Part shown: piece by piece, positions 1-64,000 of the stretch
Position numbering within the stretch: position 1 is the first letter of the stretch
Layout of the letters: each line of letters begins with the position of its first letter
Source of the DNA: Escherichia phage APCEc01
Length of the DNA stretch: 64,000 bases
Sequence record: NC_029091.1
Direction: 5' to 3' (one strand)
Program-made: the position numbers and the translations under genes
The notes under the pieces: generated by a model
Databases searched by the model: none
Seen by the model: the letters and a program-made list of their open reading frames with translations, nothing else
Told to the model about the DNA's origin: nothing

Positions 1-1023
1 ATGGCTGAATGGATAGATAATGAATTTGCTTATCGTGCGTTTTCTCACCTCCCTCGTTTTAGACAAATCAATAATTCAAGCACATTTAAATTAACGTTTC
101 GTTGTCCAGTTTGTGGCGACTCCCAGACAGATGCAATGAAAGCCCGCGGTTGGTATTACGGTGGTACTCCTGGTAATGTACATTGCTATAACTGTCAATA
201 CCACAATACAATTTCAGGATACTTAAAAGAGTACGATGAAGAGCTTTATCGCGAGTATCTAATGGAAGTTCGTAAAGAAAAAGCTAGAATGGAACCAAAG
301 ATTGAAAAGGTTCCTGAAGCTAAGCCGGAGCCAGAGAAAAAGACTATAAATTCTTTGCCGTCTTGTTCTCGTCTGGACAAGCTGCCTGAAGAGCATCCTA
401 TTGTGAAATATGTTAAGACTCGGTGTATTCCTAAAGAATCATGGAACAGATTATGGTTCACATTAGAATGGCCCAAATTGGTCAACAAGATTCAACCTGG
501 TACGTATAAGAAAGAGATTCCCGAACCACGTTTAGTTATTCCTATTTTTAATAAAGATGGGAAGGCCGAGTCATTCCAAGGACGTGCACTTCGTAAAGAT
601 GCTCCTCAGAAATATATCACTATTAAAGCGTTTGAGTCTGCAACAAAAATTTATGGTGTTGAACGTGTTAAGGAAGGGGACGTCTGGGTAATGGAAGGCC
701 CTATTGATAGTTTATTCATACCCAATGCAATCGCTATTACAGGCGGCTCGATAGATTTAGATGTGGTACCATTTAAAGAACGTCGGGTATGGGTAATGGA
801 TAATGAACCTAGGCATCCGGATACTATAGCTCGCATGAAGCGATTAGTTGATGCAGGCGAACGTGTCATGTTCTGGGACCGAGCTCCATGGAGATCAAAG
901 GATGTGAATGATATGGTAATGAAAGAAAATGCAACACCACAAGAAATTTTAGAATATATGAAACAGAATATTTCAAGTGGGTTGCATGCTAAAATGAGAT
1001 TATCTCGTTATTCGAAGATTTAA
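1..1023 (+). CDS. 61: DNA primase gp61
   Basis: 340 aa. Zn-ribbon CPVCGDS...CYNCQ, TOPRIM-like EGPIDSLF/DNEPRHPDT. Collinear with remembered T4 gp61 (342 aa). Confidence 0.95.
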   Translation: MAEWIDNEFAYRAFSHLPRFRQINNSSTFKLTFRCPVCGDSQTDAMKARGWYYGGTPGNVHCYNCQYHNTISGYLKEYDEELYREYLMEVRKEKARMEPKIEKVPEAKPEPEKKTINSLPSCSRLDKLPEEHPIVKYVKTRCIPKESWNRLWFTLEWPKLVNKIQPGTYKKEIPEPRLVIPIFNKDGKAESFQGRALRKDAPQKYITIKAFESATKIYGVERVKEGDVWVMEGPIDSLFIPNAIAITGGSIDLDVVPFKERRVWVMDNEPRHPDTIARMKRLVDAGERVMFWDRAPWRSKDVNDMVMKENATPQEILEYMKQNISSGLHAKMRLSRYSKI

Positions 1024-1217
1024 ACAAGCCCTATAATAGCAAAGGCCAAATCAACTACAGTATCCAATGGAACAGAAGGAACTATAATACCATGGGCAAC
1101 TAACAATGGTGCAATCCCGAAGTTCCATGAAATAATGCCACCTACAACTATTGCAGCGATAGCAGTTTTCTTTTTATTGCCTTTAATAGCGTTGATTAAC
1201 GATGGAAGTTTAAACAT
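1020..1217 (-). CDS. Small predicted 2-TM membrane protein, convergent with gene 61
   Basis: 65 aa with two hydrophobic stretches. Strong SD AAGGAG 5 nt upstream of the ATG on the minus strand. Its stop overlaps the gene 61 stop. Confidence 0.6.
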   Translation of the reverse strand: MFKLPSLINAIKGNKKKTAIAAIVVGGIISWNFGIAPLLVAHGIIVPSVPLDTVVDLAFAIIGLV

Positions 1218-1305
1218 AATATCTCCTTAGTTACCTATTATTTATTACGCTTTATAAAATTAATGTTAGAATTAACTCTCTTATACTGAATTGAAAGGAA
1301 AAATA

Positions 1306-1827
1306 ATGGCACACTTTAACGAATGTTCACAACTTATTTCTGGTGTTGATAAAGCGGAAGAAGCTTATTTTAATGCTCTGATTCACGAAGATAAAGACCC
1401 ACTGCAGGTAATGCTTGATATGCAGAAATCTTTACAGGTTCGTCTGGCAAATGACAAGCCTGAACATAACAAACATCCTGATGAATTGGCCACTGCTGGT
1501 GATGTTGTTGATTGGCTGCGTAATCAGAAAGATTATATTGATGATGAATTCCGTGAACTGCTGACTTCACTTGGCGGTATGAGCAATGGTGAAAAAGCCG
1601 CCAGCAGTGTATGGAAGCCGTGGAAGGCACAACATGCTGAATATCGAAATCGTCGTATCGATGAACTGTCTCCTGAAGACCAGCTTGAAATTAAATTTGA
1701 AATGATTGATATTCTGCATTTCGTTCTAAATATGTTCCAAGGTCTAGGTCTTTCGGCTGAAGAAATCTTTAAACTTTACTACTTGAAAAACCAACACAAC
1801 TTTGAACGTCAGGATAATGGTTACTGA
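1306..1827 (+). CDS. 56: dCTPase/dUTPase (dCTP pyrophosphatase) gp56
   Basis: MAHFNEC... near-collinear with remembered T4 gp56 (171 aa), e.g. ELSPEDQLEIKFE, KLYYLKN. The ATG at 1306 follows AAAGGA. The track start at 1291 is a TTG extension. Confidence 0.93.
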   Translation: MAHFNECSQLISGVDKAEEAYFNALIHEDKDPLQVMLDMQKSLQVRLANDKPEHNKHPDELATAGDVVDWLRNQKDYIDDEFRELLTSLGGMSNGEKAASSVWKPWKAQHAEYRNRRIDELSPEDQLEIKFEMIDILHFVLNMFQGLGLSAEEIFKLYYLKNQHNFERQDNGY

Positions 1828-1833
1828 TTAAGT

Positions 1834-1841
1834 TATAAATA
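1834..1841 (+). promoter_or_regulatory. Late promoter TATAAATA upstream of soc
   Basis: Exact T4 late consensus TATAAATA about 30 nt upstream of the soc ATG. Confidence 0.7.
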
Positions 1842-1872
1842 CACCTGTAATTAAACAACAAAGGAGTTAATT

Positions 1873-2109
1873 ATGGGTGGTTACGTTAATATCAAAACCT
1901 TTACACGTCCGGCTGGTGAAGGTAAAGAAGTTAAAGGTATGGAAGTTTCTGTACCGTTTGAAATTTATTCAAACGAACATCGGATTGCAGATTCTCATTA
2001 TCAGACCTTTCCTTCTGAAAAGGCGGCATATTCTACTGTAGTTTCTGATGCAGCTGACTGGAAAACTAAGAATGCTGCAATGTTTACGCCTACACAAATA
2101 GGTGGTTAA
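1873..2109 (+). CDS. soc: Small outer capsid protein Soc
   Basis: 78 aa. GYVNIKTF...HYQTFPSEKAAYSTV matches remembered T4/RB69 Soc. Confidence 0.9.
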   Translation: MGGYVNIKTFTRPAGEGKEVKGMEVSVPFEIYSNEHRIADSHYQTFPSEKAAYSTVVSDAADWKTKNAAMFTPTQIGG

Positions 2110-2116
2110 TAATTCA

Positions 2117-2144
2117 AGGAATCCTTCGGGATTCCTTTTTTTTT
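2117..2144 (+). terminator. Intrinsic terminator after soc
   Basis: AGGAATCC-TTCG-GGATTCCT hairpin followed by T8. Confidence 0.85.
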
Positions 2145-2153
2145 GTTTCTACA

Positions 2154-2183
2154 GTTTACAACCACTAAAAACTGTGTTAAGAT
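2154..2183 (+). promoter_or_regulatory. T4-type early promoter
   Basis: GTTTAC, 18-nt spacer, TGt + TAAGAT. ACAGTTT/AAACTGT inverted repeat across the -35 and spacer. Confidence 0.65.
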
Positions 2184-2211
2184 ATTCTTACTTACTCAAG
2201 AGGAGAACAAT

Positions 2212-2439
2212 ATGTTAAATCGTTGGATTAAACCTAATAACACATTAGGTGCTTTGATTGCTCAAGAAGTTTCGTTGAAATACGGTCTTGGATATTACGA
2301 TGATGTAGTCGTACACTCATTCATGATGGATGGTGAAGACGTCAAATTTAATGCCGAAATCCGCTGGGATGACGGTGGTGTTCGTTTTGTTCGAGGAACA
2401 ATTAATGCTTACGATACTGAAGAAGTTGTTTGCTGTTAA
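2212..2439 (+). CDS. Hypothetical protein (75 aa)
   Basis: ATG preceded by GAGGAG. The upstream part of track ORF 2143.. covers the promoter and is rejected. Confidence 0.65.
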   Translation: MLNRWIKPNNTLGALIAQEVSLKYGLGYYDDVVVHSFMMDGEDVKFNAEIRWDDGGVRFVRGTINAYDTEEVVCC

Positions 2440-2452
2440 ACCAGGCGAAGGT

Positions 2453-2653
2453 ATGATGCCTATTCCTGATACACACGAAAAAAGTTGGGAATATATCGGT
2501 GACGGAATGATGGAAGAAGTTGTTCGTCCAAAAACAAAACAGGTTAATGCTTCAAGCTCTTCAAGTTATAATCATTCATACGTATCGTCTTGGCCTGGTG
2601 ATTCTGGGTCAAGTTATTCTGATTGTGGTTCAAGCTCAGGGAGCTGCGAATGA
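2453..2653 (+). CDS. Hypothetical protein with Ser-rich low-complexity tail (66 aa)
   Basis: MMPIPD... start after GAAGG. C-terminus NASSSSSYNHSYVSSWPGDSGSSYSDCGSSSGSCE. Confidence 0.5.
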   Translation: MMPIPDTHEKSWEYIGDGMMEEVVRPKTKQVNASSSSSYNHSYVSSWPGDSGSSYSDCGSSSGSCE

Positions 2654-2829
2654 ACAAGATAGTTAAATGGTTTAAAAGCTGGGACGATGGTGTCGGTCCA
2701 GAAGATTGGCTGGATGTTCTTGAAGAGAATATGGCTAAAGAATTCAAGAAACATGAAGAAAAGCTCGTCGAAGATGAAGGCGGACGTATTGTAAAACTTT
2801 ATATGGGTGAACCATCGAGGAAATTATAA
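2650..2829 (+). CDS. Hypothetical protein (59 aa)
   Basis: ATGA start/stop coupling with the upstream ORF. Hydrophilic, same-strand operon context. Confidence 0.55.
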   Translation: MNKIVKWFKSWDDGVGPEDWLDVLEENMAKEFKKHEEKLVEDEGGRIVKLYMGEPSRKL

Positions 2830-3293
2830 TGGATGCTATGCTATTTAAAATGTATTTGCTTGAAGCCAAGTCATTTAAACATATACCAGTGGAAGATAAG
2901 ACTCCACTAGAAATAGCTATTCTCATTAACAAAAGTCTAAATAATCCGCAATATATCATAGAAGAATTCTGCAAATTGCAGATTCCTAAAGGTTACAAAA
3001 TTCGTGTAGAGCGAGTTGGAGCTATTACTCATTCTAAAAATTCTCCGTTTAGTCTTGAAGAAGGCATAAAGGACTTAGGTTATGAATCTACGGAAAATGC
3101 CGTTTATGTGAATCCAGAAAAGCGTTTAGATTTGTTTGAAAAGCGAGACCATAAGTATTTTGCCAAAAAATACTTTATTACATCATTAGCAGATTTAATC
3201 CATTTGCAACGAGCTATTTGGAAATTTTTTAAGACAAAAGGTGTAGCGCTAGAAACATTCTCTGAGCAGCCTAGTTTTTATTTAGGTGAATAA
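2829..3293 (+). CDS. Hypothetical protein (154 aa), in the mrh-region position of T4
   Basis: TAATG coupling and GAGGAA SD. The position between soc and modB corresponds to the T4 mrh cluster. No motif recognised. Confidence 0.65.
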   Translation: MDAMLFKMYLLEAKSFKHIPVEDKTPLEIAILINKSLNNPQYIIEEFCKLQIPKGYKIRVERVGAITHSKNSPFSLEEGIKDLGYESTENAVYVNPEKRLDLFEKRDHKYFAKKYFITSLADLIHLQRAIWKFFKTKGVALETFSEQPSFYLGE

Positions 3294-3294
3294 T

Positions 3295-3474
3295 ATGGAC
3301 CTTATGAGTATGTTTGACGAGCCTGAAGTTGAGGCTCCTAAAGTGCATCGTAGTGAACTTGTTGATGAACTAGATAGTATTATACAACGACATGGCTTTA
3401 GTTTACCTGTCGAAGCTCTGAAAGACCTTGCCTCTTATTATGACGACCCTCCACCATGGAGTCCTTGGAAATGA
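3295..3474 (+). CDS. Hypothetical acidic protein (59 aa)
   Basis: ATG after AGGTGA. The track start at 3286 is a GTG extension. Confidence 0.55.
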   Translation: MDLMSMFDEPEVEAPKVHRSELVDELDSIIQRHGFSLPVEALKDLASYYDDPPPWSPWK

Positions 3475-3635
3475 AAGAGAAATTTAAAGAGAAATTCTTA
3501 CTAGAAATCAAGGAAAAAGACTTTGAGACATGGTATCGAATGGTGAAAGGGTTGACATTGCTTTTTAAAGCATCCTTATTCATGTTAAAACAACCTGGTC
3601 CTGATGGTCCTTTAGTAGGAAAGCTTAAAAAGTAG
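3471..3635 (+). CDS. Hypothetical protein (54 aa), below the ORF-track cutoff
   Basis: ATGA coupling with the upstream ORF. MKEKFKEKFLLEIKEKDFETWYRMVKGL...; ends just before the promoter at 3635. Confidence 0.45.
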   Translation: MKEKFKEKFLLEIKEKDFETWYRMVKGLTLLFKASLFMLKQPGPDGPLVGKLKK

Positions 3636-3663
3636 TTTACATTCCCTCCTCTCGTGTTATGAT
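3635..3663 (+). promoter_or_regulatory. T4-type early promoter
   Basis: GTTTAC, 17-nt spacer, TGt + TATGAT. Confidence 0.7.
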
Positions 3664-3690
3664 AGGCTTATCTTTAAATGGAGGTCTATC

Positions 3691-4272
3691 ATGACATGTC
3701 AATCTGAACTTCAAGAACGTGAATACCTAACAAATCTGATTGATAGCAAATTCACCCGCCAAGAACAAAACATTCTCTGGGCTTGCACCGATTCTAAGGA
3801 AGACCCGGATTTCCACTATGAATTAGACCATCTTGTTCGTAAGCATATGACTTCTACAGCACCAGTAGAACTCTACCGTGGTGTAACTCCAGAAGAAGTA
3901 GAACGTCTTTCCCTTCTTTCTGTTGGATGCCATTGGTCTCCTGGACGAGTAACGTCGTTCACAACTGATTTCAGTACAGCTCGTCAATTCTCCGGGAGAT
4001 GGGAATATCAGACGTACACTATTCTTAGTCTCAGGAATGCTCCATTCATTTTTGATTACTACCAAAATATGGTTAACATTGTACTCGCCGGAAAGAACCC
4101 TAAGCATGTTATGGAAGAAACTCGTATCGATGTCCTAGATATGATTGAATCTGAACAAGAGTACATGGTCTCAGGCATCTCTCGATTTGAGATTGTGGAA
4201 ATTGAAGACTTAGAATATGACCCTTTATCTCGATTATACAAAATCATTCATTTGAAAATGTTGAATTTTTAG
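3691..4272 (+). CDS. modB: ADP-ribosyltransferase, ModB position
   Basis: 193 aa. R-S-E ART triad visible: LYRGV, VTSFTTD, EQEYMVSG. Paralog of the next ORF. T4 transcription order is modB then modA. Confidence 0.75.
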   Translation: MTCQSELQEREYLTNLIDSKFTRQEQNILWACTDSKEDPDFHYELDHLVRKHMTSTAPVELYRGVTPEEVERLSLLSVGCHWSPGRVTSFTTDFSTARQFSGRWEYQTYTILSLRNAPFIFDYYQNMVNIVLAGKNPKHVMEETRIDVLDMIESEQEYMVSGISRFEIVEIEDLEYDPLSRLYKIIHLKMLNF

Positions 4273-4301
4273 TGTACAAACTCTTCCGATGATGATATTA
4301 T
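4272..4301 (+). promoter_or_regulatory. T4-type early promoter
   Basis: GTGTAC, 18-nt spacer, TGa + TATTAT. Confidence 0.65.
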
Positions 4302-4329
4302 ACCTTTATCAACCACAGGAGAAACCTAA

Positions 4330-4938
4330 ATGTTTATGCCGTATAACGAGTGTGAAATTGAAGAAATGGTTCGTCGTGCTCAAAACCCCGAATATCAAGA
4401 TGTATTGCAGTACGAAATTGATAGTCAATTCAACGATAATGAACAAAGCATCCTTTGGCAGTGTATGGAAAACAAGCCAGACTGTATTCAACAGGAGTTA
4501 AGTTCAATCGTTCGTAGAAATTGGACGTCTTCTGTTCCTGAGACAATGTATCGTGGAATCTCTAAGAAAACTATGGCCACACTTGATGATAAAGGCATTG
4601 GTAGTATTATTAAATTTGACAGAGTAATGAGCTTCAGCCCAGTGTTCGGTGTAGCACGTAACTTTGCTTCGTATAATTTTTACGGAACATTTAATATGTT
4701 CTGCATCAAAGATGCACCATTTGCTTTCAACTTCCGTGAACATATGCTTAACATGATTCTGGCTGCGCCATCTTGTGAGTTCAATGGAGCTTTCCCTGAA
4801 GCGACAAGACGGTCTAATGCTAGACTTATATCCGACGAATGTGAATTTATGCTCCCTATAGGGACTACACTGCGTGTAGATTCTATTATTCAAGATGGAC
4901 GTTATACAATCTGGAATCTGTCTATTGTCAGTTACTGA
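4330..4938 (+). CDS. modA: ADP-ribosyltransferase, ModA position
   Basis: 202 aa. MYRGI, VMSFSPV, ECEFMLP triad. AGGAG SD. Confidence 0.75.
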   Translation: MFMPYNECEIEEMVRRAQNPEYQDVLQYEIDSQFNDNEQSILWQCMENKPDCIQQELSSIVRRNWTSSVPETMYRGISKKTMATLDDKGIGSIIKFDRVMSFSPVFGVARNFASYNFYGTFNMFCIKDAPFAFNFREHMLNMILAAPSCEFNGAFPEATRRSNARLISDECEFMLPIGTTLRVDSIIQDGRYTIWNLSIVSY

Positions 4939-5012
4939 CTGAATTGGAATAACCGGATGGAACTCAGAACCATTATAACACATAAAAAATTAAAGCATTT
5001 TACGAAAAAAGA

Positions 5013-5041
5013 GTGTACACTACCTGAGGGCATGATATTAT
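5013..5041 (+). promoter_or_regulatory. T4-type early promoter
   Basis: GTGTAC, 17-nt spacer, TGa + TATTAT. Similar to the promoter at 4272. Confidence 0.65.
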
Positions 5042-5091
5042 AAGCTTATCAGCTAAATGACCTTAACGTCCGTAAGACAGAGGAAAATATT

Positions 5092-5838
5092 ATGTTATCA
5101 AATAATAAAATTAACAAAATCAATCGTCGTCTTGACCACACCAGAGCTTCTGCGAAGAGACGCTCTAAGGATTTTAACTTAGACTTTAATTACCTTAAAA
5201 ACATTCTTGATCAAAAGGTCTGCGCTTACTCAGGTGAATCTTTCAATAACTCTGTTGAAGGTGAGAAATTATCCTTAGAACGTTTTAATAACGATATCGG
5301 CTACATTAAAGGTAATGTTATCCCGGTTAAGAAAAAATATAACACGGCTCGTTCTGATTTAACATTAGAAGAACTTATTGAGAAACGTGACGCTGTTGCA
5401 AGACGTATCGCTAATCCTTCTGCCCGTAAAGTAGAGAAACTTAATCTCGACGAGAAGAAATGGGCCCAAATTAAAAAGGTTTATGATACTATTTTAAAAA
5501 TCCGAGCAAAACGTGAAAATCGTGTTAAGCATATGGCGAACATGATGAAAAATCAACCTTTATCTAACGAATCTAAACTTAGAATTGTTGCTTTGAAAGC
5601 ACGCATTAATGGCTCACATCAAGCAGAAGGCCATGAACTTACTAAACTCAACGTTCTTCTTAAAGGCTCTGACTGGAAAACTAAAACTAAATTAACTGAC
5701 GCTGAATCGCTTTTCGATACATATGATAAAGTTATCCAAGGTCTGCAACGTTTTGAAAAGATTGGTTTCATTGGTAAATTAAAATTGAAACGTGGCTTAC
5801 CACTTAGCGCATCATTATTCCAACTGATTAAAGGTTAA
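5092..5838 (+). CDS. srd: Srd-position protein (248 aa)
   Basis: Lies between modA and dda, with a size matching T4 Srd (about 250 aa). Basic coiled-coil-like C-terminus. HNH-like N-terminal motif CAYSG...LSLERFNNDIGYIKGNV. Confidence 0.6.
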   Translation: MLSNNKINKINRRLDHTRASAKRRSKDFNLDFNYLKNILDQKVCAYSGESFNNSVEGEKLSLERFNNDIGYIKGNVIPVKKKYNTARSDLTLEELIEKRDAVARRIANPSARKVEKLNLDEKKWAQIKKVYDTILKIRAKRENRVKHMANMMKNQPLSNESKLRIVALKARINGSHQAEGHELTKLNVLLKGSDWKTKTKLTDAESLFDTYDKVIQGLQRFEKIGFIGKLKLKRGLPLSASLFQLIKG

Positions 5839-5840
5839 TT

Positions 5841-6152
5841 ATGGTTTATGTATATGCAATAGTTTATCGAGATATGGAAGGATTTACTGTCCCAGTTCCA
5901 CTTGATGAACATCGTCCTGCAGTATTTTTTAGAAAGGATATTGCAGATAAAGTTTTCGATACTTTGAAAACACAGTATAAAACAGATTTAAAAATGGGAG
6001 TTCTAAGAATGGTCGAAACTCCGCGTAAGTTCTGGTTTAATAAGCTTGAAATGAAACACGTTAAACTAGATGCGGAGACGCAAAGATTGTATCAACGAAT
6101 TCTGGACACAGGCCATATTGTTAGTATTCCAATTGCAGGGACTTTACGATGA
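5841..6152 (+). CDS. Hypothetical protein (103 aa), dda.1 position
   Basis: Tightly packed ORF with a 4-nt overlap with dda. Confidence 0.65.
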   Translation: MVYVYAIVYRDMEGFTVPVPLDEHRPAVFFRKDIADKVFDTLKTQYKTDLKMGVLRMVETPRKFWFNKLEMKHVKLDAETQRLYQRILDTGHIVSIPIAGTLR

Positions 6153-7462
6153 CATTTGATGATTTGACTGAAGGCCAGAAAAACGCCTTCAACGTTGTTA
6201 TGAACGCTATTAAAGAAAAGAAACATCATGTAACTATTAATGGGCCTGCTGGTACAGGTAAAACAACCCTTACTAGATTCATCGTTGAAGCTCTTATTTC
6301 TGCCGGAGAATCAGGTATTATTTTAGCAGCCCCTACACATGCTGCTAAAAAGGTTCTAAGCAAACTTGCAGGTCAAGAAGCATCGACTATTCATAGCATT
6401 CTTAAAATCAACCCAACTACATACGAAGAAAACGTATTGTTTGAACAGAAAAAGGTTCCCGACTTAGCCTTGTGTCGTGTACTGTTATTTGATGAAGCGT
6501 CAATGTGCGACCGTTCTCTGTTTAAAATAATGTTAGCTAGTATCCCTAAATGGTGCACAGTAATTGGAATCGGCGACCGATGCCAGATTCGACCGGTAGA
6601 CCCAGGCGAATCAACTGCATATCTAAGTCCTTTCTTCACTCACAAAGACTTCGTGCAATGCAACCTTACAGAAGTTAAACGTAGCAATGCACCAATTATT
6701 GATGTTGCGACTGATATTCGTAATGGCAAATGGATTTACGATAAAGTAGTTGATGGACACGGTGTTCACGGATATACAGACCTTAAATCGTATATGATGA
6801 ACTATTTTAACGTCGTTAAAACTCCTGAAGACCTTTTCGAAAATCGAATGATGGCATTCACAAATAAGTCGGTGGACAAGTTAAATTCAATTATTCGCCG
6901 AAAACTTCTTGAAACAGAAAAACCATTTATTAAAGACGAAGTCATTGTTCTACAAGAGCCGTTTACTAAGACGTACAAGCTAGATGGCAAAAATATGACT
7001 GAAATGCTTTTCAATAATGGGCAATTCGTTCGTATTCGAGATGCTGTAGAAACGTCTACATTCGTTAAAGCACGTGGTGTTTCAGGCGAATATATGATAC
7101 GATACTGGAATCTTACAGTAGAAACATATGGGGATGATGAAGAATACATCCGCGAAGATATAAAGGTTATTTCTTCTGAAGAAGAGCTTTATAAATTCAA
7201 TTTGTTTTTGGCTAAGACCGCAGAAACATACAAATTCTGGAATAAAGGCGGTAAAGCTCCATGGAGCGAATTCTGGGATGCTAAACGTATGTTCACTAAG
7301 GTGAAGGCACTACCAGTATCAACCTTCCATAAGGCCCAGGGTATGTCTGTTGACACGGCCTTTGTTTATACACCGTGTATCCATTATGCTGATTCAGAAT
7401 TAGCTAAACAGTTATTGTATGTCGGCACAACTCGTGGTCGTTTTGACGTCCATTTTATTTGA
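6149..7462 (+). CDS. dda: Dda SF1B DNA helicase
   Basis: 437 aa. MTFDDLTEGQKNAF..., Walker A GPAGTGKTT, DEASM. Collinear with remembered T4 Dda (439 aa). Confidence 0.96.
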   Translation: MTFDDLTEGQKNAFNVVMNAIKEKKHHVTINGPAGTGKTTLTRFIVEALISAGESGIILAAPTHAAKKVLSKLAGQEASTIHSILKINPTTYEENVLFEQKKVPDLALCRVLLFDEASMCDRSLFKIMLASIPKWCTVIGIGDRCQIRPVDPGESTAYLSPFFTHKDFVQCNLTEVKRSNAPIIDVATDIRNGKWIYDKVVDGHGVHGYTDLKSYMMNYFNVVKTPEDLFENRMMAFTNKSVDKLNSIIRRKLLETEKPFIKDEVIVLQEPFTKTYKLDGKNMTEMLFNNGQFVRIRDAVETSTFVKARGVSGEYMIRYWNLTVETYGDDEEYIREDIKVISSEEELYKFNLFLAKTAETYKFWNKGGKAPWSEFWDAKRMFTKVKALPVSTFHKAQGMSVDTAFVYTPCIHYADSELAKQLLYVGTTRGRFDVHFI

Positions 7463-7471
7463 GAGAAAATT

Positions 7472-8149
7472 ATGAGCACTGATGTTATTATAGATTTTGA
7501 AACATTCGGCAATACATCAAAAGCGGCTGTTATTGACCTTGCGGTTATTGCATATAATTCCGACCCTGAAGTTGTTGAATCATTTGAAGAACTTGTTCAA
7601 CGAGGTAAGCGAATTAAATTTAATTTAGCTTCTCAGAAAGGGAAGCGAGTTTTCGCTAAATCCACTATGAAATGGTGGAAAGAACAATCGGCTGAAGCGC
7701 GTAAAAACTTGGCTCCGTCTGAAGACGATGTCACTACGCTTGAAGGCATTAAAATCTTTTTAGACTATTGCCGAGCTAATAAAGTTGACCAATGGAAATC
7801 ACAGATGTGGTGCCGTGGTATGAGCTTTGACTTCCCGATCTTGGTCGATTTGATTCGTGACCTCTATCGTGATGAAGGTGTTCTTGAACCAGAGATTGAT
7901 ACTGATAAATTAGAACCGGTTAAATTCTGGGCTCAACGTGATATTCGTACGGCAATCGAAGCTTACTCGTTGACACGAGGATTAAGTATGTGTCCATTAC
8001 CGATGGGTACGCTAAAAGGATTCGTTGCCCATGATAGTATTCATGATTGTGCTAAAGATATTTTGATGTTAAAATATGCTCAGCGTTATGCGCTTGGCCT
8101 TGAAGATGTCCCTGAGAATCCTGACCCGTTAAGTGTAAAACAGCGATAA
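7472..8149 (+). CDS. dexA: Exonuclease A (DEDDh 3'-5' exonuclease)
   Basis: 225 aa. IIDFETFG and HDSIHDC exonuclease motifs. Lies just after dda, as in T4. Confidence 0.88.
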   Translation: MSTDVIIDFETFGNTSKAAVIDLAVIAYNSDPEVVESFEELVQRGKRIKFNLASQKGKRVFAKSTMKWWKEQSAEARKNLAPSEDDVTTLEGIKIFLDYCRANKVDQWKSQMWCRGMSFDFPILVDLIRDLYRDEGVLEPEIDTDKLEPVKFWAQRDIRTAIEAYSLTRGLSMCPLPMGTLKGFVAHDSIHDCAKDILMLKYAQRYALGLEDVPENPDPLSVKQR

Positions 8150-8154
8150 AACCA

Positions 8155-8184
8155 GTTTACAACCAAGGATGGTTGGAGTATAAT
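8155..8184 (+). promoter_or_regulatory. T4-type early promoter (CCAAGGATGG family)
   Basis: GTTTAC, 18-nt spacer, TATAAT. The spacer CCAAGGATGGTTGGAG recurs at 8713, 46418 and 55061. Confidence 0.75.
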
Positions 8185-8215
8185 CTTTCTATCTTAACCA
8201 AACAGGAAAAACATT

Positions 8216-8710
8216 ATGAATATCAATACTACGGCTACTTACATCCTGAAAGACGAAAAACAAATCAACTGGTACGGTGCTTCAGTGCGAGCTTATGAAA
8301 AGTTTTGTGAAATTTTAGGTGCCACTCAAGGTAATAGTTTCACTATTGTTAACTTCATCAAACAAGCTGAAGGCCCTTGGTTATTCTTAGAAATTAAAAA
8401 TTCACACGGTACAATTTCTACTACCGCCCTTCCAAGCACTGACTTTGAATTGTTGATTGAAGAAGTAGAACCCGTTAAAGACATCTGTATTGATATGGAT
8501 ATCGCTTGTATGTACGGTACTCTGATTAAGCCTATTGAGCCTACTGATTTGTTGTGTAAAGCTGTTTCAATTCGACGTCCGTTCGCAGGTCCAGTGAGTG
8601 GATGGGTAACTGATCAGTGGATTGAAGACGGTGTCGAACTTCTGAACGTTGTTCATGCAGGTGATTTTAGTGTAGTTCCACGTAGTGCTGTGGTTAATAT
8701 TCTAAATTAA
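8216..8710 (+). CDS. Hypothetical protein, paralog 1 of a tandem family (164 aa; motB/dexA.x region)
   Basis: The C-terminal GWVTDQWIEDGVELLNVVHAGDFSVVP motif is shared with the next two ORFs. Confidence 0.7.
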   Translation: MNINTTATYILKDEKQINWYGASVRAYEKFCEILGATQGNSFTIVNFIKQAEGPWLFLEIKNSHGTISTTALPSTDFELLIEEVEPVKDICIDMDIACMYGTLIKPIEPTDLLCKAVSIRRPFAGPVSGWVTDQWIEDGVELLNVVHAGDFSVVPRSAVVNILN

Positions 8711-8712
8711 TG

Positions 8713-8742
8713 TTGTACATCCAAGGATGGATGGAGTATAGT
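8713..8742 (+). promoter_or_regulatory. T4-type early promoter (CCAAGGATGG family)
   Basis: TTGTAC, 18-nt spacer, TATAGT. Confidence 0.65.
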
Positions 8743-8770
8743 GAATTCAATTTAAACAAAGAGAGAAATT

Positions 8771-9235
8771 ATGATTACTATTGGTGAAATTAAGCGTGTA
8801 TCGACAGCGTCTCGTTCTAAAGCTGCAGGAAAGCTGGTTGAAGTAGTAGGACTTCGTACTAATGGCATGGGCCGTATTAAAGAAGTTAAAGTTCGAATCA
8901 TTCCTAGTTCTGGAAAAACTGAAACTCAGTTCGCCTATGTAAGTCCTAAATTCTTGGAAACTCGTGTAAGTGCCCACTTTGCTTCAAGCGATATCGTTGA
9001 GCCTACTACACAGTTCAAATGGGCCTTGTGTAAAGGTGTTGAATTCCAGACTGATAAAGAATTTGACTTCATCGATGAATACGGTTATCCAAGCAAAACT
9101 GATACTATGTGTGGCTTCATTAGCGACCAATGGGTTGAAGATGGTGAAAAGTTATACAATATCGTATTCTTAGGTGACTTCCGAGTTGTTAAAGAATCTG
9201 AAATCACTCGCTATGTGTCTCCTCGTAAAGCTTAA
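8771..9235 (+). CDS. Hypothetical protein, paralog 2 of the tandem family (154 aa)
   Basis: VSTASRSKAAGKLVEVVGL... and GFISDQWVEDGEKLYNIVFLGDFRVV are shared with 9245..9664. Confidence 0.7.
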   Translation: MITIGEIKRVSTASRSKAAGKLVEVVGLRTNGMGRIKEVKVRIIPSSGKTETQFAYVSPKFLETRVSAHFASSDIVEPTTQFKWALCKGVEFQTDKEFDFIDEYGYPSKTDTMCGFISDQWVEDGEKLYNIVFLGDFRVVKESEITRYVSPRKA

Positions 9236-9244
9236 GGAATTATT

Positions 9245-9664
9245 ATGAATATTGTAAATCTCTCTACAGGTGATTACGTATATGTATCTGTTGCTTCTCG
9301 CTCTAAAGTTGCCGGGAAGTTGGTTGAAGTTCTTTCTGTGAGTGATCCGGTTTTTGGACGTAACGAAGTTAAAGTTCGAGATGTTAATGGTAACATTGGT
9401 TACGTCTCAAGTCAGTTTATTGAACCAGAAGAAAAAGCGTTCAAATGGAAACTGTGCAGGTCAGTTTTAGTTGTAAAAGACCATGAATTTACTATTGCTG
9501 CCGCAACTGATGGGTCTCCATGGACAACGAATCAAGTCGCTGGTTTTATTTCAGACCAATGGGTTGAAGATGGTGTTAAGCTTTATAACATCGTTTTCGC
9601 CGGACAGTTCATGGTAGTTCCTGAATTCCAAATCAAAGGATATAGCCAAGCATCTTTTGCATAA
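9245..9664 (+). CDS. Hypothetical protein, paralog 3 of the tandem family (139 aa)
   Basis: VSVASRSKVAGKLVEVLSV... and GFISDQWVEDGVKLYNIVFAGQFMVVP. AAGGAA SD. Confidence 0.7.
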   Translation: MNIVNLSTGDYVYVSVASRSKVAGKLVEVLSVSDPVFGRNEVKVRDVNGNIGYVSSQFIEPEEKAFKWKLCRSVLVVKDHEFTIAAATDGSPWTTNQVAGFISDQWVEDGVKLYNIVFAGQFMVVPEFQIKGYSQASFA

Positions 9665-9668
9665 AGTA

Positions 9669-9697
9669 GTTTACTTCTCCTCCGGTTTTGATATTAT
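9669..9697 (+). promoter_or_regulatory. T4-type early promoter
   Basis: GTTTAC, 17-nt spacer, TGa + TATTAT. Confidence 0.7.
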
Positions 9698-9723
9698 AAC
9701 CATATCAACCAGAGGAGAATAAT

Positions 9724-10248
9724 ATGTTAGTTTACCGCGTAGAACGTAGTTTTTGTACTCAACGTGAATCATTACCAGGAATTGCTATCGAAGACGGTAA
9801 AGCCGTCAGAATTTGGGAAACCTCTTGGAATAAAGAACCTCGCTCGCCATACGGTTGGTCGGGCACCGACAACTCTGAAGAAACATGGGAGTTCCTTAAT
9901 AAGCATGGAATACTCTCAGGTAACTTCTACCATCACGGCGACAACTATAATGTCCCTAATCGTCCTACAGTAAATGAAGACAAACTCCTTGAACAAAATA
10001 TCTTAAGATACTATAGAATTGAGCACACATTTGAATTGAACGAAGATTGGGCTCAAGGGTTCTATTTTGGATTTGAAAGTGTTGACGCGGTTTATGCATG
10101 GTTTGATGACCAGGTGGATGTTGAACTCTTGAAAGCTAAAGGATACTACATCGCGGTCTATGAAGCACCTGATTTCATCCTCGGAAGTTGTCAATTAATG
10201 TTTAGACGTTCATTGGCAGAACAAGTTGATTTTATTTTGCTAAAATGA
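9724..10248 (+). CDS. Hypothetical protein (174 aa, Trp-rich)
   Basis: GAGGAG SD. No motif recognised. Confidence 0.7.
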   Translation: MLVYRVERSFCTQRESLPGIAIEDGKAVRIWETSWNKEPRSPYGWSGTDNSEETWEFLNKHGILSGNFYHHGDNYNVPNRPTVNEDKLLEQNILRYYRIEHTFELNEDWAQGFYFGFESVDAVYAWFDDQVDVELLKAKGYYIAVYEAPDFILGSCQLMFRRSLAEQVDFILLK

Positions 10249-10277
10249 TGTACAACAACTATGGTCTATGATACTAT
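10248..10277 (+). promoter_or_regulatory. T4-type early promoter (TATAGACCTATCAA family)
   Basis: ATGTAC, 18-nt spacer, TGa + TACTAT. GGTCTA/TAGACC inverted repeat around the -10. Confidence 0.6.
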
Positions 10278-10305
10278 AGACCTATCAAAACAAGAGGAGA
10301 ATATT

Positions 10306-10533
10306 ATGAAACGTCAAATCATTAAAAACGTAACTACTGATTCAAACATCGATGAGTTTGAAGATGTTCTGTTTAATCCTGATTTAGTTGTTGTACAGAA
10401 AAACTGGACCGAATTTTTATGCTACACTGAAGTGGTTTACGTTTACGAAAAACTCGGTGATGAAATGCCTATCTATGGTATCTTCCGTGAAATCACTGAA
10501 AACGGTACAACTTATTGGAAGGAAACTTACTAA
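10306..10533 (+). CDS. Hypothetical protein (75 aa)
   Basis: ATG after GAGGAG. The track start at 10261 lies inside the promoter and is rejected. Confidence 0.65.
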
Positions 10534-10943
10534 TGGCTAATAAATTCCGCGTTAACTCATGGTACCAATTTAAAGATAAACGTGCCCAAGAAGAGTTTAT
10601 TAAAGACCATACTGATAATGGGATTTACGCACGACGTCTTGGCATGGAACCATTTAAAGTATTAGATGTTGACCATCTTGGGCGTCCTACTAAAATTGTG
10701 ACATCTACTGGCATGGTTGGATACGCAACAGGCGGTGATATTCTTGATGAAAACTTTATCTGGCTCTCTACTAGTGAAGCAGAGTTTTTTGATGAAGTGG
10801 GAAATCCATATCAAGCGTCCGAAGAGCAAGATTCTGGTGAACTTGACGAATTGTCTGAATTTCCGGTGATGACAATTACTATCGAAAATAACGACCAGGC
10901 ATGGTCTTTGTATCAAATGTTGAAAGCACATTTTAAGGAATAA
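10533..10943 (+). CDS. Hypothetical protein (136 aa), member of the dispersed two-domain paralog family
   Basis: TAATG coupling. ...[23 protein letters not shown]... and C-terminal [22 protein letters not shown] resemble ORFs 11128 and 38574. Confidence 0.7.
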
Positions 10944-10945
10944 TA

Positions 10946-11125
10946 ATGCCGTTATACGACTATAAATGCCAATCTGAAGATTGCGGACATGAATATGAAA
11001 AAATTAAAAGGATTTCTGAACGAGAAAACGATGTTTGCCCTGAATGTCATCGTCTGTCTACTCGTCGGGTTTCTGCTCCTAAACATGTGAACGGTGGTTT
11101 TTACGACTTACTTAAGAAGGGTTAA
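10946..11125 (+). CDS. Zinc-ribbon mini-protein (59 aa), FmdB/CxxC-type; absent from the ORF track
   Basis: MPLYDYKCQSEDCGHEYEKI...CPECHRLSTRRV: a YxC-x2-C ... CPxC pattern. It exactly fills the gap between neighbouring ORFs. Confidence 0.6.
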   Translation: MPLYDYKCQSEDCGHEYEKIKRISERENDVCPECHRLSTRRVSAPKHVNGGFYDLLKKG

Positions 11126-11127
11126 TT

Positions 11128-11553
11128 ATGGCTTTTAAAGGTTTTGAAGTTGGTAAGAAATATCGTATTATCAAAGGACAGGAAGATAATTTCTTGAGAA
11201 TTCTTAATACGACGGGTAAACATCTTAATACTAATCTGCATACTACTTTATTGTCCAAAGATTTTATTGTGGAAGAGATGATTGGTTATGGTGTTTCGGT
11301 TATTGCTGTAGAAGCCGTAGGCGATTATGGCCGAACTATTCATAGTATGCAAGGTGATATTCTGCTTTATGGTGCAGAATTTAAATTCTTTGAAGAAGTT
11401 CAGGAACCAGATACAGCTGTCGATTTCAAAAAAGGCTCTATAGAATTTGTTGATGGTTCGGTGATCGTATCAGGCGATGTGGTCATTACAGTTAAAAGTG
11501 AACAAGGGCGTTTGGCTGCAATTGATGCACTTCAGAAAATTAAATTTAAATAA
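11128..11553 (+). CDS. goF: GoF-position protein (141 aa), member of the dispersed paralog family
   Basis: Lies immediately upstream of gene 39 and has the same length as I recall for T4 GoF (141 aa). The symbol rests on position and size only. Confidence 0.5.
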   Translation: MAFKGFEVGKKYRIIKGQEDNFLRILNTTGKHLNTNLHTTLLSKDFIVEEMIGYGVSVIAVEAVGDYGRTIHSMQGDILLYGAEFKFFEEVQEPDTAVDFKKGSIEFVDGSVIVSGDVVITVKSEQGRLAAIDALQKIKFK

Positions 11554-11570
11554 GGGCTTCGGCCCTTTTT
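11554..11570 (+). terminator. Intrinsic terminator
   Basis: GGGC-TTCG-GCCC followed by T5. Confidence 0.75.
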
Positions 11571-11594
11571 GCTTTAGATTTCGGATGATAGAAT
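11568..11594 (+). promoter_or_regulatory. MotA-dependent middle promoter for gene 39
   Basis: Exact MotA box TTTGCTTTA, then a 12-nt spacer, then the -10 TAGAAT. Confidence 0.7.
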
Positions 11595-11616
11595 ACCTTC
11601 ATAACGAGGAGACAAC

Positions 11617-13434
11617 ATGATTAAAAATGAAATTAAGGTATTGTCAGATGTAGAACATATTAAGAAACGTAGTGGTATGTATATTGGTTCTTCTGCTAAA
11701 GAAGCACATGAGCGTTTTTTGTTTGGTAAATATCAACAAGTTGAATATGTTCCTGGTCTGGTTAAATTAATCGATGAGATTATTGACAACTCGGTTGATG
11801 AAGCTATTCGTACATCATTTAAGTTTGCAAATAAAATTGATGTGCAAATTAAAAATAATCAAGTTTCGGTGGAAGATAACGGACGTGGTATTCCTCAAGG
11901 TTTAGTTACCGACCAAACAGGTGAACAAATTCCTGGGCCTGTAGCAGCCTGGACTATTCCAAAGGCTGGTGGTAACTTTGGTGATGACTCTGAACGCAAG
12001 ACTGGTGGTATGAACGGCGTCGGGAGTAGTTTAACTAATATCTTCTCTACGTTGTTTACAGGCATCACGTCAGATGGCGAAAATGAAATCACTGTTAACT
12101 GTTCAAACGGAATGGAAAACAAATCATGGTCTTCTAAGAAATCTAAAGGTAAAGGCACTAAAGTAATCTTCACTCCTGATTTCTCTTCATTTGAAGAGCA
12201 TAATTTATCTCAAATTTATTTAGATATTACTTTAGACCGACTTCAAACATTGGCAGTCGTTTATCCTGATATCAAGTTCACATTTAATGGTAAAAAGGTT
12301 GATGGTAATTTTAAACGATTTGCTAAACAATTTGGTGAAGATAACATCATTCAAGAAAATGATAAAGTCTCTATAGCATTCACAACATCACCAGATGGCT
12401 TCCGTCATTTAACTTATGTGAATAACATCCATACTAAAAATGGTGGTCATCATGTTGAATGTGTAATGGATGATATCTGCGAACATCTTTTGCCGGGTAT
12501 TAAAAAGAAATATAAGGGTATTGAAGTCACTAAAGCTCGTGTTAAAGAATGTCTCACAATGTTGATGTTTATTAGAGACATGAGCAACATGCGTTTTGAT
12601 TCTCAGACTAAAGAACGTTTAACGTCAACGTATGGTGATATTCGTAATCATATCCAATTAGATGCTAAGAAAATTGCTCAGGCACTTCTTAAAAACGAAG
12701 CCTTGATTATGCCTATTGTTGAAGCAGCATTAGCTCGTAAATTGGCAGCAGAAAAGGCTGCAGAAACTAAAGCAGCTAAAAAGGCAACTAAAGCTAAGGT
12801 TCATAAGCATATTAAAGCTAACCAATGTGGTAAAGATGCAGATACGACATTGTTTTTAACAGAAGGTGATTCGGCAATTGGTTATCTCATTGATGTTCGT
12901 GACCGTGAACTACACGGCGGATTCCCATTACGTGGTAAGGTGATGAATAGCTGGGGTATGTCATATGCTGATATGATGAAGAACAAAGAGCTCTTTGATA
13001 TCTGTGCTATCACGGGTCTTATTCTTGGTGAAAAGGCAGAGAATACGAACTATCGTAATATTGCAATTATGACCGATGCCGATCATGACGGTCTTGGAAG
13101 TATCTATCCGGCTTTGCTTGCTTTCTTTAGTAATTGGCCTGAATTGTTTGAACAAGGACGTATTCGCTTTGTTAAAACACCTGTAATTATTGCACAAATT
13201 GGCAAAGCTCAAAAATGGTTTTATACTGTAGCTGAGTATGAAGAAGTTAAAGATACACTGCCTAAGCATAGTATTCGATACATCAAGGGATTAGGCTCCC
13301 TTGAAAAGTCAGAATATCGTGAAATGATTCAGAACCCTGTGTACGACGTAGTTAAACTTCCTGAAAATTGGAAAGAACTCTTTGAAATGTTGATGGGTGA
13401 TGATTCAGAACTTCGTAAAGAATGGATGTCCTAA
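11617..13434 (+). CDS. 39: DNA topoisomerase II large subunit, uninterrupted 39+60 fusion
   Basis: 605 aa. GHKL ATPase N-terminus, TOPRIM LTEGDSA, IMTDADHDGLG. Covers T4 gp39 plus gp60 in one continuous frame. Confidence 0.95.
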   Translation: MIKNEIKVLSDVEHIKKRSGMYIGSSAKEAHERFLFGKYQQVEYVPGLVKLIDEIIDNSVDEAIRTSFKFANKIDVQIKNNQVSVEDNGRGIPQGLVTDQTGEQIPGPVAAWTIPKAGGNFGDDSERKTGGMNGVGSSLTNIFSTLFTGITSDGENEITVNCSNGMENKSWSSKKSKGKGTKVIFTPDFSSFEEHNLSQIYLDITLDRLQTLAVVYPDIKFTFNGKKVDGNFKRFAKQFGEDNIIQENDKVSIAFTTSPDGFRHLTYVNNIHTKNGGHHVECVMDDICEHLLPGIKKKYKGIEVTKARVKECLTMLMFIRDMSNMRFDSQTKERLTSTYGDIRNHIQLDAKKIAQALLKNEALIMPIVEAALARKLAAEKAAETKAAKKATKAKVHKHIKANQCGKDADTTLFLTEGDSAIGYLIDVRDRELHGGFPLRGKVMNSWGMSYADMMKNKELFDICAITGLILGEKAENTNYRNIAIMTDADHDGLGSIYPALLAFFSNWPELFEQGRIRFVKTPVIIAQIGKAQKWFYTVAEYEEVKDTLPKHSIRYIKGLGSLEKSEYREMIQNPVYDVVKLPENWKELFEMLMGDDSELRKEWMS

Positions 13435-13456
13435 GCTCCTTCGGGAGCTTCATTTT
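13434..13456 (+). terminator. Hairpin/terminator after gene 39
   Basis: AGCTCC-TTCG-GGAGCT followed by TCATTTT. Confidence 0.6.
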
Positions 13457-13476
13457 AATTTTAATAAGGCTTAATT

Positions 13477-14577
13477 ATGAAAGTTATGTTTATCCCATCT
13501 CGTGCAGTCCCATTTAACCCAGAACGTGTACAAGGTGGTCTTGAAGCAGTACATTTAAATGTGTTGAAATATCTTGTGTCCATCGGTGCCGATATTGATT
13601 ATATTGGTTTTGATAATGACACATTTGGTGATTGGAAAGTTAATCATCATCCTGTTGGTCATCTGACTAAATTCAGTCTAGGTATGAGTTATACTATGGC
13701 TCGTAAGATTGTTGAACTAGCCGGCATCCATGAATACGATTTTGTTGTTACTATGGAACCGACTAAACTAACCGTTCAGGCAATTAAAGACGCAGGTCTC
13801 TCTAAAGTTCATAAGAATTTTATGGCAACACCATTTGAACCGGTATCTCGTGGCATTGTTCAAATTTGGGACCAGACTATTCAAATTCATAAGAATGGTG
13901 GTAAGAGTTATGCTCCTACTAAAGCCTTCCGTGAATTTGAACGTAAATATTGTTATATGACTTCAGGTCTGACTGACAAAATTGATTATGATTATTGGCG
14001 AGCAAATCCTTTGTTTGAAGCCGAAGATTATCCGGTTATTTGTTTGACTGAAAAGCCAGAAGTTCTTCCGGCGACGGATCTGATTATTAGTGCACAACGT
14101 TATGACACTAAAATGCGTCGTACTGATGTTGCTCTTGAAGCGATTAAAGCACTAGGCGAAAATGGTGCAGGATACTGTCCAAGCAAATGGGCGCCACCGG
14201 CTAAATATCCTGTTATTATTGATGCTCCACACAGTGAAATTATGGAACGTCTTAAAACAGCTAAAGCACTTATTAATACGTGTCCTGACACAGGTACGGT
14301 AGAGAATAGTTCTATTGAAGCCATCTCTAAAGGTGTCCCTGTAATCCAGTTAGTTTTTAAGGATTATCCTCATGCGACATTTGAATACGACCCAGATACT
14401 GTGCGTGTAGAAATTGATTCCTCTACTCCTAAGAAAGAAGTAGTTGCGCTTTACACAAAAGCTGTATTAGAATTCACTGACACATACGAAGCTCGAGTTA
14501 AACGTGCTGAAGCAGTATGGAAGAAGTATAACCGAGATGCAGTTGTTGCGATGTGGGATAAAATCTTCACAGCGTAA
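13477..14577 (+). CDS. GT-B fold glycosyltransferase (candidate hmC sugar transferase)
   Basis: 366 aa. N-terminal MKVMFIPSRAVPFNPERVQGGLEAVHLNVLKYL and C-terminal GTVENSSIEAISKGVPVIQ resemble GT4/GT1 signatures. Sits between 39 and rIIA.1. Confidence 0.7.
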   Translation: MKVMFIPSRAVPFNPERVQGGLEAVHLNVLKYLVSIGADIDYIGFDNDTFGDWKVNHHPVGHLTKFSLGMSYTMARKIVELAGIHEYDFVVTMEPTKLTVQAIKDAGLSKVHKNFMATPFEPVSRGIVQIWDQTIQIHKNGGKSYAPTKAFREFERKYCYMTSGLTDKIDYDYWRANPLFEAEDYPVICLTEKPEVLPATDLIISAQRYDTKMRRTDVALEAIKALGENGAGYCPSKWAPPAKYPVIIDAPHSEIMERLKTAKALINTCPDTGTVENSSIEAISKGVPVIQLVFKDYPHATFEYDPDTVRVEIDSSTPKKEVVALYTKAVLEFTDTYEARVKRAEAVWKKYNRDAVVAMWDKIFTA

Positions 14578-14593
14578 ATCCTGAATAGCCTGA

Positions 14594-14644
14594 GGCACTA
14601 TTACACATAAGATGATAGATTATATGGTCTTTAGTAATAGTGCC
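14594..14644. repeat. 11-bp perfect inverted repeat (stem-loop) upstream of rIIA.1
   Basis: GGCACTATTAC (14594-14604) and GTAATAGTGCC (14634-14644). The 29-nt AT-rich loop contains TGATAGATTATAT. Confidence 0.8.
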
Positions 14645-14669
14645 CTAGGAATCTACTGAAGAGAATATT

Positions 14670-14870
14670 ATGAGAACATATAACGTGGACTTGGAACTTT
14701 TTGATAAAGCAGTGCTCCGGGAATTCCGGCTTATCCAAAGATTTTTTGATATCGAATCAGCAGAGTCCTTTAAAGAACGCTTTAAAGAAATTCGATATAA
14801 AATACAAACCGATACAGCTACTAAAGAAGAACTTCTTGAAGTAGCAGAAATTTTTAAACGTAACTTGTGA
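14670..14870 (+). CDS. rIIA.1: rIIA.1-position protein (66 aa)
   Basis: Small ORF directly upstream of rIIA, as in T4. The call is by position only. Confidence 0.55.
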   Translation: MRTYNVDLELFDKAVLREFRLIQRFFDIESAESFKERFKEIRYKIQTDTATKEELLEVAEIFKRNL

Positions 14871-14882
14871 TGAGAGAAAAAT

Positions 14883-17096
14883 ATGATTATTGAAACGGCT
14901 AAAGAAACGATTATTGGTTCAGGCGGTAAGAGCACAGCATTCACTATTCAAGGCAATAGCAAAGTTTATAAGATTTTGTCTAATGACCTTTATACAAACA
15001 AAGAATTGGCTTGTGTACGTGAATTAATCACAAACTGTATCGATGGACAAATTCTTAATGGTTGCACTGATAAGTTTATTGTTCAGGCTCCAGGTCGTTT
15101 AGACCCACGTTTTGTAGTTCGAGACTTTGGTCCTGGTATGAGTGATTTCACCATTCGAGGTAATGACGAAGAGCCAGGAATCTATAACTCATATTTTGCT
15201 TCAACTAAAACATCGAGTAACGATTTCATTGGTGGATTCGGACTCGGCTCTAAAGCTCCATTAGCATATACCGATACGTTTAACCTTACGTCTTATCACA
15301 ACGGTGAAGTTCGTGGTTACGTAATCTACCAAGATGACACGGGTCCACAGATTAAGCCAACCTTCGTAGATAAGATGGGTCCTGATGACCGTACGGGTGT
15401 AGAAGTAGTTGTACCGGTTAACCCGGAAGATTTTGAAAAGTTCGCATCCGAAATTGCTTATGTTATGCGTCCTCTAGGTGATATTGCAGAAGTTCGTGGT
15501 GTTAAAGATATTAAATACTTTCCTGAATTTGATGATGTGTATTTGGCCAAGGAAGCTCCATGGGGTGAACGTGGTAATATCATGGCTGTTTATGGTGGTA
15601 TTGTATATCCAATCGGAAGTGTTATTAAAGAACAAACATGGATGATGACGCGATGCACTACAGCTTATATTAAATTCCCTATGGGTGAACTAGATGTAGC
15701 CCCGTCTCGTGAAGCATTGTCATTTGATAAACGTACAGTAGCAAATATCCATAAACGCGTTGCAGAAATCGATGCTAAATTGTTCGCTGAAGATTCTAAG
15801 AAATGGATTGATTGTAAATACCCACGTCATGTGTTCCGTGAAATTGATTCTCTTGGCTATACCGCTCGTAAATACATGGAAAAGGCTGGGTCTAATATTG
15901 AATCACTGAAATACTCTAAAGAACAACTAACTTATTCCGAGTTGTACAAACGTTTTAAAATGGGACCCGAATGGTGCAACCTTGGTGTTGTATATGATAT
16001 CGTTTCAGACCCACGACTTCGTCGTATTCGTGAAAGTGGTAGCTCATCGGCAACTATTTCAATTAACAGTCTGATTGGTATTAACATTAAAAACGTTGAA
16101 ATTGTTATTGACGACGTTAAGGGACGCGTTCCATTAATGCGAGCTCTTAATTCAATTGAAATGACTAAAGACGAGGTTAAATTAACCGGTAAAGTTCCAC
16201 GCGGTTTTGGTAAAAGCGTACTATTCGTTGACCCTACAGACGAAGATGCAATGAAACTTCTGGAACGCCTTAAAGTTATCTTTGATGGCGACAACATTAA
16301 CATGTACAAGACTTCAGAGCTTTTACAAATCGTTAAGCCATGGATTGAAGTCAAGACTCGTTCTAATGGGCCTCGTCCTAAATCCCCAAGTGCTCATCGG
16401 TTCTTTAAGAATGAAAACGATGTTTGGGTATCAGAAGATCTCTTTATTCCGGCAAGTGAAGCAGATGAAATCCAAGGTTATGCTATAGTTCGTAATCGTT
16501 CTAATGCTGAATGTCTTGACGCAGATAAAGGTTGGTTGAACTATGACTCCAATTTCTTGACCCGTATTGCTGATTTGTCAGGTATTAAAGAGTTCACTGT
16601 AGTCCGTCCACAGATTGCTAAGAAAGTTCGTAAACTTGGTGAAGTAGAATGCTTGTTCGAAAAATCAATTAACGACTATATTACGCTAATCGATAAAGTA
16701 GATTATGATGAGTATGTATCACCAAGTCGTAGAGCACAGCCCTATCTAAACCATATTACTCGTAACGAAGAGCTTAACTTCCTTAGTAAGTATTTTAGCT
16801 CTAAGAACAAAGAAATCAGTAAAGACTTTGCAAAACTCTCCACAGTAAATAATCGCTGGGGATGGAATCGATTCGCAGGTGCTACTAATACAGACCTGAA
16901 TAAGAAGTTAGAATTGTGTGCTAAAATTTTCGATAAGCTTAAAGATAATGCTTACGATAATGATGATAAAATGGTTATTGAATTCGAAACCAATTATCAT
17001 ATTGTGACAGAATACATGGGACGACGTGGTACTCTTTCCAAAGAACAGGTCGCTCAAATCGTTAAATTCATGAAGGCCGTGGAAGCGGCCAAATAA
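14883..17096 (+). CDS. rIIA: rIIA protein
   Basis: 737 aa. MIIETAKETIIGSGGKS...LYTNKELACVRELITNCIDG is collinear with remembered T4 rIIA. Confidence 0.93.
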   Translation: MIIETAKETIIGSGGKSTAFTIQGNSKVYKILSNDLYTNKELACVRELITNCIDGQILNGCTDKFIVQAPGRLDPRFVVRDFGPGMSDFTIRGNDEEPGIYNSYFASTKTSSNDFIGGFGLGSKAPLAYTDTFNLTSYHNGEVRGYVIYQDDTGPQIKPTFVDKMGPDDRTGVEVVVPVNPEDFEKFASEIAYVMRPLGDIAEVRGVKDIKYFPEFDDVYLAKEAPWGERGNIMAVYGGIVYPIGSVIKEQTWMMTRCTTAYIKFPMGELDVAPSREALSFDKRTVANIHKRVAEIDAKLFAEDSKKWIDCKYPRHVFREIDSLGYTARKYMEKAGSNIESLKYSKEQLTYSELYKRFKMGPEWCNLGVVYDIVSDPRLRRIRESGSSSATISINSLIGINIKNVEIVIDDVKGRVPLMRALNSIEMTKDEVKLTGKVPRGFGKSVLFVDPTDEDAMKLLERLKVIFDGDNINMYKTSELLQIVKPWIEVKTRSNGPRPKSPSAHRFFKNENDVWVSEDLFIPASEADEIQGYAIVRNRSNAECLDADKGWLNYDSNFLTRIADLSGIKEFTVVRPQIAKKVRKLGEVECLFEKSINDYITLIDKVDYDEYVSPSRRAQPYLNHITRNEELNFLSKYFSSKNKEISKDFAKLSTVNNRWGWNRFAGATNTDLNKKLELCAKIFDKLKDNAYDNDDKMVIEFETNYHIVTEYMGRRGTLSKEQVAQIVKFMKAVEAAK

Positions 17097-17105
17097 GGAA
17101 ACATT

Positions 17106-18053
17106 ATGTACAATATCAAATGCTTGTCCCAAGAAGAACAGTTAGAAGCTTACGGCCTGGTTGAATCAGGCAAATGGACTCGTAAAGAAATTGCCGATTA
17201 CTTCGACATTTCAACAGATACTCTTCGTAAGATTGTTAAGAATTTTAAAGCAGAAGGCGTTGCCCCTGAAGCAAACGATGCCTCTTATGTAATCGAAGAA
17301 GTTCCAGAAAATGATGAACCTATTATCGGCGGACATCGTCCTGAAATCGTATGGAACGCGTCATCTAAATTTATTTCAATTATTGAAGGACGCGTAGCAT
17401 ACAATGCGACTCCATCAAGTCATGCAAATTTTGAAGAAATTAAAGCTAATCTGGTCGCAGGAAACCTTAGTAAAGCTGTCGAACTTATTAACATCAAGAA
17501 AGCTATTACTAAGTTTGTTGATGGTAATGTTACTATTGAAGGTGGTAGTTTATTTTATCAAGGTATAGAGATTCGTTCAGGGCTGGTTAACCGTATTATT
17601 GATTCTATGGAAAAAGGTGAAGACTTTAAATTCTATCTGCCATTCCTTGAAAACCTGTTAGAAAACCCAAGCGAAAAAGCTGTACAACGTTTATTCGACT
17701 TCTTGGTTGCAAACGATATTGAAATCACTGAAGATGGTCATTTCTATGCGTGGAAAGTAGTTCGTAAGGACTATTTAGACTGCTATAGTGGTACATTTGA
17801 TAACTCCCCAGGTAAAGTTGTTTCAATGCCTCGTACTCGAGTTAACGACGATGATACTCAAACCTGTTCTCGCGGTCTCCATGTTTGTGCTAAATCTTAT
17901 ATTCGCCACTTTGGTTCAAGCTCAGATAAAGTTGTGAAAGTTAAAGTTCATCCACGTGATGTTGTATCCATCCCAGTTGACTATGGTGATGCTAAGATGC
18001 GTACTTGTCGTTACGAAGTAATTTCAGACGTTACTGAATTATTTGCAGAATAA
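17106..18053 (+). CDS. rIIB: rIIB protein
   Basis: 315 aa, directly after rIIA. Size matches T4 rIIB (312 aa). Confidence 0.88.
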   Translation: MYNIKCLSQEEQLEAYGLVESGKWTRKEIADYFDISTDTLRKIVKNFKAEGVAPEANDASYVIEEVPENDEPIIGGHRPEIVWNASSKFISIIEGRVAYNATPSSHANFEEIKANLVAGNLSKAVELINIKKAITKFVDGNVTIEGGSLFYQGIEIRSGLVNRIIDSMEKGEDFKFYLPFLENLLENPSEKAVQRLFDFLVANDIEITEDGHFYAWKVVRKDYLDCYSGTFDNSPGKVVSMPRTRVNDDDTQTCSRGLHVCAKSYIRHFGSSSDKVVKVKVHPRDVVSIPVDYGDAKMRTCRYEVISDVTELFAE

Positions 18054-18058
18054 TAATT

Positions 18059-18081
18059 GGGGACTTCGGTCCCCTTTTTTT
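18059..18081 (+). terminator. Intrinsic terminator after rIIB
   Basis: GGGGAC-TTCG-GTCCCC followed by T7. Confidence 0.85.
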
Positions 18082-18095
18082 CTTTAGGGGTAAAC

Positions 18096-18383
18096 ATGAT
18101 TCATCCATTTGACGTATCAGAATCCAAAATCGCTAATCTTCGTGGCCATCATAAATGTAAATCAGTGTATTGCGCTAAATTGGTAAAACACCCGGGCGAT
18201 GCACACTACGGCTGGTTAGAATGCGACGAAGTTGTTATTGAAATTCCGCCGGTAGATGCAGAATATCTTGAAGAAGGTGACCGCATTTATTTTGGCGAAC
18301 TACACATCAGAGGTATCTATGGTAAAGACGAACTTGGGACTGTTGAGGCTGAAGAGTCTTCCGACATTTATCCTGTCGAATGA
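18096..18383 (+). CDS. Hypothetical protein (95 aa)
   Basis: MIHPFDV... start after AGGGG. The track start at 18057 lies inside the terminator hairpin and is rejected. Confidence 0.6.
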   Translation: MIHPFDVSESKIANLRGHHKCKSVYCAKLVKHPGDAHYGWLECDEVVIEIPPVDAEYLEEGDRIYFGELHIRGIYGKDELGTVEAEESSDIYPVE

Positions 18384-18399
18384 GTTTTTGACTAGCGAA

Positions 18400-18876
18400 A
18401 TGAAAGTGAAGATTGCTGACACCGCTCGGTATTCCCTGAGCCAAAATCCAGACCAAAACAAAGAAGATGTAGTTCGACGTTGTAAGGTTGCAGTCTTTGC
18501 AGAGTATGTAGTAGCAAATTGGCTAGACGGATATGTTAATAAAGGTATTGAAGATGTAGAAGACCCGTACACGTATGCATGGGACGTGTTAGCCCATCCC
18601 AAATATTGTGGAATTCGTGTAGAAGTCAAGACACATCAGATGGATTCTAAATGGATTTCTGTTACCACAGGATACAGTGGTGATTATCCGGGTGGTAATG
18701 GAATCAATATAGGGCCCTTCTTGAATCATCGAGTCGCAGATTGTATTATTATATTAGATGTCAAAGAAACCTCACCTGACGTCTTCTCTTATTCTATAAA
18801 GTTCGTGGGAGACCATGAAGACCTAAAGAAAATCGTCCGCAAGAGCAACTACAACGGGTGGTATCTTCATCTTTAA
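18400..18876 (+). CDS. PD-(D/E)xK nuclease-like protein, denB position
   Basis: 158 aa from MKVKIADT. AWDVL...IRVEVKTH fits D...ExK. It lies between rIIB and ndd, where T4 carries denB. The start is uncertain (the frame is open from 18256). Confidence 0.5.
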   Translation: MKVKIADTARYSLSQNPDQNKEDVVRRCKVAVFAEYVVANWLDGYVNKGIEDVEDPYTYAWDVLAHPKYCGIRVEVKTHQMDSKWISVTTGYSGDYPGGNGINIGPFLNHRVADCIIILDVKETSPDVFSYSIKFVGDHEDLKKIVRKSNYNGWYLHL

Positions 18877-18888
18877 TTTCATAAAAGT

Positions 18889-18918
18889 GTTTACAACTAA
18901 GTAGGACTATGATATAGT
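18889..18918 (+). promoter_or_regulatory. T4-type early promoter within a stem-loop
   Basis: GTTTAC, 18-nt spacer, TGa + TATAGT. TAGGACTA/TAGTCCTA inverted repeat brackets the -10. Confidence 0.75.
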
Positions 18919-18944
18919 AGTCCTATCTAAAAGAGGATAACATC

Positions 18945-19208
18945 ATGAAATTTAAATTTTTCTACGCAAAACATAAAGTAACAGGCGAATTTGTTTCAAT
19001 GTACAACACTGCAGATGACGAAGGGATGATTTATACCCATTTGGGACTATCTCATTGGGACTCGGACATGCCTTATATGTCATCTGAAGCCGAAATAACT
19101 CGTTTAGTTAACGGACATATGAACGACCATTTTGGTGTTATTCTTTCTAAAGACCTTAAAGAGGTTATCAACAAAGGATATATGGAACTAGCGGAAGTTG
19201 AGATATGA
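18945..19208 (+). CDS. Hypothetical protein (87 aa)
   Basis: GAGGA SD; promoter-proximal. Confidence 0.65.
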   Translation: MKFKFFYAKHKVTGEFVSMYNTADDEGMIYTHLGLSHWDSDMPYMSSEAEITRLVNGHMNDHFGVILSKDLKEVINKGYMELAEVEI

Positions 19209-19291
19209 GCTCTAAAATGTGGATCGGAATATGGTTGCTTAGTATCCCAATGATTTGTATAATATTTTCAATTGTGTTGAGGTACTTATGA
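19205..19291 (+). CDS. Micro membrane peptide (28 aa), below the ORF-track cutoff
   Basis: ATGA coupling. MSSKMWIGIWLLSIPMICIIFSIVLRYL is a single TM helix. Confidence 0.45.
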   Translation: MSSKMWIGIWLLSIPMICIIFSIVLRYL

Positions 19292-19398
19292 AAATTGCAC
19301 TTCTTATTGTACTAAGAACAATTTGTGATACGGGTTTTTACATTGCATGTTCGTTCACTGGAACATGGTTGGCTTTAACATATTTTAATGTAATTTAA
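19288..19398 (+). CDS. Micro membrane peptide (36 aa), below the ORF-track cutoff
   Basis: ATGA coupling. MKIALLIVLRTICDTGFYIACSFTGTWLALTYFNVI. Confidence 0.45.
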   Translation: MKIALLIVLRTICDTGFYIACSFTGTWLALTYFNVI

Positions 19399-19400
19399 TT

Positions 19401-19430
19401 GTTTACAACAAGGTAGGATTATGGTATAGT
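19401..19430 (+). promoter_or_regulatory. T4-type early promoter within a stem-loop
   Basis: GTTTAC, 18-nt spacer, TGg + TATAGT. GTAGGATTA/TAGTCCTAC imperfect inverted repeat. Confidence 0.75.
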
Positions 19431-19458
19431 AGTCCTACTGAAACATGAGGAACACAAA

Positions 19459-19659
19459 ATGGCTAAGCTTTTTAAAGATGTTGAAATTGATGAAAAATTT
19501 GTTCTGAATAATGGTCAGCAGCTTATTCGTGTAGCTTCTATCGCCGGACAAACTCATAACTGTATCGCCCCAACGTGTTGGACTCGATTCTTTATTGAAG
19601 ATGACACTGAATGTTTAACTGTTGAAGAGCTTTTTGAACGTTCTGATATGGCCGAATAA
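19459..19659 (+). CDS. Hypothetical protein (66 aa)
   Basis: GAGGAA SD; promoter-proximal. Confidence 0.65.
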   Translation: MAKLFKDVEIDEKFVLNNGQQLIRVASIAGQTHNCIAPTCWTRFFIEDDTECLTVEELFERSDMAE

Positions 19660-19661
19660 AA

Positions 19662-19691
19662 TTGTACAAACTCTTGAGAGCAGAGTATAAT
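19662..19691 (+). promoter_or_regulatory. T4-type early promoter within a stem-loop
   Basis: TTGTAC, 18-nt spacer, TATAAT. TGAGAGCA/TGCTCTCA perfect 8-bp inverted repeat. Near-copy of the cassette at 47823. Confidence 0.75.
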
Positions 19692-19735
19692 GCTCTCATG
19701 GATTACAAAAACATTAATCAATTGAGGAAATTAGC

Positions 19736-20182
19736 ATGTCCAAATATTTAACTCGTAAAGACCTTCTGGCAGTTGGCGGTGAAGTTGTTGCAGTAGTTCG
19801 TAATGGCGAATACGGTTCCGAAGTTTCTAAAGAGTTTCGTTCTCGTGAAGGTTTTTACTTCTTTGTTAAAGGTTCATCTGATTGGCGACAAGTAGCAGCA
19901 CGATTCTTTGTAGGACGTCAACGTTCTAAACAAGGGTTGGATGCAATTCTTTCTCACATTCGTCAAGGCCGTTCGCAACTAGCCCGTACCATGGGCACTA
20001 ACAATATTGAATATGATGTAATCTTTGTTGCAGCTAAGAACATGAAACCACTGACCACTGGTTATGGTAAAGGTCAATTGGCTCTGGCATTCACTCGCAA
20101 CCATACATCAGAATATCAAACACTCACTGAAATGAACCGTCTTCTGGCTGATAATTTCAAATTCATTCTGCAGAGTTACTAA
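19736..20182 (+). CDS. ndd: Nucleoid disruption protein Ndd
   Basis: 148 aa. ...[12 protein letters not shown]...[40 protein letters not shown] matches remembered T4 Ndd. Confidence 0.9.
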
Positions 20183-20189
20183 TTTATAC

Positions 20190-20222
20190 AGGCCTATTAA
20201 GTTAGGCCTTTAATTTATTTTT
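20190..20222 (+). terminator. Terminator-like hairpin after ndd
   Basis: AGGCCT...AGGCCT palindromic 6-bp stem followed by a T-rich tract. Confidence 0.55.
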
Positions 20223-20234
20223 GAGGTAATTAAA

Positions 20235-20381
20235 ATGGTAGCATGGATTATTGCATTGCTGTGTTGGTCGTTTTTATTCGTTAACACTTTAGTTACAGGC
20301 GAAACAACAGTATTTCAACAGGCCGTATCACAAGGTACCTTAGCGGTCTTAGCTCTTCTTAACGTGTTAAAAGGCGAGTAA
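20235..20381 (+). CDS. Small membrane protein (48 aa), below the ORF-track cutoff
   Basis: GAGGT SD. MVAWIIALLCWSFLFVNTLV... is hydrophobic. This is the region where T4 has ac/stp. Confidence 0.5.
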   Translation: MVAWIIALLCWSFLFVNTLVTGETTVFQQAVSQGTLAVLALLNVLKGE

Positions 20382-20521
20382 TGATTAAGAAAATCTTAGC
20401 AGGAGCCTTCGGGCTCTTGTTGTTGCTTACGGTTCTGTACTACGGTGTGATGTTTGGACTAATCCAAGTAGTGCTTTTCATTTCAGATGTTATAATGGTT
20501 ATTCGTTCATTAATATGGTGA
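20381..20521 (+). CDS. Small membrane protein (46 aa), ac position
   Basis: TAATG coupling. MIKKILAGAFGLLLLLTVLYYGVMFGLIQVVLFISDVIMV... Lies immediately upstream of gene 52. Confidence 0.5.
   Translation: MIKKILAGAFGLLLLLTVLYYGVMFGLIQVVLFISDVIMVIRSLIW
20470..20496 (+). promoter_or_regulatory. Possible MotA-type middle promoter for gene 52
   Basis: Imperfect MotA box AGTGCTTTT, then a 12-nt spacer, then TATAAT. Two mismatches to the box consensus. Confidence 0.35.
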
Positions 20522-20525
20522 AAAT

Positions 20526-21851
20526 ATGCAATTGAATTCTCGTAATCTAAAAAGTATTATTGATAACGAAGCCTTAGCATATGCGATGTACACCGTTGAA
20601 AACCGTGCAATCCCAAACATGATTGATGGATTTAAGCCGGTTCAACGTTTTGTGGTTCATCGTGCGTTAGATTTGGCTCGTGGTAATAAAGAAAAATTTC
20701 ATAAACTTGCGTCAATTGCAGGCGGTGTTGCAGATTTAGGTTATCACCATGGTGAATCTTCTGCACAAGATGCAGGTGCATTAATGGCTAACACATGGAA
20801 CAACAACTATCCACTGTTAGATGGCCAAGGCAACTTTGGTTCTAGAACAGTCCAAAAAGCTGCAGCATCTCGTTATATTTTTGCTCGTGTAAGTAAAAAT
20901 TTCTATAACGTATATAAAGATACTGAATATGCTCCAGCTCATGAAGATAAAGAACACATTCCACCAAAATTTTATCTTCCTATTATTCCGACAGTTCTTT
21001 TAAATGGCGTCTCTGGTATTGCAACCGGTTACGCAACAAATATTCTGCCTCATAGTTTTAAATCAGTCAAAAAGGCTGTATTACAAGCTCTTCAAGGTAA
21101 AAATGTCACTAAGCCAAAAGTTGAATTCCCGGAATTCCGTGGTGAAGTACATGAAGTTGATGGGCGTTATGAGATTCACGGAACATATAAGTTCACATCT
21201 CGCACTCAAATGCAGATAACTGAAATCCCATATAAATTCGACCGTGAAACGTATGTGAGTAAGGTTCTTGACCCGTTGGAAGACAAAGGTCTAATCTCAT
21301 GGGAAGATGATTGTGGTGAACACGGCTTTGGGTTTAAGGTGAAGTTCCGTAAAGAGTACTCGCTTCCTGATGATGAAGAGCTACGTCATGAAAAAATCAT
21401 GAAAGATTTTAGTCTCATCGAACGTCGTTCACAAAACATCACAGTGATTAATGAAAAGGGTAAATTAGCGGTCTACGATAACGTAGTGGACTTAATCAAA
21501 GATTTTGTTGAAGTCCGTAAGACTTACGTTCAGAAACGTATTGACAACAAAATCCTTGAATCTGAAAAAGCATTTAAACTTGCTTTTGCTAAGGCACACT
21601 TCATCAAAAAAGTTATCAACGGTGAAATTGTGATTCAGGGCAAGACTCGTAAAGCTTTGTCTGAAGAGCTAGCACAAATCGAAATGTATAAAGAACATGT
21701 CGATAAACTGGTAGGTCTTAACATCTTCCATATCACTTCCGACGAAGCACGTAAACTAGCAGAAGAAGCTAAAGCTAAGAAAGAAGAAAATGAGTATTGG
21801 AAGTCTACTGATGTTGTGACAGAGTACACTAAAGACTTGGAGGCACTTTGA
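20526..21851 (+). CDS. 52: DNA topoisomerase II medium subunit gp52
   Basis: 441 aa. PNMIDGFKPVQRF and AASRYIFAR (active-site Tyr region). Size as T4 gp52. Confidence 0.94.
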   Translation: MQLNSRNLKSIIDNEALAYAMYTVENRAIPNMIDGFKPVQRFVVHRALDLARGNKEKFHKLASIAGGVADLGYHHGESSAQDAGALMANTWNNNYPLLDGQGNFGSRTVQKAAASRYIFARVSKNFYNVYKDTEYAPAHEDKEHIPPKFYLPIIPTVLLNGVSGIATGYATNILPHSFKSVKKAVLQALQGKNVTKPKVEFPEFRGEVHEVDGRYEIHGTYKFTSRTQMQITEIPYKFDRETYVSKVLDPLEDKGLISWEDDCGEHGFGFKVKFRKEYSLPDDEELRHEKIMKDFSLIERRSQNITVINEKGKLAVYDNVVDLIKDFVEVRKTYVQKRIDNKILESEKAFKLAFAKAHFIKKVINGEIVIQGKTRKALSEELAQIEMYKEHVDKLVGLNIFHITSDEARKLAEEAKAKKEENEYWKSTDVVTEYTKDLEAL

Positions 21852-21928
21852 GTGCCCTAGCCTTAGGATTTCTCGGTGCAATAGCTGCACTAGTGATTTG
21901 GCTGTATTGGTTGGACAAACATGATTAG
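21848..21928 (+). CDS. Possible micro membrane peptide (26 aa, TTG start)
   Basis: GGAGG 4 nt upstream of a TTG. (L/M)SALALGFLGAIAALVIWLYWLDKHD. Overlaps the gene 52 stop. Confidence 0.35.
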   Translation: MSALALGFLGAIAALVIWLYWLDKHD

Positions 21929-21947
21929 GGAGCTTCGGCTCCCTTTT
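21928..21947 (+). terminator. Intrinsic terminator after gene 52
   Basis: GGGAGC-TTCG-GCTCCC followed by TTTT. Confidence 0.8.
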
Positions 21948-21971
21948 GTGCATTTTTTTTCTCACAAAACA

Positions 21972-22000
21972 GTTTACTTTTGCTTCAAACATGATAGTAT
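21972..22000 (+). promoter_or_regulatory. T4-type early promoter (duplicated cassette, copy 1)
   Basis: GTTTAC, 17-nt spacer, TGa + TAGTAT. Contains the MotA-box-like TTTGCTTCA. Confidence 0.7.
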
Positions 22001-22039
22001 AAACCTATCAAAACAAAACAACCAAATTGGAGAAATAAA

Positions 22040-22255
22040 ATGTCTAAAATGAAATTAACTCAAAACACAACTACTCGTTTCGGTAAAGTTAAACCTGGTA
22101 TGAATGCTCCCCGTAAAGCACTTGTTGAAGAATTAAATTTCTTAGAAGTTGAAATCAATTCTTTAGTGGTTCGCGGTTCAAATGGACATCATTTAGAAAA
22201 GCTTCGTTCTAAAAAGGCAAAACTTATTGGCCTTATTAAAGAAATGAGTTTGTAA
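22040..22255 (+). CDS. Hypothetical basic protein (71 aa), motA.1 position
   Basis: GGAG SD. Lies between 52 and motA, as T4 motA.1 does. Confidence 0.65.
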   Translation: MSKMKLTQNTTTRFGKVKPGMNAPRKALVEELNFLEVEINSLVVRGSNGHHLEKLRSKKAKLIGLIKEMSL

Positions 22256-22292
22256 ATTTTACCAGGGCTTTTGAAAAAGAGCCCAAAATAAA

Positions 22293-22321
22293 GTTTACTT
22301 TTGCTTCAAACATGTTATTAT
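22293..22321 (+). promoter_or_regulatory. T4-type early promoter (duplicated cassette, copy 2)
   Basis: GTTTAC, 17-nt spacer, TGt + TATTAT. About 80 bp is near-identical to the region at 21971. Confidence 0.7.
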
Positions 22322-22358
22322 AGACCTATCAAAACAAATACTAATTTGGAGAAATAAA

Positions 22359-22991
22359 ATGTCTAAAGTTACTTACATCATCAAAGCTTCTGAAAACGCT
22401 CTGAATGAAAAAACTGCTGCAATAATGGTTTATATCATTAAGAACAACTTCACCACTGCTGCCAATGTCCGTGAAGCTCTGGAAGCAGAATACAATGCAT
22501 CGGTTGTTAACTCTAACATTGGCGTATTGATTAAGAAAGGTTTAGTCGAAAAATCTGGTGATGGACTTATAGCAACAGGCGAAGCAATGGATATTATCCA
22601 AAAAGCTGCAGACCTCTTTGCCCAAGAAAATGCTCCAGAACTTCTTCAGAAACGTAACACTAGAAAAGCACGTGGAGTTACTCCTGAAATGCATGAATTA
22701 GCAAACTTTGTTTTTGAAAATATTAAAGATAAAGTTGAAGTTAAAGAAATTGGCGAAAACCGTAGTAACTTGGAAGTTCGATTTGCAAAACGAGTTCTAG
22801 GTATTCGTCAGATCGAAATTCGTCGAAATGGTTCTCTTAGAATCTTTGCATACAACATGTCAGAAACTGAATCAAAGCTGTTTACTTCTCTTGAAAATGA
22901 TGTTAAGATTAAGATCGGTGGTAAATATACTTACATTGACTTCCCTAATGTGTCCAAAGAAATCATTACCCTTGTAACTAACGTACTGTGA
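22359..22991 (+). CDS. motA: Middle-transcription activator MotA
   Basis: 210 aa. MSKVTYIIKAS...NSNIGVLIKKGLVEKSGDGLI...QENAPELL matches remembered T4 MotA. Confidence 0.93.
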   Translation: MSKVTYIIKASENALNEKTAAIMVYIIKNNFTTAANVREALEAEYNASVVNSNIGVLIKKGLVEKSGDGLIATGEAMDIIQKAADLFAQENAPELLQKRNTRKARGVTPEMHELANFVFENIKDKVEVKEIGENRSNLEVRFAKRVLGIRQIEIRRNGSLRIFAYNMSETESKLFTSLENDVKIKIGGKYTYIDFPNVSKEIITLVTNVL

Positions 22992-23001
22992 GGAATACAT
23001 A

Positions 23002-23331
23002 ATGAATAAGCTGAATATTATTAACGAACTTCGTAAATGTGCAGAACCTACTCAGGAAGGATGGGATATTTGGTACCACGGGGCTTATTTAGGGACAATT
23101 GTAAAGATTAAAGCAGGCCAATATACGGTTATTCGTGAAAATAATGACGCGCCATTTGGCCTTCGTAAAAACTACATGGCAGCGATCAGTTCATTTGTTG
23201 ATGCAGCTTACGAAATCTATAAAGAAGATTATAAAGAATACCAGCAGTCACAACCGGTTATTCGTTCGATTGGTGTAAATAAACAAGCACAAAAATCTAT
23301 TTGGCAACGTATTAAAGGATGGTTTAAATGA
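23002..23331 (+). CDS. Hypothetical protein (109 aa), arn-cluster region
   Basis: GAGGAA SD. Confidence 0.65.
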
Positions 23332-23789
23332 AAACTTTTAAAGAACGTTTAGCTCTGTTAGATAAAGCTTTGTCGCGTGAGACTCCGGAAAGTCTGGCTG
23401 CTAAATTAGCTTCTTACGGCGGTGAATATACAGAACAAAATGTTTTAGATGAAGTTCCTGAAATCTGTTGGCAGACTGTGTATTGGGATGAAAACCAAAA
23501 GTATCAACGACGAATTGTCTGTGCAGCCAACCGTTTTAAATTAAAAGATGGACGAACTCTTATTATTCCAGGTGCTCGTCATTATTCTAAAGATATGGCA
23601 GAAGTTTTAGATGTAGTTAAACCTCAATTAGTTACTCAACAAGTTTGTGATGATGACCAAGGGTTTATTGACCAATATAGTAATTATTGGACACGTGAAG
23701 AAGCAATGATTATTGCAACTTACGCTGGACAAGTACGTATTGAACGTGGTGGTAATGAAAAAGAACTTTATTCTGAGGACCTTTACTAA
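23328..23789 (+). CDS. Hypothetical protein (153 aa), arn-cluster region
   Basis: ATGA coupling. IVCAANRF...[12 protein letters not shown]...[21 protein letters not shown] motif block of unknown function. Confidence 0.65.
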
Positions 23790-24070
23790 TGAATCTTAAA
23801 CAACTCCAGATTGATGCTATTGAAGCCCACATTAATCATATCAAACGCCTGAATGCTATGATGGAAGAAAATTATGGTATGTATGCTAATCAGCCTGGTT
23901 GGGATGCTTTAGACCATCCTTATTTGGTTAATTTATGTAAAGGTGATACGTTAGCAATTATTCGTGATGGGTTAAAACCTTTCTTGCGCGACATGTATAT
24001 TAAAATGAACGAAGAAATTATTAGCTCGTTTCAATATCAATTAAGGAAATTAGACGATGAGAATAATTGA
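23789..24070 (+). CDS. Hypothetical protein (93 aa); size and position are compatible with Arn but the sequence is not recognised
   Basis: TAATG coupling. T4 Arn is about 92 aa and lies between motA and asiA. Confidence 0.6.
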   Translation: MNLKQLQIDAIEAHINHIKRLNAMMEENYGMYANQPGWDALDHPYLVNLCKGDTLAIIRDGLKPFLRDMYIKMNEEIISSFQYQLRKLDDENN

Positions 24071-24272
24071 TTCTAAAGCAGATTATTTTAATTCTGTTAA
24101 TGATAAGAATAAAGCTTTAATTCGTCACTTTATTACTGAGATGGGATATACTGACTCTAAAGATTTGAAAGAGCACATTATCGAATGTTCTGTGGCTAAA
24201 AAGTTTTCTTTCACAGACAAATGTTTAAATGAGGTTATAAATCATTATGAACAATCTTGTAGCAAAACATGA
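24057..24272 (+). CDS. Hypothetical protein (71 aa)
   Basis: AAGGAA SD inside the end of the upstream ORF. Confidence 0.55.
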   Translation: MRIIDSKADYFNSVNDKNKALIRHFITEMGYTDSKDLKEHIIECSVAKKFSFTDKCLNEVINHYEQSCSKT

Positions 24273-24355
24273 TTTCAATAAGGCTTCCGTCCATAAGGAC
24301 AAGAAGAAATCAGAACTTCAATCTAAACGTAAACAAAAACATAAGGGTAAAGACT

Positions 24356-24655
24356 ATGCTTACTAAAATCAAAGAAAATCCTGCCACTGAACTTGTTATT
24401 CGATGCGAAGAACTTGCAGAGCTTTATCAGGTTAACAGAGAAGTGTGTCGTAGTGTTATCGTAGATATGGAAGACGAAGTATGTTCTCGTATTCCTTTTA
24501 GTGTTGATTTCAATCACATGAAGCCTGGTGAAATCACTATCGTCTTTGGTTCTGACTATACTGAAGAACGGGCTCTTAATGCCCTAGAATATGAAATGTC
24601 ATTCTTTGACATACAGGACTACATTGATAGTTATAAGGAACAATATGAGTCATAA
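24356..24655 (+). CDS. Hypothetical acidic protein (99 aa)
   Basis: ATG after AAGGG. An alternative ATGA-coupled start at 24269 would add a basic segment rich in rare AGG/ATA codons. Confidence 0.55.
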   Translation: MLTKIKENPATELVIRCEELAELYQVNREVCRSVIVDMEDEVCSRIPFSVDFNHMKPGEITIVFGSDYTEERALNALEYEMSFFDIQDYIDSYKEQYES

Positions 24656-24806
24656 TCTTCAGAACGTAGTAGAGGCCGAACGTGAGCGTGAGGCTTTAGT
24701 CTATAATGAACTATTAGTTCAATTCTTGGTCTTACACTCGTACGAACAGGAAGACTATACCAATTACGTTAAAAGCGTAGAAAAAGCCGTTTACAATCAA
24801 CACTGA
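24645..24806 (+). CDS. Hypothetical protein (53 aa), asiA.1 position
   Basis: AAGGA SD. MSHNLQNVVEAEREREAL... Confidence 0.5.
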   Translation: MSHNLQNVVEAEREREALVYNELLVQFLVLHSYEQEDYTNYVKSVEKAVYNQH

Positions 24807-24818
24807 TAATGGTACTAT
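24789..24818 (+). promoter_or_regulatory. T4-type early promoter for asiA
   Basis: GTTTAC, 18-nt spacer, TGg + TACTAT. Confidence 0.75.
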
Positions 24819-24852
24819 ACTCCTATCAATTAAGTGGAATGAATAAAACGTT

Positions 24853-25125
24853 ATGAATAAAGACATTGAAATCGTACGTGAAATTATTACTATTGCTTCT
24901 ATTTTGATTAAATTCTCTAGGGAAGATATTGTTGAAGACCGAGCAAGTTTCATCGGATTCTTGAATGAGATTGGAATTAAAAAAGATGGTCGGCAGCTAA
25001 ATCAGAATTCGTTCAGAAAACTAATTACAAATTTAACTGCCGAAGAAAAGAAAACACTGATTAGTGAATTCAATGAAGGTTTTGAAAATATTTATCGTCA
25101 TTTAGCGATGTATTCTAACAACTAA
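24853..25125 (+). CDS. asiA: Anti-sigma-70 factor AsiA
   Basis: 90 aa. MNKDIEIVREIITIASILIKFSREDIVE...NQNSFRK...DEFNEGFE matches remembered T4 AsiA. Confidence 0.95.
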   Translation: MNKDIEIVREIITIASILIKFSREDIVEDRASFIGFLNEIGIKKDGRQLNQNSFRKLITNLTAEEKKTLISEFNEGFENIYRHLAMYSNN

Positions 25126-25785
25126 TTATTTAGCCCTTCCTAGTATTCGGACCGCTTGGTTGCATATAGCCGCTAAGCGATCTTCCTCAAGTATATTATT
25201 CCCCTTATACCAATACATCGTCACAGTTCCAGCATAGATGTTATCCAAATTAAAGTATGGACAACTATACATATAAGAAAGTTCGGCAGTCTTAGATTTT
25301 GTAGGCAAAAATGCAAATTCTGATTTAGATGAGAAATGACGGCCACTTAAATGAATTATATATTCATTAGCCGTTTTATCCACCGGGAATCCACCAAGGG
25401 ACTTTTCAGAAATTGTGCTAGGTAGTTTGCCTTCATAAGCTATAAGGTCGACAAAATAATTTAAGTTTTTAGGTCTGAAAGAATACACAGCACTAAAATC
25501 TGCACCAGATGAGATATGAACTATTTGCAGTTGTTCTAGAGCCGCAGATTCAAAACGTAAAGCTCGTTCTTTTTGGATTATTTCAGTATAAGTATCATAC
25601 TTAGCTCTTACATAATAATCCAGCAAAATACTTCCTTTGTACCATATTAGTGCCATTAGGAACAAAAGAATAATTACCGCTACTCGGGACATTAAAACCT
25701 TTCCAGTAGCGTTATCTTTGAAAATACGATCTAGCAACCCAAATAGAATATCACTAAGCGAAAATGACACTTTTGGTGTTGCCAT
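25126..25785 (-). CDS. t: Holin T
   Basis: 219 aa. ...SDILFG.LDR.FKDNATGKVL...FESAALEQLQIVHISS...YSCPYFNLDNIYAG... matches remembered T4 T. Confidence 0.95.
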   Translation of the reverse strand: MATPKVSFSLSDILFGLLDRIFKDNATGKVLMSRVAVIILLFLMALIWYKGSILLDYYVRAKYDTYTEIIQKERALRFESAALEQLQIVHISSGADFSAVYSFRPKNLNYFVDLIAYEGKLPSTISEKSLGGFPVDKTANEYIIHLSGRHFSSKSEFAFLPTKSKTAELSYMYSCPYFNLDNIYAGTVTMYWYKGNNILEEDRLAAICNQAVRILGRAK

Positions 25786-25794
25786 AATACCTCC

Positions 25795-26346
25795 TTACTT
25801 AAAGATATTTATAATCGCTTTGATAATAGATTTGTTTTCAAGGTCAGGGAATTTAGGTAATTCGCCGCCAAGATGTTCATGTTTTTCTAAAAGGGCAAAG
25901 AATTTTTTGAGCTCTTTAAATTTTCGTTTTTCTTCTCTATTAGCAACCTCTGCGTCAATAAGAGAACTTAAAACACTGAATAATTTATAGAGTTCATGAA
26001 TTTTCTTATCACGTTGAACTACGCGTTTATATGCTTCATCTTCCTTCCACCCGTCGTCAGTCCAAAGGTCAAATTCACCTGGTTCTTCTGTAGTGACATT
26101 TTGAAGAGCACCTGGAGTGTCAATAACAATTTTTTGCTTATCATAAGTCCATACTGTTTTTCCGCGATGGTCTTCAACATATACCCATTCTTGCTCGCGT
26201 TCATCAAATATAACAGCATAGCCTTCTTTAGGGTCTAAAGGTTTTTTTGGTGTCGAATGAGCCGGAAATCCTACGCCTTTTAATGGTTTATAATTTTCTT
26301 CTTTGTAAAATTCTTTAGTGTCAAAATAATAGTGATAGAGTTTCAT
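25795..26346 (-). CDS. 38: Tail-fibre assembly chaperone gp38 (T4 type)
   Basis: 183 aa. MKLYHYYFDTKEFYKEENYKP...FFALLEKHEHLGGE matches remembered T4 gp38, not the longer T2/T6 adhesin type. Confidence 0.93.
   Translation of the reverse strand: MKLYHYYFDTKEFYKEENYKPLKGVGFPAHSTPKKPLDPKEGYAVIFDEREQEWVYVEDHRGKTVWTYDKQKIVIDTPGALQNVTTEEPGEFDLWTDDGWKEDEAYKRVVQRDKKIHELYKLFSVLSSLIDAEVANREEKRKFKELKKFFALLEKHEHLGGELPKFPDLENKSIIKAIINIFK
25806..25813 (-). promoter_or_regulatory. Late promoter TATAAATA for t
   Basis: Exact consensus on the minus strand, 21 nt upstream of the t ATG, inside the 3' end of gene 38. Confidence 0.7.
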
Positions 26347-26351
26347 ATTAT

Positions 26352-26370
26352 AAAAAGGGACCGAAGTCCC
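26352..26370 (-). terminator. Hairpin/terminator between 37 and 38
   Basis: Minus strand: GGGAC-TTCG-GTCCC followed by T5. Confidence 0.7.
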
Positions 26371-26376
26371 TTCTCC

Positions 26377-29300
26377 TTATGCTAAACGAACGATATAGTT
26401 AAAAGCAACGTTTTTAACTGTGTTTTCTGTATTTCCTGTGGCATTTACAGTTATTGTATGTCCATGGGAACCAATTGCAACAGTATGAGAATGAGCACCA
26501 ATACCTACCGAATGGGTATGAGCACCAATACCCACAGTATGAGCATGGTTACCAGTAGCGCTAGTAGTTCCTGACCAACTATGAGTGTGGGCACCGTCTG
26601 AAGAAGTTTTGGCTATATTCGACCGTGCAGTAGCACCGTTCACGGTTCCAGTGAATTTAGCGTCGGCGTTTGCACCTACACTATTATATCCGTCATAGAA
26701 TATGTTATTGGATATGTCGGCTCGTATCTGAGGACCTGAACGCGCGTGTTGGTGCGCACCAGCGGAACTAGTATTACCACTCACTGTATGGTTATGGTTA
26801 CCAGTGGTATTACTGGTCTTAGTACCATAATCAAAGCTTGAAGTCGTTTTGCTACCATAATCAAAACTTGACGTATTTTTAGTACCCAAATCTGTGCTTG
26901 ATGCACTTGCACTATGGCTATGAGCCTTAACACCGTCTGCTTCTGTACTCAATACAGCACGCCCAGATGGTTTACCCTTGATAGTTTGACCACGCATATC
27001 AGGCAGAGTGCCGGAAGGATACACCGCAGCTAACTTAGGATACAAGTCAGCATCAAATGTTTGACCTTCCATTATGGCATAACCTTCAGGAGGTGTATCA
27101 GTAGGCCAAGGAATCGGAGCACCAATTGGGTAACTCGAGACAATATCCGTCTTAAGGTTATTTATTGTTGTATTCAAGTTAGCAAAATTACCAGAACCAC
27201 CAGTGATATTACCATCAGTACCGAATTGAGCATTTCCGACTTTAAGAGGTTTAGTAATATCGACAGAATCAGAGTTTAATGCAATACCATGTGAATATGT
27301 GTAGCTGTGCATACGAACGACGTTGCCGCCATCGCCAATACCTAAATACCATTTCGGAACATCTGCTTTACGTCCTTGAATGAAGTTAGAAGACTTTTGT
27401 GTTGGAGCATTTATTCTAATAGCATCTGATGCCATATTTACTGTTATGCGTTGACCAGCCGTAGTTCCAGCCGCTTCTACTTTAAATCTACCGCCGCCGA
27501 TATCTACATCATGATCCATGGAAACTTTACCATTACTTAATGTAATATAGAACGGACGTAAATTAGAAATACCACCTGATTCACCAGCATTCTGCGGAGT
27601 TGGAATAATATAAAACTTATCTTCAGAACGACGGAAAATAGCACCATATTCAGCATCGTAAATACGGAAAGCATCAGCAGTCCCGCCAATTTTAACCTGT
27701 CCGGTAATTGAGGCACCACCTTGAACAAACAATCCATTATTCATTGTAACGTTGCCAACTAGAGTGCTTAATCCGTTAACTCTAAGACTTCCGTCGGTTA
27801 TTAAGCTTCCTCTAGCATTAACCTGTCCATTGAACTGAGTTACAACAGGGCCTGTAGTTTCAGAACCGGTCGGAGCTACACGCTGCGCATAAAAATAATA
27901 ACCTTGCCCATCTGATACTTCAAAAACTGATTCACGAGATTTATCACCTGAAGCGTTAAAGGCATTACCCCACGCTTTAATAGATACATAACTTTTATTC
28001 TGGCCCGCGCGAGTACCGCCAGCCCACAGTATAGTTTTAGTGCCATCTATTGCTGTAGGAGCGTCAAGTTGAATACCATCGGGTCTAGCACCAGTAAGAA
28101 CTAACCCGTTATCAAATTTAATTCTTTGTATTGAAGATACTGTGCCGTCTGCTCTAAGATTTAATTCGTTAACCCCGGTCTTAATATTTAAAATACCGGG
28201 TTCAACAATAAGACCTTCACCCATTGAAATAGCTACTCGGCCAGTACCACGAAAATAGTGATAAAGTTTACCGTTACTGTTATAGCCAAGATGTGTTTGT
28301 CCATCGCCAGAGTTATTACCATCTATTTCGGTTCTGATAGAAACCATTGCAGAGTTTTGACCTGGTAAAATCCATGTGGCACCTTGGTCGGTACTGCGTC
28401 CAAATATGGTTTTGCTTGTGCCACGGAAACCATCGGAAGTAACAGAAGCAACAGAATAACCTCCGCCTACTAAATCAAAATTACCTTGTTTAATATATTT
28501 CAGACCAGTTACAGTGTCGCCGAGAACAAGATACTTATCGCCCATTACACCGACGTTACCATAATCACTAGACGGGAAATCTGTAGTGAATGTACCTAAT
28601 GCAAGGCTATTACGGCCAGCCATTCGGCCATCGTTACGAATACCATACTGTTTTGACTGTGGAGTATTACCTGTCCACCAAGACATTTCATCGGCTTGGC
28701 CTAATTGAGCAGTACAAAGCTCATGCCACATAGTGCCACCGGATTTGGCACGAACTCTACGAAGATAGTTTACACCATTCGTTTCACCGGTGCCCGGGTA
28801 TACATACTTAACTAATGAATCCGTATCATATACACCAAATGCTTTGCCATCGTGAATAACAGTATCAACCCCAATGCGTTTAGTTAATAACGAATCTGAT
28901 GCTAAAATACGGTTGGCTTGAAATTCACCGCCGTTTATAGAACGGAAATAGAATTCACTATTGGTAGTACTTCCTGTTCCTTGTCTAACCCTAAGACGTA
29001 TTTCACCATCAGTTGTAGTTTGAGGACGAGCATATATAACGCCACGTTCAGTGCCATCGGCATTTTCAAACCAAAGATGGGCATTTGCTGTTTCACCGGT
29101 TGAAGCTCTTGAATAAAACGAACCTTGCAATGCTCTAAAAACTTGAGCTGAAATACTACTACCAGCGGTAATCTGGCCACTTGTGGAAAAATTTCCAAAA
29201 TTGTTTATTGGTCCATTGACGCGTAAAGTTCCATCAATAGTTACATTTCCACTGATATTACCGCCAGCGGAAATGCTTAAATCGATGATATTTCCTGAAT

Positions 29301-29427
29301 CATCTTTAGTAAAAAGAGTTCTATCTTTTAAGTTTATAGCCAATTCACCTTCGGCTAATACTGAAGCAGCAGGACGTGCACCTGCGGTTTTGCTTCTTTT
29401 AAATTGTATTTGTTTTAAAGTAGCCAT
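26377..29427 (-). CDS. 37: Long tail fibre distal half-fibre gp37
   Basis: 1016 aa. Conserved N-terminus [16 protein letters not shown]..., C-terminal HxH repeat needle. Lies between 36 and 38. Confidence 0.95.
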
Positions 29428-29435
29428 AAGTCCTC

Positions 29436-30101
29436 TTAATAATAGCCGAAATCTTGAACAGAATCCTTAATTACGATTTGGTCGAAACGAGGAACATGAT
29501 TAGCCTCAGACGCCGGATTCTGTGAGAAAAAGTTTGGTGCTGTTAAAGTACCAGTCATGGTATCGCCTTTACGCAATACACGGGAATTTGCGTTATCCGT
29601 AACAATATTTATTCGTCCATCAACATAATCTTTTCTTGTGAGATCATTTGCTGCAACCGGAGCAGTCATATCGCTTCTTACTTGTCCTGAAGCAGATACA
29701 ACGCCCTTTGTATTAATATCGCCATTACGTGTATTGATTACTACAGTTCTACCCGCTGTTCCTTGTGATGATTTAAAACCAATACCATACCACGAAACAA
29801 TATCAATATTTGCTGTAACAAAAGTAGCTGCATCTCCATTACCAGGATAAATACCAGATTGATTTGTATTGTTTATAGCATATGGTATTTGAACACCGCT
29901 GTTAAATGTTACCTTTGATGCATAAGTACCACCATTAGCTTTAGAAACGAAATCGTTATCAGCAGCTTGTGGTTTATTATATTCTGAATAGAGTTTAAAC
30001 GTTTTATACAGGACGTCATCACCTGCTGGCATTAAAGGGAAATTACCTTGATGCCATATAACGGCACCGCCAGTTGTACTACCAGCTTTTAAATCGGCCA
30101 T
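29436..30101 (-). CDS. 36: Long tail fibre distal connector gp36
   Basis: 221 aa (same as T4). [23 protein letters not shown]... Confidence 0.92.
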
Positions 30102-30125
30102 AGTTGTCTCCTTATATGTATACCA

Positions 30126-30133
30126 TATTTATA
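30126..30133 (-). promoter_or_regulatory. Late promoter TATAAATA for gene 36
   Basis: Exact consensus on the minus strand, about 25 nt upstream of the gene 36 ATG. Confidence 0.75.
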
Positions 30134-30134
30134 C

Positions 30135-30158
30135 AAAAATGGGAGACCGAAGTCTCCC
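30135..30158 (-). terminator. Intrinsic terminator after gene 35
   Basis: Minus strand: GGGAGAC-TTCG-GTCTCCC followed by ATTTTT. Confidence 0.8.
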
Positions 30159-30163
30159 TAAAT

Positions 30164-31291
30164 TTATTCTGATGCTTCTTCAAATTCTTGTCCAAATACC
30201 TTACCGGTATAAGTTGAAGATTGAGTAGGTAATGTCATTATGTCTGGAGCACTTAAAGATTCTGAAACATAATTTACACGAATACCATTTATACCAAACT
30301 CAGCAGGTTTTGAAACGCTTCCATTGCATGATACTTCAGTTAATATAACGTTTCTTAATCCACCTTGCCCTACTGGAGCTGTACGATAACAATAAATCGT
30401 GAACCCGTCAGCACCAGCAGGAATTTCTATGTAGTCTTCATATATCTTCCATTCACCTGCGCCCCCATCAAAGTTTATATCCTTAAATGAAATAGGTGAA
30501 GTAGAAAGAGATTTAAAGAAACGAATAGAAAGTCGTGTCGTCCCTTGTGCTAACAAATCAGCATCGGCCATTAGTTGGAATTTCATATAAAGGAAATCTC
30601 CAGGCTTCAATTTATACCCAGCGAGAGGTGTAATAATGGACGTTGTAGGCATCCTTTTAATTTCATTATTAGTACCTCCAACAGCAGATAAAAATGTGTC
30701 TGTCGATTCGTACGTACGACTAGGGAAGCCGGTAGCACCAATATCATCGATCGTGTCGTACACAACATCAAGTGGTGTACTATAGTCGGTTGAAGTTTTC
30801 TTATTACTATACTTAATATGTTCTAGTGCTATAGCATTCTTACCAGAAATATAAAATGCCGAATAAGAAATGTCCACTATATTTAAAACTTGTTGAGCTA
30901 ATGGAATAGCAGAACTTCCGGCTTTATTAAACCATGCAAGAACTTCTAGCGGAAAGTTTGTTTTAGCGTTAGTAACAAGAGCAAATATAAAATTTGAAGA
31001 ATATGTGTCCATGAAAGTAACAAATGCACTTGACGTGGCGTCGTTTTCAGTAGAGAAATTATATGTCTTAGATTCAACTACTGCACCCGTTGTAGGATTT
31101 ATTACACGAACGTTTAATCCAACGGAAAAAACCTGGGACCCAAGTGGATTATCCTGGAACTTAATATAAGCAGGAGATGTTGATAGCGGGCAAGAGCCCG
31201 CTATGCTTAATTTAAATCGTACTGAATTGCTTTCCGATAAAAATGGCGTTTGGACGTATCCTTGTCCAAACTTAGCCATAAATTTTTCCAT
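30164..31291 (-). CDS. 35: Long tail fibre hinge gp35
   Basis: 375 aa. MEKFMAKFGQGYVQTPFLSESNSVR... collinear with remembered T4 gp35. Confidence 0.93.
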   Translation of the reverse strand: MEKFMAKFGQGYVQTPFLSESNSVRFKLSIAGSCPLSTSPAYIKFQDNPLGSQVFSVGLNVRVINPTTGAVVESKTYNFSTENDATSSAFVTFMDTYSSNFIFALVTNAKTNFPLEVLAWFNKAGSSAIPLAQQVLNIVDISYSAFYISGKNAIALEHIKYSNKKTSTDYSTPLDVVYDTIDDIGATGFPSRTYESTDTFLSAVGGTNNEIKRMPTTSIITPLAGYKLKPGDFLYMKFQLMADADLLAQGTTRLSIRFFKSLSTSPISFKDINFDGGAGEWKIYEDYIEIPAGADGFTIYCYRTAPVGQGGLRNVILTEVSCNGSVSKPAEFGINGIRVNYVSESLSAPDIMTLPTQSSTYTGKVFGQEFEEASE

Positions 31292-31299
31292 AATACCTC

Positions 31300-34200
31300 T
31301 TATTCAATCCACTCGAATTTAACAGATTTATTCACAGGGTCTGGAATAATGCGGACATTACCAATCCTTAAGAAATCCCTTATTGTCAAGTTTCCGATTG
31401 TTGCATTATCAGAAGGTAAAGCACCAATATCAGAAGGTTGAGGAGGGTTTCCACCATCAAATACCTGAACAAAACTTGACCAAGAATTTTTAGTTTTCTG
31501 CCATGTACGTGTCCAACGGGTTGTACGTGCTTCTGGAGTTGTTGGATAAGTAATCCAATCTTGGTAAAGTGAATCAAGTGTATTACCAAACTGAGTCAAT
31601 GTACCAGGAGATTTAACTTCTTCGCCACGTTCTAAGTATGGAAGCCCAGTCACTTCATTAGTTTTTTCAACCATTTTAAAATAACCTGGGAACTGGTTAT
31701 AAGTGGCTGAATCGTTAATATCGATTGACCAGAATCCTACAGTATCAGATGTTGGTGCACGGGTATATAAATCAGACGTTTTAGTACCCTGAGAACGAAT
31801 TCTCGAGTTAACAGTCAAACCATCTGAATTTATAGTAGCACCTTTGGCAATGATTAAGCCTTCACCAATTGTAATCTGACCGGATTGGTTATTAATTGAT
31901 AATGGACGTAATCCATTAAATCCACCAGTCTGATCACCTGATGCAGTAAGCATAAAATATGTGCTGCCTCCATCATTGCGAATAAAGAATCCGTAATCAC
32001 CACTAATTGCTCTGAAAGCATTTGCAGACTTGCTAATGAATTCACCATTGGCTGTAACTGAACGACCAAATGTTGCAACACCATTCGCATTTAACGTGCC
32101 TGAAGCGTTAACATTTATTGGCATCACAGTACCATTAATGCTAAACGCTATATTCCCATCTTTATTACGTTGAGAATAAAAATGATTAGACGTTTCATCA
32201 CCAACTTCAAATACAGTAGAACGTGTTGTATCTGATCCGCCACCAAACTGATTTCCCCAAACTCTGATAGTCATCGTCTGTGCTGGGTTAGTTCCAGTCT
32301 GAGGTCCTTTTTCAAAAATCAGTCGAGTAGCTGTTCCCGTATTAGAAATAGTCAGTGTACTATTAGCAGATACCGAACCACCAAACGTAGCAGTACTAGA
32401 TGATACAAGAGGGGCACTCAGATTCGTTTGTTGGGTTAAGGTTAGTGAACCATTAACCGTCTGTGCAATGTCCCTACGAATGAACTGAGATGAATCTAGT
32501 CCATCTAATAAATTACTATCTACGGCTTTAGCTTTCAATGGCAAATAATTTGCTAATACACGGTTTAATTCATATGGGGATATAGCATAGCTATTTTTTT
32601 CATATGATTCTAAAGGTTGTGTTGAACCAACTGTATCATTACCAACGAATGTAATTGAACCAGATGAAGTTTTAACAAATCCACGAATTGCTGTAGTAGC
32701 AGCCCATGTTGGTTCATTCTGGACAATCCATTTTAAATTCTTAGGAGATACAGCAGTATTAGCAGAAGTTCCTGTTATAGTTTCAGCCTGAGTAGCAACC
32801 TTAATTACGCCTTCAGACGTTTCAGTGGACTTAGTCCCTAAAAGCTTTTTAGGAGTAATAAGAACATCATCTAAAGTTCCTGCATTAGATTCTGCCTGAG
32901 TCGCTACGCGAAGTGTACCACGTTGTGTTTCATTTGCTTTAGAAATATCAAGAGTATAATGGTTCCACAAGGTTCCTTCTTCAATAAGTCCAGAATCAGA
33001 ATTAACACTGGTACGGTCAGAAGAATCAAAATGAGTTTTAATTTTCAGTGGAGTCGAGATACGAGTATCATCAGTTCCAGTATCAAATTCAACTTGCGTA
33101 GCAAGTTCGGCTATGCCGGATAATCCTTCCGTAGCTTTCCTATCATTTAACGTCTTAGGCGTTACTGCACGTGTATAATCAGTCCCAGCATTAGTTTCTG
33201 TTTGCGTAGCAATTTCAATTAAACCAATACGTCCATCAGTAGAAGTTTTCTTATGTAGTGTTTCAGGAGTTACTACAGCGTGAGAATAACCTGCTTGTGA
33301 TTGACCAGCAATTACTTCACTATCAACAGCTAAAATTACTGCACCTTGTTGAGCATAAGTTGCTTTATATTGGTCAAGGGCTTTAGGAGAAATAGTTAAA
33401 TTATTTACGGTTTTATTATAAACGTTAGTGCCTGCAGCACCACGAGTTTCAGCAGGAGTAGCAGAAGTAGTTGATACATATTTAACTATACCTGATAGTG
33501 TTTCAGAACCCTGACGTGCCTGCAATTTCTTAGGTGTAATAATCGTTGTGTCATCAAGACCAGCATCGGTTTCAGTCTGAGTAGCAATTTCAGCAAGACC
33601 GCGACGAGTTTCAGTTGCTGTACGCTCATTTAGTTTTTTAGGCGTAACAATAGTATCGTCCACAAATGATGCTGTGGAATTCTGGTTAACTTGTGCTGTT
33701 GTAGCAATTTTAGCGATACCACGTCGAGCTTCAGTTGCTGTACGATTTGCCAACGTTTCAGGAGTAATAGCCACTTCTTTAGCTGGAGTATTCTCTAAAT
33801 CAACATTTGCTTGCGCTTGAGTAGCAAGAGCAATAACACCTAAACGAGCTCGTGTAGCATCAGTTCCAGCATCAACACGTTCTACAGTTGGGACGTTTTG
33901 TTGAACAACCCAATAACGTGTACCAGCAACGGTGTCTTCGATATACGCTAATTCTAATACAGGAACATATGAAGTAGTGCCATTGAATTCTAGTTCAGTA
34001 ACAGAGACCCATTGAGCATCAGGTGGATATTCAGAACGTTTAGGGAACTGAAGCAATGCAACAGAAGAAGCAATTGTATCACCTTCGGCAGCTTTAATTT
34101 TTACTGTTTGGCCTTTACGCATGTAGTTCATTGAAATTTTAACAGTGTCACCACTCAAAATTCCGGAAGGCAGCGTAAGATTAATAGTTCCGGCTGTAGC

Positions 34201-35175
34201 GTTATTTGTGCCAAAAATAAGAACTTCTTCATTTGGACGAATATTTGAATCCGCACGGATAATACGAAGACGCGATTTCTGGTCGCCTTCCCATATACGC
34301 CATAAACTATTTGCAGCATCAAAAACAAAAAACGCGTCAGAGTCATTTCTGCCTTCGGCAATATGAGTCCCGACTTCACCAATAGACGTTGTATCATCAA
34401 ATGTTTTAACAATTGTATGATACAGTGGGTTTAATCTATCTAAATCGACTAGGCTGATTATATCACCATTGTTAGCATTACGTGGAAGTGTAATGTTGAT
34501 TGGTGCTGCACTAGTAAAACGACGAACGATAAAATCATTTGCTTGTGCTTGATATGGTGACGCAGGTGTAACAGTGATTGATTCTTTACCATAATCGGTA
34601 ATATACATCTGCCACAAACGATTACTAAACACAAACAATAGTTGTGAACGTGGGCGCGTCATTAAAACTGTACGAACTTGTTCACCTCTAAAGTTTAAAA
34701 TACTCTGCACAGACGCGTTAATCTGTACTTTAACTGTCCCGGTTCTTCCACCAATATCAGCCAAAACAACAGTATCACCATCAACCGGCGCATTTGGCAA
34801 CGTGAAAACCATATCATTGCCGGCACCAGTGTTAACCGAAATCGATTCACCTGAAGAAAGTTGATAAGTCCCAGAAGCGACAGTTATCCATTGTGCATCA
34901 GTACGAACTGCACGCCATTGTAAAAGGTTAAATGCCCCGGAAGGAGACACGATATCATTTATTGCTTGATATAAACGGTTGTCATAAAGAACAACAAATC
35001 CTTTATTATATCCACGCGTAGAATCATATACTTGAACGGTGTTTTCTTGTACCAGGAAGTCAACGTTTACGCCATCAGTACCTACTGTACGGTCGGCTAA
35101 TGCTACGTTAACAATCTTGTCGCCACCGGCGTCCAGACCGTCTTCGGCTCTGAACTTACGTTTGATGTCGGCCAT
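31300..35175 (-). CDS. 34: Long tail fibre proximal half-fibre gp34
   Basis: 1291 aa (T4 1289). MADIKRKFRAEDGLDAGGDKI... with internal fibrous repeats. Confidence 0.95.
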   Translation of the reverse strand: MADIKRKFRAEDGLDAGGDKIVNVALADRTVGTDGVNVDFLVQENTVQVYDSTRGYNKGFVVLYDNRLYQAINDIVSPSGAFNLLQWRAVRTDAQWITVASGTYQLSSGESISVNTGAGNDMVFTLPNAPVDGDTVVLADIGGRTGTVKVQINASVQSILNFRGEQVRTVLMTRPRSQLLFVFSNRLWQMYITDYGKESITVTPASPYQAQANDFIVRRFTSAAPINITLPRNANNGDIISLVDLDRLNPLYHTIVKTFDDTTSIGEVGTHIAEGRNDSDAFFVFDAANSLWRIWEGDQKSRLRIIRADSNIRPNEEVLIFGTNNATAGTINLTLPSGILSGDTVKISMNYMRKGQTVKIKAAEGDTIASSVALLQFPKRSEYPPDAQWVSVTELEFNGTTSYVPVLELAYIEDTVAGTRYWVVQQNVPTVERVDAGTDATRARLGVIALATQAQANVDLENTPAKEVAITPETLANRTATEARRGIAKIATTAQVNQNSTASFVDDTIVTPKKLNERTATETRRGLAEIATQTETDAGLDDTTIITPKKLQARQGSETLSGIVKYVSTTSATPAETRGAAGTNVYNKTVNNLTISPKALDQYKATYAQQGAVILAVDSEVIAGQSQAGYSHAVVTPETLHKKTSTDGRIGLIEIATQTETNAGTDYTRAVTPKTLNDRKATEGLSGIAELATQVEFDTGTDDTRISTPLKIKTHFDSSDRTSVNSDSGLIEEGTLWNHYTLDISKANETQRGTLRVATQAESNAGTLDDVLITPKKLLGTKSTETSEGVIKVATQAETITGTSANTAVSPKNLKWIVQNEPTWAATTAIRGFVKTSSGSITFVGNDTVGSTQPLESYEKNSYAISPYELNRVLANYLPLKAKAVDSNLLDGLDSSQFIRRDIAQTVNGSLTLTQQTNLSAPLVSSSTATFGGSVSANSTLTISNTGTATRLIFEKGPQTGTNPAQTMTIRVWGNQFGGGSDTTRSTVFEVGDETSNHFYSQRNKDGNIAFSINGTVMPINVNASGTLNANGVATFGRSVTANGEFISKSANAFRAISGDYGFFIRNDGGSTYFMLTASGDQTGGFNGLRPLSINNQSGQITIGEGLIIAKGATINSDGLTVNSRIRSQGTKTSDLYTRAPTSDTVGFWSIDINDSATYNQFPGYFKMVEKTNEVTGLPYLERGEEVKSPGTLTQFGNTLDSLYQDWITYPTTPEARTTRWTRTWQKTKNSWSSFVQVFDGGNPPQPSDIGALPSDNATIGNLTIRDFLRIGNVRIIPDPVNKSVKFEWIE

Positions 35176-35205
35176 TCGTTTTTCCTTTATTGTTTCAATA
35201 ATACT

Positions 35206-35213
35206 TATTTATA
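35206..35213 (-). promoter_or_regulatory. Late promoter TATAAATA for gene 34
   Basis: Exact consensus on the minus strand, about 31 nt upstream of the gene 34 ATG. Confidence 0.75.
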
Positions 35214-35216
35214 CCA

Positions 35217-35246
35217 GTTTACGCTTTCAAATGAGTGTGTTACTAT
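35217..35246 (+). promoter_or_regulatory. T4-type early promoter for rnh (divergent from P-late 34)
   Basis: GTTTAC, 18-nt spacer, TGt + TACTAT. Confidence 0.7.
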
Positions 35247-35278
35247 AGACAAGTTGACTAACTGAACAAGAGGTTCAT

Positions 35279-36196
35279 ATGGATTTAGAAATGATGTTGG
35301 ATGAAGATTACAAAGAAGGTATTGCACTTGCCGACTTTAGTAACATTGCATTGGCAGCCGCATTAAACAACTTTGAAGACGGCGATAAAATTACTGTTCC
35401 GATGGTTCGCCATGTAATCTTGAATTCAATTCGTAAAAACGTAGTGATGTTCCGTAAGCAAGGCTATACAAAATTTGTATTGTGTATGGATAATGCTACT
35501 TCAGGTTATTGGCGTCGTGACTTTGCTTACTATTACAAGAAAAATCGTAAAACCGATCGTGAAGCTTCAAAGTGGGATTGGGAAGGATATTTTACTGCAC
35601 TCCATCAAGTTGTTGATGAGATTAAGAAATACATGCCATACGTTGTAATGGATATTGACAAGTATGAAGCGGATGACCATATCGGTGTATTAACTAAATA
35701 TTTGTCATTAGCCGGTCATAAGGTATGTATTGTTGCATCAGATGGTGACTTTACACAATTACACAAATATCCTAACGTTAAACAGTGGTCGCCACCACAG
35801 AAAAAATGGGTTAAAATTAAGAACGGTTCTGCTGAAATTGATTGCATGACTAAAATCCTTAAAGGTGACCGTAAGGATGGTGTTGCATCTGTTCGAGTTC
35901 GTGGTGACTTCTGGTTTACTCGAGTTGAAGGTGAACGAACTCCGAGCATGAAAACAACGATTATTGAAGCAATTGCCAATGACCGTTCTCAAGCTGAAGT
36001 ATTATTAAGTGCAGAAGAATATAAACGGTATCAAGAAAATTTGGTTCTCATTGATTTTGATTATATCCCTGATAATATTGCTTCAACCATTATAGAGTAT
36101 TATAACTCATATAAACCACAACCTAAAGGCAAGATTTATTCATACTTTGTAAAATCTGGTCTTTCTAAATTAACAAGTGTAATTAATGAATTCTGA
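35279..36196 (+). CDS. rnh: RNase H / 5'-3' flap exonuclease
   Basis: 305 aa (same as T4). FEN-family acidic clusters (CMDN..., EADDHIG, ASDGDFTQL). Confidence 0.93.
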   Translation: MDLEMMLDEDYKEGIALADFSNIALAAALNNFEDGDKITVPMVRHVILNSIRKNVVMFRKQGYTKFVLCMDNATSGYWRRDFAYYYKKNRKTDREASKWDWEGYFTALHQVVDEIKKYMPYVVMDIDKYEADDHIGVLTKYLSLAGHKVCIVASDGDFTQLHKYPNVKQWSPPQKKWVKIKNGSAEIDCMTKILKGDRKDGVASVRVRGDFWFTRVEGERTPSMKTTIIEAIANDRSQAEVLLSAEEYKRYQENLVLIDFDYIPDNIASTIIEYYNSYKPQPKGKIYSYFVKSGLSKLTSVINEF

Positions 36197-36203
36197 GGTA
36201 AAC

Positions 36204-36473
36204 ATGGCTAAGAAAGAAGCAGTTGAATTTAATCAAGATGTGCATGGTGAAGAACTGGCTAAACTAGTCAAGGAAGCTTCCGATAACAAACTTAAAATTT
36301 CTGGTTATAATGAACTGATTAAAGACATTCGTACTCGTGCTAAAGAAGAGCTTGGTGTCGATGGAAAAATGTTTAATCGTTTGTTAGCTCTTTATCATAA
36401 AGACGCTCGTGATCAATTTGAAGCTGAAAACGAAGAGGTAGTCGAGCTTTATGACACAGTTTTCACTAAGTGA
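36204..36473 (+). CDS. dsbA: dsDNA-binding protein DsbA
   Basis: 89 aa from MAKKE (T4 DsbA is 89 aa). Lies between rnh and 33. Confidence 0.8.
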   Translation: MAKKEAVEFNQDVHGEELAKLVKEASDNKLKISGYNELIKDIRTRAKEELGVDGKMFNRLLALYHKDARDQFEAENEEVVELYDTVFTK

Positions 36474-36789
36474 TATTAAACCGGTTGATGAGGCCGGTTT
36501 ATCTGAACAAGAATTAGCAGTAAAACACGATAAAGATGATATCGCTAAATTGCTTGACCGGCAAGAAAACGGATTCATTATCGAATCCATGGTTGAACAA
36601 TTTGGTATGTCTTATTTAGAAGCAACAACTGCTTTCTTGGAAGAAAATTCTATTCCAGAAACACAATTTGCTAAATTTATTCCTACAGGAATTGTTGAAA
36701 AAATTACAAGCGAAGCAATTGACGAAAACATGCTTCGCCCATCAGTTGCTCGTGGCGAAAAAACTAATACGTTAGATTTCTTATTATGA
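36451..36789 (+). CDS. 33: Late transcription co-activator gp33
   Basis: 112 aa (same as T4). Lies between dsbA and 59. Acidic. Confidence 0.85.
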   Translation: MTQFSLSDIKPVDEAGLSEQELAVKHDKDDIAKLLDRQENGFIIESMVEQFGMSYLEATTAFLEENSIPETQFAKFIPTGIVEKITSEAIDENMLRPSVARGEKTNTLDFLL

Positions 36790-37439
36790 TTAAAATACGC
36801 ATGCCTCCTGATGGAGAACGTTATATTAACGGAAAATCGGTATACAAACTATACTTGATGTGCAAACAACATTTTAATGGTCGGTATGACGTAATCAAAT
36901 ATAACTGGTGCATGCGTGTTTCGGATAATGCGTATCAAAAACGCCGAGATAAATATTTCTTTGAAAAACTAGCAGAGAAATATAAATTGAAGGAACTCAC
37001 CTTGATATTCATAAGCAACTTAGTTGCTAACCAAGACGCATGGATTGGTGAGATATCAGACGCTGATGCATTAGTTTTCTATAGGGAATATATTGGACGT
37101 CTCAAACAAGCCAAGGAGACGTTTGCTGAAGACGTACGTAACATCTACTATTTCAGTAAGAAAGTTGAAGTTAGTGCGCTTCAAGAGATATTTGATTATA
37201 ATAACAACGTTCAGTCGAGCTACATATTTAAATTGCTACAAAGCAATATAATTTCATTTGAAACTTTCTTATTGTTGGACTCGTTTTTGAATATTATAGA
37301 TAAGCACGACGAACTCACCGATAACTTAGTCTGGCAAAATTATTCTACCAAATTAAAGGCATATCGAAAAATACTTCAAATCGATGGAAATGTTGCTAAG
37401 AAATTGTTCATAGAAACAATCAAATCATGTAAGTATTAA
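36786..37439 (+). CDS. 59: Helicase loader gp59
   Basis: 217 aa (same as T4). MIKIRMP...YKLYLMCKQHFNGRYDVIKYNW... Confidence 0.9.
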   Translation: MIKIRMPPDGERYINGKSVYKLYLMCKQHFNGRYDVIKYNWCMRVSDNAYQKRRDKYFFEKLAEKYKLKELTLIFISNLVANQDAWIGEISDADALVFYREYIGRLKQAKETFAEDVRNIYYFSKKVEVSALQEIFDYNNNVQSSYIFKLLQSNIISFETFLLLDSFLNIIDKHDELTDNLVWQNYSTKLKAYRKILQIDGNVAKKLFIETIKSCKY

Positions 37440-37468
37440 GCTTTATTTCTTGTGTGTTAAAATTACTT

Positions 37469-37476
37469 TATAAATA
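37469..37476 (+). promoter_or_regulatory. Late promoter TATAAATA upstream of gene 32
   Basis: Exact consensus. T4 gene 32 is known to have a late promoter. Confidence 0.65.
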
Positions 37477-37486
37477 AATCATACCA

Positions 37487-37557
37487 GCTACGAGGTATAA
37501 GTGTCGTAGCAACCAACTGTAAATAAATTAAATAATCTAAATAAAAGGTAATAATCC
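37487..37557 (+). promoter_or_regulatory. Gene 32 translational operator (hairpin/pseudoknot plus an unstructured A/U tract)
   Basis: GCTACGA...TCGTAGC 7-bp stem followed by AAATAAATTAAATAATCTAAATAAAAGG leading to the ATG. This matches the architecture of the T4 gp32 autoregulatory site. Confidence 0.7.
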
Positions 37558-38460
37558 ATGTTTAAACGTAAATCTACTGCTGACCTCGCTGCTCAAATGG
37601 CTAAACTGAATGGTAACAAAGGTTTCTCTTCAGAAGATAAAGGCGAATGGAAGCTGAAGCTAGATGCATCCGGTAATGGTCAAGCGGTAATTCGTTTCTT
37701 GCCAGCAAAAACTGATGATGCACTACCATTTGCAATTCTTGTTAACCACGGTTTCAAGAAAAATGGTAAATGGTATATTGAAAATTGCTCTTCTACACAT
37801 GGTGATTATGACTCTTGTCCTGTATGTCAGTACATTAGTAAAAATGACCTGTACAATACCAACAAAAATGAATATTCTCAACTGAAACGTAAAACTTCTT
37901 ATTGGGCTAATATTCTGGTTGTTAAAGACCCTCAAGCTCCAGATAACGAAGGTAAAGTATTTAAATATCGTTTCGGTAAAAAGATTTGGGACAAAATCAA
38001 TGCAATGATTGCTGTTGATACCGAAATGGGTGAAACTCCAGTTGATGTTACTTGTCCGTTTGAAGGTGCCAACTTCGTTCTGAAAGCTAAGCAGGTTTCC
38101 GGTTTTAGCAACTATGACGAATCTAAATTCTTGGGTCAATCTGAAATTCCTCGTATTAATGATGAAGCATTCCAGAAAGAACTATATGACCAGATGGTAG
38201 ACCTTACTACTTTGACGGCTAAAGACCAGTTCAAATCCTTTGAAAAATTAAATGAATCTTTCGCTAAGGTTCTTGGTACTGCCGCTCTTGGTGGTGCAGC
38301 AGCCGCAGCAGCTTCTGTTGCAGATAAAGTTGCTTCTGACCTTGACGATTTTGATAAAGACATGGAAGCCTTTAGTTCTGCAAAAACTGAAGATGACTTC
38401 ATGAGCTCTACCTCATCCTCTGATGATGGCGACCTCGATGACCTGTTAGCTGGTTTATAA
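37558..38460 (+). CDS. 32: ssDNA-binding protein gp32
   Basis: 300 aa. [17 protein letters not shown]..., Zn site [14 protein letters not shown], acidic C-terminal tail. Confidence 0.96.
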
Positions 38461-38466
38461 TAAATT

Positions 38467-38488
38467 GGGAGACTTCGGTCTCCCTTTT
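38467..38488 (+). terminator. Intrinsic terminator after gene 32
   Basis: GGGAGAC-TTCG-GTCTCCC followed by TTTT. Confidence 0.85.
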
Positions 38489-38515
38489 GAGTATCTGTAA
38501 ATTGCCGAAAAAGTT

Positions 38516-38544
38516 GTTTACTTCTTCCCTGGATGTGTTAGTAT
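38516..38544 (+). promoter_or_regulatory. T4-type early promoter (TATAGACCTATCAA family)
   Basis: GTTTAC, 17-nt spacer, TGt + TAGTAT. Confidence 0.7.
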
Positions 38545-38573
38545 AGACCTATCAACAACATGAGGAAATCAAA

Positions 38574-38966
38574 ATGGAAATCGGAAAATCTTATATCATT
38601 AACCCTTTATTTAAAGATGACTTTGTTCAAGAAGCACCACACAATAATGCTAAGATGTTAAAATTGATTGAACTCCACGGGCCTAGTTTTGTTGTAAACG
38701 GAATGGAACCTGATTATGATAGCGATACGTCAAACGTAGTAAGTGTAACTATGGAAGATGGTACTGTATGTTCTGCCGGTGGTGAAATTGAAACTTATTT
38801 TGAGATTTATCCTGACGAGTTCAAATACTTTACTGAGGTAGATATAGTAAAGCCTCAACCTACTAACGAAGGTATAGCTTTAGGTGTAACAAAAATCCAT
38901 TGTATCGTAGATGAAACCAACGTCGACGAAATCATCGAACTTTTGCAAAAAACTTTTAAAAAGTAG
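38574..38966 (+). CDS. Hypothetical protein (130 aa), member of the dispersed paralog family
   Basis: ...GGEIETYFEIYPDEFKYFTEV... and C-terminal IHCIVDETNVDEIIELLQKTFKK resemble ORFs 10533 and 11128. Confidence 0.7.
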   Translation: MEIGKSYIINPLFKDDFVQEAPHNNAKMLKLIELHGPSFVVNGMEPDYDSDTSNVVSVTMEDGTVCSAGGEIETYFEIYPDEFKYFTEVDIVKPQPTNEGIALGVTKIHCIVDETNVDEIIELLQKTFKK

Positions 38967-38995
38967 TGTACAATCAGATAGGGTTATGTTATAGT
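38966..38995 (+). promoter_or_regulatory. T4-type early promoter within a stem-loop
   Basis: GTGTAC, 18-nt spacer, TGt + TATAGT. GATAGGGTTA/TAGCCCTATC imperfect inverted repeat. Confidence 0.7.
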
Positions 38996-39028
38996 AGCCC
39001 TATCAAATCAAAAGTGAAGGAGAATAAA

Positions 39029-39277
39029 ATGAGATTGCAACGTCAGAGCATCAAAGATTCTGAAGTTAGAGGTAAATGGTACTTCAACATCGTTGGTAAA
39101 GATGCTGAACTCCTTGAACAAGCTGAAGAAGCTTTACGCGAAATGGGTTGGAACGAAGAATGTGATGGATGTCCACTCTACGAAGATGGTGAAAGTGCAG
39201 GATTCTGGATTTGCCACTCTGATGTTGAAATGTTCAAAGCCGATTGGAAAGTTGTTAAGAAAAATCTGAGGAAATAA
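39029..39277 (+). CDS. Hypothetical protein (82 aa)
   Basis: MRLQRQ... start after GAAGGAG. The track start at 38966 lies inside the promoter and is rejected. Confidence 0.65.
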   Translation: MRLQRQSIKDSEVRGKWYFNIVGKDAELLEQAEEALREMGWNEECDGCPLYEDGESAGFWICHSDVEMFKADWKVVKKNLRK

Positions 39278-39279
39278 TT

Positions 39280-40965
<1,686 letters not shown>

Positions 40966-40966
40966 A

Positions 40967-41221
40967 ATGATTTTACGTTTTATTAATTCATATGGCACCA
41001 CAATTTTTGAAATGAAAAATCCAAGTGAACTGGATATCCCTTCACCGAATAGTGAAATCACAGTTAAAGGTGAACGATTCATTTGTTATTCACATGAACG
41101 AATTTATGAATATCGTGAATTCTGTGGTGGATTCGGTATAGAAAAAGAACCGTTGGTTTATTTCAATATCACAGTCTTGACACCTAAAGAATACGAAGAA
41201 ATTATTGCTGAGGATAATTAA
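40967..41221 (+). CDS. Hypothetical protein (84 aa)
   Basis: Tightly packed after td. No motif recognised. Confidence 0.6.
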   Translation: MILRFINSYGTTIFEMKNPSELDIPSPNSEITVKGERFICYSHERIYEYREFCGGFGIEKEPLVYFNITVLTPKEYEEIIAEDN

Positions 41222-41250
41222 CGCTTCAGTTTAAAAGTGTATAATAAATT

Positions 41251-41273
41251 AACGGGATAAATACTATCCCGTT
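41251..41273 (+). promoter_or_regulatory. 9-bp perfect stem-loop upstream of nrdA, overlapping a -10-like TACTAT
   Basis: AACGGGATA-aatac-TATCCCGTT. A GTGTAT lies 19 nt upstream of the TACTAT. Confidence 0.5.
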
Positions 41274-41308
41274 TGGAGTAATGTCTATCAACCTATACTG
41301 AGGAATAT

Positions 41309-43564
41309 ATGCAAGTAACTAAGAGCAGTGGTGTATCCCAAAATTTTGATGCACAGAAAATTATTCAAGTCTTAACTTGGCAATGTGAAGGAACACAAAT
41401 TGACCCATATGAATTGTACGAAGAAATTAAGACCCATCTTGTCGACGGGATGAGCACCAAAGATATCCAGAAGATTTGTATTAAAGTTGCAGCTAACTCG
41501 ATTTCTGTCGAAGAACCTGATTATCAGTATGTCGCCGCCAAAGGGCTAATGTTTGCACTTCGTAAAGATGTATATGGGCAGTTTGAACCGCCTGCTTTTA
41601 TCGACCATATTTCTTACTGTGTTAATGAAGGCAAATATGACCCTGAGCTGTTGTCTCAATATTCAGCAGAAGAAATCATTTATCTCGATTCACAGATTAA
41701 ACATGAACGAGACTTTGACCTGACTTATGCTGGTGCTATGCAGCTTAAAGAAAAATATCTAGTTAAAGATAAAACAACTGGGAAGATTTATGAAACTCCA
41801 CAGTTTGCTATCATGGCTATTGGCATGGCCTTACACCAAGACGAAACTCATGACCGTTTGAAACATATTATTCGTTTTTATGATGCCGTTTCTACTCATC
41901 AAGTTTCATTGCCAACCCCAATTATGGCAGGTGCTCGTACTCCGACTCGCCAGTTCTCTAGTTGTGTAGTTATTGAAGCCGGTGATTCGTTAAAATCTAT
42001 TAACAAAACTTCAGCATCAATTATTGAATATATTTCTAAACGAGCTGGTATCGGTATCAACGTTGGTATGCTTCGTGCAGAAGGTTCTAAGATCGGTATG
42101 GGTGAAGTTCGACATACGGGTGTTATTCCATTCTGGAAACATTTCCAAACTGCAGTAAAATCTTGTTCTCAAGGTGGTATTCGTGGTGGTGCTGCTACAG
42201 CGTATTATCCGATGTGGCACTTAGAAGTAGAGAACCTATTAGTTCTGAAAAATAACAAAGGCGTGGATGAAAACCGTATTCGACATATGGACTACGGAAT
42301 TCAGATTAATGACCTTATGATGGAACGCCTTGGTAAAAATGATTATATTACTTTATTTAGCCCTCACGAAATGTCAGGCGAACTATACTACTCGTTCTTT
42401 GAAGATCAAGATAAATTCCGTGAGCTTTATGAGAAAGCTGAAAAAGACCCAACAATCAGAAAGAAAAGAATCAAAGCACTAGAACTCTTTGAATTGTTCA
42501 TGACTGAACGTTCTGGCACCGCTCGAATTTATCCGCAATTCGTTGATAACACGAACAACTACACTCCATTTATTCGTGAAAAAGCTCCAATTCGTCAGAG
42601 TAACTTATGTTGTGAAATCGCTATTCCAACTAATGATGTGAATGGTCCTGATGCTGAAATTGGTTTATGCACATTATCTGCTTTTGTATTAGATAAATTT
42701 GATTGGCAAGACCAAGATAAAATTAATGAACTTGCTGAAGTACAAGTACGTGCACTTGATAACCTGCTAGACTATCAAGATTATCCGGTTCCGGAAGCTT
42801 TAAAAGCTAAAAAGCGTCGAAACCTCGGTGTTGGTGTGACGAACTATGCAGCATGGTTAGCTTCTAACTTTGCTTCATATGAAGACGCTAACGATTTGAC
42901 TCATGAATTGTTTGAGAGATTGCAATATGGCCTTATCAAAGCATCAATCAAACTCGCCAAAGAAAAAGGATGTTGCGAGTATTATTCAGACACTAAATGG
43001 TCTAGAGGCGAATTACCTATCGACTGGTACAATAAAAAGATTGACCAAATCGCAGCCCCGAACTACGTCTGTGACTGGGAAGAACTTCGAGCTGAACTCA
43101 AAGAACATGGAATTCGTAACTCAACGTTGTCTGCACTCATGCCTTGTGAGTCAAGCAGTCAAGTATCAAACTCTACAAACGGGATTGAGCCACCACGTGG
43201 TCCAGTAAGTATTAAAGAATCTAAAGAAGGCAACTTCCGACAGGTTGTTCCTAATATCGAACATAACATGAGTCTTTACGACTATGCGTGGAAACTTGCT
43301 AAGAAAGGTAATAAACCTTATTTGACCCAAGTTGCTATCATGTTGAAATGGGTGTGCCAATCTGCTTCTGCTAATACTTACTATGACCCTGCAGTATTTG
43401 AGAAAGGTAAAGTGCCAATGTCAGTAATGCTTGACGATCTGCTTTACTTCTGGTACTTTGGCGGAAAAAACCTCTACTATCATAACACTCGTGATGGGTC
43501 TGGTACAGACGACTATGAATTAGAAACACCTAAAGCAGAAGATTGTTCTGCTTGTAAGCTTTAA
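41309..43564 (+). CDS. nrdA: Aerobic ribonucleotide reductase alpha subunit
   Basis: 751 aa. ATP-cone N-terminus, SNLCCEI active-site block, C-terminal redox CSACKL. Confidence 0.96.
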   Translation: MQVTKSSGVSQNFDAQKIIQVLTWQCEGTQIDPYELYEEIKTHLVDGMSTKDIQKICIKVAANSISVEEPDYQYVAAKGLMFALRKDVYGQFEPPAFIDHISYCVNEGKYDPELLSQYSAEEIIYLDSQIKHERDFDLTYAGAMQLKEKYLVKDKTTGKIYETPQFAIMAIGMALHQDETHDRLKHIIRFYDAVSTHQVSLPTPIMAGARTPTRQFSSCVVIEAGDSLKSINKTSASIIEYISKRAGIGINVGMLRAEGSKIGMGEVRHTGVIPFWKHFQTAVKSCSQGGIRGGAATAYYPMWHLEVENLLVLKNNKGVDENRIRHMDYGIQINDLMMERLGKNDYITLFSPHEMSGELYYSFFEDQDKFRELYEKAEKDPTIRKKRIKALELFELFMTERSGTARIYPQFVDNTNNYTPFIREKAPIRQSNLCCEIAIPTNDVNGPDAEIGLCTLSAFVLDKFDWQDQDKINELAEVQVRALDNLLDYQDYPVPEALKAKKRRNLGVGVTNYAAWLASNFASYEDANDLTHELFERLQYGLIKASIKLAKEKGCCEYYSDTKWSRGELPIDWYNKKIDQIAAPNYVCDWEELRAELKEHGIRNSTLSALMPCESSSQVSNSTNGIEPPRGPVSIKESKEGNFRQVVPNIEHNMSLYDYAWKLAKKGNKPYLTQVAIMLKWVCQSASANTYYDPAVFEKGKVPMSVMLDDLLYFWYFGGKNLYYHNTRDGSGTDDYELETPKAEDCSACKL

Positions 43565-43618
43565 GACTTTTTATTATAATTTACTCATGGATGAGTTAAT
43601 AACTAAGTGAGAAATATA

Positions 43619-44797
43619 ATGAGTACAGTTTTTAACACACAACAAGTCGATGTTTTGAATGAACCGATGTTCTTTGGTTCTGGTCTTGGCCTCGCACGGT
43701 ATGATATTCAGCGTCATAAAGTTTTTGAAGAGCTTATCGAAAAGCAGCTCTCGTTCTTTTGGCGTCCCGAGGAAGTAAACTTGATGTTGGATTCGGCCCA
43801 GTTTAATAAGCTTCCACAGTTCCAACAGGACATCTTTACCAACAACCTTAAGTATCAATCATTATTAGATTCTATCCAAGGTAGAGCACCATCTGCGGTA
43901 CTTATGTCATTGCTTTCAGACCCTTCATTAGATACATGGGTTGCTACATGGACTTTCAGTGAAACTATTCACTCTCGTTCATATACTCATATTATGCGAA
44001 ATCTTTATACAGATCCATCGAAGGTGTTTGATGAGATTGTATTAGATGAAGCTATTATGAAGCGTGCCGAATCTATCGGACGATATTATGATGATGTTCT
44101 GGTTAAAGCTCGTTATTGGGAAAACGCTAAAGCTGATATCGAATACCAAAAAGAAATTAATGCAGACGAAGACGTTATTGAAGATGCTATTGAGCATGAG
44201 ACATATTGGAAGCGTGAGCTAATGAAATCTCTTTACCTCTGTTTGCATGTTATTAATGCCTTAGAAGCTATTCGTTTTTATGTATCTTTCGCATGCACCT
44301 TTAACTTCCACAAGAATATGGAAATCATGGAAGGTAATGCCAAGATTATGAAGTTCATTGCTCGTGATGAACAGCTCCACCTCAAGGGCACTCAATATAT
44401 TATTCGTGCTTTACAAGATGGCGAAGACGGTGATGAATGGGTCAAAATTGCTCAAGAGTGTGAACAAGAAGCAGTTGATATTTTCATGGAAGTTAACGCT
44501 CAAGAAAAAGAATGGGCTGAACACTTGTTTAAAGATGGTGCTCTTCCAGGTCTAAATGTTAAAATCCTAAGTGAATTTGTGGATTATCTTACCGTGTCTC
44601 GTATGCGTAGTTGTGGTCTGCCATGTCCTCTTAAAGACGTATCAACTCGTCATCCTATTCCATGGATTCGTGAGTATTTGAACTCTGATTTGGTTCAAGC
44701 AGCCCCACAAGAAGTTGAAATCAGTTCTTATCTTGTCGCACAAATTGATAATGATGTAGACCAAAATGTAATCAATTCATACAAAAAATATTTCTAA
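43619..44797 (+). CDS. nrdB: Aerobic ribonucleotide reductase beta subunit (intron-less)
   Basis: 392 aa from MSTVFNTQ. Di-iron and tyrosyl motifs (SETIHSRSYTHI, EGNAK...ARDEQLH) in one continuous ORF. Confidence 0.95.
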   Translation: MSTVFNTQQVDVLNEPMFFGSGLGLARYDIQRHKVFEELIEKQLSFFWRPEEVNLMLDSAQFNKLPQFQQDIFTNNLKYQSLLDSIQGRAPSAVLMSLLSDPSLDTWVATWTFSETIHSRSYTHIMRNLYTDPSKVFDEIVLDEAIMKRAESIGRYYDDVLVKARYWENAKADIEYQKEINADEDVIEDAIEHETYWKRELMKSLYLCLHVINALEAIRFYVSFACTFNFHKNMEIMEGNAKIMKFIARDEQLHLKGTQYIIRALQDGEDGDEWVKIAQECEQEAVDIFMEVNAQEKEWAEHLFKDGALPGLNVKILSEFVDYLTVSRMRSCGLPCPLKDVSTRHPIPWIREYLNSDLVQAAPQEVEISSYLVAQIDNDVDQNVINSYKKYF

Positions 44798-44801
44798 GGA
44801 C

Positions 44802-44815
44802 GGGACTTCGGTCCC
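44802..44815 (+). terminator. UUCG hairpin after nrdB
   Basis: GGGAC-TTCG-GTCCC. The following T-tract is weak (ACTTTATT). Confidence 0.5.
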
Positions 44816-44823
44816 ACTTTATT

Positions 44824-45234
44824 ATGAAAGATATCGCCGCCGAATATTCCTTTATTAAATATACAGAATTGGAGCTATTAGAAGATGCAACAATTAAAAC
44901 AGTTGATGTCCCTAATAAGAAAAATGTCATATATGCTATTGCTATAGATGACGAACTTGTGTATATTGGTAAAACCAAGAATTTAAAGAAACGCATTAAC
45001 TATTATCGAACAGCCATAAATCGAAAAGACCAGACTTCAGATTCAAGAAAATCACTTATGATTTTGGATGCCTTAATGCAAGGCAAAAAGGTTGAATTCT
45101 GGGCCCGCCAATGTTTTGACCTTTCAGTCACCAACGAACTTGGTTCAATGACCATCGCAACAATGGACCTTGAAGAACCGCTTTTTATCAAAAAGTTCAA
45201 CCCGCCTTGGAATATCCAACATAAGAAAAAGTAG
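44824..45234 (+). CDS. denA: Endonuclease II (GIY-YIG family)
   Basis: 136 aa (same as T4). VIYAIAIDDELVYIGKTKNLKKRINYY is a GIY-YIG motif. Lies after nrdB. Confidence 0.88.
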   Translation: MKDIAAEYSFIKYTELELLEDATIKTVDVPNKKNVIYAIAIDDELVYIGKTKNLKKRINYYRTAINRKDQTSDSRKSLMILDALMQGKKVEFWARQCFDLSVTNELGSMTIATMDLEEPLFIKKFNPPWNIQHKKK

Positions 45235-45263
45235 TTTACACACCACAAGGATTGTGGTACAAT
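45234..45263 (+). promoter_or_regulatory. T4-type early promoter within a stem-loop
   Basis: GTTTAC, 18-nt spacer, TGg + TACAAT. CCACAA/TTGTGG inverted repeat. Confidence 0.7.
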
Positions 45264-45281
45264 TTAAAAAAAACTAACTGA

Positions 45282-46415
<1,134 letters not shown>

Positions 46416-46417
46416 CG

Positions 46418-46447
46418 GTTTACAAACACCAAGGATGGTGATACTAT
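46418..46447 (+). promoter_or_regulatory. T4-type early promoter (CCAAGGATGG family)
   Basis: GTTTAC, 18-nt spacer, TGa + TACTAT. Confidence 0.7.
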
Positions 46448-46476
46448 GGGTTTATCAACAACACGAGGAGAAAATT

Positions 46477-46977
46477 ATGAATATGCAATTGATTACTAAC
46501 GATATGGTCGTAAACGCTTTTGGAGACACAACTGACGGAATCCGGGTCTTTAAGAAAGGACGTCCAGTTGGTTATCTTACTGACCTACGTGTTACACTGG
46601 CCAAAAATCTTAAAAAGAAAGTAAAACAAAAAGAGTATTCAACCCGATACGCTGAAGAGAAACGCGAAGCGATGCCGGAAGCAGTTAATGCCATGGTAGA
46701 ATTTCTTCAAAACAATTTGACTAAATATGATGCTAATGTGTTCATTAATATTAGTCAACCAAACGTACATATCGCAGGTATAAAATTCTACATTATTTGC
46801 GACCCTCTTACCGACAAATTCAACCGCCTCGGAATTTCAAGTCCATATCATACAGCAGAAGAGTTGTGTGTATTGTTTGAATCATACAAAATCCAGTGTG
46901 ATGGTTTGAAAACCGTTCTTATCAATGGATTATCCCGAGATGAAATCATTGAGATTATTAAAACATGCTTAAAGTAA
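46477..46977 (+). CDS. alc: Alc-position protein (host transcription terminator-like function in T4)
   Basis: 166 aa from MNMQL (T4 Alc is 167 aa). Lies between rnlA and the spanins. The call is by size and position only. Confidence 0.6.
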   Translation: MNMQLITNDMVVNAFGDTTDGIRVFKKGRPVGYLTDLRVTLAKNLKKKVKQKEYSTRYAEEKREAMPEAVNAMVEFLQNNLTKYDANVFINISQPNVHIAGIKFYIICDPLTDKFNRLGISSPYHTAEELCVLFESYKIQCDGLKTVLINGLSRDEIIEIIKTCLK

Positions 46978-47321
46978 ATCCTATTTACGCTATAGTAGCA
47001 GCTTTTGCTCTAGTTTCTACGGTAACAATAGTTGTCTTAAACAACAAAGTTGATTCGTTGAATACTGAATTAGCTTCTGTCAAAGAGACTGCTAAAAACA
47101 ATGCTAAAGTATTAGACGACTTCAAGGTTCAATATCAGTCAATCGAAGAAATGACTTATAAGAACCGTGTTTTAGTTGACCAACTTAAGGCCGAAAATGA
47201 AAAGCTCCGTAAGGATTCGAAGAAGAAGAACGTGGTGGCAAGTAAGCCAGGATTGGTCGAAAAACAAATCAACAGGTCCTTCGATTCCTTTGCAGAAGAC
47301 CTCAGGAAGCTCTCAGAATGA
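46965..47321 (+). CDS. pseT.3: i-spanin (PseT.3 equivalent)
   Basis: 118 aa. N-terminal TM IYAIVAAFALVSTVTIVVL followed by a coiled-coil periplasmic domain. Lies directly upstream of a lipoprotein ORF. Confidence 0.8.
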   Translation: MLKVNPIYAIVAAFALVSTVTIVVLNNKVDSLNTELASVKETAKNNAKVLDDFKVQYQSIEEMTYKNRVLVDQLKAENEKLRKDSKKKNVVASKPGLVEKQINRSFDSFAEDLRKLSE

Positions 47322-47608
47322 TTAAATTAACTGTGGCTGTATTATCTATTGGTCTCCTAGTTGGATGTACTCAGGATGTGCCAGTAAGCCCTAAAGAAAC
47401 TTTACATCCTTCATGGCCTACGCCTATTTCCGAATATAACCAGAAATGGCAAGTAAAGGTTATTGATGGTAATCCATGGGTTGGAATGCCGTTTGAAGAC
47501 TCTCAAGAATTTCGTATCTGGTTAAACGACGTAAAAAGATATATACATGACCAGAAGACTATGTTATGTTATTATCGTAGTGGTTTAAAAGAGGAAAAAT
47601 GCCAATGA
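47318..47608 (+). CDS. pseT.2: o-spanin lipoprotein (PseT.2 equivalent)
   Basis: 96 aa. Signal peptide with lipobox LLVGC. ATGA coupling with the i-spanin. Confidence 0.8.
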   Translation: MIKLTVAVLSIGLLVGCTQDVPVSPKETLHPSWPTPISEYNQKWQVKVIDGNPWVGMPFEDSQEFRIWLNDVKRYIHDQKTMLCYYRSGLKEEKCQ

Positions 47609-47823
47609 CTAAAGAACAGCATGAATACATTAAAGGGCTTATCTATGAATCTGAAATGGCGGCTATGATTTATGGACGCCAGATTCAACGATTAGAATCT
47701 TTGCCTCCGACTAATGACCGCTTGTTAGTTCAGTCTCGTGCTAATCTGAAAAATGAATATCAGAATAAGTGGGCAGTAGCGACTAAAGCTCTTCATGAGT
47801 ATATTGAATCTTTAGTAAAATAG
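47599..47823 (+). CDS. Hypothetical protein (74 aa), pseT.1 position
   Basis: Overlaps the o-spanin 3' end. Helical and hydrophilic. Confidence 0.6.
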   Translation: MPMTKEQHEYIKGLIYESEMAAMIYGRQIQRLESLPPTNDRLLVQSRANLKNEYQNKWAVATKALHEYIESLVK

Positions 47824-47852
47824 TTTACAAACTCTCGGGAGCAGAGTATAAT
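47823..47852 (+). promoter_or_regulatory. T4-type early promoter within a stem-loop
   Basis: GTTTAC, 18-nt spacer, TATAAT. GGGAGCA/TGCTCC inverted repeat. Near-copy of the cassette at 19662. Confidence 0.75.
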
Positions 47853-47880
47853 GCTCCTATGGATAATTGAGGAAATCTAA

Positions 47881-48179
47881 ATGAAAACATTACTAGAGAA
47901 TTACATCAAACGGTCTGATGAGTATATTGATATCTGCCGTGGAATGACACTTGTAGATTATGACAAAGATGCAGCAAAGGCACTAGATGAAGCAGGTAAA
48001 GCTCTTCGTAAAGCTGCTAAAGAAAAAGGGTTGGATTTGCAACAACTCAAAAGTCATATGATTAAATTTATTTCTTCAAACGTTAGAAGTACGTCAATTA
48101 ATAAAAACGTTGCTGAAATTAATAAAGACCGGCGCGAACTCAACATTCGTATTCTTGAAGCTTTCTTAGGAATCAAATA

Positions 48180-48180
<1 letters not shown>
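47881..48180 (+). CDS. Hypothetical protein (99 aa)
   Basis: GAGGAA SD; promoter-proximal. Confidence 0.65.
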
Positions 48181-49266
<1,086 letters not shown>

Positions 49267-49267
<1 letters not shown>

Positions 49268-49458
49268 TGAAACGATTATATGAAGTGATTGAGGCCATCG
49301 AACATCATAAAGAATATTTGTTTGTAGCATGGCCTTTAGTAAATGGACAGTTCGGTATTGATGTGCTGGACTATGAGCATGAAGAACGTTTGGATGGCGG
49401 TATATTTGATAACGTCGACCAGGCAATTGAATGGTTAAATGAAAACTATGTACGATAA
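49267..49458 (+). CDS. Hypothetical protein (63 aa)
   Basis: TAATG coupling with pseT. Confidence 0.6.
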
Positions 49459-49663
49459 ACATCATGAAATCGAAGATGAAGCATACAAAATGCTTCGTAA
49501 ACTAGTGGGACTTAATATGAGTCCTACATTAATCAACAAACTCGCAGGAATTCGTAATGATCTGAATACTCGTTACAAAGGCGAATATCATGTAGAGTTT
49601 GTTCCTGTAGGTGAACCGACCGAGCGATTTGTTGTTCGAGTTAAAGTAAATACTGTACACTGA
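49439..49663 (+). CDS. Hypothetical protein (74 aa)
   Basis: Overlaps the upstream ORF. An alternative ATG at 49448 is possible. Confidence 0.55.
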   Translation: MKTMYDKHHEIEDEAYKMLRKLVGLNMSPTLINKLAGIRNDLNTRYKGEYHVEFVPVGEPTERFVVRVKVNTVH

Positions 49664-49670
49664 GGTAATT

Positions 49671-49946
49671 ATGTTCCCAACTTATTCTGAAATTGTAAAG
49701 GTAGTCTTCAGTCAGATTATTGCTAATAATATGTTTGAAGTGCTTGATAATGCAGCCGAACTCAGAGTTCATGCTCAACTAACTCATGTACTCAATGCTT
49801 TGCTCCCAGACCAAGTAGATTCTATTGCTATTACTCTTCTCCCTGGGTCTGCACACGTCATAGTGGTATTTGATCTTGACGGCGATTTAGTTATCCAATG
49901 TGATATCAATTTCGGTACACAAAAAATTGAATGCAAAGCAATTTAA
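49671..49946 (+). CDS. Hypothetical protein (91 aa)
   Basis: GAGGT SD. Confidence 0.6.
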   Translation: MFPTYSEIVKVVFSQIIANNMFEVLDNAAELRVHAQLTHVLNALLPDQVDSIAITLLPGSAHVIVVFDLDGDLVIQCDINFGTQKIECKAI

Positions 49947-49948
49947 TG

Positions 49949-49978
49949 GTTTACAACATGGTGGAGTTGTGATACTAT
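49949..49978 (+). promoter_or_regulatory. T4-type early promoter within a stem-loop
   Basis: GTTTAC, 18-nt spacer, TGa + TACTAT. GGTGGAGTT/AACTCTACC imperfect inverted repeat. Confidence 0.7.
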
Positions 49979-50006
49979 AACTCTACCAACAAATGAGGAA
50001 ATAGAA

Positions 50007-50243
50007 ATGCTAAGTGAAAACCCAATTACAGTACACGAATTTCAGATTAAAGTAAAAGAATTTGCTCAAGCACTCATCAATAAAGTGTCTGAACGTTTCC
50101 AAGATGCAACATTACGAGTTATTCAAGAATCTCCACGTTCTTTTCTCATAATCGTTAATCCTAAAGATGGTGACCAAATTACTAATCTTAAATTAGGCAG
50201 TGATGGTCTTGTTGAAGCAACTCGAGTATATGGAACACTATAA
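50007..50243 (+). CDS. Hypothetical protein (78 aa)
   Basis: GAGGAA SD. Confidence 0.65.
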   Translation: MLSENPITVHEFQIKVKEFAQALINKVSERFQDATLRVIQESPRSFLIIVNPKDGDQITNLKLGSDGLVEATRVYGTL

Positions 50244-50355
50244 TGAGAGCTATCTCATTACTATCGAGAATGGTCATAAATCTGAGCACTACCAACTTAG
50301 CCTGTCTAATCCGGTTAAAGGTATTGTTGAATCAGAATCTGTTTATATCTCCTAA
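50230..50355 (+). CDS. Possible small protein (41 aa), below the ORF-track cutoff
   Basis: MEHYNESYLITIENGHKSEHYQLSLSNPVKGIVESESVYIS. Fills the gap before the DAHP synthase gene and overlaps the upstream ORF by 14 nt. Confidence 0.4.
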   Translation: MEHYNESYLITIENGHKSEHYQLSLSNPVKGIVESESVYIS

Positions 50356-50363
50356 GGATTGTT

Positions 50364-51356
50364 ATGTTACCTGTCGTCGGAAAACTTATTTCTCCAAAAG
50401 AACTGGCTGAGATTATTCCTTTGTCGGAAGCTTACGCGTCACAAGTGGTTTCTCATCGCGAACAAGTTAATTCGATTATGAACGGTGAAGACCCACGCAA
50501 ACTTATTGTTGTAGGTCCTTGTTCAATTCATGACCCTATTGCTGCTGTTGAATACGGCAAACGTCTGGCTGAACTTCAAACTCGTCTTCCTAATGTTCTG
50601 TTAGTGATGCGCGTTTATTTTGAAAAGCCTCGAACTACCGTAGGTTGGAAAGGTCTTGTAAATGATCCATATCTTGACGGAAGTTTTGATATGAACCACG
50701 GTCTTATAGTTGCACGAACATTGTGTCGTAAACTTCTACGTATGGGACTTCCATTAGCAACTGAAGTATTAGACCCATTCACGATTAAGTATCTTTCTGG
50801 TATTTTCTCATGGGTTGCTATTGGCGCCCGTACGACTGAAAGTCAGACACATCGTGAAATTGCTTCAGGTCTACCGATGTGCGTAGGCTTCAAGAACGCA
50901 ACCAATGGTTCTATTAAAGTAGCTACAGACGCGATGTATAGTGCCGCCTGGCCTCATCGGTATATGGGTATGGACGTCGATGGTACTGTAGGCATTGTTG
51001 AAGCTGAAGGTAATCAGAATACGCATATCGTATTGCGTGGTGGGACCAACGGTCCGAACTATCATTCTTCTGATATTCAAGAAGCTTCTAACAAAGCAAG
51101 GGCAGTAGGTCTGAATCATTATGTAATGGTTGACTGTAGCCATGCAAACGCTGATGGGCATTATAGCAATCAAATTGGTATTGGTAAAAATTTAGCAGCT
51201 AATGATTTGGTCAAAGGAATTATGATAGAATCGTTCCTACATGAAGGAAATCAAAAAATTTCTGATAATATGTCCTATGGCGTTTCCGTTACCGATGCGT
51301 GCATCAGTTGGGAACAAACTAAAGAGCTGTTAACTTATATTAATAAGGTTCAATAA
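50364..51356 (+). CDS. 3-deoxy-D-arabino-heptulosonate-7-phosphate (DAHP) synthase, class I-alpha (AroG/F/H-like)
   Basis: 330 aa. GPCSIHD, RVYFEKPRTTVGWKGL.NDP, IGARTTESQ.HRE.ASGL, GFKN, CSHAN, IESFLHEGNQ and VTDAC blocks are collinear with remembered E. coli AroG. Confidence 0.9.
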   Translation: MLPVVGKLISPKELAEIIPLSEAYASQVVSHREQVNSIMNGEDPRKLIVVGPCSIHDPIAAVEYGKRLAELQTRLPNVLLVMRVYFEKPRTTVGWKGLVNDPYLDGSFDMNHGLIVARTLCRKLLRMGLPLATEVLDPFTIKYLSGIFSWVAIGARTTESQTHREIASGLPMCVGFKNATNGSIKVATDAMYSAAWPHRYMGMDVDGTVGIVEAEGNQNTHIVLRGGTNGPNYHSSDIQEASNKARAVGLNHYVMVDCSHANADGHYSNQIGIGKNLAANDLVKGIMIESFLHEGNQKISDNMSYGVSVTDACISWEQTKELLTYINKVQ

Positions 51357-51937
51357 TGAAAGCTAGCACATACCTTCAGATTGCATATCTGATTTCTCAA
51401 GAATCAAAATGTTGTTCATGGAAAGTTGGCGCCGTCATTGAAAAAGATGGACGCATTATTTCTACAGGTTATAATGGCTCTCCTTCAGGTGGTACAAACT
51501 GTTGCGAACATGCATCCGAAAACGGTTGGTTGAAGAATAAACCAAGCCCGGTCATCGTTGCTGGTCATAAAGAAGGCACTACAGCATTTGGACGGGCAGA
51601 TAATTTTGTTTTGGCTAAAGAACATCGGGCCGCTCATAGTGCATGGTCTGCTAATAACGAAATCCATGCTGAATTGAATGCCATTTTGTTTGCTGCTCGC
51701 AAAGGTAATTCTATTGAAGGTGCTACGTTGTATACGACACTTTCTCCGTGTCCTGATTGCACTAAAGCTATTACACAGTCAGGTATTAAAAAGGTTGTAT
51801 ATGCAGAATTATATGACCGATCTCCTGAAAATTGGGCAGACATTCTTAAACAAGCTGGTATTGAAGTAATTCAGTACTCTCGTAATAATCTTCGTTCTCT
51901 GAATTGGGAACAAATTCGAAACTTTTGTGGTGAATAA
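51356..51937 (+). CDS. cd: dCMP deaminase
   Basis: 193 aa (same as T4). HAELNAI and PCPDCTKAI zinc motifs. Confidence 0.94.
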   Translation: MKASTYLQIAYLISQESKCCSWKVGAVIEKDGRIISTGYNGSPSGGTNCCEHASENGWLKNKPSPVIVAGHKEGTTAFGRADNFVLAKEHRAAHSAWSANNEIHAELNAILFAARKGNSIEGATLYTTLSPCPDCTKAITQSGIKKVVYAELYDRSPENWADILKQAGIEVIQYSRNNLRSLNWEQIRNFCGE

Positions 51938-51938
51938 T

Positions 51939-52235
51939 ATGATTTTAACTGAACAAGAAACTATGGTTCTTCGTGAACGTATTAAAACTATTCTGTCTGT
52001 AGGCGTTCATTGTGTTGTATTTGAAAAGGCTAACGGTGATGTTCGTACGATGTTTGCCTCCCGCGATGAACTTGAAGTCAAATATGAAAATAACAATCCG
52101 GCAACAGAAGTTCGTTATGAACCTCGTGAATCAGTTCGAGCATTCGATACCAAGTTAGGTCAGTGGCGTTCTTTCCGCCTTGATAAAGTAATTTCGGTTG
52201 ATGGTACTCCGGTAGAACGTTTGCTTCTTATGTAA
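51939..52235 (+). CDS. Hypothetical protein (98 aa), cd.1 position
   Basis: ATG directly after the cd stop. Confidence 0.6.
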   Translation: MILTEQETMVLRERIKTILSVGVHCVVFEKANGDVRTMFASRDELEVKYENNNPATEVRYEPRESVRAFDTKLGQWRSFRLDKVISVDGTPVERLLLM

Positions 52236-52292
52236 TATGCTTTACGACTAGTATGATATTATTAATCTATCGTCAAACAACAAGGAAATAAG

Positions 52293-52625
52293 ATGTCTGA
52301 AGTACAACTCCCAATTCGTGCTGTTGGTGAATATGTCATTCTGGTTTCTGAACCCGCTCAAGCAGGTGATGAAGAAGTTACAGAATCAGGACTTGTGATT
52401 GGTAAACGTGTTCAAGGTGAAGTTCCTGAACTATGTGTAGTTCATTCTGTAGGTCCTGATGTTCCTGAAGGTTTTGTTGAAGTCGGTGATTTGACTCCAC
52501 TACCAGTTGGACAAATTCGAAATGTTCCACATCCATTTGTGGCTTTGGGACTTAAACAACCTAAAGAAATTAAACAGAAATTCGTAACATGCCACTATAA
52601 AGCTATTCCGTGTCTTTATAAGTGA
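52293..52625 (+). CDS. 31: Co-chaperonin gp31 (GroES analogue)
   Basis: 110 aa. Almost identical to remembered T4 gp31 ([34 protein letters not shown]...[11 protein letters not shown]). Confidence 0.96.
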
Positions 52626-52632
52626 TATAAAT
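52625..52632 (+). promoter_or_regulatory. Late promoter TATAAATA upstream of rIII
   Basis: Exact consensus immediately after the gene 31 stop. Confidence 0.6.
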
Positions 52633-52749
52633 AACTATATGAAGAGAACACTCTTCTAAGCGGTAGCCTACAACTGAGAGACTTGTCGAAAGAAGGTGAA
52701 ATTCAGACGAACGTGGCTACTAAATATTATCTCGAATTGAGAATTTAAA

Positions 52750-52998
52750 ATGATTAAACAATTACAACACGCTCTTGAACTGCAACGAAACGCATGGAAT
52801 AACGGTCACGAAAACTACGGCGCGTCGATTGATGTTGAAGCCGAAGCACTGGAAATCCTGCATTATTTCAAACATCTGAACCCGGTACAGGCAGCTTTGG
52901 CTTCTGAACTGGAAGCAAAAGATGAACTGAAATATGCTAAGCCTTTGGCTTCTGCAGCTCGTAAAGCAGTACGTCATTTTGTTATTACCCTTAAATAA
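52750..52998 (+). CDS. rIII: rIII lysis-inhibition accessory protein
   Basis: 82 aa (same as T4). Lies after gene 31. Helical. Confidence 0.8.
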   Translation: MIKQLQHALELQRNAWNNGHENYGASIDVEAEALEILHYFKHLNPVQAALASELEAKDELKYAKPLASAARKAVRHFVITLK

Positions 52999-53295
52999 GT
53001 TTTAGGTGATTCGCTACCTTAAGTGCGGCTAGAAAATCGAGGAGCCGTCGAACTGTCTGATTAATGATTTGCGAATCATTATAGTTTTAAGGCCCCGGCA
53101 GTTTTACGGTGTACCTCTTGAATGTATTTTGTACTATCACGCGTCAGAAAAAGGTTATCTGTCTAAGTCGTGGTTGGTATGATGACGGGTTTATGGTTAT
53201 CCTGTCGGTAAATATTCAAAACCTAAGTACCCCTTTGAGGGCTTTCGCAGGCAATGCCAATAAGTCCTGCATTTTCATTTAAAAGAGAATTTATA

Positions 53296-53472
53296 ATGGC
53301 AAAACAAGTTAAAGCAAAGAAAGCAGTTGAAAAGAAAGTTGGTGATTCTAAACGCGCTGGCTACAAGCGTGGGTCGAACTCTCGTATCAATCAAACTGTT
53401 GAGAAGATCATGCGCCGAGCACGTGCGGTTCTTCGAGATGATGCTTCTCGTTTTGGAAAGGTTGTTGCATAA
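53296..53472 (+). CDS. Highly basic small protein (58 aa)
   Basis: MAKQVKAKKAVEKKVGDSKRAGYKRGSNSRINQTVEKIMRRARAVLRDD... An in-frame upstream ATG at 53254 is possible. Followed by a strong terminator. Confidence 0.55.
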   Translation: MAKQVKAKKAVEKKVGDSKRAGYKRGSNSRINQTVEKIMRRARAVLRDDASRFGKVVA

Positions 53473-53477
53473 TTTTA

Positions 53478-53499
53478 GGGAGACTTCGGTCTCCCTTTT
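53478..53499 (+). terminator. Intrinsic terminator
   Basis: GGGAGAC-TTCG-GTCTCCC followed by TTTT. The hairpin is identical to the one after gene 32. Confidence 0.85.
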
Positions 53500-53531
53500 G
53501 TGCGTTTAGGGCGGAAAAAGTTTAAAAAGAT

Positions 53532-53560
53532 GTTTACTCTCCTGTAGGATGTGTTACTAT
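53532..53560 (+). promoter_or_regulatory. T4-type early promoter (TATAGAC family)
   Basis: GTTTAC, 17-nt spacer, TGt + TACTAT. Confidence 0.7.
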
Positions 53561-53602
53561 AGACTTGTACCACCTAATCAATAAAACAACCTGGAGAACA
53601 AA

Positions 53603-53971
53603 ATGAAAATCAATCTGAACTCATACATCAAATGTAAAGACCATGATGGTTATAAAGCTATCGAAATTAAAGAATTCCAGTGGATGTTATACAAAGAGCA
53701 ATTTGAGTTCGTAGGTTGTATGACCCCTGAAGGTCCTTCTGATGATTTCTCTTGGAAAATTGTGTTAGCAAACTTTTTCACAGGTGACACATACGAATTA
53801 AAAACTATTATTACCGGTAAAATTCGTTCAGAAACATATGTTGACGAAGAAACTGGTTACTCTGAAGATGTTACATGGTATCAAAATGGACGCATTACCG
53901 CAGATAACCTGATCGAAAAAATGAAAGCCAAAGGTGTTTTAAATTTAGACAATTGGATTAAAGTTGCATAA
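53603..53971 (+). CDS. Hypothetical protein (122 aa)
   Basis: GGAG SD; promoter-proximal. Confidence 0.65.
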   Translation: MKINLNSYIKCKDHDGYKAIEIKEFQWMLYKEQFEFVGCMTPEGPSDDFSWKIVLANFFTGDTYELKTIITGKIRSETYVDEETGYSEDVTWYQNGRITADNLIEKMKAKGVLNLDNWIKVA

Positions 53972-53975
53972 AACA

Positions 53976-54004
53976 GTTTACTTTGGTACAGGTTATGTTA
54001 TTAT
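53976..54004 (+). promoter_or_regulatory. T4-type early promoter within a 10-bp perfect stem-loop
   Basis: GTTTAC, 17-nt spacer, TGt + TATTAT. TGGTACAGGT/ACCTGTACCA inverted repeat. Confidence 0.75.
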
Positions 54005-54045
54005 AGACCTGTACCAACAAACAACTTAAACATCTGGAGAATAAA

Positions 54046-54411
54046 ATGAACTACACCAACTTCGAACGTAAATATGTTTCTAACGGTATTGCTGGTTCTT
54101 CTGAAGTTATTTGCTTATGGAAACACGAAAACGGTACAGTTTGTGAAATCGAACAGTGCATGACTCCTAATTACGTTTATATGCGATTTGAAAATGGTAT
54201 CACGGTTTCAATCACGATGGAAGGTTCAAATTTTAAAATTGCATTAGATGATGATTTCCGTCAGCGTGATTTAGGTACTCATCCTTGCTGGAATGGTGTT
54301 AATCGTAAACTTCTGGTTAAAACTTGGATTCGTCATATCCTGAGTAACCGAGCTAAACCTGAACATCTTGAAGCAATCTTTGATGTAGTTCTTAACGAAT
54401 TTGATATCTAA
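54046..54411 (+). CDS. Hypothetical protein (121 aa)
   Basis: GGAG SD; promoter-proximal. Confidence 0.65.
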   Translation: MNYTNFERKYVSNGIAGSSEVICLWKHENGTVCEIEQCMTPNYVYMRFENGITVSITMEGSNFKIALDDDFRQRDLGTHPCWNGVNRKLLVKTWIRHILSNRAKPEHLEAIFDVVLNEFDI

Positions 54412-54418
54412 ATTAATT

Positions 54419-54434
54419 GGGAGCCGAAGCTCCC
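54419..54434. other. Stable hairpin whose UUCG loop reads on the minus strand
   Basis: Plus strand GGGAGC-CGAA-GCTCCC. There is no T-run on the plus strand. Confidence 0.6.
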
Positions 54435-54446
54435 ACTGAGGAAATT

Positions 54447-55061
54447 ATGTTTAAAGTTAATACTTTTTATAAAATGAATTTTAAAAATGGGGATATTACT
54501 CCACACCTTAAAAACATGTTCTCATATGACCTTATTGAGCCTTTTGAAGTTTTAGAAGTTACTGATGCCGGCTCAGTTTGTGAAATTAGAACTTCTGAAG
54601 GTAAAATTTATCAGGCCGGTGTTGGTAAATTCAGTAATTGTTTTACTTTAATATTCTCGACCGATTTAGATGAGCATTTTATTGAATGTCCTAACCCTAA
54701 GGTCTATGAAGTTCCACATCAAGAAACTAAGAAAAATGGACCGCACGAATATACGAAGGTTGAAACTCCTCACGGCGTGATGTGGCGACATAACTCTCCT
54801 TTTGGAAGTAAAGGAACATTTGCTCAACTGGCTAAGCCCTACGACGATGAAAAATATGTAGTAGTCCTTTTATCTGAACAGGGTACTCAAGACCGTGGAT
54901 GCCAGCGTTCTGGTTTATTGAGTGAACTCGAAGCTCATAACCTAGCACGTGAATTCGTTGAGAAAAATCCTGGTTCTGAAGCTCTAGTCATGAAAGCAAT
55001 TACTCAATATATCACTGCTCAACCTGTTGTTCATCCGGTAGAAATTAATTTCATTAAGTAG
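54447..55061 (+). CDS. Hypothetical protein (204 aa); N-terminal domain related to the dispersed paralog family
   Basis: MFKVNTFYKMN...FEVLEVTDAGSVCEIRTSEGKIYQAGVGKF...DLDEHFIEC. The track start at 54417 lies inside the hairpin and is rejected. Confidence 0.65.
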   Translation: MFKVNTFYKMNFKNGDITPHLKNMFSYDLIEPFEVLEVTDAGSVCEIRTSEGKIYQAGVGKFSNCFTLIFSTDLDEHFIECPNPKVYEVPHQETKKNGPHEYTKVETPHGVMWRHNSPFGSKGTFAQLAKPYDDEKYVVVLLSEQGTQDRGCQRSGLLSELEAHNLAREFVEKNPGSEALVMKAITQYITAQPVVHPVEINFIK

Positions 55062-55091
55062 TGTACATCCAAGGACGGATTAGAGTATAAT
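55061..55091 (+). promoter_or_regulatory. T4-type early promoter (CCAAGGA family)
   Basis: GTGTAC, 19-nt spacer, TATAAT. Confidence 0.6.
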
Positions 55092-55115
55092 GATTTCTTT
55101 AGTAAGTGGAAAAAT

Positions 55116-55313
55116 ATGAAATTTTTAATAGCACAAACAGTCCAATTAAAAGGTGTTGGAATCCCTGGGATGATTTTTAAAGTTCTCAACGAATTTAAAA
55201 CTGCCGCTGGAATTATCAATGAAGCGTATGCTGTTCAATGGGTTGATGGGACTTCTGACATACGTATGGGTAAAGAGTTATCTCCTATTAAAGGGTTGAA
55301 ACATGTTGAATAA
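55116..55313 (+). CDS. Hypothetical protein (65 aa)
   Basis: Promoter-proximal ORF. Confidence 0.6.
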   Translation: MKFLIAQTVQLKGVGIPGMIFKVLNEFKTAAGIINEAYAVQWVDGTSDIRMGKELSPIKGLKHVE

Positions 55314-55521
55314 ATTAATCCAGAAATTGTTTGGTACGGAAATGATTGAAGTTACTTATCGTGTAACCGACGTTTTTCCATATTACGCGGAAAACCGTTT
55401 AGAACCATACGTTACGTCAATTAAAATGCCTAAAAATGACAGAAATTTATCTATCGAAGACCGTATACCTGGATACGGACATTGGGCTGATGTTGAAATT
55501 ATAAGTGTTAAAGATGTCTGA
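55303..55521 (+). CDS. Hypothetical protein (72 aa)
   Basis: Overlaps neighbouring ORFs at both ends. Confidence 0.55.
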   Translation: MLNKLIQKLFGTEMIEVTYRVTDVFPYYAENRLEPYVTSIKMPKNDRNLSIEDRIPGYGHWADVEIISVKDV

Positions 55522-55972
55522 ATTAGAAATAAGAAGTAATTTCAAATGGCCGTCATGTGCATTAAGTAACTTTGCTCAATGGCCTTTTGTTATGGATGGT
55601 ATTCAATTCGGAGGTCTTGAAGGATTTCTCCAAGGATGTAAGGTGAAAAATGTTGAACAACAAAGACGTATATTTGGGTTGTCTGGATTGGCTGCACAGC
55701 AAGCTGGAAGGTCTTACGCAAGAGCTCAGGACCGTGGGACTCTCTTCTGGTTAGGAGTTCCATTTTCAAGATACTCCGAAGCGTGGAAAGAATTATACAC
55801 AAATGCATATTTTGAAGCCGCGATCCAAAACAAGGGGTTTCGTGATGCCTTACAAGCCTCTAAAGGAAAAATTTTGAAGCACAGCATGGCCAGCCACCTA
55901 ACAAAAGATGATACAATACTAACTGAAGATGAATTTATTGACGTGTTAAACCTATTAAGAGACTCTTTATGA
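55514..55972 (+). CDS. NADAR (YbiA/DUF1768)-like protein
   Basis: 152 aa. LSNFAQWPFVMDGIQFGGLEGFLQGCKV aligns by eye with the E. coli YbiA block FSNFAAWPIKVDGKTWPTSEHYFQAQKF. A downstream W...F(E/R)..L...K.L.H block also aligns. Confidence 0.5.
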   Translation: MSELEIRSNFKWPSCALSNFAQWPFVMDGIQFGGLEGFLQGCKVKNVEQQRRIFGLSGLAAQQAGRSYARAQDRGTLFWLGVPFSRYSEAWKELYTNAYFEAAIQNKGFRDALQASKGKILKHSMASHLTKDDTILTEDEFIDVLNLLRDSL

Positions 55973-56793
55973 AGCCTACTATTTTGACTGATATTGATGG
56001 TGTATGTTTAAGCTGGCAATCTGGACTTCCTTATTTTGCCCAAAAATATAACCTTCCATTAGAACATATTTTAAAAATGATTCAGGACGAAAAATTTATT
56101 TCTCCTGGTAAACTGTTCAATACCGACGATAACCTTGGTAAACAATTAATAGAAAAATATAATAGCTCTGATTTTATTCGTTACTTAGCGCCTTATTCTG
56201 ATGCTCTTCGAGTTATCAATAAACTAAAAGAAGACTATAATTTTGTAGCCGTGACGGCGCTAGGTGATTCAATTGATGCTCGATTGAATAGACAATTTAA
56301 TTTGAATGCTTTGTTCCCAGGCGCTTTCTCTGAAGTAATGATGTGTGGTCATGATTCTTCAAAGGAACAATTATTCGAACTAGCTAAAACAAAATATAAC
56401 GTAATTTGTTACGTTGACGATTTAGCTCATCATTGTGACCATGCGGCAGAAATTCTTAATGTACCGATTTATTGGTTGGCTCGTGGTGAACGTGATGCCA
56501 TTCCTCGTACTGCACAACGTGTACACACGTGGGATGATATTGAATCTCGTTTGGTTCTGCCTAAGAATAATTCAGATTCAGATCGTGAAGACCTTTTAAA
56601 ACGATTGGCGGATTTGCTTAAAGAATCTGGTGCAACAAGTCCAGGTGCATGGCCCAATCAAATTGGTGGCCCCTCGACAACACGTACTCCATATACCTGG
56701 CGAACCCAAGGACCAACTGATATGCAGCCGTGGTGGACGATTCAAAACTTTCCTTTAGATTCGTCTAAATGGACTTGGTCTATAAATTGTTAA
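55969..56793 (+). CDS. HAD-superfamily phosphatase-like protein (30.2 position)
   Basis: 274 aa. N-terminal DxDG motif LTDIDGVCL and a later YVDD. Trp/Pro-rich C-terminal tail. Confidence 0.6.
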   Translation: MKPTILTDIDGVCLSWQSGLPYFAQKYNLPLEHILKMIQDEKFISPGKLFNTDDNLGKQLIEKYNSSDFIRYLAPYSDALRVINKLKEDYNFVAVTALGDSIDARLNRQFNLNALFPGAFSEVMMCGHDSSKEQLFELAKTKYNVICYVDDLAHHCDHAAEILNVPIYWLARGERDAIPRTAQRVHTWDDIESRLVLPKNNSDSDREDLLKRLADLLKESGATSPGAWPNQIGGPSTTRTPYTWRTQGPTDMQPWWTIQNFPLDSSKWTWSINC

Positions 56794-56802
56794 GGGTTAA
56801 TT

Positions 56803-57072
56803 ATGTTTGTAGTTCATGATATTACAGATGGCAAAAATACCACACGTGACTACGGTCACGTTAACATGTTCTTTCGAGACTGGCCATTGTTTCGTTCAGT
56901 AAAAGACGCAGAAATATTTAAAGAGTGTGTTGAACAAGGGTTCATCTACATTTCAGAATACTATGTTGAAGGACTCGGTAAATGGATTACAACTTATCAG
57001 AAAACGCTGAAATCGCTTCTAGATGAAGTGGCTTATAATAGAACCGTAACCAAAATCGAGGACATCAAATGA
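56803..57072 (+). CDS. Hypothetical protein (89 aa), 30.1 position
   Basis: AAGGG SD. 4-nt overlap with the ligase gene. Confidence 0.6.
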   Translation: MFVVHDITDGKNTTRDYGHVNMFFRDWPLFRSVKDAEIFKECVEQGFIYISEYYVEGLGKWITTYQKTLKSLLDEVAYNRTVTKIEDIK

Positions 57073-58562
57073 TTTTAGATATTTTAAACCAAATAGCTGC
57101 GATCGGTTCTACTAAAACAAAACAGGAAATCCTTAAGAAAAATAAGGACAACAAATTACTTGAACGTGTGTATCGTTTAACATATGCACGTGGTATCCAG
57201 TATTATATTAAGAAATGGCCAGGACCAGGTGAAAGGTCTCAAGCGTATGGTCTTCTTGAATTAGATGACATGTTGGATTTTATTGAGTTCACATTAGCCA
57301 CTCGTAAACTCACTGGTAATGCTGCAATTAAAGAGCTCATGGGTTATATCGCTGATGGTAAACCTGATGATGTAGAAGTCCTTCGTCGTGTAATGATGCG
57401 CGACCTTGAAGTAGGTGCTTCAGTGTCTATCGCGAATAAGGTGTGGCCTGGACTTATTCAATTGCAACCACAGATGTTAGCATCTGCATATGACGAGAAA
57501 TTGATTACTAAAAATATTAAATGGCCCGCATTTGCCCAATTAAAAGCAGATGGTGCTCGTTGTTTCGCTGAAGTTCGCGATGATGGTGTTCAATTCTTTT
57601 CTCGTGCCGGCAATGAATATCATGGTCTTACTCTATTAGCGGATGAACTAATGGAAATGACTAAAGAAGCTCGTGAAAGACACCCTAATGGGGTTTTAAT
57701 CGACGGTGAATTAGTTTACCATTCATTTGATATTAAAAAGGCTGTGAGCTCAGGAAATGACCTGTCGTTCTTATTTGGTGATAATGAAGAATCCGAAGAA
57801 GTACAAGTTGCGGACCGTAGCACTTCAAACGGTTTAGCAAATAAATCTCTTCAAGGGACTATTTCTCCTAAAGAAGCTGAAGGTATGGTTCTTCAAGCCT
57901 GGGACTATGTTCCTTTAGATGAAGTCTATTCTGATGGCAAAATTAAAGGTCAGAAATACGATGTTCGTTTTGCTGCTCTTGAAAATATGGCTGAAGGCTT
58001 TAAACGAATTGAGCCAATTGAAAATCAGTTAGTTCGTAATCTTGACGAAGCTAAAGTGGTTTATAAAAAATATGTTGACCAAGGTCTTGAAGGTATTATC
58101 CTTAAAAACCGTGATTCGTATTGGGAAAACAAACGTTCTAAGAACCTAATTAAATTTAAAGAAGTTATTGATATCGCTTTAGAAGTTGTAGGATACTATG
58201 AACACTCTAAAGACCCTAACAAATTAGGTGGTGTCGAACTCGTATCACGTTGTCGTCGTATTACAACCGATTGCGGTTCAGGTTTTAAAGATACAACTCA
58301 TAAAACAGTTGACGGTGTAAAGGTTCTTATTCCTTTAGACGAGCGTCATGATTTAGACCGTGAACGATTAATGACCGAAGCTCGTGAAGGTAAATTAATT
58401 GGACGTATCGCTGATTGTGAATGTAATGGTTGGGTTCATTCTAAAGGCCGTGAAGGCACTGTAGGTATTTTCCTCCCAATTATTAAAGGGTTCCGTTTTG
58501 ATAAAACAGAAGCGGATTCGTTTGAAGACGTATTTGGACCGTGGTCCCAGACAGGTTTATAA
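57069..58562 (+). CDS. 30: ATP-dependent DNA ligase gp30
   Basis: 497 aa. Adenylation motif AQLKADGAR, and EGIILK, LIKFK motifs. Confidence 0.95.
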   Translation: MILDILNQIAAIGSTKTKQEILKKNKDNKLLERVYRLTYARGIQYYIKKWPGPGERSQAYGLLELDDMLDFIEFTLATRKLTGNAAIKELMGYIADGKPDDVEVLRRVMMRDLEVGASVSIANKVWPGLIQLQPQMLASAYDEKLITKNIKWPAFAQLKADGARCFAEVRDDGVQFFSRAGNEYHGLTLLADELMEMTKEARERHPNGVLIDGELVYHSFDIKKAVSSGNDLSFLFGDNEESEEVQVADRSTSNGLANKSLQGTISPKEAEGMVLQAWDYVPLDEVYSDGKIKGQKYDVRFAALENMAEGFKRIEPIENQLVRNLDEAKVVYKKYVDQGLEGIILKNRDSYWENKRSKNLIKFKEVIDIALEVVGYYEHSKDPNKLGGVELVSRCRRITTDCGSGFKDTTHKTVDGVKVLIPLDERHDLDRERLMTEAREGKLIGRIADCECNGWVHSKGREGTVGIFLPIIKGFRFDKTEADSFEDVFGPWSQTGL

Positions 58563-58750
58563 TGAAAGCTTATTTAGAAACAGTTATTGTAGCTAAGAAG
58601 GATGGTGGAGATGTTTCCACCTCTTGCTCTCAGATTATATTAGATTTTCCTAATAACGATTCCTATCATATTTTTATGGACAATTTCGATAAGTACGAAA
58701 AAGGCTCTAATTTTGAAGTTTATCGTACTTTGCTTCCGATTGTGGATTAA
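58562..58750 (+). CDS. Hypothetical protein (62 aa)
   Basis: TAATG coupling with the ligase gene. Followed by a terminator. Confidence 0.55.
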   Translation: MKAYLETVIVAKKDGGDVSTSCSQIILDFPNNDSYHIFMDNFDKYEKGSNFEVYRTLLPIVD

Positions 58751-58769
58751 GAGCCTTCGGGCTCTTTTT
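58751..58769 (+). terminator. Intrinsic terminator
   Basis: GAGCC-TTCG-GGCTC followed by T5. Confidence 0.85.
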
Positions 58770-58777
58770 GGCATAAA

Positions 58778-58785
58778 TATAAATT
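58778..58785 (+). promoter_or_regulatory. Probable late promoter for alt
   Basis: TATAAATT (7 of 8 match to TATAAATA) 21 nt upstream of the alt ATG. An overlapping CATAAATA lies at 58772. Confidence 0.5.
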
Positions 58786-58805
58786 ATTACTAAAAGGAAA
58801 ACACT

Positions 58806-60893
58806 ATGTCTGAACAATTAAATGAAGTGTTTGAATCTGAAGGCAGTCTTCCTGTCGTCAATTTGAACCCTAAAGCTAAAGTTCCACAAGTCTGGAAAAT
58901 TGGTGATATCGATACAAATATTGTAGTTCGTTTATTCTCTTACCTTTCCGAAGGCGACGCTGTAAAACAAGTTAAACTTGGCGACAAATACGCTCATGTT
59001 GTTATTATGAGTCTGTCTGAAAAGGGTAATCTCGCTGAATTGAAAAATGGCCTTGGTCCTGCTCCTATTGATGCAATCAACACCATTTTCAATACAGTAT
59101 ATGAACAAGTTAAAGCTCTTCGTATGGATGCAGTTCTGTTCCGATTCCCTACCAAGAAATTGAAAGGACGTGGACAACAGCTTCAAACTCTTCTTGCTCG
59201 TTTAGTTTCTACTAAAACCGGTGGTCGTTTTAAAGTATTGTCGGCAATGTATCAATTCACAGGTAAACACACCTATGTGATGATGGTTCGTAAAAATGCC
59301 AACATTGAAGATATTAAAGGCATCCCTAACATTAACACAGAGTTGTACACGAAAGTAGATTCTGATGTTGGCGAAGTTTATGTGAGTAAAAAGACCGGCG
59401 AAAAAGTCACCAAAGAAACGGCTATCGCTGGTTCTATTGCTGCTGTAGAAGAAAAACGTAAAGATAAGCCTGTTATTGCTCGTACTAAAATTTCTCGTCG
59501 TGCTATTGCCGCAAGCCAATCTTTAGAAGCTGACCGCCAAGAAGGTGAGTTATTCCAGAAATACGAAAATTCTGCTAAAGAAGTTAGTGGCCCGGCTACA
59601 GCCGAATTACTTCCTGAAGCATATGAAATCGTACTAGCCCAAGCATCATCCACAGCAAAAGGCACTTTAGTTGCTGATATCGAAAATAAGATTTATAATC
59701 GTATTGATGAATCCTTTAGATTTGCTGATGAAGTTTCTTATGGTAGTGTTATTAAGCCAACTTTAGAAAAGTTTGCTAAGAAAATTAAAACTGAAAAAAC
59801 AACATCTGTTAAAGCATTAGCTGCTTTTGTTGAAGCTGCAAACGAAATTGCGGACTCTATTAAAGACGAATGGTTTGAAGATTTTAGACGTGATAATTTC
59901 CAACTGGCCGACGATGTTTTAGCTGAAGTATCTGAAAAAACTTGGAAACAACGTAAATCAGCGTTCTTGTCTAATGTGATGTATACTTATGCACGAGAAT
60001 CGGCTAGAGGCACCTTTAATATAACAATGAATCGGGACCCTAAACAATACTCTGTTGCTGAAAAACGAGCTATTCGCGAATATGCCTCTTCTGCGTATAC
60101 CGATATCAATAATATGTTGTTAGGCCGTTATAAACCGGATTTTTATGATGTTGCAGATGAAGATGAAGTTAAACGCGCTATTGATGGTCTTGATTCGGCG
60201 TTTTTAAATGGAGACCGTTTACCTGAAGGACTAACGTTGTATAGAGCCCAGTCTATCAGAATGCCTATTTACGAAGCAATGGTTAAAAATAAGGTATTCT
60301 ACTTCAGAAACTATGTTTCTACTTCATTAGCTCCTATTATTTTTGGTGGGTTTAAAGAGAACGTTGCCCTTGGACTTGCTCCTGAAGAAGTTCGCAAAGA
60401 GCTTAACATTGACAATAATGACGAAGGTGTTACTATTTCTCCTAGCCTGGCACGTACCGCTATGCATGCGCCAGAACAAATTCGTGTTAATGTTGGATGG
60501 GCCATTGATGGCGCTCATAAAGTTAACGTGATTTATCCCGGACAGTTGAGTAATCACCCTAATGAGCAAGAAATTATTTTGCCTAGAGGCATTCTCTTGC
60601 AGATAAATAAAATTACAGATGCGTCATCTGACACTGGTGCAGGTTTAGAATCCAACCTTAAATTTATTCAAGCTGAAGTCATGTCCTCGGACCAGTTGGA
60701 CGAAGCTGTCATTTACGATGGTGATGTTCTCATGGAAACAGGCGAGGTAGTTGCTATGACGGGTGAAATCGAATCAGATGAGCCGGTATCTTTTGCCTCA
60801 TTTGTAGAAAAAACTAGTGCACCTAAAGGTTTGAAATTGTTAGCATCTTTAATGGATTTAGAATCAGTTCCGTTTAAATTTATCCAAGGATAG
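58806..60893 (+). CDS. alt: Packaged ADP-ribosyltransferase Alt
   Basis: 695 aa (T4 682). C-terminal ART triad LYRAQS, YVSTSLAP, EQEIILPRG. Lies between 30 and 54. Confidence 0.88.
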   Translation: MSEQLNEVFESEGSLPVVNLNPKAKVPQVWKIGDIDTNIVVRLFSYLSEGDAVKQVKLGDKYAHVVIMSLSEKGNLAELKNGLGPAPIDAINTIFNTVYEQVKALRMDAVLFRFPTKKLKGRGQQLQTLLARLVSTKTGGRFKVLSAMYQFTGKHTYVMMVRKNANIEDIKGIPNINTELYTKVDSDVGEVYVSKKTGEKVTKETAIAGSIAAVEEKRKDKPVIARTKISRRAIAASQSLEADRQEGELFQKYENSAKEVSGPATAELLPEAYEIVLAQASSTAKGTLVADIENKIYNRIDESFRFADEVSYGSVIKPTLEKFAKKIKTEKTTSVKALAAFVEAANEIADSIKDEWFEDFRRDNFQLADDVLAEVSEKTWKQRKSAFLSNVMYTYARESARGTFNITMNRDPKQYSVAEKRAIREYASSAYTDINNMLLGRYKPDFYDVADEDEVKRAIDGLDSAFLNGDRLPEGLTLYRAQSIRMPIYEAMVKNKVFYFRNYVSTSLAPIIFGGFKENVALGLAPEEVRKELNIDNNDEGVTISPSLARTAMHAPEQIRVNVGWAIDGAHKVNVIYPGQLSNHPNEQEIILPRGILLQINKITDASSDTGAGLESNLKFIQAEVMSSDQLDEAVIYDGDVLMETGEVVAMTGEIESDEPVSFASFVEKTSAPKGLKLLASLMDLESVPFKFIQG

Positions 60894-60922
60894 TTTACAA
60901 ACACATGGATGTGTGATACTAT
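60893..60922 (+). promoter_or_regulatory. T4-type early promoter within a stem-loop
   Basis: GTTTAC, 18-nt spacer, TGa + TACTAT. ATGGATG/CATCC(c)AT inverted repeat. Confidence 0.7.
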
Positions 60923-60951
60923 CATCCCATCAACAACATGAGGAAAACGTT

Positions 60952-61245
60952 ATGAAATCTATGCTTCGCTTTAATGGTCAAGAACTAGTAGTTGAAGATG
61001 CTATCCCAGCGGATGATGTTTTTAACGAAGCTGTGATTGACGAATTGAATCGAGTATTCCCAGGTGCATTCCATATTGCTATGGAACCTCTTAAAAACTT
61101 TCGTGACCCTGAGCACACTGATCAAATTTTTATCGGTGTGGTGACAGGTCATTTAGAAACAGAGGTACCAATGGTCGTATTAGTTAAATACTCTAAAGAT
61201 GATACTCCATTCCGAGCACCAGCATTCCTTTCATTCCGTAAATAA
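60952..61245 (+). CDS. Hypothetical protein (97 aa)
   Basis: GAGGAA SD. The track start at 60913 lies inside the promoter and is rejected. Confidence 0.65.
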   Translation: MKSMLRFNGQELVVEDAIPADDVFNEAVIDELNRVFPGAFHIAMEPLKNFRDPEHTDQIFIGVVTGHLETEVPMVVLVKYSKDDTPFRAPAFLSFRK

Positions 61246-61251
61246 ACCCCT

Positions 61252-61276
61252 AAAGGGAGACAACGTCTCCCTTTTT
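61252..61276. terminator. Bidirectional terminator between convergent early and late units
   Basis: AAA-GGGAGAC-AAC-GTCTCCC-TTTTT lies between the + ORF stop (61245) and the gene 54 stop (61278). Confidence 0.8.
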
Positions 61277-61277
61277 C

Positions 61278-62240
61278 TTATAGTCCTAAAACTCTTGACG
61301 CAGAATTCACCACACCTGTCAATGTGTTTATATTAGACACACCACCAGCAGTCCCACCTAATCTAGAAAGTCTTGATACTGCACTTCCTAGACCAGAATC
61401 ATTCTGATTATTTCCAAACATTCCTGAAACACTACTAATAAGTCCTGATTCCAGCCATTCTAAAGCGGCCTGTCTATTTACAGCACCTGATTGCATAACG
61501 CGATAAGCAAATGTTACATCAAAAACTGTTATCTGATTATCACCATCATACGTTAACTCAGGAGAAGAGACACTAACAGGAATACATCCTGTGAACATGA
61601 CAGCGGTATGTGGTAAACCATTTCGTGCGTGTAAATTAACCTGAATATCTGCTTCGACGTCTTGTGGTAAAGCACGAAGACCTGTTACAGGGTCTTGGAC
61701 TGAGTTTACCCAGTCTTGCATTGCTCTAAAGTTAGATGCTTCAGAATCCATTCTAAAGCTTATTACTAACGGGTCCATTTCACGGCCGGTAATTCGGATG
61801 TTCGGGGAGTTATAGTTGAAATCCGTTTCATAAGATAATCGGTTCTCAGGCATTTTTACAGAATAAATCATTAAACCTGTATTATTATATGCCATATTGA
61901 AGAAGTCTATCAGATAAGCTCCTACTGTGAACTCACCTAACAAGCTTTGTACCGTACGTTGACTCATTGCTCCAATCAGGTATTTACTTATACCTGATTT
62001 TCGAATTAATTTCTGTGTTCCTGCTGTAATCAGGGTTGTTACGCCCTGATTGATATCACCTTGAGACAATCCTAGCCAATCTGAATCCAACCCTAAGTTA
62101 TTATAAGCAAAACTACCAATTGACGAAATTAGTGAAGACGATTTGGTTGATGGTGTAGTAGCAAATACACAACTAAACATATTGTTTCGTTGGAAATCTG
62201 CATTTATAGCTTGGTTATTAAATTCTTCTAAAGAATACAT
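61278..62240 (-). CDS. 54: Baseplate tail-tube initiator gp54
   Basis: 320 aa (same as T4). Adjacent to alt, then 48 and 29 as in T4. Confidence 0.88.
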   Translation of the reverse strand: MYSLEEFNNQAINADFQRNNMFSCVFATTPSTKSSSLISSIGSFAYNNLGLDSDWLGLSQGDINQGVTTLITAGTQKLIRKSGISKYLIGAMSQRTVQSLLGEFTVGAYLIDFFNMAYNNTGLMIYSVKMPENRLSYETDFNYNSPNIRITGREMDPLVISFRMDSEASNFRAMQDWVNSVQDPVTGLRALPQDVEADIQVNLHARNGLPHTAVMFTGCIPVSVSSPELTYDGDNQITVFDVTFAYRVMQSGAVNRQAALEWLESGLISSVSGMFGNNQNDSGLGSAVSRLSRLGGTAGGVSNINTLTGVVNSASRVLGL

Positions 62241-63349
62241 TAGAAAGTCCCCGCATAAAGTGAAGAACGGTTTAATGTAATAATTTCTCGCATTGTTATC
62301 TCTAACGTAAATGTTGATGGTAAGTTAGGAGCAACAGCGAGACCATTAAATTGTCCATTTGGAGTTTTATCAAAACGTACGCTTTGAATTTGACATGGAC
62401 CAAATACGTCAGTTAATCCATCAAATTTAGACGTATAACCAAAGTTTTTAACCATCCAAATTGTAGGGTTGCTTACAACTAATACATTTGTTAATGACGC
62501 AGTAATCTTTTCAAACAATGTCTTATTTTTTACTGCATCATCTGGCGTCATAGGCTCAATAAACGTTGAACGGTACCATTCGTCTAAATAACTTTTAATC
62601 TCTTGGGCGTACTGTGATTTACCGGTCTCACCATATGAGAAATAGTTAAAATACTGGTAAATGTTTATAATAGCCATAAGGTCTTCAGTTGAACGCGGAG
62701 TTAAATCCCATGTAAAGACTTTGGTACGGTTCTCAGCACCACCGTACATACTACGAGAAGTCGTATAAATCTGTTCGTTATTATCGGCCATAAGCCCTTG
62801 AGTAATAGAATCTAATGCACCAAAAACTGCAGTAGAAGCAATGTTACTTAAAACACCCGTAGCAGTACCTCCACCTTTAGTAATAAGGCTATCACCGATA
62901 TCATTAAAACGATGTGAAGTTGTATCAACATCAGATTTGGAACGTGGCAAAAGTATATTAGCAACAGGAGTTTTGTTTATAGTGGACTTATTAGCTCCGG
63001 CAGGAAGCAAGCCATTTGAGAATTTAGTCACTGCATCTTTCACGTTGTCAGTTAAATCTGATATGATACCATTAGATGAAGTCCCGGCATACGCCGGACG
63101 TAAATTCCTGAGGGATCCTGAATCGCGTGCAGACATATTGTACGCGGTAAATAATAATCCATTCTTATAAAGGTCTGTTACCTGGAAGTCTCCTGTGGAG
63201 TCATTTCCGGCTGCTCTTCCTGTAGGAAATTGAGCAACATAAGTTTTAGTAGTTGTTTCGGTTTTAGTGCTTTGCCCGGCACTTTCTGAGACTGGGATTG
63301 CTTTATTTAAATCCTTTGCATCTACTACTATTTCTTTTACACTAATCAT
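62240..63349 (-). CDS. 48: Baseplate tail-tube junction protein gp48
   Basis: 369 aa (T4 364). 1-nt overlap with gene 54. Called from synteny. Confidence 0.85.
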   Translation of the reverse strand: MISVKEIVVDAKDLNKAIPVSESAGQSTKTETTTKTYVAQFPTGRAAGNDSTGDFQVTDLYKNGLLFTAYNMSARDSGSLRNLRPAYAGTSSNGIISDLTDNVKDAVTKFSNGLLPAGANKSTINKTPVANILLPRSKSDVDTTSHRFNDIGDSLITKGGGTATGVLSNIASTAVFGALDSITQGLMADNNEQIYTTSRSMYGGAENRTKVFTWDLTPRSTEDLMAIINIYQYFNYFSYGETGKSQYAQEIKSYLDEWYRSTFIEPMTPDDAVKNKTLFEKITASLTNVLVVSNPTIWMVKNFGYTSKFDGLTDVFGPCQIQSVRFDKTPNGQFNGLAVAPNLPSTFTLEITMREIITLNRSSLYAGTF

Positions 63350-63357
63350 AATAATCC

Positions 63358-64000
63358 TTAATTAACACCGGTGGCATGGAAAATTCCAGGAGCCGTTGTA
63401 CTTGTTACAGGGGTCATATTCTGGACTACGGTATTCTTTTTGACGACATTATTTGTGTTACTAATCGCCGCTACCGGTTGCTGTTGTTTAGATTCAGAAG
63501 CACGTCCTTTCTCTATTGACTGAACTTGTTTTGCTTCCGGAGATTTAGACGAAGATTCAGGCTTAACTGTTGTCTGAGCCTTTTTGGCTTCAGCCATTTT
63601 ATTATTTAGCTTTTCAAATCTAGCATCTAGTTCCTTTTTAACAACAGGAGTTTTATTAAGTTCAGGGTCTTTAATAAGTTTACTTAAATCAGCATAAGAC
63701 TTCTCGACGTTTTTAGCATTTTCCGGATTAGTCATATCGATTTTATCGATATAATCCTCAAATCTAACCAGTGCCGCACGAGTTTCATTAGCTTTTATAT
63801 ACGCCTCTTTACGCTCCTCTTCAGGTAACTCTTTTAATTTTGCTGATTCCGCAGCACGCTCATCGCTTGTACTAAACTCTTCTTTATTGTCATTACCACG
63901 AACCCAGTTAGTAACGAATGTTTTGCCGCGTTGTAACATATCAAGACCTTTAGAAACGGTTCCTAATTCCCCATCGTCACGTTTCATTTGATATTTAGCG
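63358..64000 (-). CDS. 29: Baseplate hub/tail-length determinant gp29, C-terminal part (5' end outside the window)
   Basis: The frame stays open to the window edge. Lies upstream of 48 as in T4. Charged coiled-coil-like sequence. Confidence 0.75.
   Translation of the reverse strand, partial: AKYQMKRDDGELGTVSKGLDMLQRGKTFVTNWVRGNDNKEEFSTSDERAAESAKLKELPEEERKEAYIKANETRAALVRFEDYIDKIDMTNPENAKNVEKSYADLSKLIKDPELNKTPVVKKELDARFEKLNNKMAEAKKAQTTVKPESSSKSPEAKQVQSIEKGRASESKQQQPVAAISNTNNVVKKNTVVQNMTPVTSTTAPGIFHATGVN

Follow-up and report, generated by a model that had tools for sequence, protein, structure and literature searches.

The window (the whole 64,000-nucleotide stretch of DNA analysed here) belongs to a Mosigvirus, an RB69-like T-even phage, and its dexA-cef interval runs dda, dexA, three small genes (ORF1-3), a motB.2-like gene, cef, goF, a 39.2-like gene and gp39. 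The first-pass annotation had called three ORFs of 164, 154 and 139 aa downstream of dexA, and these lie, on the plus strand, exactly where it put them:

8216-8710, plus strand: ORF1, 164 aa, MotB.1 homologue
8771-9235, plus strand: ORF2, 154 aa, MotB orthologue
9245-9664, plus strand: ORF3, 139 aa, second MotB paralogue
9724-10248, plus strand: ORF4, 174 aa, MotB.2 homologue (context only)

Many Mosigvirus genomes match the ORF1-3 region at 95-99% identity, and their records label the three counterparts MotB.1-like, MotB and MotB-like; in RefSeq PhAPEC2 the ORF1 orthologue is noted as 'similar to MotB.1'. All three proteins score above the gathering threshold of Pfam motB (PF17613; 25 bits), with 35.9 bits for ORF1, where the match is limited to aa 84-159, 136.6 bits for ORF2 and 81.6 bits for ORF3 (E 7.7e-23). 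ORF1 matches phrog_2333 over aa 1-164 (E 2.7e-82), and phrog_1671 is matched by both ORF2 (E 1e-65) and ORF3 (E 9e-51); the phrog_2333 profile also matches the latter two, in a match confined to the C-terminal block described below. Against T4 proteins, BLASTP gives 48% identity between ORF2 and MotB (E 2e-44), 39% between ORF3 and MotB (E 6e-27) and 37% between ORF1 and MotB.1 (E 2e-26), and about 206 phage records contain an orthologue of ORF3 (at least 80% identity), RB69p010 and RB3_010 being two of these orthologues. The interval as a whole is very probably best explained as the known MotB family in a three-gene form, with a mechanism like that of T4 MotB.

The locus had been equated with the motB/dexA.x interval of T4. 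It is the motB interval, but genes for DexA.1 and DexA.2 are absent, dda being followed directly by dexA, and the idea that ORF1-3 are homologous to T4 DexA.1 or DexA.2 was dropped after comparison gave no matches. Old T4 synonyms for the genes are dexA.-1 (motB.2), dexA.-2 (motB.1) and dexA.-3 (motB). ORF4 is 34% identical to T4 MotB.2 (E 4e-15) and belongs to phrog_1106. Several records annotate it as a MotB family member, an assignment we reject: it has no significant match to ORF1-3, and a Pfam motB search with it was empty. Records often give it the wrong label, "MotB" or "transcriptional regulator", for which there is no homology.

Towards the C-terminus, ORF1-3 share a block of 27 residues:

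8600-8680, plus strand: shared block in ORF1, aa 129-155, GWVTDQWIEDGVELLNVVHAGDFSVVP
9113-9193, plus strand: shared block in ORF2, aa 115-141, GFISDQWVEDGEKLYNIVFLGDFRVVK, ending VVK, not VVP
9542-9622, plus strand: shared block in ORF3, aa 100-126, GFISDQWVEDGVKLYNIVFAGQFMVVP

Its core, G(W/F/Y)(V/I)(T/S)DQW(V/I)E.G..L(Y/L)N(V/I)V, is found in three of three ORFs. The first-pass annotation had described a block of roughly 27 aa at the end of each protein; the block is present and significant in all three, but its final VVP does not extend to ORF2, and 9-13 residues follow it. ORF2 and ORF3 align by BLASTP over their full length (148 columns, 44% identity, E 6e-32), and the N-terminal module that they had been said to share, VS.ASRSK.AGKLVEV...EVKVR, is real and is not found in ORF1. 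ORF1 aligns with ORF3 at E 1e-11 (18 of 29 residues identical) and with ORF2 at E 3e-11. Profile-profile comparison by hhalign joins the MotB and MotB.1 families with a probability of 98.7% (E 1.7e-16), versus 0.2% for the N-terminal modules alone; ORF1 is therefore a MotB family member through its C-terminal domain only. A MAFFT alignment had hinted at a diverged homology between the KOW module of MotB and the N-terminal module of MotB.1, an idea that the same hhalign value led us to reject at the sequence level. Searched in all six frames, the window yields ORF1-3 and no fourth copy or free-standing 29-aa block. Judging from these comparisons, ORF1-3 are paralogues by way of a common C-terminal domain, and although ORF1 and ORF2 map to distinct T4 orthologues (MotB.1 and MotB), their paralogy is significant. 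The description of the locus as a tandem triplication fits ORF2 and ORF3, which are full-length duplicates, but ORF1 belongs to the MotB.1 lineage, a distinct one that has an orthologue of its own in T4.

Structure models place the shared block as the conserved core of a predicted small five-stranded C-terminal beta-barrel. Models of the MotB and MotB.1 types of C-terminal domain share one strand pattern, in which a short helix precedes the last strand, and the nearest folds are barrels of the Tudor, chromo and PWWP types; a sequence search with ORF1-3 returned no solved structures. For the MotB C-terminal domain, an OB-fold (cold-shock-like) DNA-binding domain has been proposed, with neighbours such as the eIF5A C-terminal domain. 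ORF2 comprises a KOW-like N-terminal barrel (aa 1-62), a disordered linker (aa 66-79) and the C-terminal barrel (aa 81-154), and ORF3 has the same two modules with a far shorter linker. In ORF1, an N-terminal alpha/beta module (aa 1-85) is followed by a disordered linker (aa 86-107) and a MotB-type C-terminal barrel (aa 108-164); its AlphaFold2 model has a pLDDT of 79.8 overall and below 50 at aa 86-106. Since the N-terminal domain of ORF1 differs from that of ORF2 and ORF3, the domain replacement is real. The linker itself carries a conserved element:

8492-8533, plus strand: linker motif DMDIACMYGTLIKP, ORF1 aa 93-106, conserved, within a predicted-disordered segment

This motif, D(M/T)D(I/V)A(C/S)MY...P, occurs in 89 of the 240 family proteins retrieved, and its position relative to the N-terminal module varies: in ORF1 it separates that module from the C-terminal domain, in homologues of ~180 aa it precedes the module, and in single-copy phages it stands between the KOW and C-terminal domains. 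An Rfam search gave only a sub-threshold Y_RNA match, inside ORF1 (28.2 bits versus a gathering score of 38), which we take as chance.

The first-pass annotation had noted FELLIEEVEP in ORF1, which we locate at residues 77-86, and had likened the domain that it ends to a dispersed family. That family is the GoF/MotB.1/Frd.2 family, of which the window also encodes:

10515-10943: GoF
11128-11553: a GoF-like ORF
54447-55061: a third family member

Kim et al. 2025 (PMC12152347) place the N-terminal domain of MotB.1 alongside GoF and Frd.2 in an 'LSm-like fold' family, in line with this likeness, but our own hhalign comparisons, built on alignments from fetched loci, are weak, with probabilities of 0.5% against GoF and 34% against the ORF at 11128. 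A BFVD Foldseek search returned MotB.1 and MotB relatives and no match identifiable as GoF. From the literature, the ORF1 N-terminal domain may belong with GoF, our own sequence support being marginal.

Upstream of ORF1 and ORF2 are two related sites:

8155-8184, plus strand: promoter-like site upstream of ORF1, T-even early-type, GTTTAC, 18 nt, TATAAT, containing CCAAGGATGGTTGGAGTATAAT
8713-8742, plus strand: promoter-like site upstream of ORF2, early-type, TTGTAC ... TATAGT, containing CCAAGGATGGATGGAGTATAGT

Early-promoter-type sequences had already been seen at both places, and the 22-nt string CCAAGGATGG(T/A)TGGAGTATA(A/G)T indeed occurs twice in the 64 kb, at 8163 and 8721, with a chance expectation of none; each copy is preceded by a -35-like GTTTAC or TTGTAC. 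The site upstream of ORF1 scores 11/12 in a consensus scan, and in the related phage NBG1 the authors annotate a promoter at the equivalent place. We infer that both sites function as early promoters. ORF3, which starts 9 nt past the ORF2 stop codon, lacks its own promoter-like site and is therefore probably co-transcribed with ORF2.

What these proteins do is best approached through T4 MotB, which is toxic when expressed, binds DNA non-specifically, co-purifies with H-NS/StpA and has a 2-fold effect on burst size (PMC6070864; PMC7827196). By orthology with it, the most likely role of ORF2 is to coat DNA non-specifically and perturb H-NS. We propose that ORF1-3 would be transcribed from host sigma-70 early promoters in the first minutes of infection, and that ORF2, and probably ORF3, would accumulate and, by orthology with T4 MotB, bind DNA tightly and independently of sequence. 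The placement of H-NS and StpA on DNA would thereby change, some H-NS-silenced host genes would be derepressed, and burst size would rise modestly. ORF1 retains the shared C-terminal module but joins it to another N-terminal one. PMC6070864 reports that motB knock-down leaves the T4 transcriptome almost unaffected, and the role of the MotB family is therefore still loosely defined; deletion of T4 motB.1 has no laboratory phenotype.

An unlikely alternative is that the C-terminal barrel serves mainly as a protein-protein module, for homo- or hetero-oligomerisation among ORF1-3 or docking to a host factor, and that DNA or RNA binding resides in the N-terminal modules (KOW-like in ORF2 and ORF3, GoF/LSm-like in ORF1). 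The block's D, W, E, G, L, N and V are invariant in every lineage, in contrast to the differing N-terminal modules, the Tudor, chromo and PWWP neighbours of the barrel are typically peptide readers, KOW modules are known to bind both nucleic acid and protein, and T4 MotB.1 runs as a monomer and as a dimer (PMC12152347). However, AlphaFold3 gave no confident MotB.1 homomultimers in the same study, MotB-H-NS contact independent of DNA could not be demonstrated (PMC7827196), and its authors think either T4 MotB domain able to bind DNA. A more elaborate possibility, which we consider improbable, is that the barrel is a co-assembly module that would bring MotB, the second MotB and MotB.1 together in mixed nucleic-acid coats with different N-terminal 'readers' (KOW-like or GoF/LSm-like); the linker motif would be the peptide on which a partner, from the host or the phage, docks.

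For the origin of the locus, we favour descent with old duplications within the MotB family. The family is an extremely narrow one: among 1.84 billion representatives its profile matched only 26 clusters at 50% identity, or about 25 once P0255 (842 aa, 7 matching stretches), an Ig-like repeat protein that we discard as spurious, is left out. Copy number is one in Marfavirus and Kanagawavirus, two in Tequatrovirus, Dhakavirus and Gaprivervirus loci, and three in RB3 and in each of the eight Mosigvirus-type loci examined; among the clusters inspected, the more distant ones have a KOW and a C-terminal domain. A single gene with KOW module, linker motif and C-terminal domain, as in Marfavirus and Kanagawavirus now, is the likely ancestral form. 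A duplication in the T-even lineage would have followed, one copy becoming MotB as its C-terminal domain diverged and gained a ~14-residue insertion, the other becoming MotB.1 as its KOW module was swapped for a GoF-type module; MotB would then have duplicated again in the Mosigvirus/RB3 lineage to give ORF3.

The first-pass annotation instead took the locus for arms-race amplification with domain swapping, and we find this highly improbable. On that reading, a gene directed against the host or its defences was amplified recently or dynamically, its copy number and domains changing fast under positive selection. Such a history would suit the variation between one, two and three copies across genera, the replacement of an N-terminal module in one lineage, the natural chimeras between paralogues (P0036, P0100), a dN/dS above that of the neighbouring enzymes (0.02-0.03 for dda and dexA), and a raised dS in ORF2 and ORF3 (0.37-0.38 versus 0.08-0.15 in flanking genes) together with the Mosigvirus-type motB copies borne by RB3, a Tequatrovirus; these last two observations point to recombinational mosaicism. 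Against it, the paralogues are old, being only 35-52% identical in their common domain, the MotB.1-lineage C-terminal domain is 62-89% identical across genera, and one three-gene layout is kept in all the Mosigvirus-type loci, with ORF3 orthologues as widespread as noted above. ORF1-3 are under purifying selection: by pairwise Nei-Gojobori comparison of 6-9 loci, which is crude and draws on a small sample, dN/dS is 0.13 for ORF1, 0.22 for ORF2 and 0.16 for ORF3, with 0.10-0.16 in the C-terminal domains, not above small early genes such as goF (0.14). PADLOC returned no matches, which is weak evidence because its library covers defence systems and not counter-defence. Finally, that ORF1-3 are unrelated small early genes whose blocks agree by chance or low complexity has practically no probability, since the shortness of the block is all that favours it, against pairwise E values of 1e-11 to 6e-32, the Pfam and PHROG profile matches, the 98.7% hhalign probability and the same strand pattern modelled in both C-terminal domains.

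That MotB and MotB.1 are related, and that RB69 has an extra motB copy, was already known from the 2021 literature and many GenBank annotations. Patterson-West et al. 2021 (PMC7827196, sections 3.2 and 4) described a common C-terminal domain with different N-terminal domains, and listed for RB69 two motB, one motB.1 and one 29-aa peptide; the paralogy found here is thus real but ordinary. The RB69 locus (motB.1, motB, RB69p010) has the same genus, gene order and three family members as the window, but in the RB69 reference two single-base insertions split motB.1 into a 132-aa ORF and the 29-aa RB69p012, whereas ORF1 is intact at 164 aa. In the T4 reference (NC_000866.4), an extra G leaves motB.1 at 119 aa; four resequenced T4 records have a 143-aa MotB.1 with a complete C-terminal domain. 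Both reference entries are frameshifted, so that MotB.1 in its true form has a complete C-terminal domain of the MotB type. Published T4 MotB.1 expression constructs were gene-synthesised, with the monomer quoted at 13.8 kDa (PMC12152347), which is the size of the NC_000866.4 ORF; that work may therefore have used a truncated protein, one that may lack the last three strands of the C-terminal module. The frameshifts, the mislabelling of MotB.2 and the narrowness of the family are useful to know when designing experiments on MotB.1 or on DNA binding by MotB.

Among known systems, the small beta-barrels of KOW/Tudor/SH3-like type (NusG, Spt5, the 53BP1 tandem Tudor) resemble the modules here at 10-19% sequence identity, which implies neither membership in those families nor a common function. 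The GoF/MotB.1/Frd.2 members in the window and ORF1 all end their module in an F..E(V/I)..P-type motif, but only in ORF1 is a MotB C-terminal domain joined to it. T4 MotB.1 (NP_049627 / P39415; phrog_2333) is 37% identical to ORF1 in the N-terminal module and, in its 143-aa version, 86% identical in the C-terminal domain, and its gene lies directly upstream of motB, as ORF1 does; it lacks the 20-residue linker insert that carries DMDIACMYGTLIKP, and in T4 motB.2 lies upstream of motB.1, whereas here the MotB.2 homologue is downstream of ORF3. T4 MotB (NP_049626; PF17613; phrog_1671) resembles ORF2 end to end, with the same KOW-like module, linker and C-terminal barrel, and its gene likewise lies between dexA and cef, downstream of an early-type promoter; its two modules are also those of ORF3. 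Its linker is longer than in ORF2 and ORF3, the latter lacking about 25 residues, and T4 has one motB copy where two are present here. It is T4 MotB for which DNA binding, toxicity and effects on H-NS were measured.

The motB interval of Escherichia phage APCEc01 encodes three consecutive members of one protein family downstream of dexA, and the coordinates that the first-pass annotation gave for them match the ORF listing exactly. These ORFs, their neighbors and the genes relevant to their domain history are:

6149-7462, dda, upstream of ORF1-3
7472-8149, dexA, after dda and upstream of ORF1-3
8216-8710, plus strand, ORF1, 164 aa
8771-9235, plus strand, ORF2, 154 aa
9245-9664, plus strand, ORF3, 139 aa
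9724-10248, MotB.2 homologue, 174 aa (34% identity to T4 MotB.2, E 4e-15)
10515-10943, goF homologue (74% identical to T4 GoF), member of or candidate for the GoF-type N-terminal module family
11128-11553, 141-aa ORF (phrog_622, E 1.2e-21), member of or candidate for the GoF-type module family
54447-55061, 204-aa ORF (phrog_17531; phrog_622, E 1.1e-5), member of or candidate for the GoF-type module family, possible Frd.2 counterpart

On the 3' side, ORF1-3 are followed by the 174-aa ORF, cef, the goF homologue, a zinc-ribbon ORF, the 141-aa ORF and gene 39. All three proteins carry the conserved block of their C-terminal domain (ORF1 aa 129-155, GWVTDQWIEDGVELLNVVHAGDFSVVP; ORF2 aa 115-141, GFISDQWVEDGEKLYNIVFLGDFRVVK; ORF3 aa 100-126, GFISDQWVEDGVKLYNIVFAGQFMVVP), as first proposed by eye. 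Pairwise comparison confirms the relationship: ORF2 and ORF3 align over their full length (44% identity, E 6e-32), ORF1 and ORF3 are identical at 18/29 positions (E 1e-11), and ORF1 matches ORF2 at E 3e-11. Judged from sequence, this similarity is far beyond chance, and a six-frame scan of the full 64 kb found no further copies of the block. Each protein exceeds the gathering score of Pfam motB (PF17613), with ORF2 covering the whole model (E 9e-40), ORF3 matching best in its C-terminal half (overall E 7.7e-23) and ORF1 matching through its C-terminal half only (aa 84-159, E 8.6e-9). Among T4 proteins, ORF1 matches MotB.1 (37% identity, E 2e-26), and both ORF2 (48%, E 2e-44) and ORF3 (39%, E 6e-27) match MotB. 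PHROGs splits the ORF1 lineage (phrog_2333, E 2.7e-82) from the ORF2/ORF3 lineage (phrog_1671, "MotB-like transcriptional regulator"). The DNA of this region is 95-99% identical to many Mosigvirus (RB69-like) genomes, and Mosigvirus records label the three counterparts "similar to MotB.1", "MotB" and "MotB-like".

A suggested link to T4 DexA.1 and DexA.2 proved wrong: in the comparison with T4 proteins, neither matches ORF1-3 or the 174-aa neighbor. In the window dda and dexA adjoin (7462-7472), and T4 dexA.1 and dexA.2 are missing, likewise in other Mosigvirus loci. Several GenBank records (pEB20, moha) call the 174-aa MotB.2 homologue 'MotB' or 'transcriptional regulator'; we detected no similarity between it and the MotB family, so the 'MotB' label appears to be inherited from the gene name. 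Within the ORF1 coding sequence, Rfam gives a Y_RNA match at 8365-8458 that falls below threshold (28.2 bits, gathering score 38, E 0.011) and is most likely due to chance.

AlphaFold2, run on family alignments, produced usable models of ORF1 and ORF2. The ORF2 model (pLDDT 82.7) consists of two all-beta modules (strands at residues 7-57 and 89-149) with a disordered linker between them (66-79). In the ORF1 model (pLDDT 79.8), an N-terminal alpha/beta module spans residues 8-83 and a C-terminal module of five strands spans residues 116-163, with a disordered linker between them at 86-106. The earlier view that the N-terminal domain of ORF1 differs from that of MotB holds, since comparing the MotB and MotB.1 family profiles over the N-terminal part alone reveals no relationship (probability 0.2%). 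The sequence link between this domain and GoF is weak here: hhalign gives 0.5% against GoF and 34% against the 141-aa ORF at 11128, that ORF matches phrog_2333 at E 6.6e-4, and phrog_622, the GoF family, is matched by the MotB.1 homologues P0151 (6e-6) and P0166 (1e-4). The link comes mainly from published structural comparison, and the dispersed family to which the first-pass annotation likened this domain is the grouping described by Kim et al. (PMC12152347). The ORF1 linker, predicted to be disordered, carries a DMDIACMYGTLIKP motif (aa 93-106; window 8492-8533) that may be a docking peptide. Of the 240 homologues retrieved, 89 contain the motif, at varying positions relative to the N-terminal module: N-terminal of it in MotB.1 homologues of ~180 aa, and between the KOW and C-terminal domains in single-copy Klebsiella/Enterobacter phage proteins. 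T4 MotB.1 lacks the motif.

Gene order in 24 fetched loci, the window and four further records suggests how this arrangement arose. Marfavirus and Kanagawavirus, which are more distant T4-like phages, have one MotB-family gene, which joins a KOW-like N-terminal domain to a MotB.1-type C-terminal domain (64-79% identical to that of ORF1); in Klebsiella phage Marfa (3980-4357 of the fetched locus) and Edwardsiella phage PEi20 (3794-4249) it lies between dexA and cef. Tequatrovirus, Dhakavirus and Gaprivervirus have two genes, motB.1-type and motB; Mosigvirus-type loci (8/8 examined) and RB3 add a second motB. Of the 776 phage records with any MotB match, about 206 contain an ORF3 orthologue (at least 80% identity). 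A family profile found only 26 clusters (E ≤ 1e-3) among 1.84 billion representatives; one, an Ig-repeat protein, is spurious, and of the rest, the more distant clusters that we inspected have KOW, linker and C-terminal domain. A KOW-like N-terminal domain followed by a short C-terminal domain of the MotB.1 type, as in Marfa and PEi20, is probably the ancestral architecture. In the simplest history, one such gene would have duplicated, a GoF-type module would have replaced KOW within the MotB.1 lineage, the MotB C-terminal domain would have diverged and acquired an insertion of ~14 residues, and MotB would then have duplicated a second time.

The earlier interpretation holds for the paralogy of the genes, their differing domains, the locus and the beta-barrel modules, but its arms-race amplification is unsupported. 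By the Nei-Gojobori method, a crude test on a small sample of 6-9 Mosigvirus-type alleles, dN/dS is 0.13 for ORF1, 0.22 for ORF2, 0.16 for ORF3 and 0.10-0.16 for their C-terminal domains, alongside 0.14 for goF and 0.02-0.03 for dda and dexA. Neither recent amplification nor positive selection is in evidence. ORF1-3 are under purifying selection at a level typical for small early genes, and the paralogues are old (C-terminal domain identity 35-52%) and their three-gene layout fixed. There are signs of recombination at the locus: raised dS in ORF2 and ORF3, the RB3 mosaic and two natural chimeras. In RB3, a Tequatrovirus (KM606994, locus positions 2473-3420), the motB modules are 85-92% identical in protein to Mosigvirus motB and the 139-aa second motB is 90.6% identical overall to the Mosigvirus copy; its dexA is just 68% identical, and the flanking dexA and motB.2 are T4-type, which points to a cross-genus mosaic. 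In the chimeras (P0036 and P0100), a C-terminal domain of ORF3 type follows a MotB N-terminal domain and linker of either ORF2 or T4 type, the product that recombination between the tandem paralogues should give.

The 22-nt string CCAAGGATGG(T/A)TGGAGTATA(A/G)T occurs in the window only at 8163 and 8721, where none is expected by chance, and each copy is preceded by GTTTAC or TTGTAC. The first site matches the sigma-70 consensus at 11/12 positions, and phage NBG1 carries a promoter annotation at the counterpart of this site; we infer that the sites upstream of ORF1 and ORF2 are active promoters. More GTTTAC-N18-TATAAT sites elsewhere in the window mark them as the general T-even early type. 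ORF3, separated from the stop codon of ORF2 by 9 nt, has no such site of its own.

Reference entries for motB.1 are themselves frameshifted. The T4 reference (NC_000866.4 / AF158101.6; locus positions 3643-4151, minus strand) reads ATTGGAAGAT, versus ATTGAAGAT in four resequenced T4 records (MT984581 and KJ477684 by DNA alignment, HM137666 and OZ209023 by annotation of the same 432-nt gene). With its additional G, the reference MotB.1 is cut short at 119 aa, ending ...DQWIGRWR*; the resequenced records encode or annotate a 143-aa protein ending ...DQWIEDGVELLNVVHAGEYSVVPRSAVVAILN, the full MotB-type C-terminal block. Further non-reference T4 records align over one base fewer (two records, four fewer), and the 143-aa sequence was found on 256 contigs. 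Kim et al. built plasmids by gene synthesis, cited NC_000866.4 for T4 sequences in amber-mutant plasmids and gave the MotB.1 monomer as 13.8-kDa (PMC12152347), so the protein they expressed may be the truncated form. The RB69 reference (NC_004928; locus positions 3877-4373, minus strand) has two single-base insertions (+1) that split motB.1 into a 132-aa ORF and the 29-aa RB69p012; this 'Category 3' peptide of Patterson-West et al. 2021 is the displaced MotB.1 end, and ORF1 of the window is intact. On a metagenomic Tequatrovirus contig (locus positions 3417-3921) motB.1 is also split, into 93-aa and 85-aa ORFs, through either sequencing error or occasional gene inactivation.

The paralogy is correctly observed but already known: Patterson-West et al. 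2021 (PMC7827196, sections 3.2 and 4) give MotB and MotB.1 a common C-terminal domain but different N-terminal domains, count two motB genes and one motB.1 in RB69, and describe one of motB and motB.1 as possibly a duplicate of the other; Kim et al. group the MotB.1 N-terminal domain with GoF and Frd.2. Published results on MotB.1, the T4 counterpart of ORF1, are negative: deleting the gene (T4 ΔmotB.1) leaves burst size and latent period normal, and in an RNA-reporter assay the protein showed little effect (PMC12152347). By orthology to T4 MotB, ORF2 and probably ORF3 would be made early and in abundance, bind DNA non-specifically and change H-NS-DNA complexes, and their over-expression would derepress part of the H-NS regulon; passages in PMC6070864 and PMC7827196 credit MotB with raising burst size about 2-fold.

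What the first reader, a model, noticed from the sequence alone, without database searches (positions are those of the whole stretch)
50364..51356. Apparently intact AroG-type DAHP synthase embedded in the phage nucleotide-metabolism cluster
The 330-aa ORF immediately upstream of cd (1-nt overlap, same operon) carries every block I recall from E. coli AroG. These include the metal ligands (Cys in GPCSIHD, His in CSHAN, Glu in HEGNQ, Asp in VTDAC) and the KPRTT PEP/phosphate loop. It starts roughly 10 to 20 residues short of AroG at the N-terminus, a segment that contributes to Phe feedback inhibition in AroG. T4 itself has no such gene at this locus.
I see two non-exclusive ideas.
- It could push shikimate/chorismate flux toward pABA and folate. 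Its neighbours frd, td and cd, and the hmC pathway, all consume folate one-carbon units.
- It could belong to an unknown sugar pathway. DAHPS and KDO8P synthase share a fold, and KDO8PS uses arabinose-5-P. That might connect to the candidate arabinosyl transferase at 13477.
Both ideas are speculative.
Basis: partly seen in the sequence, partly recalled or inferred. Interest (0 to 1): 0.75.

Follow-up and report, generated by a model that had tools for sequence, protein, structure and literature searches.

The report
Feedback-blind DAHP synthase in Mosigvirus phage
This is an intact phage copy of the first enzyme of the aromatic (shikimate) pathway, already annotated in about 190 related phage genomes, with its catalytic site kept and its feedback-inhibitor site rebuilt; it occurs only in T4-like phages that also carry a U32-family gene (a family of oxygen-independent hydroxylases that need prephenate), so it may supply prephenate for making the phage's 5-hydroxycytosine DNA without oxygen.

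Summary
The ORF at 50364-51356 is real and is a type I-alpha DAHP synthase. All four metal ligands, the KPRT loop and the PEP/E4P-binding residues are intact. It is not new as a gene: PHROGs and GenBank already name it in 211 phage records, and one preprint lists it as an auxiliary gene of unknown function.

New here:
- The phage enzymes form one clade (100/100 bootstrap; at most 56% identical to any bacterial homolog). All 32 members lack the N-terminal Asp6/Asp7 segment and carry Q151K/R, S180P and F209Y. All but one (31 of 32) also carry P150I. These are known feedback-resistance positions in AroG. None of the 98 bacterial sequences compared (95 nearest homologs plus E. coli AroF/G/H) has them.
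This lineage makes 5-hydroxycytosine with a flavin/O2 enzyme, not folate-dependent hmC. The 13477 glycosyltransferase does not co-occur with the gene.
- The gene does track a U32-family gene next to the 5-hydroxy-dCMP synthase (190 of 211 records; the other 21 are non-T4-like records or fragments). Outside Mosigvirus, a chorismate mutase lies between or beside those two genes.
- E. coli U32 enzymes RlhA and TrhP hydroxylate pyrimidine C5 without O2 and need prephenate.

Best reading (inferred, untested): a deregulated DAHP synthase that feeds prephenate to an anaerobic cytosine-hydroxylation route.

The parts
50364..51356 (+). DAHP synthase gene (type I-alpha, phage clade), 330 aa. The catalytic residues are intact and the allosteric site is remodelled.
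50354..50358 (+). Shine-Dalgarno sequence AAGGA, 5 nt upstream of the ATG
   Evidence: read directly from the sequence
51356..51937 (+). dCMP deaminase gene (cd). Its ATG overlaps the DAHPS stop codon by 1 nt, so the two are probably co-transcribed and translationally coupled.
   Evidence: The same pseT-cd.x-DAHPS-cd order is found in 7 genera.
50007..50243 (+). cd.2-like gene (DUF7320). In RB69 and moha this gene abuts cd directly, so the DAHPS gene occupies the cd.2/cd junction.
49950..49978 (+). Candidate sigma-70-like promoter (TTTACA-17-TACTAT with an upstream TG) ahead of cd.2. This is weak evidence only.
   Evidence: the number of such sites does not exceed the number in shuffled sequence

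Best explanation
The gene encodes a catalytically competent DAHP synthase (PEP + erythrose-4-phosphate -> DAHP). Its binding site for the aromatic-amino-acid feedback inhibitor has been dismantled, so it should run regardless of Phe, Tyr or Trp levels.

It is probably expressed from the early/middle pseT-cd operon. It would take over the one flux-controlling step of the host shikimate pathway. The host AroB-AroC enzymes, which are not feedback-controlled (my own knowledge), would carry the carbon on to chorismate. A chorismate mutase would then make prephenate. In most sister genera that enzyme is phage-encoded. In this Mosigvirus it would presumably be host PheA or TyrA.

I propose that the prephenate is consumed, one molecule per cytosine hydroxylated, by the phage U32-family protein (the RB69 gp50 homolog). 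Its gene lies next to the 5-hydroxy-dCMP synthase gene. This would give an O2-independent route to 5-hydroxycytosine nucleotides. It would parallel the known flavin/O2-dependent route, as TrhP parallels TrhO and UbiUV parallels UbiIHF in E. coli.

Shown here: family membership, an intact active site, a remodelled allosteric site, and the gene co-occurrence and neighbourhoods.
Inferred, not tested: enzyme activity, feedback insensitivity, the U32 substrate, the use of prephenate, and the anaerobic role.
For: 1. Active site. The metal ligands C/H/E/D, the KPRT loop, and R92, R165, K186 and R234 are invariant in all 32 phage-clade sequences.

2. Allosteric site.
- All 32 phage sequences have 8-12 residues before AroG Pro19, against 16-53 in the 98 bacterial sequences. 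They therefore lack AroG Asp6/Asp7.
- They carry P150I (31 of 32), Q151K/R, S180P and F209Y. None of the 98 bacterial sequences does.
- AroG P150L, S180F, F209A/S and D6/D7 replacements are feedback-resistant. Q151 and S180 contact the inhibitor (PMC9529685; PMC6520568).

3. Age and selection. The clade is monophyletic (100/100 NJ bootstrap). Identity is 53-100% within the clade and at most 56% to any bacterial sequence. The position between cd.2 and cd is conserved in 7 genera and in uncultured T4-like contigs.

4. Co-occurrence in 50,697 phage records.
- DAHPS is in 211 records, U32 in 220, and both in 190.
- Of the 21 DAHPS-only records, 17 are non-T4-like (below 60% identity). At least 3 of the other 4 are sub-genomic fragments.
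- The roughly 158 records that carry the arabinose-activation gene but no U32 gene lack DAHPS.

5. A second shikimate-pathway gene.
- A CM_2 chorismate mutase (44.6 bits against a cutoff of 27; it keeps EcCM R11, R28, K39, E52, S84 and Q88; hhalign to the PheA CM domain E = 1.9e-5) was found in 54 records. These span the non-Mosigvirus U32-positive groups sampled.
- In 5 of the 6 loci I read in full it lies between the U32 gene and the 5-hydroxy-dCMP synthase gene, with overlapping reading frames in several. In Thanatos-1 it follows U32 but is followed by a recombination gene.

6. Precedent.
- RlhA (U32) makes 5-hydroxycytidine in 23S rRNA and needs prephenate and Fe-S clusters (PMC5727448).
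- TrhP (U32) makes ho5U independently of O2 and needs prephenate, alongside the O2-dependent TrhO (PMC6599085).
- The phage 5-hydroxy-dCMP synthase takes its oxygen atom from O2 (PMC13326640).

7. The phage U32 protein.
- It passes the PF01136 cutoff and has a U32-like TIM-barrel fold (best match 5d88).
- It has an invariant Glu and 8 invariant Cys.
- Its 48-58%-identical relatives sit beside dCMP deaminase, thymidylate kinase, dNK and NT5C genes on large (60-466 kb) metagenomic contigs, at least two of which look phage-like.

8. Demand. About 64,000 cytosines per genome, times a burst of 100-200 (my assumption), gives about 10^7 hydroxyl donors per infected cell. That is a bulk need of a kind that would justify capturing the committed step.
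Against: - No biochemistry exists for any step.
- DAHPS lies about 60 kb from the U32 cluster. Its pattern of divergence matches that of U32. The co-occurrence may therefore reflect one ancestral gain plus vertical inheritance, which is effectively n = 1.
- The gene is dispensable in the laboratory. RB69, moha, JK36 and some mar005P1 records carry U32 but no DAHPS. So do Tegunavirus, Thanatos and Serratia phage 92A1.
- This Mosigvirus has no recognisable chorismate mutase. The 79-aa gp49 at that position does not match (hhalign probability 0.06%).
- Dhakavirus phages infect E. coli and carry the arabinose-activation gene, but have neither U32 nor DAHPS.
- The second Cys of the U32 motif (TrhP C177, RlhA C176) is Gly in the phage protein.
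- The authors of PMC13326640 suggested 'sugar or heterocycle reductase' for gp50.
- Six host enzymes would have to keep pace with the phage enzyme.
Confidence: 0.45

Rival explanations
1. A generic auxiliary metabolic gene. A deregulated DAHPS simply raises the supply of Phe, Tyr and Trp for phage protein synthesis once host transcription is shut off.
For: The active site is intact and the enzyme is predicted to be feedback-insensitive. PHROGs files it under 'moron, auxiliary metabolic gene'. Olsen et al. list it as an auxiliary gene of unknown function. It is dispensable in RB69 and moha.
Against: This does not explain why the gene is confined to U32-positive T4-like phages and absent from the much larger groups of T4-like phages on the same hosts. 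It also does not explain why a lone chorismate mutase, with no dehydratase or dehydrogenase, sits beside the U32 and 5-hydroxy-dCMP synthase genes in sister genera. Aromatic amino acids are usually plentiful in the gut.
Confidence: 0.2
2. It supplies another chorismate-derived product: pABA/folate for td and frd, quinones, or enterobactin for iron.
For: frd and td lie in the same 64-kb window (39521-40965). Chorismate is the common precursor of all these products (PMC5727448).
Against: Cytosine modification in this lineage uses a flavin, not folate, so folate demand is lower than in T4, which lacks the gene. Folate and quinones are recycled cofactors needed in small amounts. The accompanying chorismate mutase diverts chorismate away from pABA, quinones and enterobactin.
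Confidence: 0.1
3. It has a role in a sugar pathway. The enzyme would condense PEP with arabinose-5-phosphate or another sugar phosphate, or would drain E4P to re-route the pentose-phosphate pathway for arabinosylation.
For: The phage makes arabinose-5-P from ribulose-5-P for DNA arabinosylation (PMC13326640). DAHPS and KDO8PS share a fold (my own knowledge).
Against: The protein scores as an aroFGH equivalog with the E4P-type KPRT motif, and no KDO8PS family matched. The published UDP-arabinose route is complete without it. The 13477 transferase and the arabinose-activation gene occur widely without DAHPS, in Acinetobacter phages and Dhakavirus. DAHPS also occurs without a detectable 13477 transferase homolog.
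Confidence: 0.05
4. A decaying or functionless passenger gene.
For: It is absent from some close relatives.
Against: It is full-length in every one of the 211 records (all cover at least 80% of the query). All catalytic residues are invariant across sequences as little as 53% identical, and the position is conserved in 7 genera.
Confidence: 0.03

Closest known systems
E. coli AroF / AroG / AroH (type I-alpha DAHP synthases; PDB 6agm, 1kfl)
   Same: Same fold and family, 47-55% identity. Identical metal ligands, KPRT loop and PEP/E4P-binding residues. The beta6a/6b insertion is retained.
   Different: It lacks the first ~8 residues, including Asp6/Asp7. It has Ile-Lys in place of Pro150-Gln151, Pro in place of Ser180 and Tyr in place of Phe209. 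It falls below the AroG and AroH NCBIfam cutoffs (no AroF-specific model was among the matches). It belongs to a separate clade found here only in phage genomes and phage-like contigs.
Engineered or selected feedback-resistant AroG/AroF (P150L, S180F, F209A, D6/D7 variants) used to force shikimate flux
   Same: The substitutions fall at the same positions, and the predicted consequence is the same: DAHP synthesis uncoupled from aromatic amino acids.
   Different: This is a natural variant, carries several changes at once, and is strictly conserved across the phage genera. It has not been assayed.
Paired O2-dependent and prephenate/U32-dependent hydroxylation in E. coli (TrhO/TrhP for ho5U; RlhA for ho5C; UbiIHF/UbiUVT for ubiquinone)
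   Same: A flavin/O2 enzyme and a U32-family protein are encoded together for a C5 pyrimidine hydroxylation, and shikimate-pathway genes are attached.
   Different: The substrate would be a deoxynucleotide or DNA, and the demand would be stoichiometric and very large. The phage U32 belongs to a distinct subfamily with a different Cys pattern and an extra C-terminal Cys4 cluster. The function is unproven.
T4-type aerobic and anaerobic enzyme pairs (NrdAB versus NrdDG) and cyanophage auxiliary metabolic genes
   Same: The phage carries its own copy of a host flux-controlling enzyme to secure DNA precursors under either oxygen regime (my own knowledge).
   Different: The pathway targeted here, shikimate, has no previously recognised link to phage DNA synthesis.

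Membership tests
Type I-alpha DAHP synthase (AroF/G/H family) | Sequence-family match above curated cutoffs | tested here: met
   PF00793 252 bits (cutoff 25.5). TIGR00034 aroFGH equivalog 427 bits (cutoff 173). PRK12755 454 bits (cutoff 343).
Type I-alpha DAHP synthase (AroF/G/H family) | Metal ligands Cys61/His268/Glu302/Asp326, the KPRT E4P loop, and PEP-binding Arg92/Arg165/Lys186/Arg234 | tested here: met
   All are present in the window protein and invariant in all 32 phage-clade sequences.
Type I-alpha DAHP synthase (AroF/G/H family) | Allosteric site for an aromatic amino acid (N-terminal Asp6/Asp7, Pro150, Gln151, Ser180, Phe209) | tested here: not met
   The N-terminus is deleted, and the protein has P150I, Q151K, S180P and F209Y. 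None of the 98 bacterial sequences compared shares these changes.
Type I-alpha DAHP synthase (AroF/G/H family) | DAHP synthase activity with PEP + E4P | not testable with these tools
   Needs an enzyme assay or complementation of an aroFGH triple mutant.
Specific isozymes AroG (Phe-sensitive) and AroH (Trp-sensitive) | NCBIfam isozyme-specific model cutoff | tested here: not met
   AroG model NF006723 (equivalog) 363 bits against a cutoff of 568. AroH model NF009396 (subfamily) 386 bits against a cutoff of 463.
KDO8P synthase (KdsA) | Sequence-family match | tested here: not met
   No KdsA model among the NCBIfam hits at E <= 0.01, and no KDO8PS chain among the PDB hits at E <= 1e-3.
U32-family prephenate-dependent hydroxylases (RlhA/TrhP/UbiU/UbiV): proposed partner, encoded outside the window | Peptidase_U32 domain and fold | tested here: met
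   PF01136 42 bits (cutoff 22.4). AlphaFold model pLDDT 90; best PDB match is the U32 protein 5d88.
U32-family prephenate-dependent hydroxylases (RlhA/TrhP/UbiU/UbiV): proposed partner, encoded outside the window | Motif Glu plus two Cys (TrhP E162/C170/C177), essential in RlhA and TrhP | tested here: inconclusive
   The Glu and the first Cys align. The second Cys position is Gly. Other Cys residues invariant within the subfamily (C205, C211, C235 and a C-terminal CX4CX3CX2C) could substitute.
U32-family prephenate-dependent hydroxylases (RlhA/TrhP/UbiU/UbiV): proposed partner, encoded outside the window | Prephenate-dependent, O2-independent hydroxylation | not testable with these tools
   Needs anaerobic infection experiments, genetics, or in vitro reconstitution.
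AroQ chorismate mutase: proposed partner in sister genera | CM_2 domain with catalytic Arg11/Arg28/Lys39/Glu52/Ser84/Gln88 | tested here: met
   Serratia phage LC53 protein: PF01817 44.6 bits (cutoff 27). The six residues are kept in the six phage CMs aligned. hhalign to the PheA CM domain gives E = 1.9e-5.
AroQ chorismate mutase: the Mosigvirus gp49 at the same position | Any detectable similarity to CM | tested here: not met
   No Pfam hit at E <= 10, BLASTP E = 17, hhalign probability 0.06%.

The most novel reading that the evidence does not exclude
T4-like phages of facultative anaerobes may carry a distributed three-gene module: a feedback-blind DAHP synthase, a minimal chorismate mutase and a U32 Fe-S hydroxylase. 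The module would turn the host shikimate pathway into a bulk supplier of prephenate. Prephenate would serve as the hydroxyl donor for O2-independent synthesis of 5-hydroxy-deoxycytidine nucleotides. The phage could then build its arabinosyl-5-hydroxycytosine genome in the anoxic gut, where its flavin/O2-dependent 5-hydroxy-dCMP synthase cannot work. If so, this would be the first link between the shikimate pathway and viral DNA hypermodification, and the first U32 hydroxylase acting on DNA precursors.
Probability: 0.4. Interest if true: 0.85.

Novelty: new variant of a known kind. Interest (0 to 1): 0.62.

Why it matters
As a gene, this is ordinary: it is annotated in about 200 phage records. 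Its purpose, however, has been listed as unknown.

If the proposed link holds:
- It explains how gut phages with 5-hydroxycytosine DNA make the base without oxygen.
- It assigns a function to RB69 gp50 (the U32 protein) and to the small chorismate mutase next to it.
- It adds the shikimate pathway to the list of host pathways that phages take over for DNA hypermodification.
- It provides a natural, multiply substituted feedback-resistant DAHPS scaffold of interest for aromatic-compound engineering.
- It suggests that the efficacy of Mosigvirus therapy phages in anoxic niches may depend on these accessory genes.
- RB69, the laboratory model for this DNA modification, lacks the DAHPS gene. Work on RB69 alone would therefore miss it.

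Tried and rejected
- Promoter, terminator and MotA-box scans around the gene did not define its transcription unit. Sigma-70-like sites were no more frequent than in shuffled sequence, and no MotA-box-like site lies directly upstream.
- I tested whether Mosigvirus gp49 (79 aa, at the position of the chorismate mutase) is a diverged CM. There is no support.
- I looked for independent DAHPS acquisitions next to U32 or CM genes.
  - Aeromonas phage HJ05 has an unrelated 387-aa DAHPS in a different context.
  - A fecal 'Bacteriophage sp.' contig was not informative.
  - Of 80 IMG/VR DAHPS loci, many from giant-virus MAGs, none had a U32 gene within 10 kb. Four had a CM-like hit within 10 kb: two look bacterial (88-89% identical to the E. 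coli PheA CM domain), one follows DAHPS directly on a 10.7-kb contig, and one lies about 8 kb away.
- An IMG/VR scan with the phage CM profile returned only the known T4-like genera.
- A sequence search of the PDB with the U32 protein found nothing. Foldseek found only the uncharacterised U32 structure 5d88 plus generic TIM barrels.
- The two most relevant papers could not be read: He et al. 2026, Nat Chem Biol, and Mahler et al. 2025, Cell Host Microbe. I cannot exclude that they already discuss these genes.
- Full-text searches found no paper that links phage DAHPS, chorismate mutase, U32 or prephenate to 5-hydroxycytosine DNA.
- I first considered that the 5-hydroxy-dCMP synthase itself might need prephenate. 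I rejected this because it is a flavin/O2 enzyme.
Full report
**Observation.** The ORF at 50364-51356 (+) is present as described. It encodes 330 aa from an ATG start, with AAGGA 5 nt upstream. Its TAA stop overlaps the ATG of the dCMP deaminase gene cd by one base. It matches Pfam DAHP_synth_1 over nearly the whole profile (E = 5e-75). It passes the NCBIfam aroFGH equivalog model (427 bits, cutoff 173). It aligns end to end with solved E. coli AroF (E = 1.9e-104) and AroG (E = 1.2e-90). In an alignment with AroG, AroF, AroH and seven phage homologs, the four metal ligands, the KPRT loop and the PEP/E4P-binding arginines and lysines are all invariant. No KDO8P-synthase family matched. The N-terminal shortening is 8 residues before the conserved Pro19, not 10-20.

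**Source and prior knowledge.** The window is a Mosigvirus (RB69-like T4 relative). It is 98.7% identical in DNA to Escherichia phage 55 over a 2.7-kb stretch around the gene. tblastn finds the protein in 211 phage records. Most of them annotate it as phospho-2-dehydro-3-deoxyheptonate aldolase or as a DAHP synthase. PHROGs has a family for it in the 'auxiliary metabolic gene' category. A genome paper notes the domain. A preprint lists it among putative auxiliary genes of unknown function in Mosigvirus. The gene itself is therefore already known; its role is not.

**The phage clade.**
- Among 120 database homologs plus references, the 32 phage-type sequences form one clade (100/100 NJ bootstrap).
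- Identity is 53-100% within the clade and at most 56% to any of the 98 bacterial sequences, which come from several phyla. This points to an old phage lineage rather than a recent host capture.
- The gene sits between cd.2 and cd, downstream of pseT, in Mosig-, Kanagawa-, Kagamiyama-, Marfa-, Winkler-, Gualtar- and Bragavirus. One uncultured T4-like contig shows the same pseT-DAHPS-cd order, and two further divergent contigs also look T4-like.
- It is accessory. RB69 itself and phage moha have cd.2 abutting cd with no DAHPS.

**Allosteric site.**
- All 32 phage sequences have only 8-12 residues before AroG Pro19, against 16-53 in the bacterial sequences. They therefore lack AroG Asp6/Asp7.
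- They carry Ile at Pro150 (31 of 32), Lys or Arg at Gln151, Pro at Ser180 and Tyr at Phe209. None of the 98 bacterial sequences does.
- In AroG, P150L, S180F, F209A/S and D6/D7 replacements give feedback resistance. Gln151 and Ser180 contact the bound inhibitor (PMC9529685; PMC6520568).
- The inference is a catalytically normal, feedback-insensitive enzyme. This has not been assayed.

RB69-type phages do not make hmC. A thymidylate-synthase homolog (RB69 gp48) makes 5-hydroxy-dCMP using a flavin, with the oxygen atom coming from O2. The base is then arabinosylated (PMC13326640). The homolog in phage 55 is 237/238 identical to RB69 gp48. Folate demand for cytosine modification is therefore nil, so the idea loses its basis.

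A tblastn search with the 13477 glycosyltransferase and DAHPS joined into one query shows where each occurs. The transferase is found in Mosigvirus and in Acinetobacter phages. No match was found in the DAHPS-positive Kanagawa-, Winkler-, Marfa- or Bragavirus genomes listed. Acinetobacter phages that carry the transferase lack DAHPS. The arabinose-activation gene (the gp52:53 homolog) is present in 374 records, but only 216 of them have a U32 gene next to it. The remainder lack DAHPS. They include 57 Acinetobacter-phage records and about 40 Dhakavirus-like records.

**What does co-occur.**
[quoted passage not shown] It lies about 280 bp upstream of the 5-hydroxy-dCMP synthase gene.
- DAHPS is in 211 records, U32 in 220, and their union is 241, so 190 records carry both.
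- Of the 21 DAHPS-only records, 17 are non-T4-like (below 60% identity). At least 3 of the other 4 are sub-genomic contigs.
- In Serratia phage LC53 the gene between U32 and the synthase is a CM_2 chorismate mutase, and the three reading frames overlap.
- Its homologs are present in 54 records covering the non-Mosigvirus U32-positive groups sampled. In 5 of the 6 loci read in full the CM lies between U32 and the synthase. In Shewanella phage Thanatos-1 it follows U32 and is followed by a recombination gene.
- These CMs keep the EcCM catalytic residues and match the PheA CM domain by profile comparison.
- Mosigvirus has an unrelated 79-aa ORF at that position.

**Precedent.** E. coli RlhA, a U32 protein, forms 5-hydroxycytidine in 23S rRNA and requires prephenate and Fe-S clusters (PMC5727448). 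TrhP, another U32 protein, forms ho5U independently of O2 and requires prephenate; it works in parallel with the O2-dependent TrhO (PMC6599085). The phages thus combine four things: an O2-dependent C5 hydroxylase, a member of the family that carries out the same chemistry without O2 using prephenate, the enzyme that makes prephenate, and the committed-step enzyme of the pathway that leads to it.

**The phage U32 protein.** It models confidently (pLDDT 90), and its best structural match is the U32 structure 5d88. It has an invariant motif Glu and eight invariant Cys residues, although the second canonical motif Cys is Gly. Relatives at 48-58% identity lie next to dCMP deaminase, thymidylate kinase, dNK and NT5C genes on large metagenomic contigs, including one of 466 kb; at least two of these contigs look phage-like. 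That is an independent hint that this subfamily acts on deoxynucleotides.

**Proposed mechanism (inferred).**
1. The feedback-blind DAHPS is probably made early from the pseT-cd operon. It drives PEP and E4P into the host shikimate pathway whatever the aromatic-amino-acid levels.
2. Host AroB-AroC make chorismate.
3. A chorismate mutase makes prephenate. It is phage-encoded in most genera and presumably host PheA or TyrA here.
4. The U32 protein uses prephenate to hydroxylate cytosine nucleotides when O2 is absent.

The demand would be large: about 64,000 cytosines per genome, times a burst of 100-200 (my assumption). That could explain why the phage captures the flux-controlling enzyme.

**Caveats.**
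- The co-occurrence may reflect a single ancestral gain.
- Several U32-positive phages lack DAHPS.
- Dhakavirus infects E. coli with neither gene.
- This Mosigvirus has no recognisable chorismate mutase.
- Nothing has been tested biochemically.
- Two key papers could not be read. Searches of the held literature found no statement of this link.

**Verdict.** The gene is real, intact and already annotated. It belongs to a phage-specific variant of type I-alpha DAHPS that is predicted to be deregulated. The best-supported hypothesis, at moderate confidence, is prephenate supply for an O2-independent route to 5-hydroxycytosine.

Noticed in passing
AY303349.1 (RB69) 133742-134502 = L020:443-1203; MN850590.1 (moha) = L016:2407-3224: The laboratory strain RB69, on which the 5-hydroxycytosine work was done, and phage moha lack the DAHPS gene: cd.2 abuts cd. 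Both still carry the U32 gene. The joined-query searches also show no DAHPS match in JK36 or in some mar005P1 records.
   Followed up: partly
L030:7447-9086 (JGI 466-kb contig), L032:7504-9083, L031:8001-10888: Relatives of the phage U32 protein (48-58% identical) lie directly after a dCMP deaminase gene on large contigs that look phage-like and carry PolIII-alpha. On a third contig they lie beside NT5C, dNK and nucleoside deoxyribosyltransferase genes. This suggests a wider U32 subfamily linked to deoxynucleotide metabolism.
   Followed up: partly
L001:17868-18107 (phage 55 gp49; same position as RB69ORF049c): In Mosigvirus the slot held by chorismate mutase in sister genera contains a 79-aa ORF (phrog_8601, unknown function). 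It has no detectable similarity to CM. It may be a replacement or an extreme divergence.
   Followed up: yes
window 13477-14577: The glycosyltransferase is the RB69 gp3 homolog, proposed as arabinosyltransferase 2. It is 100% identical to that of phage p000v. Homologs at about 42% identity occur in two copies in Acinetobacter T4-like phages. No match was found in the other enterobacterial phage genera sampled that carry the 5hoC-type cluster.
   Followed up: partly
window, whole: MotA-box-like middle-promoter patterns (TGCTTNA-N12-TANNNT) occur 7 times against 1.1 expected from shuffles. Examples are at 11570, 36079, 48960 and 52238 on the + strand.
   Followed up: no
window 51927-52235: The ORF that overlaps the end of cd has a WYL_2 (Sm-like SH3) domain (E = 3.7e-9). 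The same family appears in the same position on an uncultured T4-like contig (L021:9998-10297).
   Followed up: no
L017:6257-7901 (Aeromonas phage HJ05): An unrelated 79-kb phage carries a different, longer DAHPS (387 aa, 38% identical). It is followed by an Acb2/Tad1-like anti-defence gene and lies near methyltransferase and Asn-synthase-like genes. This looks like an independent acquisition of unknown purpose.
   Followed up: partly
A6 alignment (E. coli ThyA versus RB69 gp48 and the phage 55 homolog): MAFFT misplaces a 2-residue gap. After shifting it, the published 5-hydroxy-dCMP synthase signature (ThyA D169N, N177D) and the conserved R166/S167 line up. The window's own td gene (40105-40965) is an ordinary thymidylate synthase, 50% identical to ThyA.
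   Followed up: partly
L094:4-1030 (IMG/VR 10.7-kb contig): A partial DAHPS (56% identical to AroG) is followed directly by a small CM-like ORF that is 36% identical to the phage-type CM. The origin of the contig, phage or bacterial, is unknown.
   Followed up: no

Follow-up and report, generated by a model that had tools for sequence, protein, structure and literature searches.

What does a T4-type phage keep in the approximately 300 nt between its genes rIII and 30.9? The question was raised by Escherichia phage APCEc01, a Mosigvirus (RB69-like, T4-type) whose best DNA matches are Shigella phage JK36 and its relatives (98%). The analysed window is a 64,000-nt stretch of this genome (NC_029091.1), and the gap, as defined here, runs from the rIII stop codon to the 30.9 start codon (window positions 52999-53295). 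A reading made from the letters of the window without database searches (the sequence-only reading) had described the gap as hairpin-rich and free of ORFs of at least 60 aa, and had proposed a structured 5' leader or attenuator, a stand-alone non-coding RNA, or a decayed gene. The lack of an ORF of this size, or of any credible ORF, was confirmed, with only short frames being present (37 aa from a TTG, 57 aa from a GTG, and 39 aa on the minus strand). Two other ORF-free stretches of 250-343 nt occur in the window.

The genes on the + strand follow the order cd, 31.1, 31, rIII, gap, 30.9, terminator, early promoter, 30.8. The upstream cistron rIII (52750..52998, +) encodes a lysis-inhibition accessory protein (PHROG 1457, E = 7.6e-43) and carries this name in relatives. 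The downstream cistron 30.9 (53296..53472, +) encodes a basic 58-aa protein from PHROG 1427 (E = 1.7e-30), a PHROG of unknown function, and searches of Pfam and PDB found no relative of gp30.9. The divergence of 30.9 by codon position is typical of coding sequence. An in-frame upstream ATG at 53254, which serves as the start in some records, would lengthen the protein to 72 aa; since this codon is not kept in frame among close relatives, the 58-aa form is the real one. The rIII-gap-30.9 order is also present in T4 (gap of 244 nt) and RB69 (gap of 263 nt), and the records of both phages have no annotation between the two genes.

A late promoter for rIII (TATAAATA, 52626-33, +) is located upstream of the gap together with further promoters, whereas the promoter scan of the gap itself gave nothing at threshold and no promoter is conserved within it. 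A weak candidate (TTTTAC-17-TATTTT at 53102-30) was rejected because it is not retained in T4. Downstream of 30.9, a strong intrinsic terminator (53478-53499, +) precedes a T4-type early promoter detected by pattern scan (+ strand, -35 at 53532-37, -10 at 53555-60). From this arrangement, the gap is probably read on the + strand within the rIII-30.9 message, through from the late promoter TATAAATA and the promoters upstream of it.

A conserved, modular RNA on the gene strand

The gap is present in 771 phage records. For comparative analysis, the locus was recovered via rIII from 47 IMG/VR contigs and several GenBank phages (individual related loci are given L numbers below). Among 20 close relatives, the mean pairwise divergence of the gap was 0.074 at helix-assigned and 0.099 at unpaired positions, compared to 0.263 (rIII) and 0.268 (30.9) at third codon positions by the same measure. 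Similarly, the source phage and the VR20/VR26 group differ at 53% of the third positions in 30.9 and 32% in rIII, but at only 5-9% of the gap. The gap is under purifying selection with a strength about that on non-synonymous sites.

Compensatory changes in relatives support seven + strand stem-loop modules (A, BC, D, E, F, G, and a weak hairpin occluding a Shine-Dalgarno sequence). Invariant G:U pairs (two of them in BC) and newly arisen G:U pairs are compatible only with a + strand RNA. Each module occurs once, and the order in which they follow one another varies from genus to genus (for example, E-A-140-nt module-F-G' versus F-E-D). They therefore fold and function independently. Thus, the gap is a conserved structured non-coding RNA of the gene strand upstream of gp30.9, and the proposed role as a leader or attenuator is plausible for its 3' part, because beyond its last hairpin lies a U-rich tract that can base-pair with the Shine-Dalgarno sequence of 30.9.

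Earlier impressions about composition and pairing fared less evenly. The gap had looked less AT-rich than its surroundings, but the difference is marginal, with a GC content of 0.404 versus a window mean of 0.379 (sd 0.031); this is the 77th percentile of 297-nt windows and equal to both flanking genes. Two inverted repeats are exact (TGATTCGC at 53007-14 with GCGAATCA at 53071-78, and TAATGATT at 53062-69 with AATCATTA at 53074-81). The suggested competition between them was not borne out: approximately 0.6 long-range complements of 8 nt are expected by chance in 300 nt (our estimate), and the TGATTCGC/GCGAATCA pairing is dispensable, relatives without module A retaining hairpin B. The stems GACGGG/CCTGTC (53184-89 and 53201-06) and GCAGG/CCTGC (53247-51 and 53266-70) were confirmed. 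The same is true for three copies each of CTGTC[TG] (53053, 53159, 53202; 19 in 64 kb) and CT?TAAGT (53018, 53163, 53223; 13 in 64 kb), against an expectation of 0.06-0.09 per 297 nt in an enrichment test that is post hoc.

The folding energy of the whole gap is ordinary relative to shuffled sequence (z = -0.72), and only the 53037-53119 domain stands out (z = -2.55 on the + strand and -1.73 on the - strand). A long-range closure of 53000-08 with 53219-28 was rejected, as it is not kept in T4. No tandem repeats, direct repeats or iterons were found in the gap, and the idea of dispersed repeats was discarded since the modules are unique in the 64 kb.

The domain that stands out in folding corresponds to BC (53039..53117, +), which was defined by MFE folding, RNAalifold and covariation. 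It forms a long irregular helix (53039-42 with 53114-17, 53044-48 with 53106-10, and 53050-57 with 53097-104) with a conserved 15-nt internal loop and the apical hairpin B (53062-69 with 53074-81, UGCG loop); a GGAG at 53041-44 is buried in the helix. RNAalifold recovers the domain unaided, and over its 25 pairs 99.1% of the cells are paired. Five pairs changed on both sides; shuffling gave 1.3 +/- 0.8 such pairs, and sliding the partners gave 0-1. For all modules, the shuffle controls should be read with caution because the input sequences are related.

Module D (53133..53179, +; RNAalifold) has the outer stem UACUAUCA/UGGUUGGUA, an inner hairpin of CAGA (53145-48) and UCUG (53158-61), and a conserved internal loop CUAAGUC. 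The inner stem is changed to CAGC/GCUG in L007 and L024, and the outer stem is replaced by GCUCUA/UAGAGC in L024, L031 and L044. This domain is absent from T4, and many relatives have a structured module of approximately 140 nt in its place.

Module E (53177..53225, +) is the most widespread. It comprises a 3+3 bp hairpin with a bulged G (53184-89 and 53201-06), the loop UUUAUGGUUAU, and the conserved flanks GUAUGAUG and GUAAAUAUUCAAAACC. A covariance model of E (R1) detects a single + strand copy in each of 40 of the 47 related loci, 38 of them in the rIII-30.9 gap and two (L045 and L046) in a phi92-type cassette, while the seven loci without a 30.9 homologue gave no match at E <= 1; no second copy occurs in the 64-kb window. 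In a set of 31 distinct sequences, 87% of the cells are paired versus 68% after shuffling, with 35 cells changed on both sides versus 13, and GC/AU/UA swaps occur at four of the six pairs of the hairpin. In the phi92-like phages, the whole T4-type cassette was moved into a tRNA cluster via a 13-bp homology, resulting in a circularly permuted insertion. L045 and L046 are such tRNA clusters, whereas a tRNA/tmRNA search detected none in the window or in the scanned rIII-locus relatives.

The 3' part of the gap contains three smaller elements. Module F (53227..53248, +), identified from alignments, is a small GC-rich hairpin (53231-34 with 53238-41) in a conserved GUACCCYUUGAGGGCUU; in several genera it is instead located directly behind the rIII stop codon. 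Its stem variants, read from the sequences rather than formally counted, include CCCU/AGGG, CCUC/GAGG and GCU/AGC. RNAalifold also predicted an alternative pairing of GAGGGCUU with 53262-69, which has no covariation behind it. Hairpin G (53247..53270, +) has the stem GCAGG/CCUGC and the loop motif CAAUAAGU, and is followed by the U-rich AUUUUCAUUU. Its stem reads CUGG/CCAG instead of CAGG/CCUG in L021 and L035, while L019 has a G:U pair. More distant genera have longer stems in this position (GGGAGC/GCUCCC and GGGAAC/GUUCCC), and all lineages have an equivalent of the G stem followed by a U-rich tract. As a terminator, G would consist of 5 bp with a 14-nt loop before AUUUUCAUUU, and it was not called by the terminator scan. 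Finally, MFE folds predict a weak hairpin (53271..53298, +) between AUUUUC (53271-76) and GAGAAU (53285-90), a position where distant relatives have CUCC...GGAAGA. This hairpin may cover the 30.9 Shine-Dalgarno sequence (AAGAG at approximately 53283-87; start at 53296).

Homology of module A to the ToxI antitoxin

ToxI is a 36-nt repeat RNA, which binds and neutralises the endoribonuclease ToxN of the type III ToxIN abortive-infection systems. A blastn search of 5,426 E. coli genomes with the gap as query matched 76 places in 53 genomes (72 on plasmids), and a PLSDB search matched 210 places on 71 plasmids from eight genera (Escherichia, Salmonella, Klebsiella, Pectobacterium, Lelliottia, Hafnia, Serratia and Yersinia). 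Both searches returned query positions 1-44 only. In every case examined, the plasmid matches are 36-nt tandem arrays of 4-13 copies followed by a terminator and then a toxin gene, with the arrays ending 50-100 nt before genes named 'type III toxin-antitoxin system ToxN/AbiQ family toxin'. The plasmid array is the ToxI antitoxin RNA.

Module A (AGGTGATTCGCTACCTTAAGTGCGGCTAGAAAATC, 53004..53038, +), defined by sequence match to ToxI arrays and by helix covariation, is a single ToxI-like antitoxin unit (pseudo-ToxI). The sequence-only reading had missed this likeness, which points to a concrete function other than those it proposed. The core helix of module A pairs 53012-14 with 53025-27 and 53016-17 with 53023-24, leaving a loop at 53018-22, and an AAAU follows at 53034-37. 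Over 35-44 nt, the module is 87-94% identical to arrays upstream of toxN on plasmids from Escherichia, Klebsiella, Salmonella, Pectobacterium and Enterobacter, and each position of 53004-38 agrees with some genuine ToxI variant. Pairing in the helix (5 bp, one U bulged out) is 100% across 14 units from plasmids and phages, and includes swaps of the types CG/UA/AU and GC/AU. The phage alleles track the plasmid alleles, with the GATACGC type of L034 and L039 resembling Enterobacter plasmids (94%) and the UGC/GCA type of L027 those of E. coli and Klebsiella. T4 and T2 have a diverged homologue (GGAGATTCACTGCCTTAGTGTGAGCTAAAT), in which the helix is kept through two pair swaps. Homology between module A and the ToxI unit is near certain.

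About half of the T4-type loci contain this module, which RB69 lacks; where it is missing, the rest of the gap persists. No second copy was found as a repeat in the gap or elsewhere in the 64 kb, and the sequence that follows (TCGAGGAG) has only a faint resemblance to the start of a second unit. The interval between the two AAAU sequences around module A (52993-96 and 53034-37) is 41 nt, compared to 36 nt for the unit. There is no toxN gene beside it, the flanking genes being rIII, 30.9 and 30.8, so module A is a mimic rather than a toxin-antitoxin locus. An Rfam scan showed no match in the window at the gathering threshold and only noise in 52600-53700 at E <= 10, which is uninformative on ToxI because the Rfam copy used also misses genuine ToxI arrays.

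Using a 37-nt query, the ToxI unit was found in 104 phage records, of which only Pectobacterium phage phiTE has it annotated, as 'pseudo-ToxI, weak antitoxin to ToxN' (91.4% identical to module A). Salmonella phage 7-11 (Moazamivirus) and E. coli phage XT32 (Kuravirus) each contain one complete unit with 94% identity to module A, preceded by GAAAUUC and directly followed by an intrinsic terminator. Relative to these two units and to the E. coli and Klebsiella plasmid units, module A differs only in one compensatory swap (C:G to U:A) and in the length of a T-run. The Klebsiella Sugarlandvirus PWKp9S has two units within a tRNA cluster. Since complete single units are also present in unrelated phages, the single ToxI unit is a recurrent, unannotated phage element.

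A candidate ToxN decoy and its alternatives

Because module A copies a ToxI unit, the phage probably carries a decoy against ToxN defence. We assign a probability of about 60% to the reading in which module A is a phage-borne ToxN decoy within a structured intercistronic RNA, whose other modules probably act in cis. In such a mechanism, shut-off of host transcription by the phage would lead to decay of the labile host ToxI and release of ToxN, and an abundant phage transcript would then provide a ToxI-like pseudoknot unit. ToxN itself might trim this unit at the flanking AAAU sites. The upstream one (52993-52996), which lies inside the last codons of rIII (AAA TAA), may represent the 5' processing site. 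The phage unit would re-sequester ToxN and thereby weaken abortive infection, at the least where the toxIN allele is low in copy number or a match; alternatively, the single unit may act as a seed for repeat expansion. The other modules may keep the untranslated stretch of approximately 300 nt folded and resistant to nucleases and Rho, and the final hairpin, the U-tract and the occluded Shine-Dalgarno sequence may set the expression of 30.9. What the sequences show is the homology of module A to ToxI, the conservation and covariation at the RNA level, the strand and the modularity; that the gap is transcribed, that its first module binds and inhibits ToxN and is processed, and that the others act in cis is what we infer.

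Previously, the pseudo-ToxI of phiTE has been shown to be expressed during infection and, once expanded, to suppress ToxN so that the phage escapes abortive infection (PMC3475682). However, several observations count against a decoy in the source phage. With 1.5 units phiTE is still aborted (efficiency of plating of approximately 1e-8), and 4.5-5.5 units are needed for escape (PMC3475682), whereas the source phage has one unit only. A plasmid-borne E. coli toxIN strongly restricts T2, T4 and T6, and RB69 to a lesser degree (PMC9391042); the first three phages have a diverged module A and RB69 has none. The known anti-ToxN factor of T4 is a protein, TifA (PMC9391042). In addition, approximately half of the related loci do without module A, and the upstream AAAU is located 10 nt rather than 4 nt before AGG, so a processed unit would have approximately 41 nt. 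Scans for a dedicated promoter or terminator flanking module A detected neither, and a decoy leaves unexplained what five of the six other modules do.

In an alternative reading, which we regard as unlikely, the whole gap including module A is a cis-acting leader or attenuator that regulates or stabilises the rIII-30.9 message, and the likeness to ToxI is the relic of an earlier recombination with a toxIN plasmid and has no role against host defence. Such an RNA may protect the rIII 3' end, block Rho loading, offer processing sites, or act on gp30.9 through the terminator-like hairpin G and the occlusion of the Shine-Dalgarno sequence, perhaps under autoregulation. This would be in line with the place between rIII and 30.9, which is fixed in 38 of the 38 T4-type loci having 30.9, and with the lack of an E match (E <= 1) where 30.9 is missing. 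In every lineage, the last hairpin precedes a U-rich tract and a segment (CUCC or UUUUC) that could base-pair with the Shine-Dalgarno sequence, the gap has no promoter of its own, and many relatives dispense with module A. Nevertheless, module A retains a full ToxI unit including the tails and AAAU, with the helix kept by compensatory changes. Its variants match the plasmid alleles of likely hosts. These features together are hard to explain without selection for ToxN recognition, and the unit recurs as a stand-alone element in unrelated phages. The loops and single-stranded flanks of E and BC are also conserved in sequence beyond structural need.

The same conservation of loops suggests specific partners for the other modules, which may accordingly act in trans or as decoys. 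In its broadest form, this reading would make decoys or regulatory RNAs of several modules or of all of them (E, BC, D, the 140-nt module and a CCCAC...GUAAC hairpin). Shuffled and independent of one another, they would be released from the transcript, each directed against a different RNA-binding defence or factor of the host, with pseudo-ToxI as the first recognisable member. For example, E may mimic the antitoxin of another ToxN/AbiQ-family system, and BC and the GNRA-containing 140-nt module of relatives may bind other host or phage factors. The modules are indeed self-contained, shuffled and variably present among genera like accessory cassettes, the cassette was transferred as a whole to the phi92-like tRNA cluster, and unpaired positions are strongly constrained. 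In its layout, E also bears a loose resemblance to a type III antitoxin unit, with GGUAUGAU..., then a hairpin and then ...UAAAU within approximately 42 nt. However, searches of 72,556 plasmids and of 5,426 E. coli genomes found a counterpart for module A only, and none for BC, D, E, F, G, the CCCAC hairpin or the 140-nt module even at E <= 10. A stricter E pattern yielded only seven random single matches in 185,579 species genomes, and a metagenome scan with the E-hairpin pattern produced 120 random matches and no homologue. Furthermore, E was not found alongside pseudo-ToxI in other phage families, and discrete small transcripts are predicted only. We therefore treat BC, D, E, F and G as mainly cis-acting structures, and hold a multi-decoy island to be rather improbable.

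A DNA-level element, such as a replication origin, a recombination hotspot or a protein-binding array, appears highly improbable. Phage ATK47 has an 'ori type 2 repeat' annotated at the gap (10 bp, without support), recombination has left a breakpoint within the gap (its 3' end and 30.9 are of T2-like type, rIII is Mosigvirus-like), and the transfer of the cassette to phi92-like phages used a 13-bp homology. Against this stand the G:U pairs, which fit a + strand RNA only and correspond to C-A mismatches on the other strand, and the better folding of the + strand. A T4-type replication origin in particular was rejected, since the gap contains no iterons or tandem repeats and the reviewed T4 origins (oriA, C, E, F and G, with oriC near rI.-1) map elsewhere (PMC3016281).

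A decayed gene or neutral junk, which might be suspected from two gap frames staying open for 37-57 codons and from small ORFs called there by some annotators, is scarcely credible and was rejected: the gap (divergence 0.074-0.099) is approximately three times more conserved than the flanking synonymous sites (0.26-0.27 at third codon positions), 1-nt indels break every frame in close relatives, the 37-aa and 57-aa frames have no match in PHROGs or Pfam, and tblastn with 3,583 neighbouring open frames from all loci recovers same-locus frames only, split across different reading frames.

Novelty and comparison with known systems

T4 is the best-studied target of ToxIN, itself a model system for abortive infection. 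To our knowledge, TifA is the only described counter-measure of T-even phages, and the only described RNA mimic is that of phiTE. Pseudo-ToxI as a kind of phage element is known from one phage, which a 2017 paper on T4-family phages also named as the sole phage with an understood escape route at that time (PMC5449768). A literature search (T4, rIII/30.9, small RNA, pseudo-ToxI) revealed no description of the gap or of a ToxI-like element in T4-type phages within the searchable literature, many subscription papers being outside this search. Within these bounds, the occurrence of one conserved unit in phages of the T4 type and of several other families is new, as is a pseudo-ToxI located directly after rIII and embedded in a conserved multi-hairpin RNA, although an earlier description is possible. 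The element is unannotated in the 100-plus records that carry it.

If the decoy reading is true, mimicry of type III antitoxin RNA would be a common natural strategy of phages and not a laboratory escape route. The unit in many T4-type, Kuravirus, Moazamivirus and Sugarlandvirus phages would provide directly testable constructs lacking 35 nt. It could also explain differences in host range on strains with toxIN plasmids, which matters for therapeutic coliphages. T4 itself contains approximately 250 nt of conserved structured RNA without an assigned function, and its relatives contain an unclassified 140-nt RNA fold.

Among known systems, the promoter-early stem-loop (PeSL) cassettes of RB49 and phi1 (PMC2839356) are, like the modules of the gap, intergenic stem-loop modules tied to modular shuffling in T4-type phages, and the circularly permuted insertion in phi92-like phages agrees with the transfer by small circles that has been invoked for PeSLs. 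However, PeSLs are dispersed repeats with a strong sigma-70 promoter, whereas the modules of the gap are single-copy and have no conserved promoter. Identification of the gap as a PeSL cassette was rejected on these grounds (no promoter at threshold, modules unique in the 64 kb). TifA (the product of T4 gene 61.4) and Dmd (PMC9391042) share with module A the presumed class of target, a host toxin-antitoxin ribonuclease (ToxN in the case of TifA), but they are proteins encoded at the dmd-tifA locus, whereas module A is an RNA from a different locus.

The ToxI RNAs of the ToxIN plasmids pECA1039, pMB9_2, pU90-1 and pPA21A share with module A the sequence of the 36-nt unit, the helix and the A-rich 3' AAAU. 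Genuine ToxI consists of 4-13 tandem units with their own promoter and terminator immediately upstream of toxN, whereas the source phage has one unit and no toxN, with the 5' AAAU displaced by 6 nt relative to genuine ToxI. The closest parallel is the pseudo-ToxI of phiTE (Blower et al. 2012, PMC3475682; annotated as ncRNA in JQ015307), which, like module A, is a copy of the ToxI unit with the same core helix in an intergenic spacer on the gene strand. In phiTE, an rV5-like phage, 1.5 units are followed by sequence resembling the 3' half of a tRNA, whereas the T4-type source phage has one unit. Unlike in phiTE, this unit is placed directly after the rIII stop codon, inside a conserved multi-hairpin RNA of approximately 300 nt upstream of 30.9.

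Recombination and transfer of the rIII-30.9 gap

On sequence comparison, the window is recombinant at this locus, with 53220-53472 being of a different type from 52750-53220. Gene 30.9 and the final ~70 nt of the gap that separates it from rIII (52999-53295) are near-identical to their T2/T4-type counterparts, with 98% identity at third codon positions, whereas rIII and the remainder of the gap are of the Mosigvirus type, the third positions of rIII being only 66% identical to T4. The recombination breakpoint falls between the gap modules E (53177-53225) and F (53227-53248).

The entire T4-type gap cassette was found in the phi92-like phages of the genus Justusliebigvirus (phi92, PD06, muut, arall and others), where it is inserted in the tRNA cluster (compared loci L045:1294-1644 and, for phi92, L215:395-745). 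In these phages, the 30.9 ATG is joined to the final ~27 codons of rIII, and the insert carries at both ends a 13-bp direct repeat, TTTATTGGAGATT, which takes in nt 1-8 of tRNA-Gln. The same site is empty in the related phage PaulScherrer (empty site, L214:385-410). The phi92-like insert looks like an integrated mini-circle of ~340 bp, circularly permuted.

Structured RNA modules in the gaps of relatives

In many T4-type phages, the site occupied here by segment D (window ~53122-53176) contains a module of ~137 nt, which was found in relatives only (for example, L013:1885-2021, L033:1760-1896 and L034:1791-1929), in one copy per genome and always in the rIII-30.9 gap. RNAalifold predicted 38 base pairs for this module, 17 of them with compensatory changes, and a GNRA-tetraloop hairpin among its parts; it also has long invariant single-stranded runs (GCUAACGGUGUGCAACAGAU). 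An Rfam search of the scanned loci at E <= 1 gave no match to the module, which is a candidate for a new structured RNA class.

Only some relatives have a further hairpin with a covarying stem, of the form CCCAC-[CAUG|CUCUG|CUUUG]-UGUACG-[CAUG|CAGAG|CAAAG]-(G/A)UAAC (L027:1755-1782, and the gaps of L043 and L034). No counterpart of this hairpin was found in plasmids or E. coli genomes.

Annotation of the gap and of other ORF-free stretches

Public records disagree on the gap (ATK47, L001:2074-2083; matching phage records H10, H37, H69 and H85), the annotations including "ori type 2 repeat" as well as "1,4-alpha-glucan branching enzyme GH-13" and assorted hypothetical proteins of 26-37 aa, all of which are probably spurious. 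The T4T record places the 30.9 start at a non-conserved upstream ATG. Elsewhere in the window, 19209-19458 (250 nt) and 20183-20525 (343 nt) have no ORF of at least 50 aa on either strand, and T4-type early promoters lie nearby at ~18889 and ~19401.

ToxI-like units in this and other phages

Hairpin B and its 3' flank (window 53065-53092) contain the words TGATTTGC and TTTAAG, which are separated by 14 nt here and occur in the ToxI antitoxin unit as TGATTTGC-TACC-TTTAAG. They may represent the remnant of a degenerate second ToxI unit, or chance.

Unannotated ToxI-like units are also carried by unrelated phage families. Salmonella phage 7-11 (L240:500-560) and E. coli phage XT32 (L242:497-575) each have a single unit followed by a terminator, and the tRNA cluster of the Klebsiella Sugarlandvirus PWKp9S contains two (L241:500-575); matches in Vibrio, Acinetobacter and Serratia phages were weaker and partial. 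In phiTE (L237:115-210), the pseudo-ToxI of 1.5 units directly abuts a sequence resembling a tRNA 3' half (GGTTCGAACCC...CACCA). This tRNA-like 3' half, along with the tRNA-cluster locations in other phages, hints that tRNA-processing contexts serve to express ToxI mimics.
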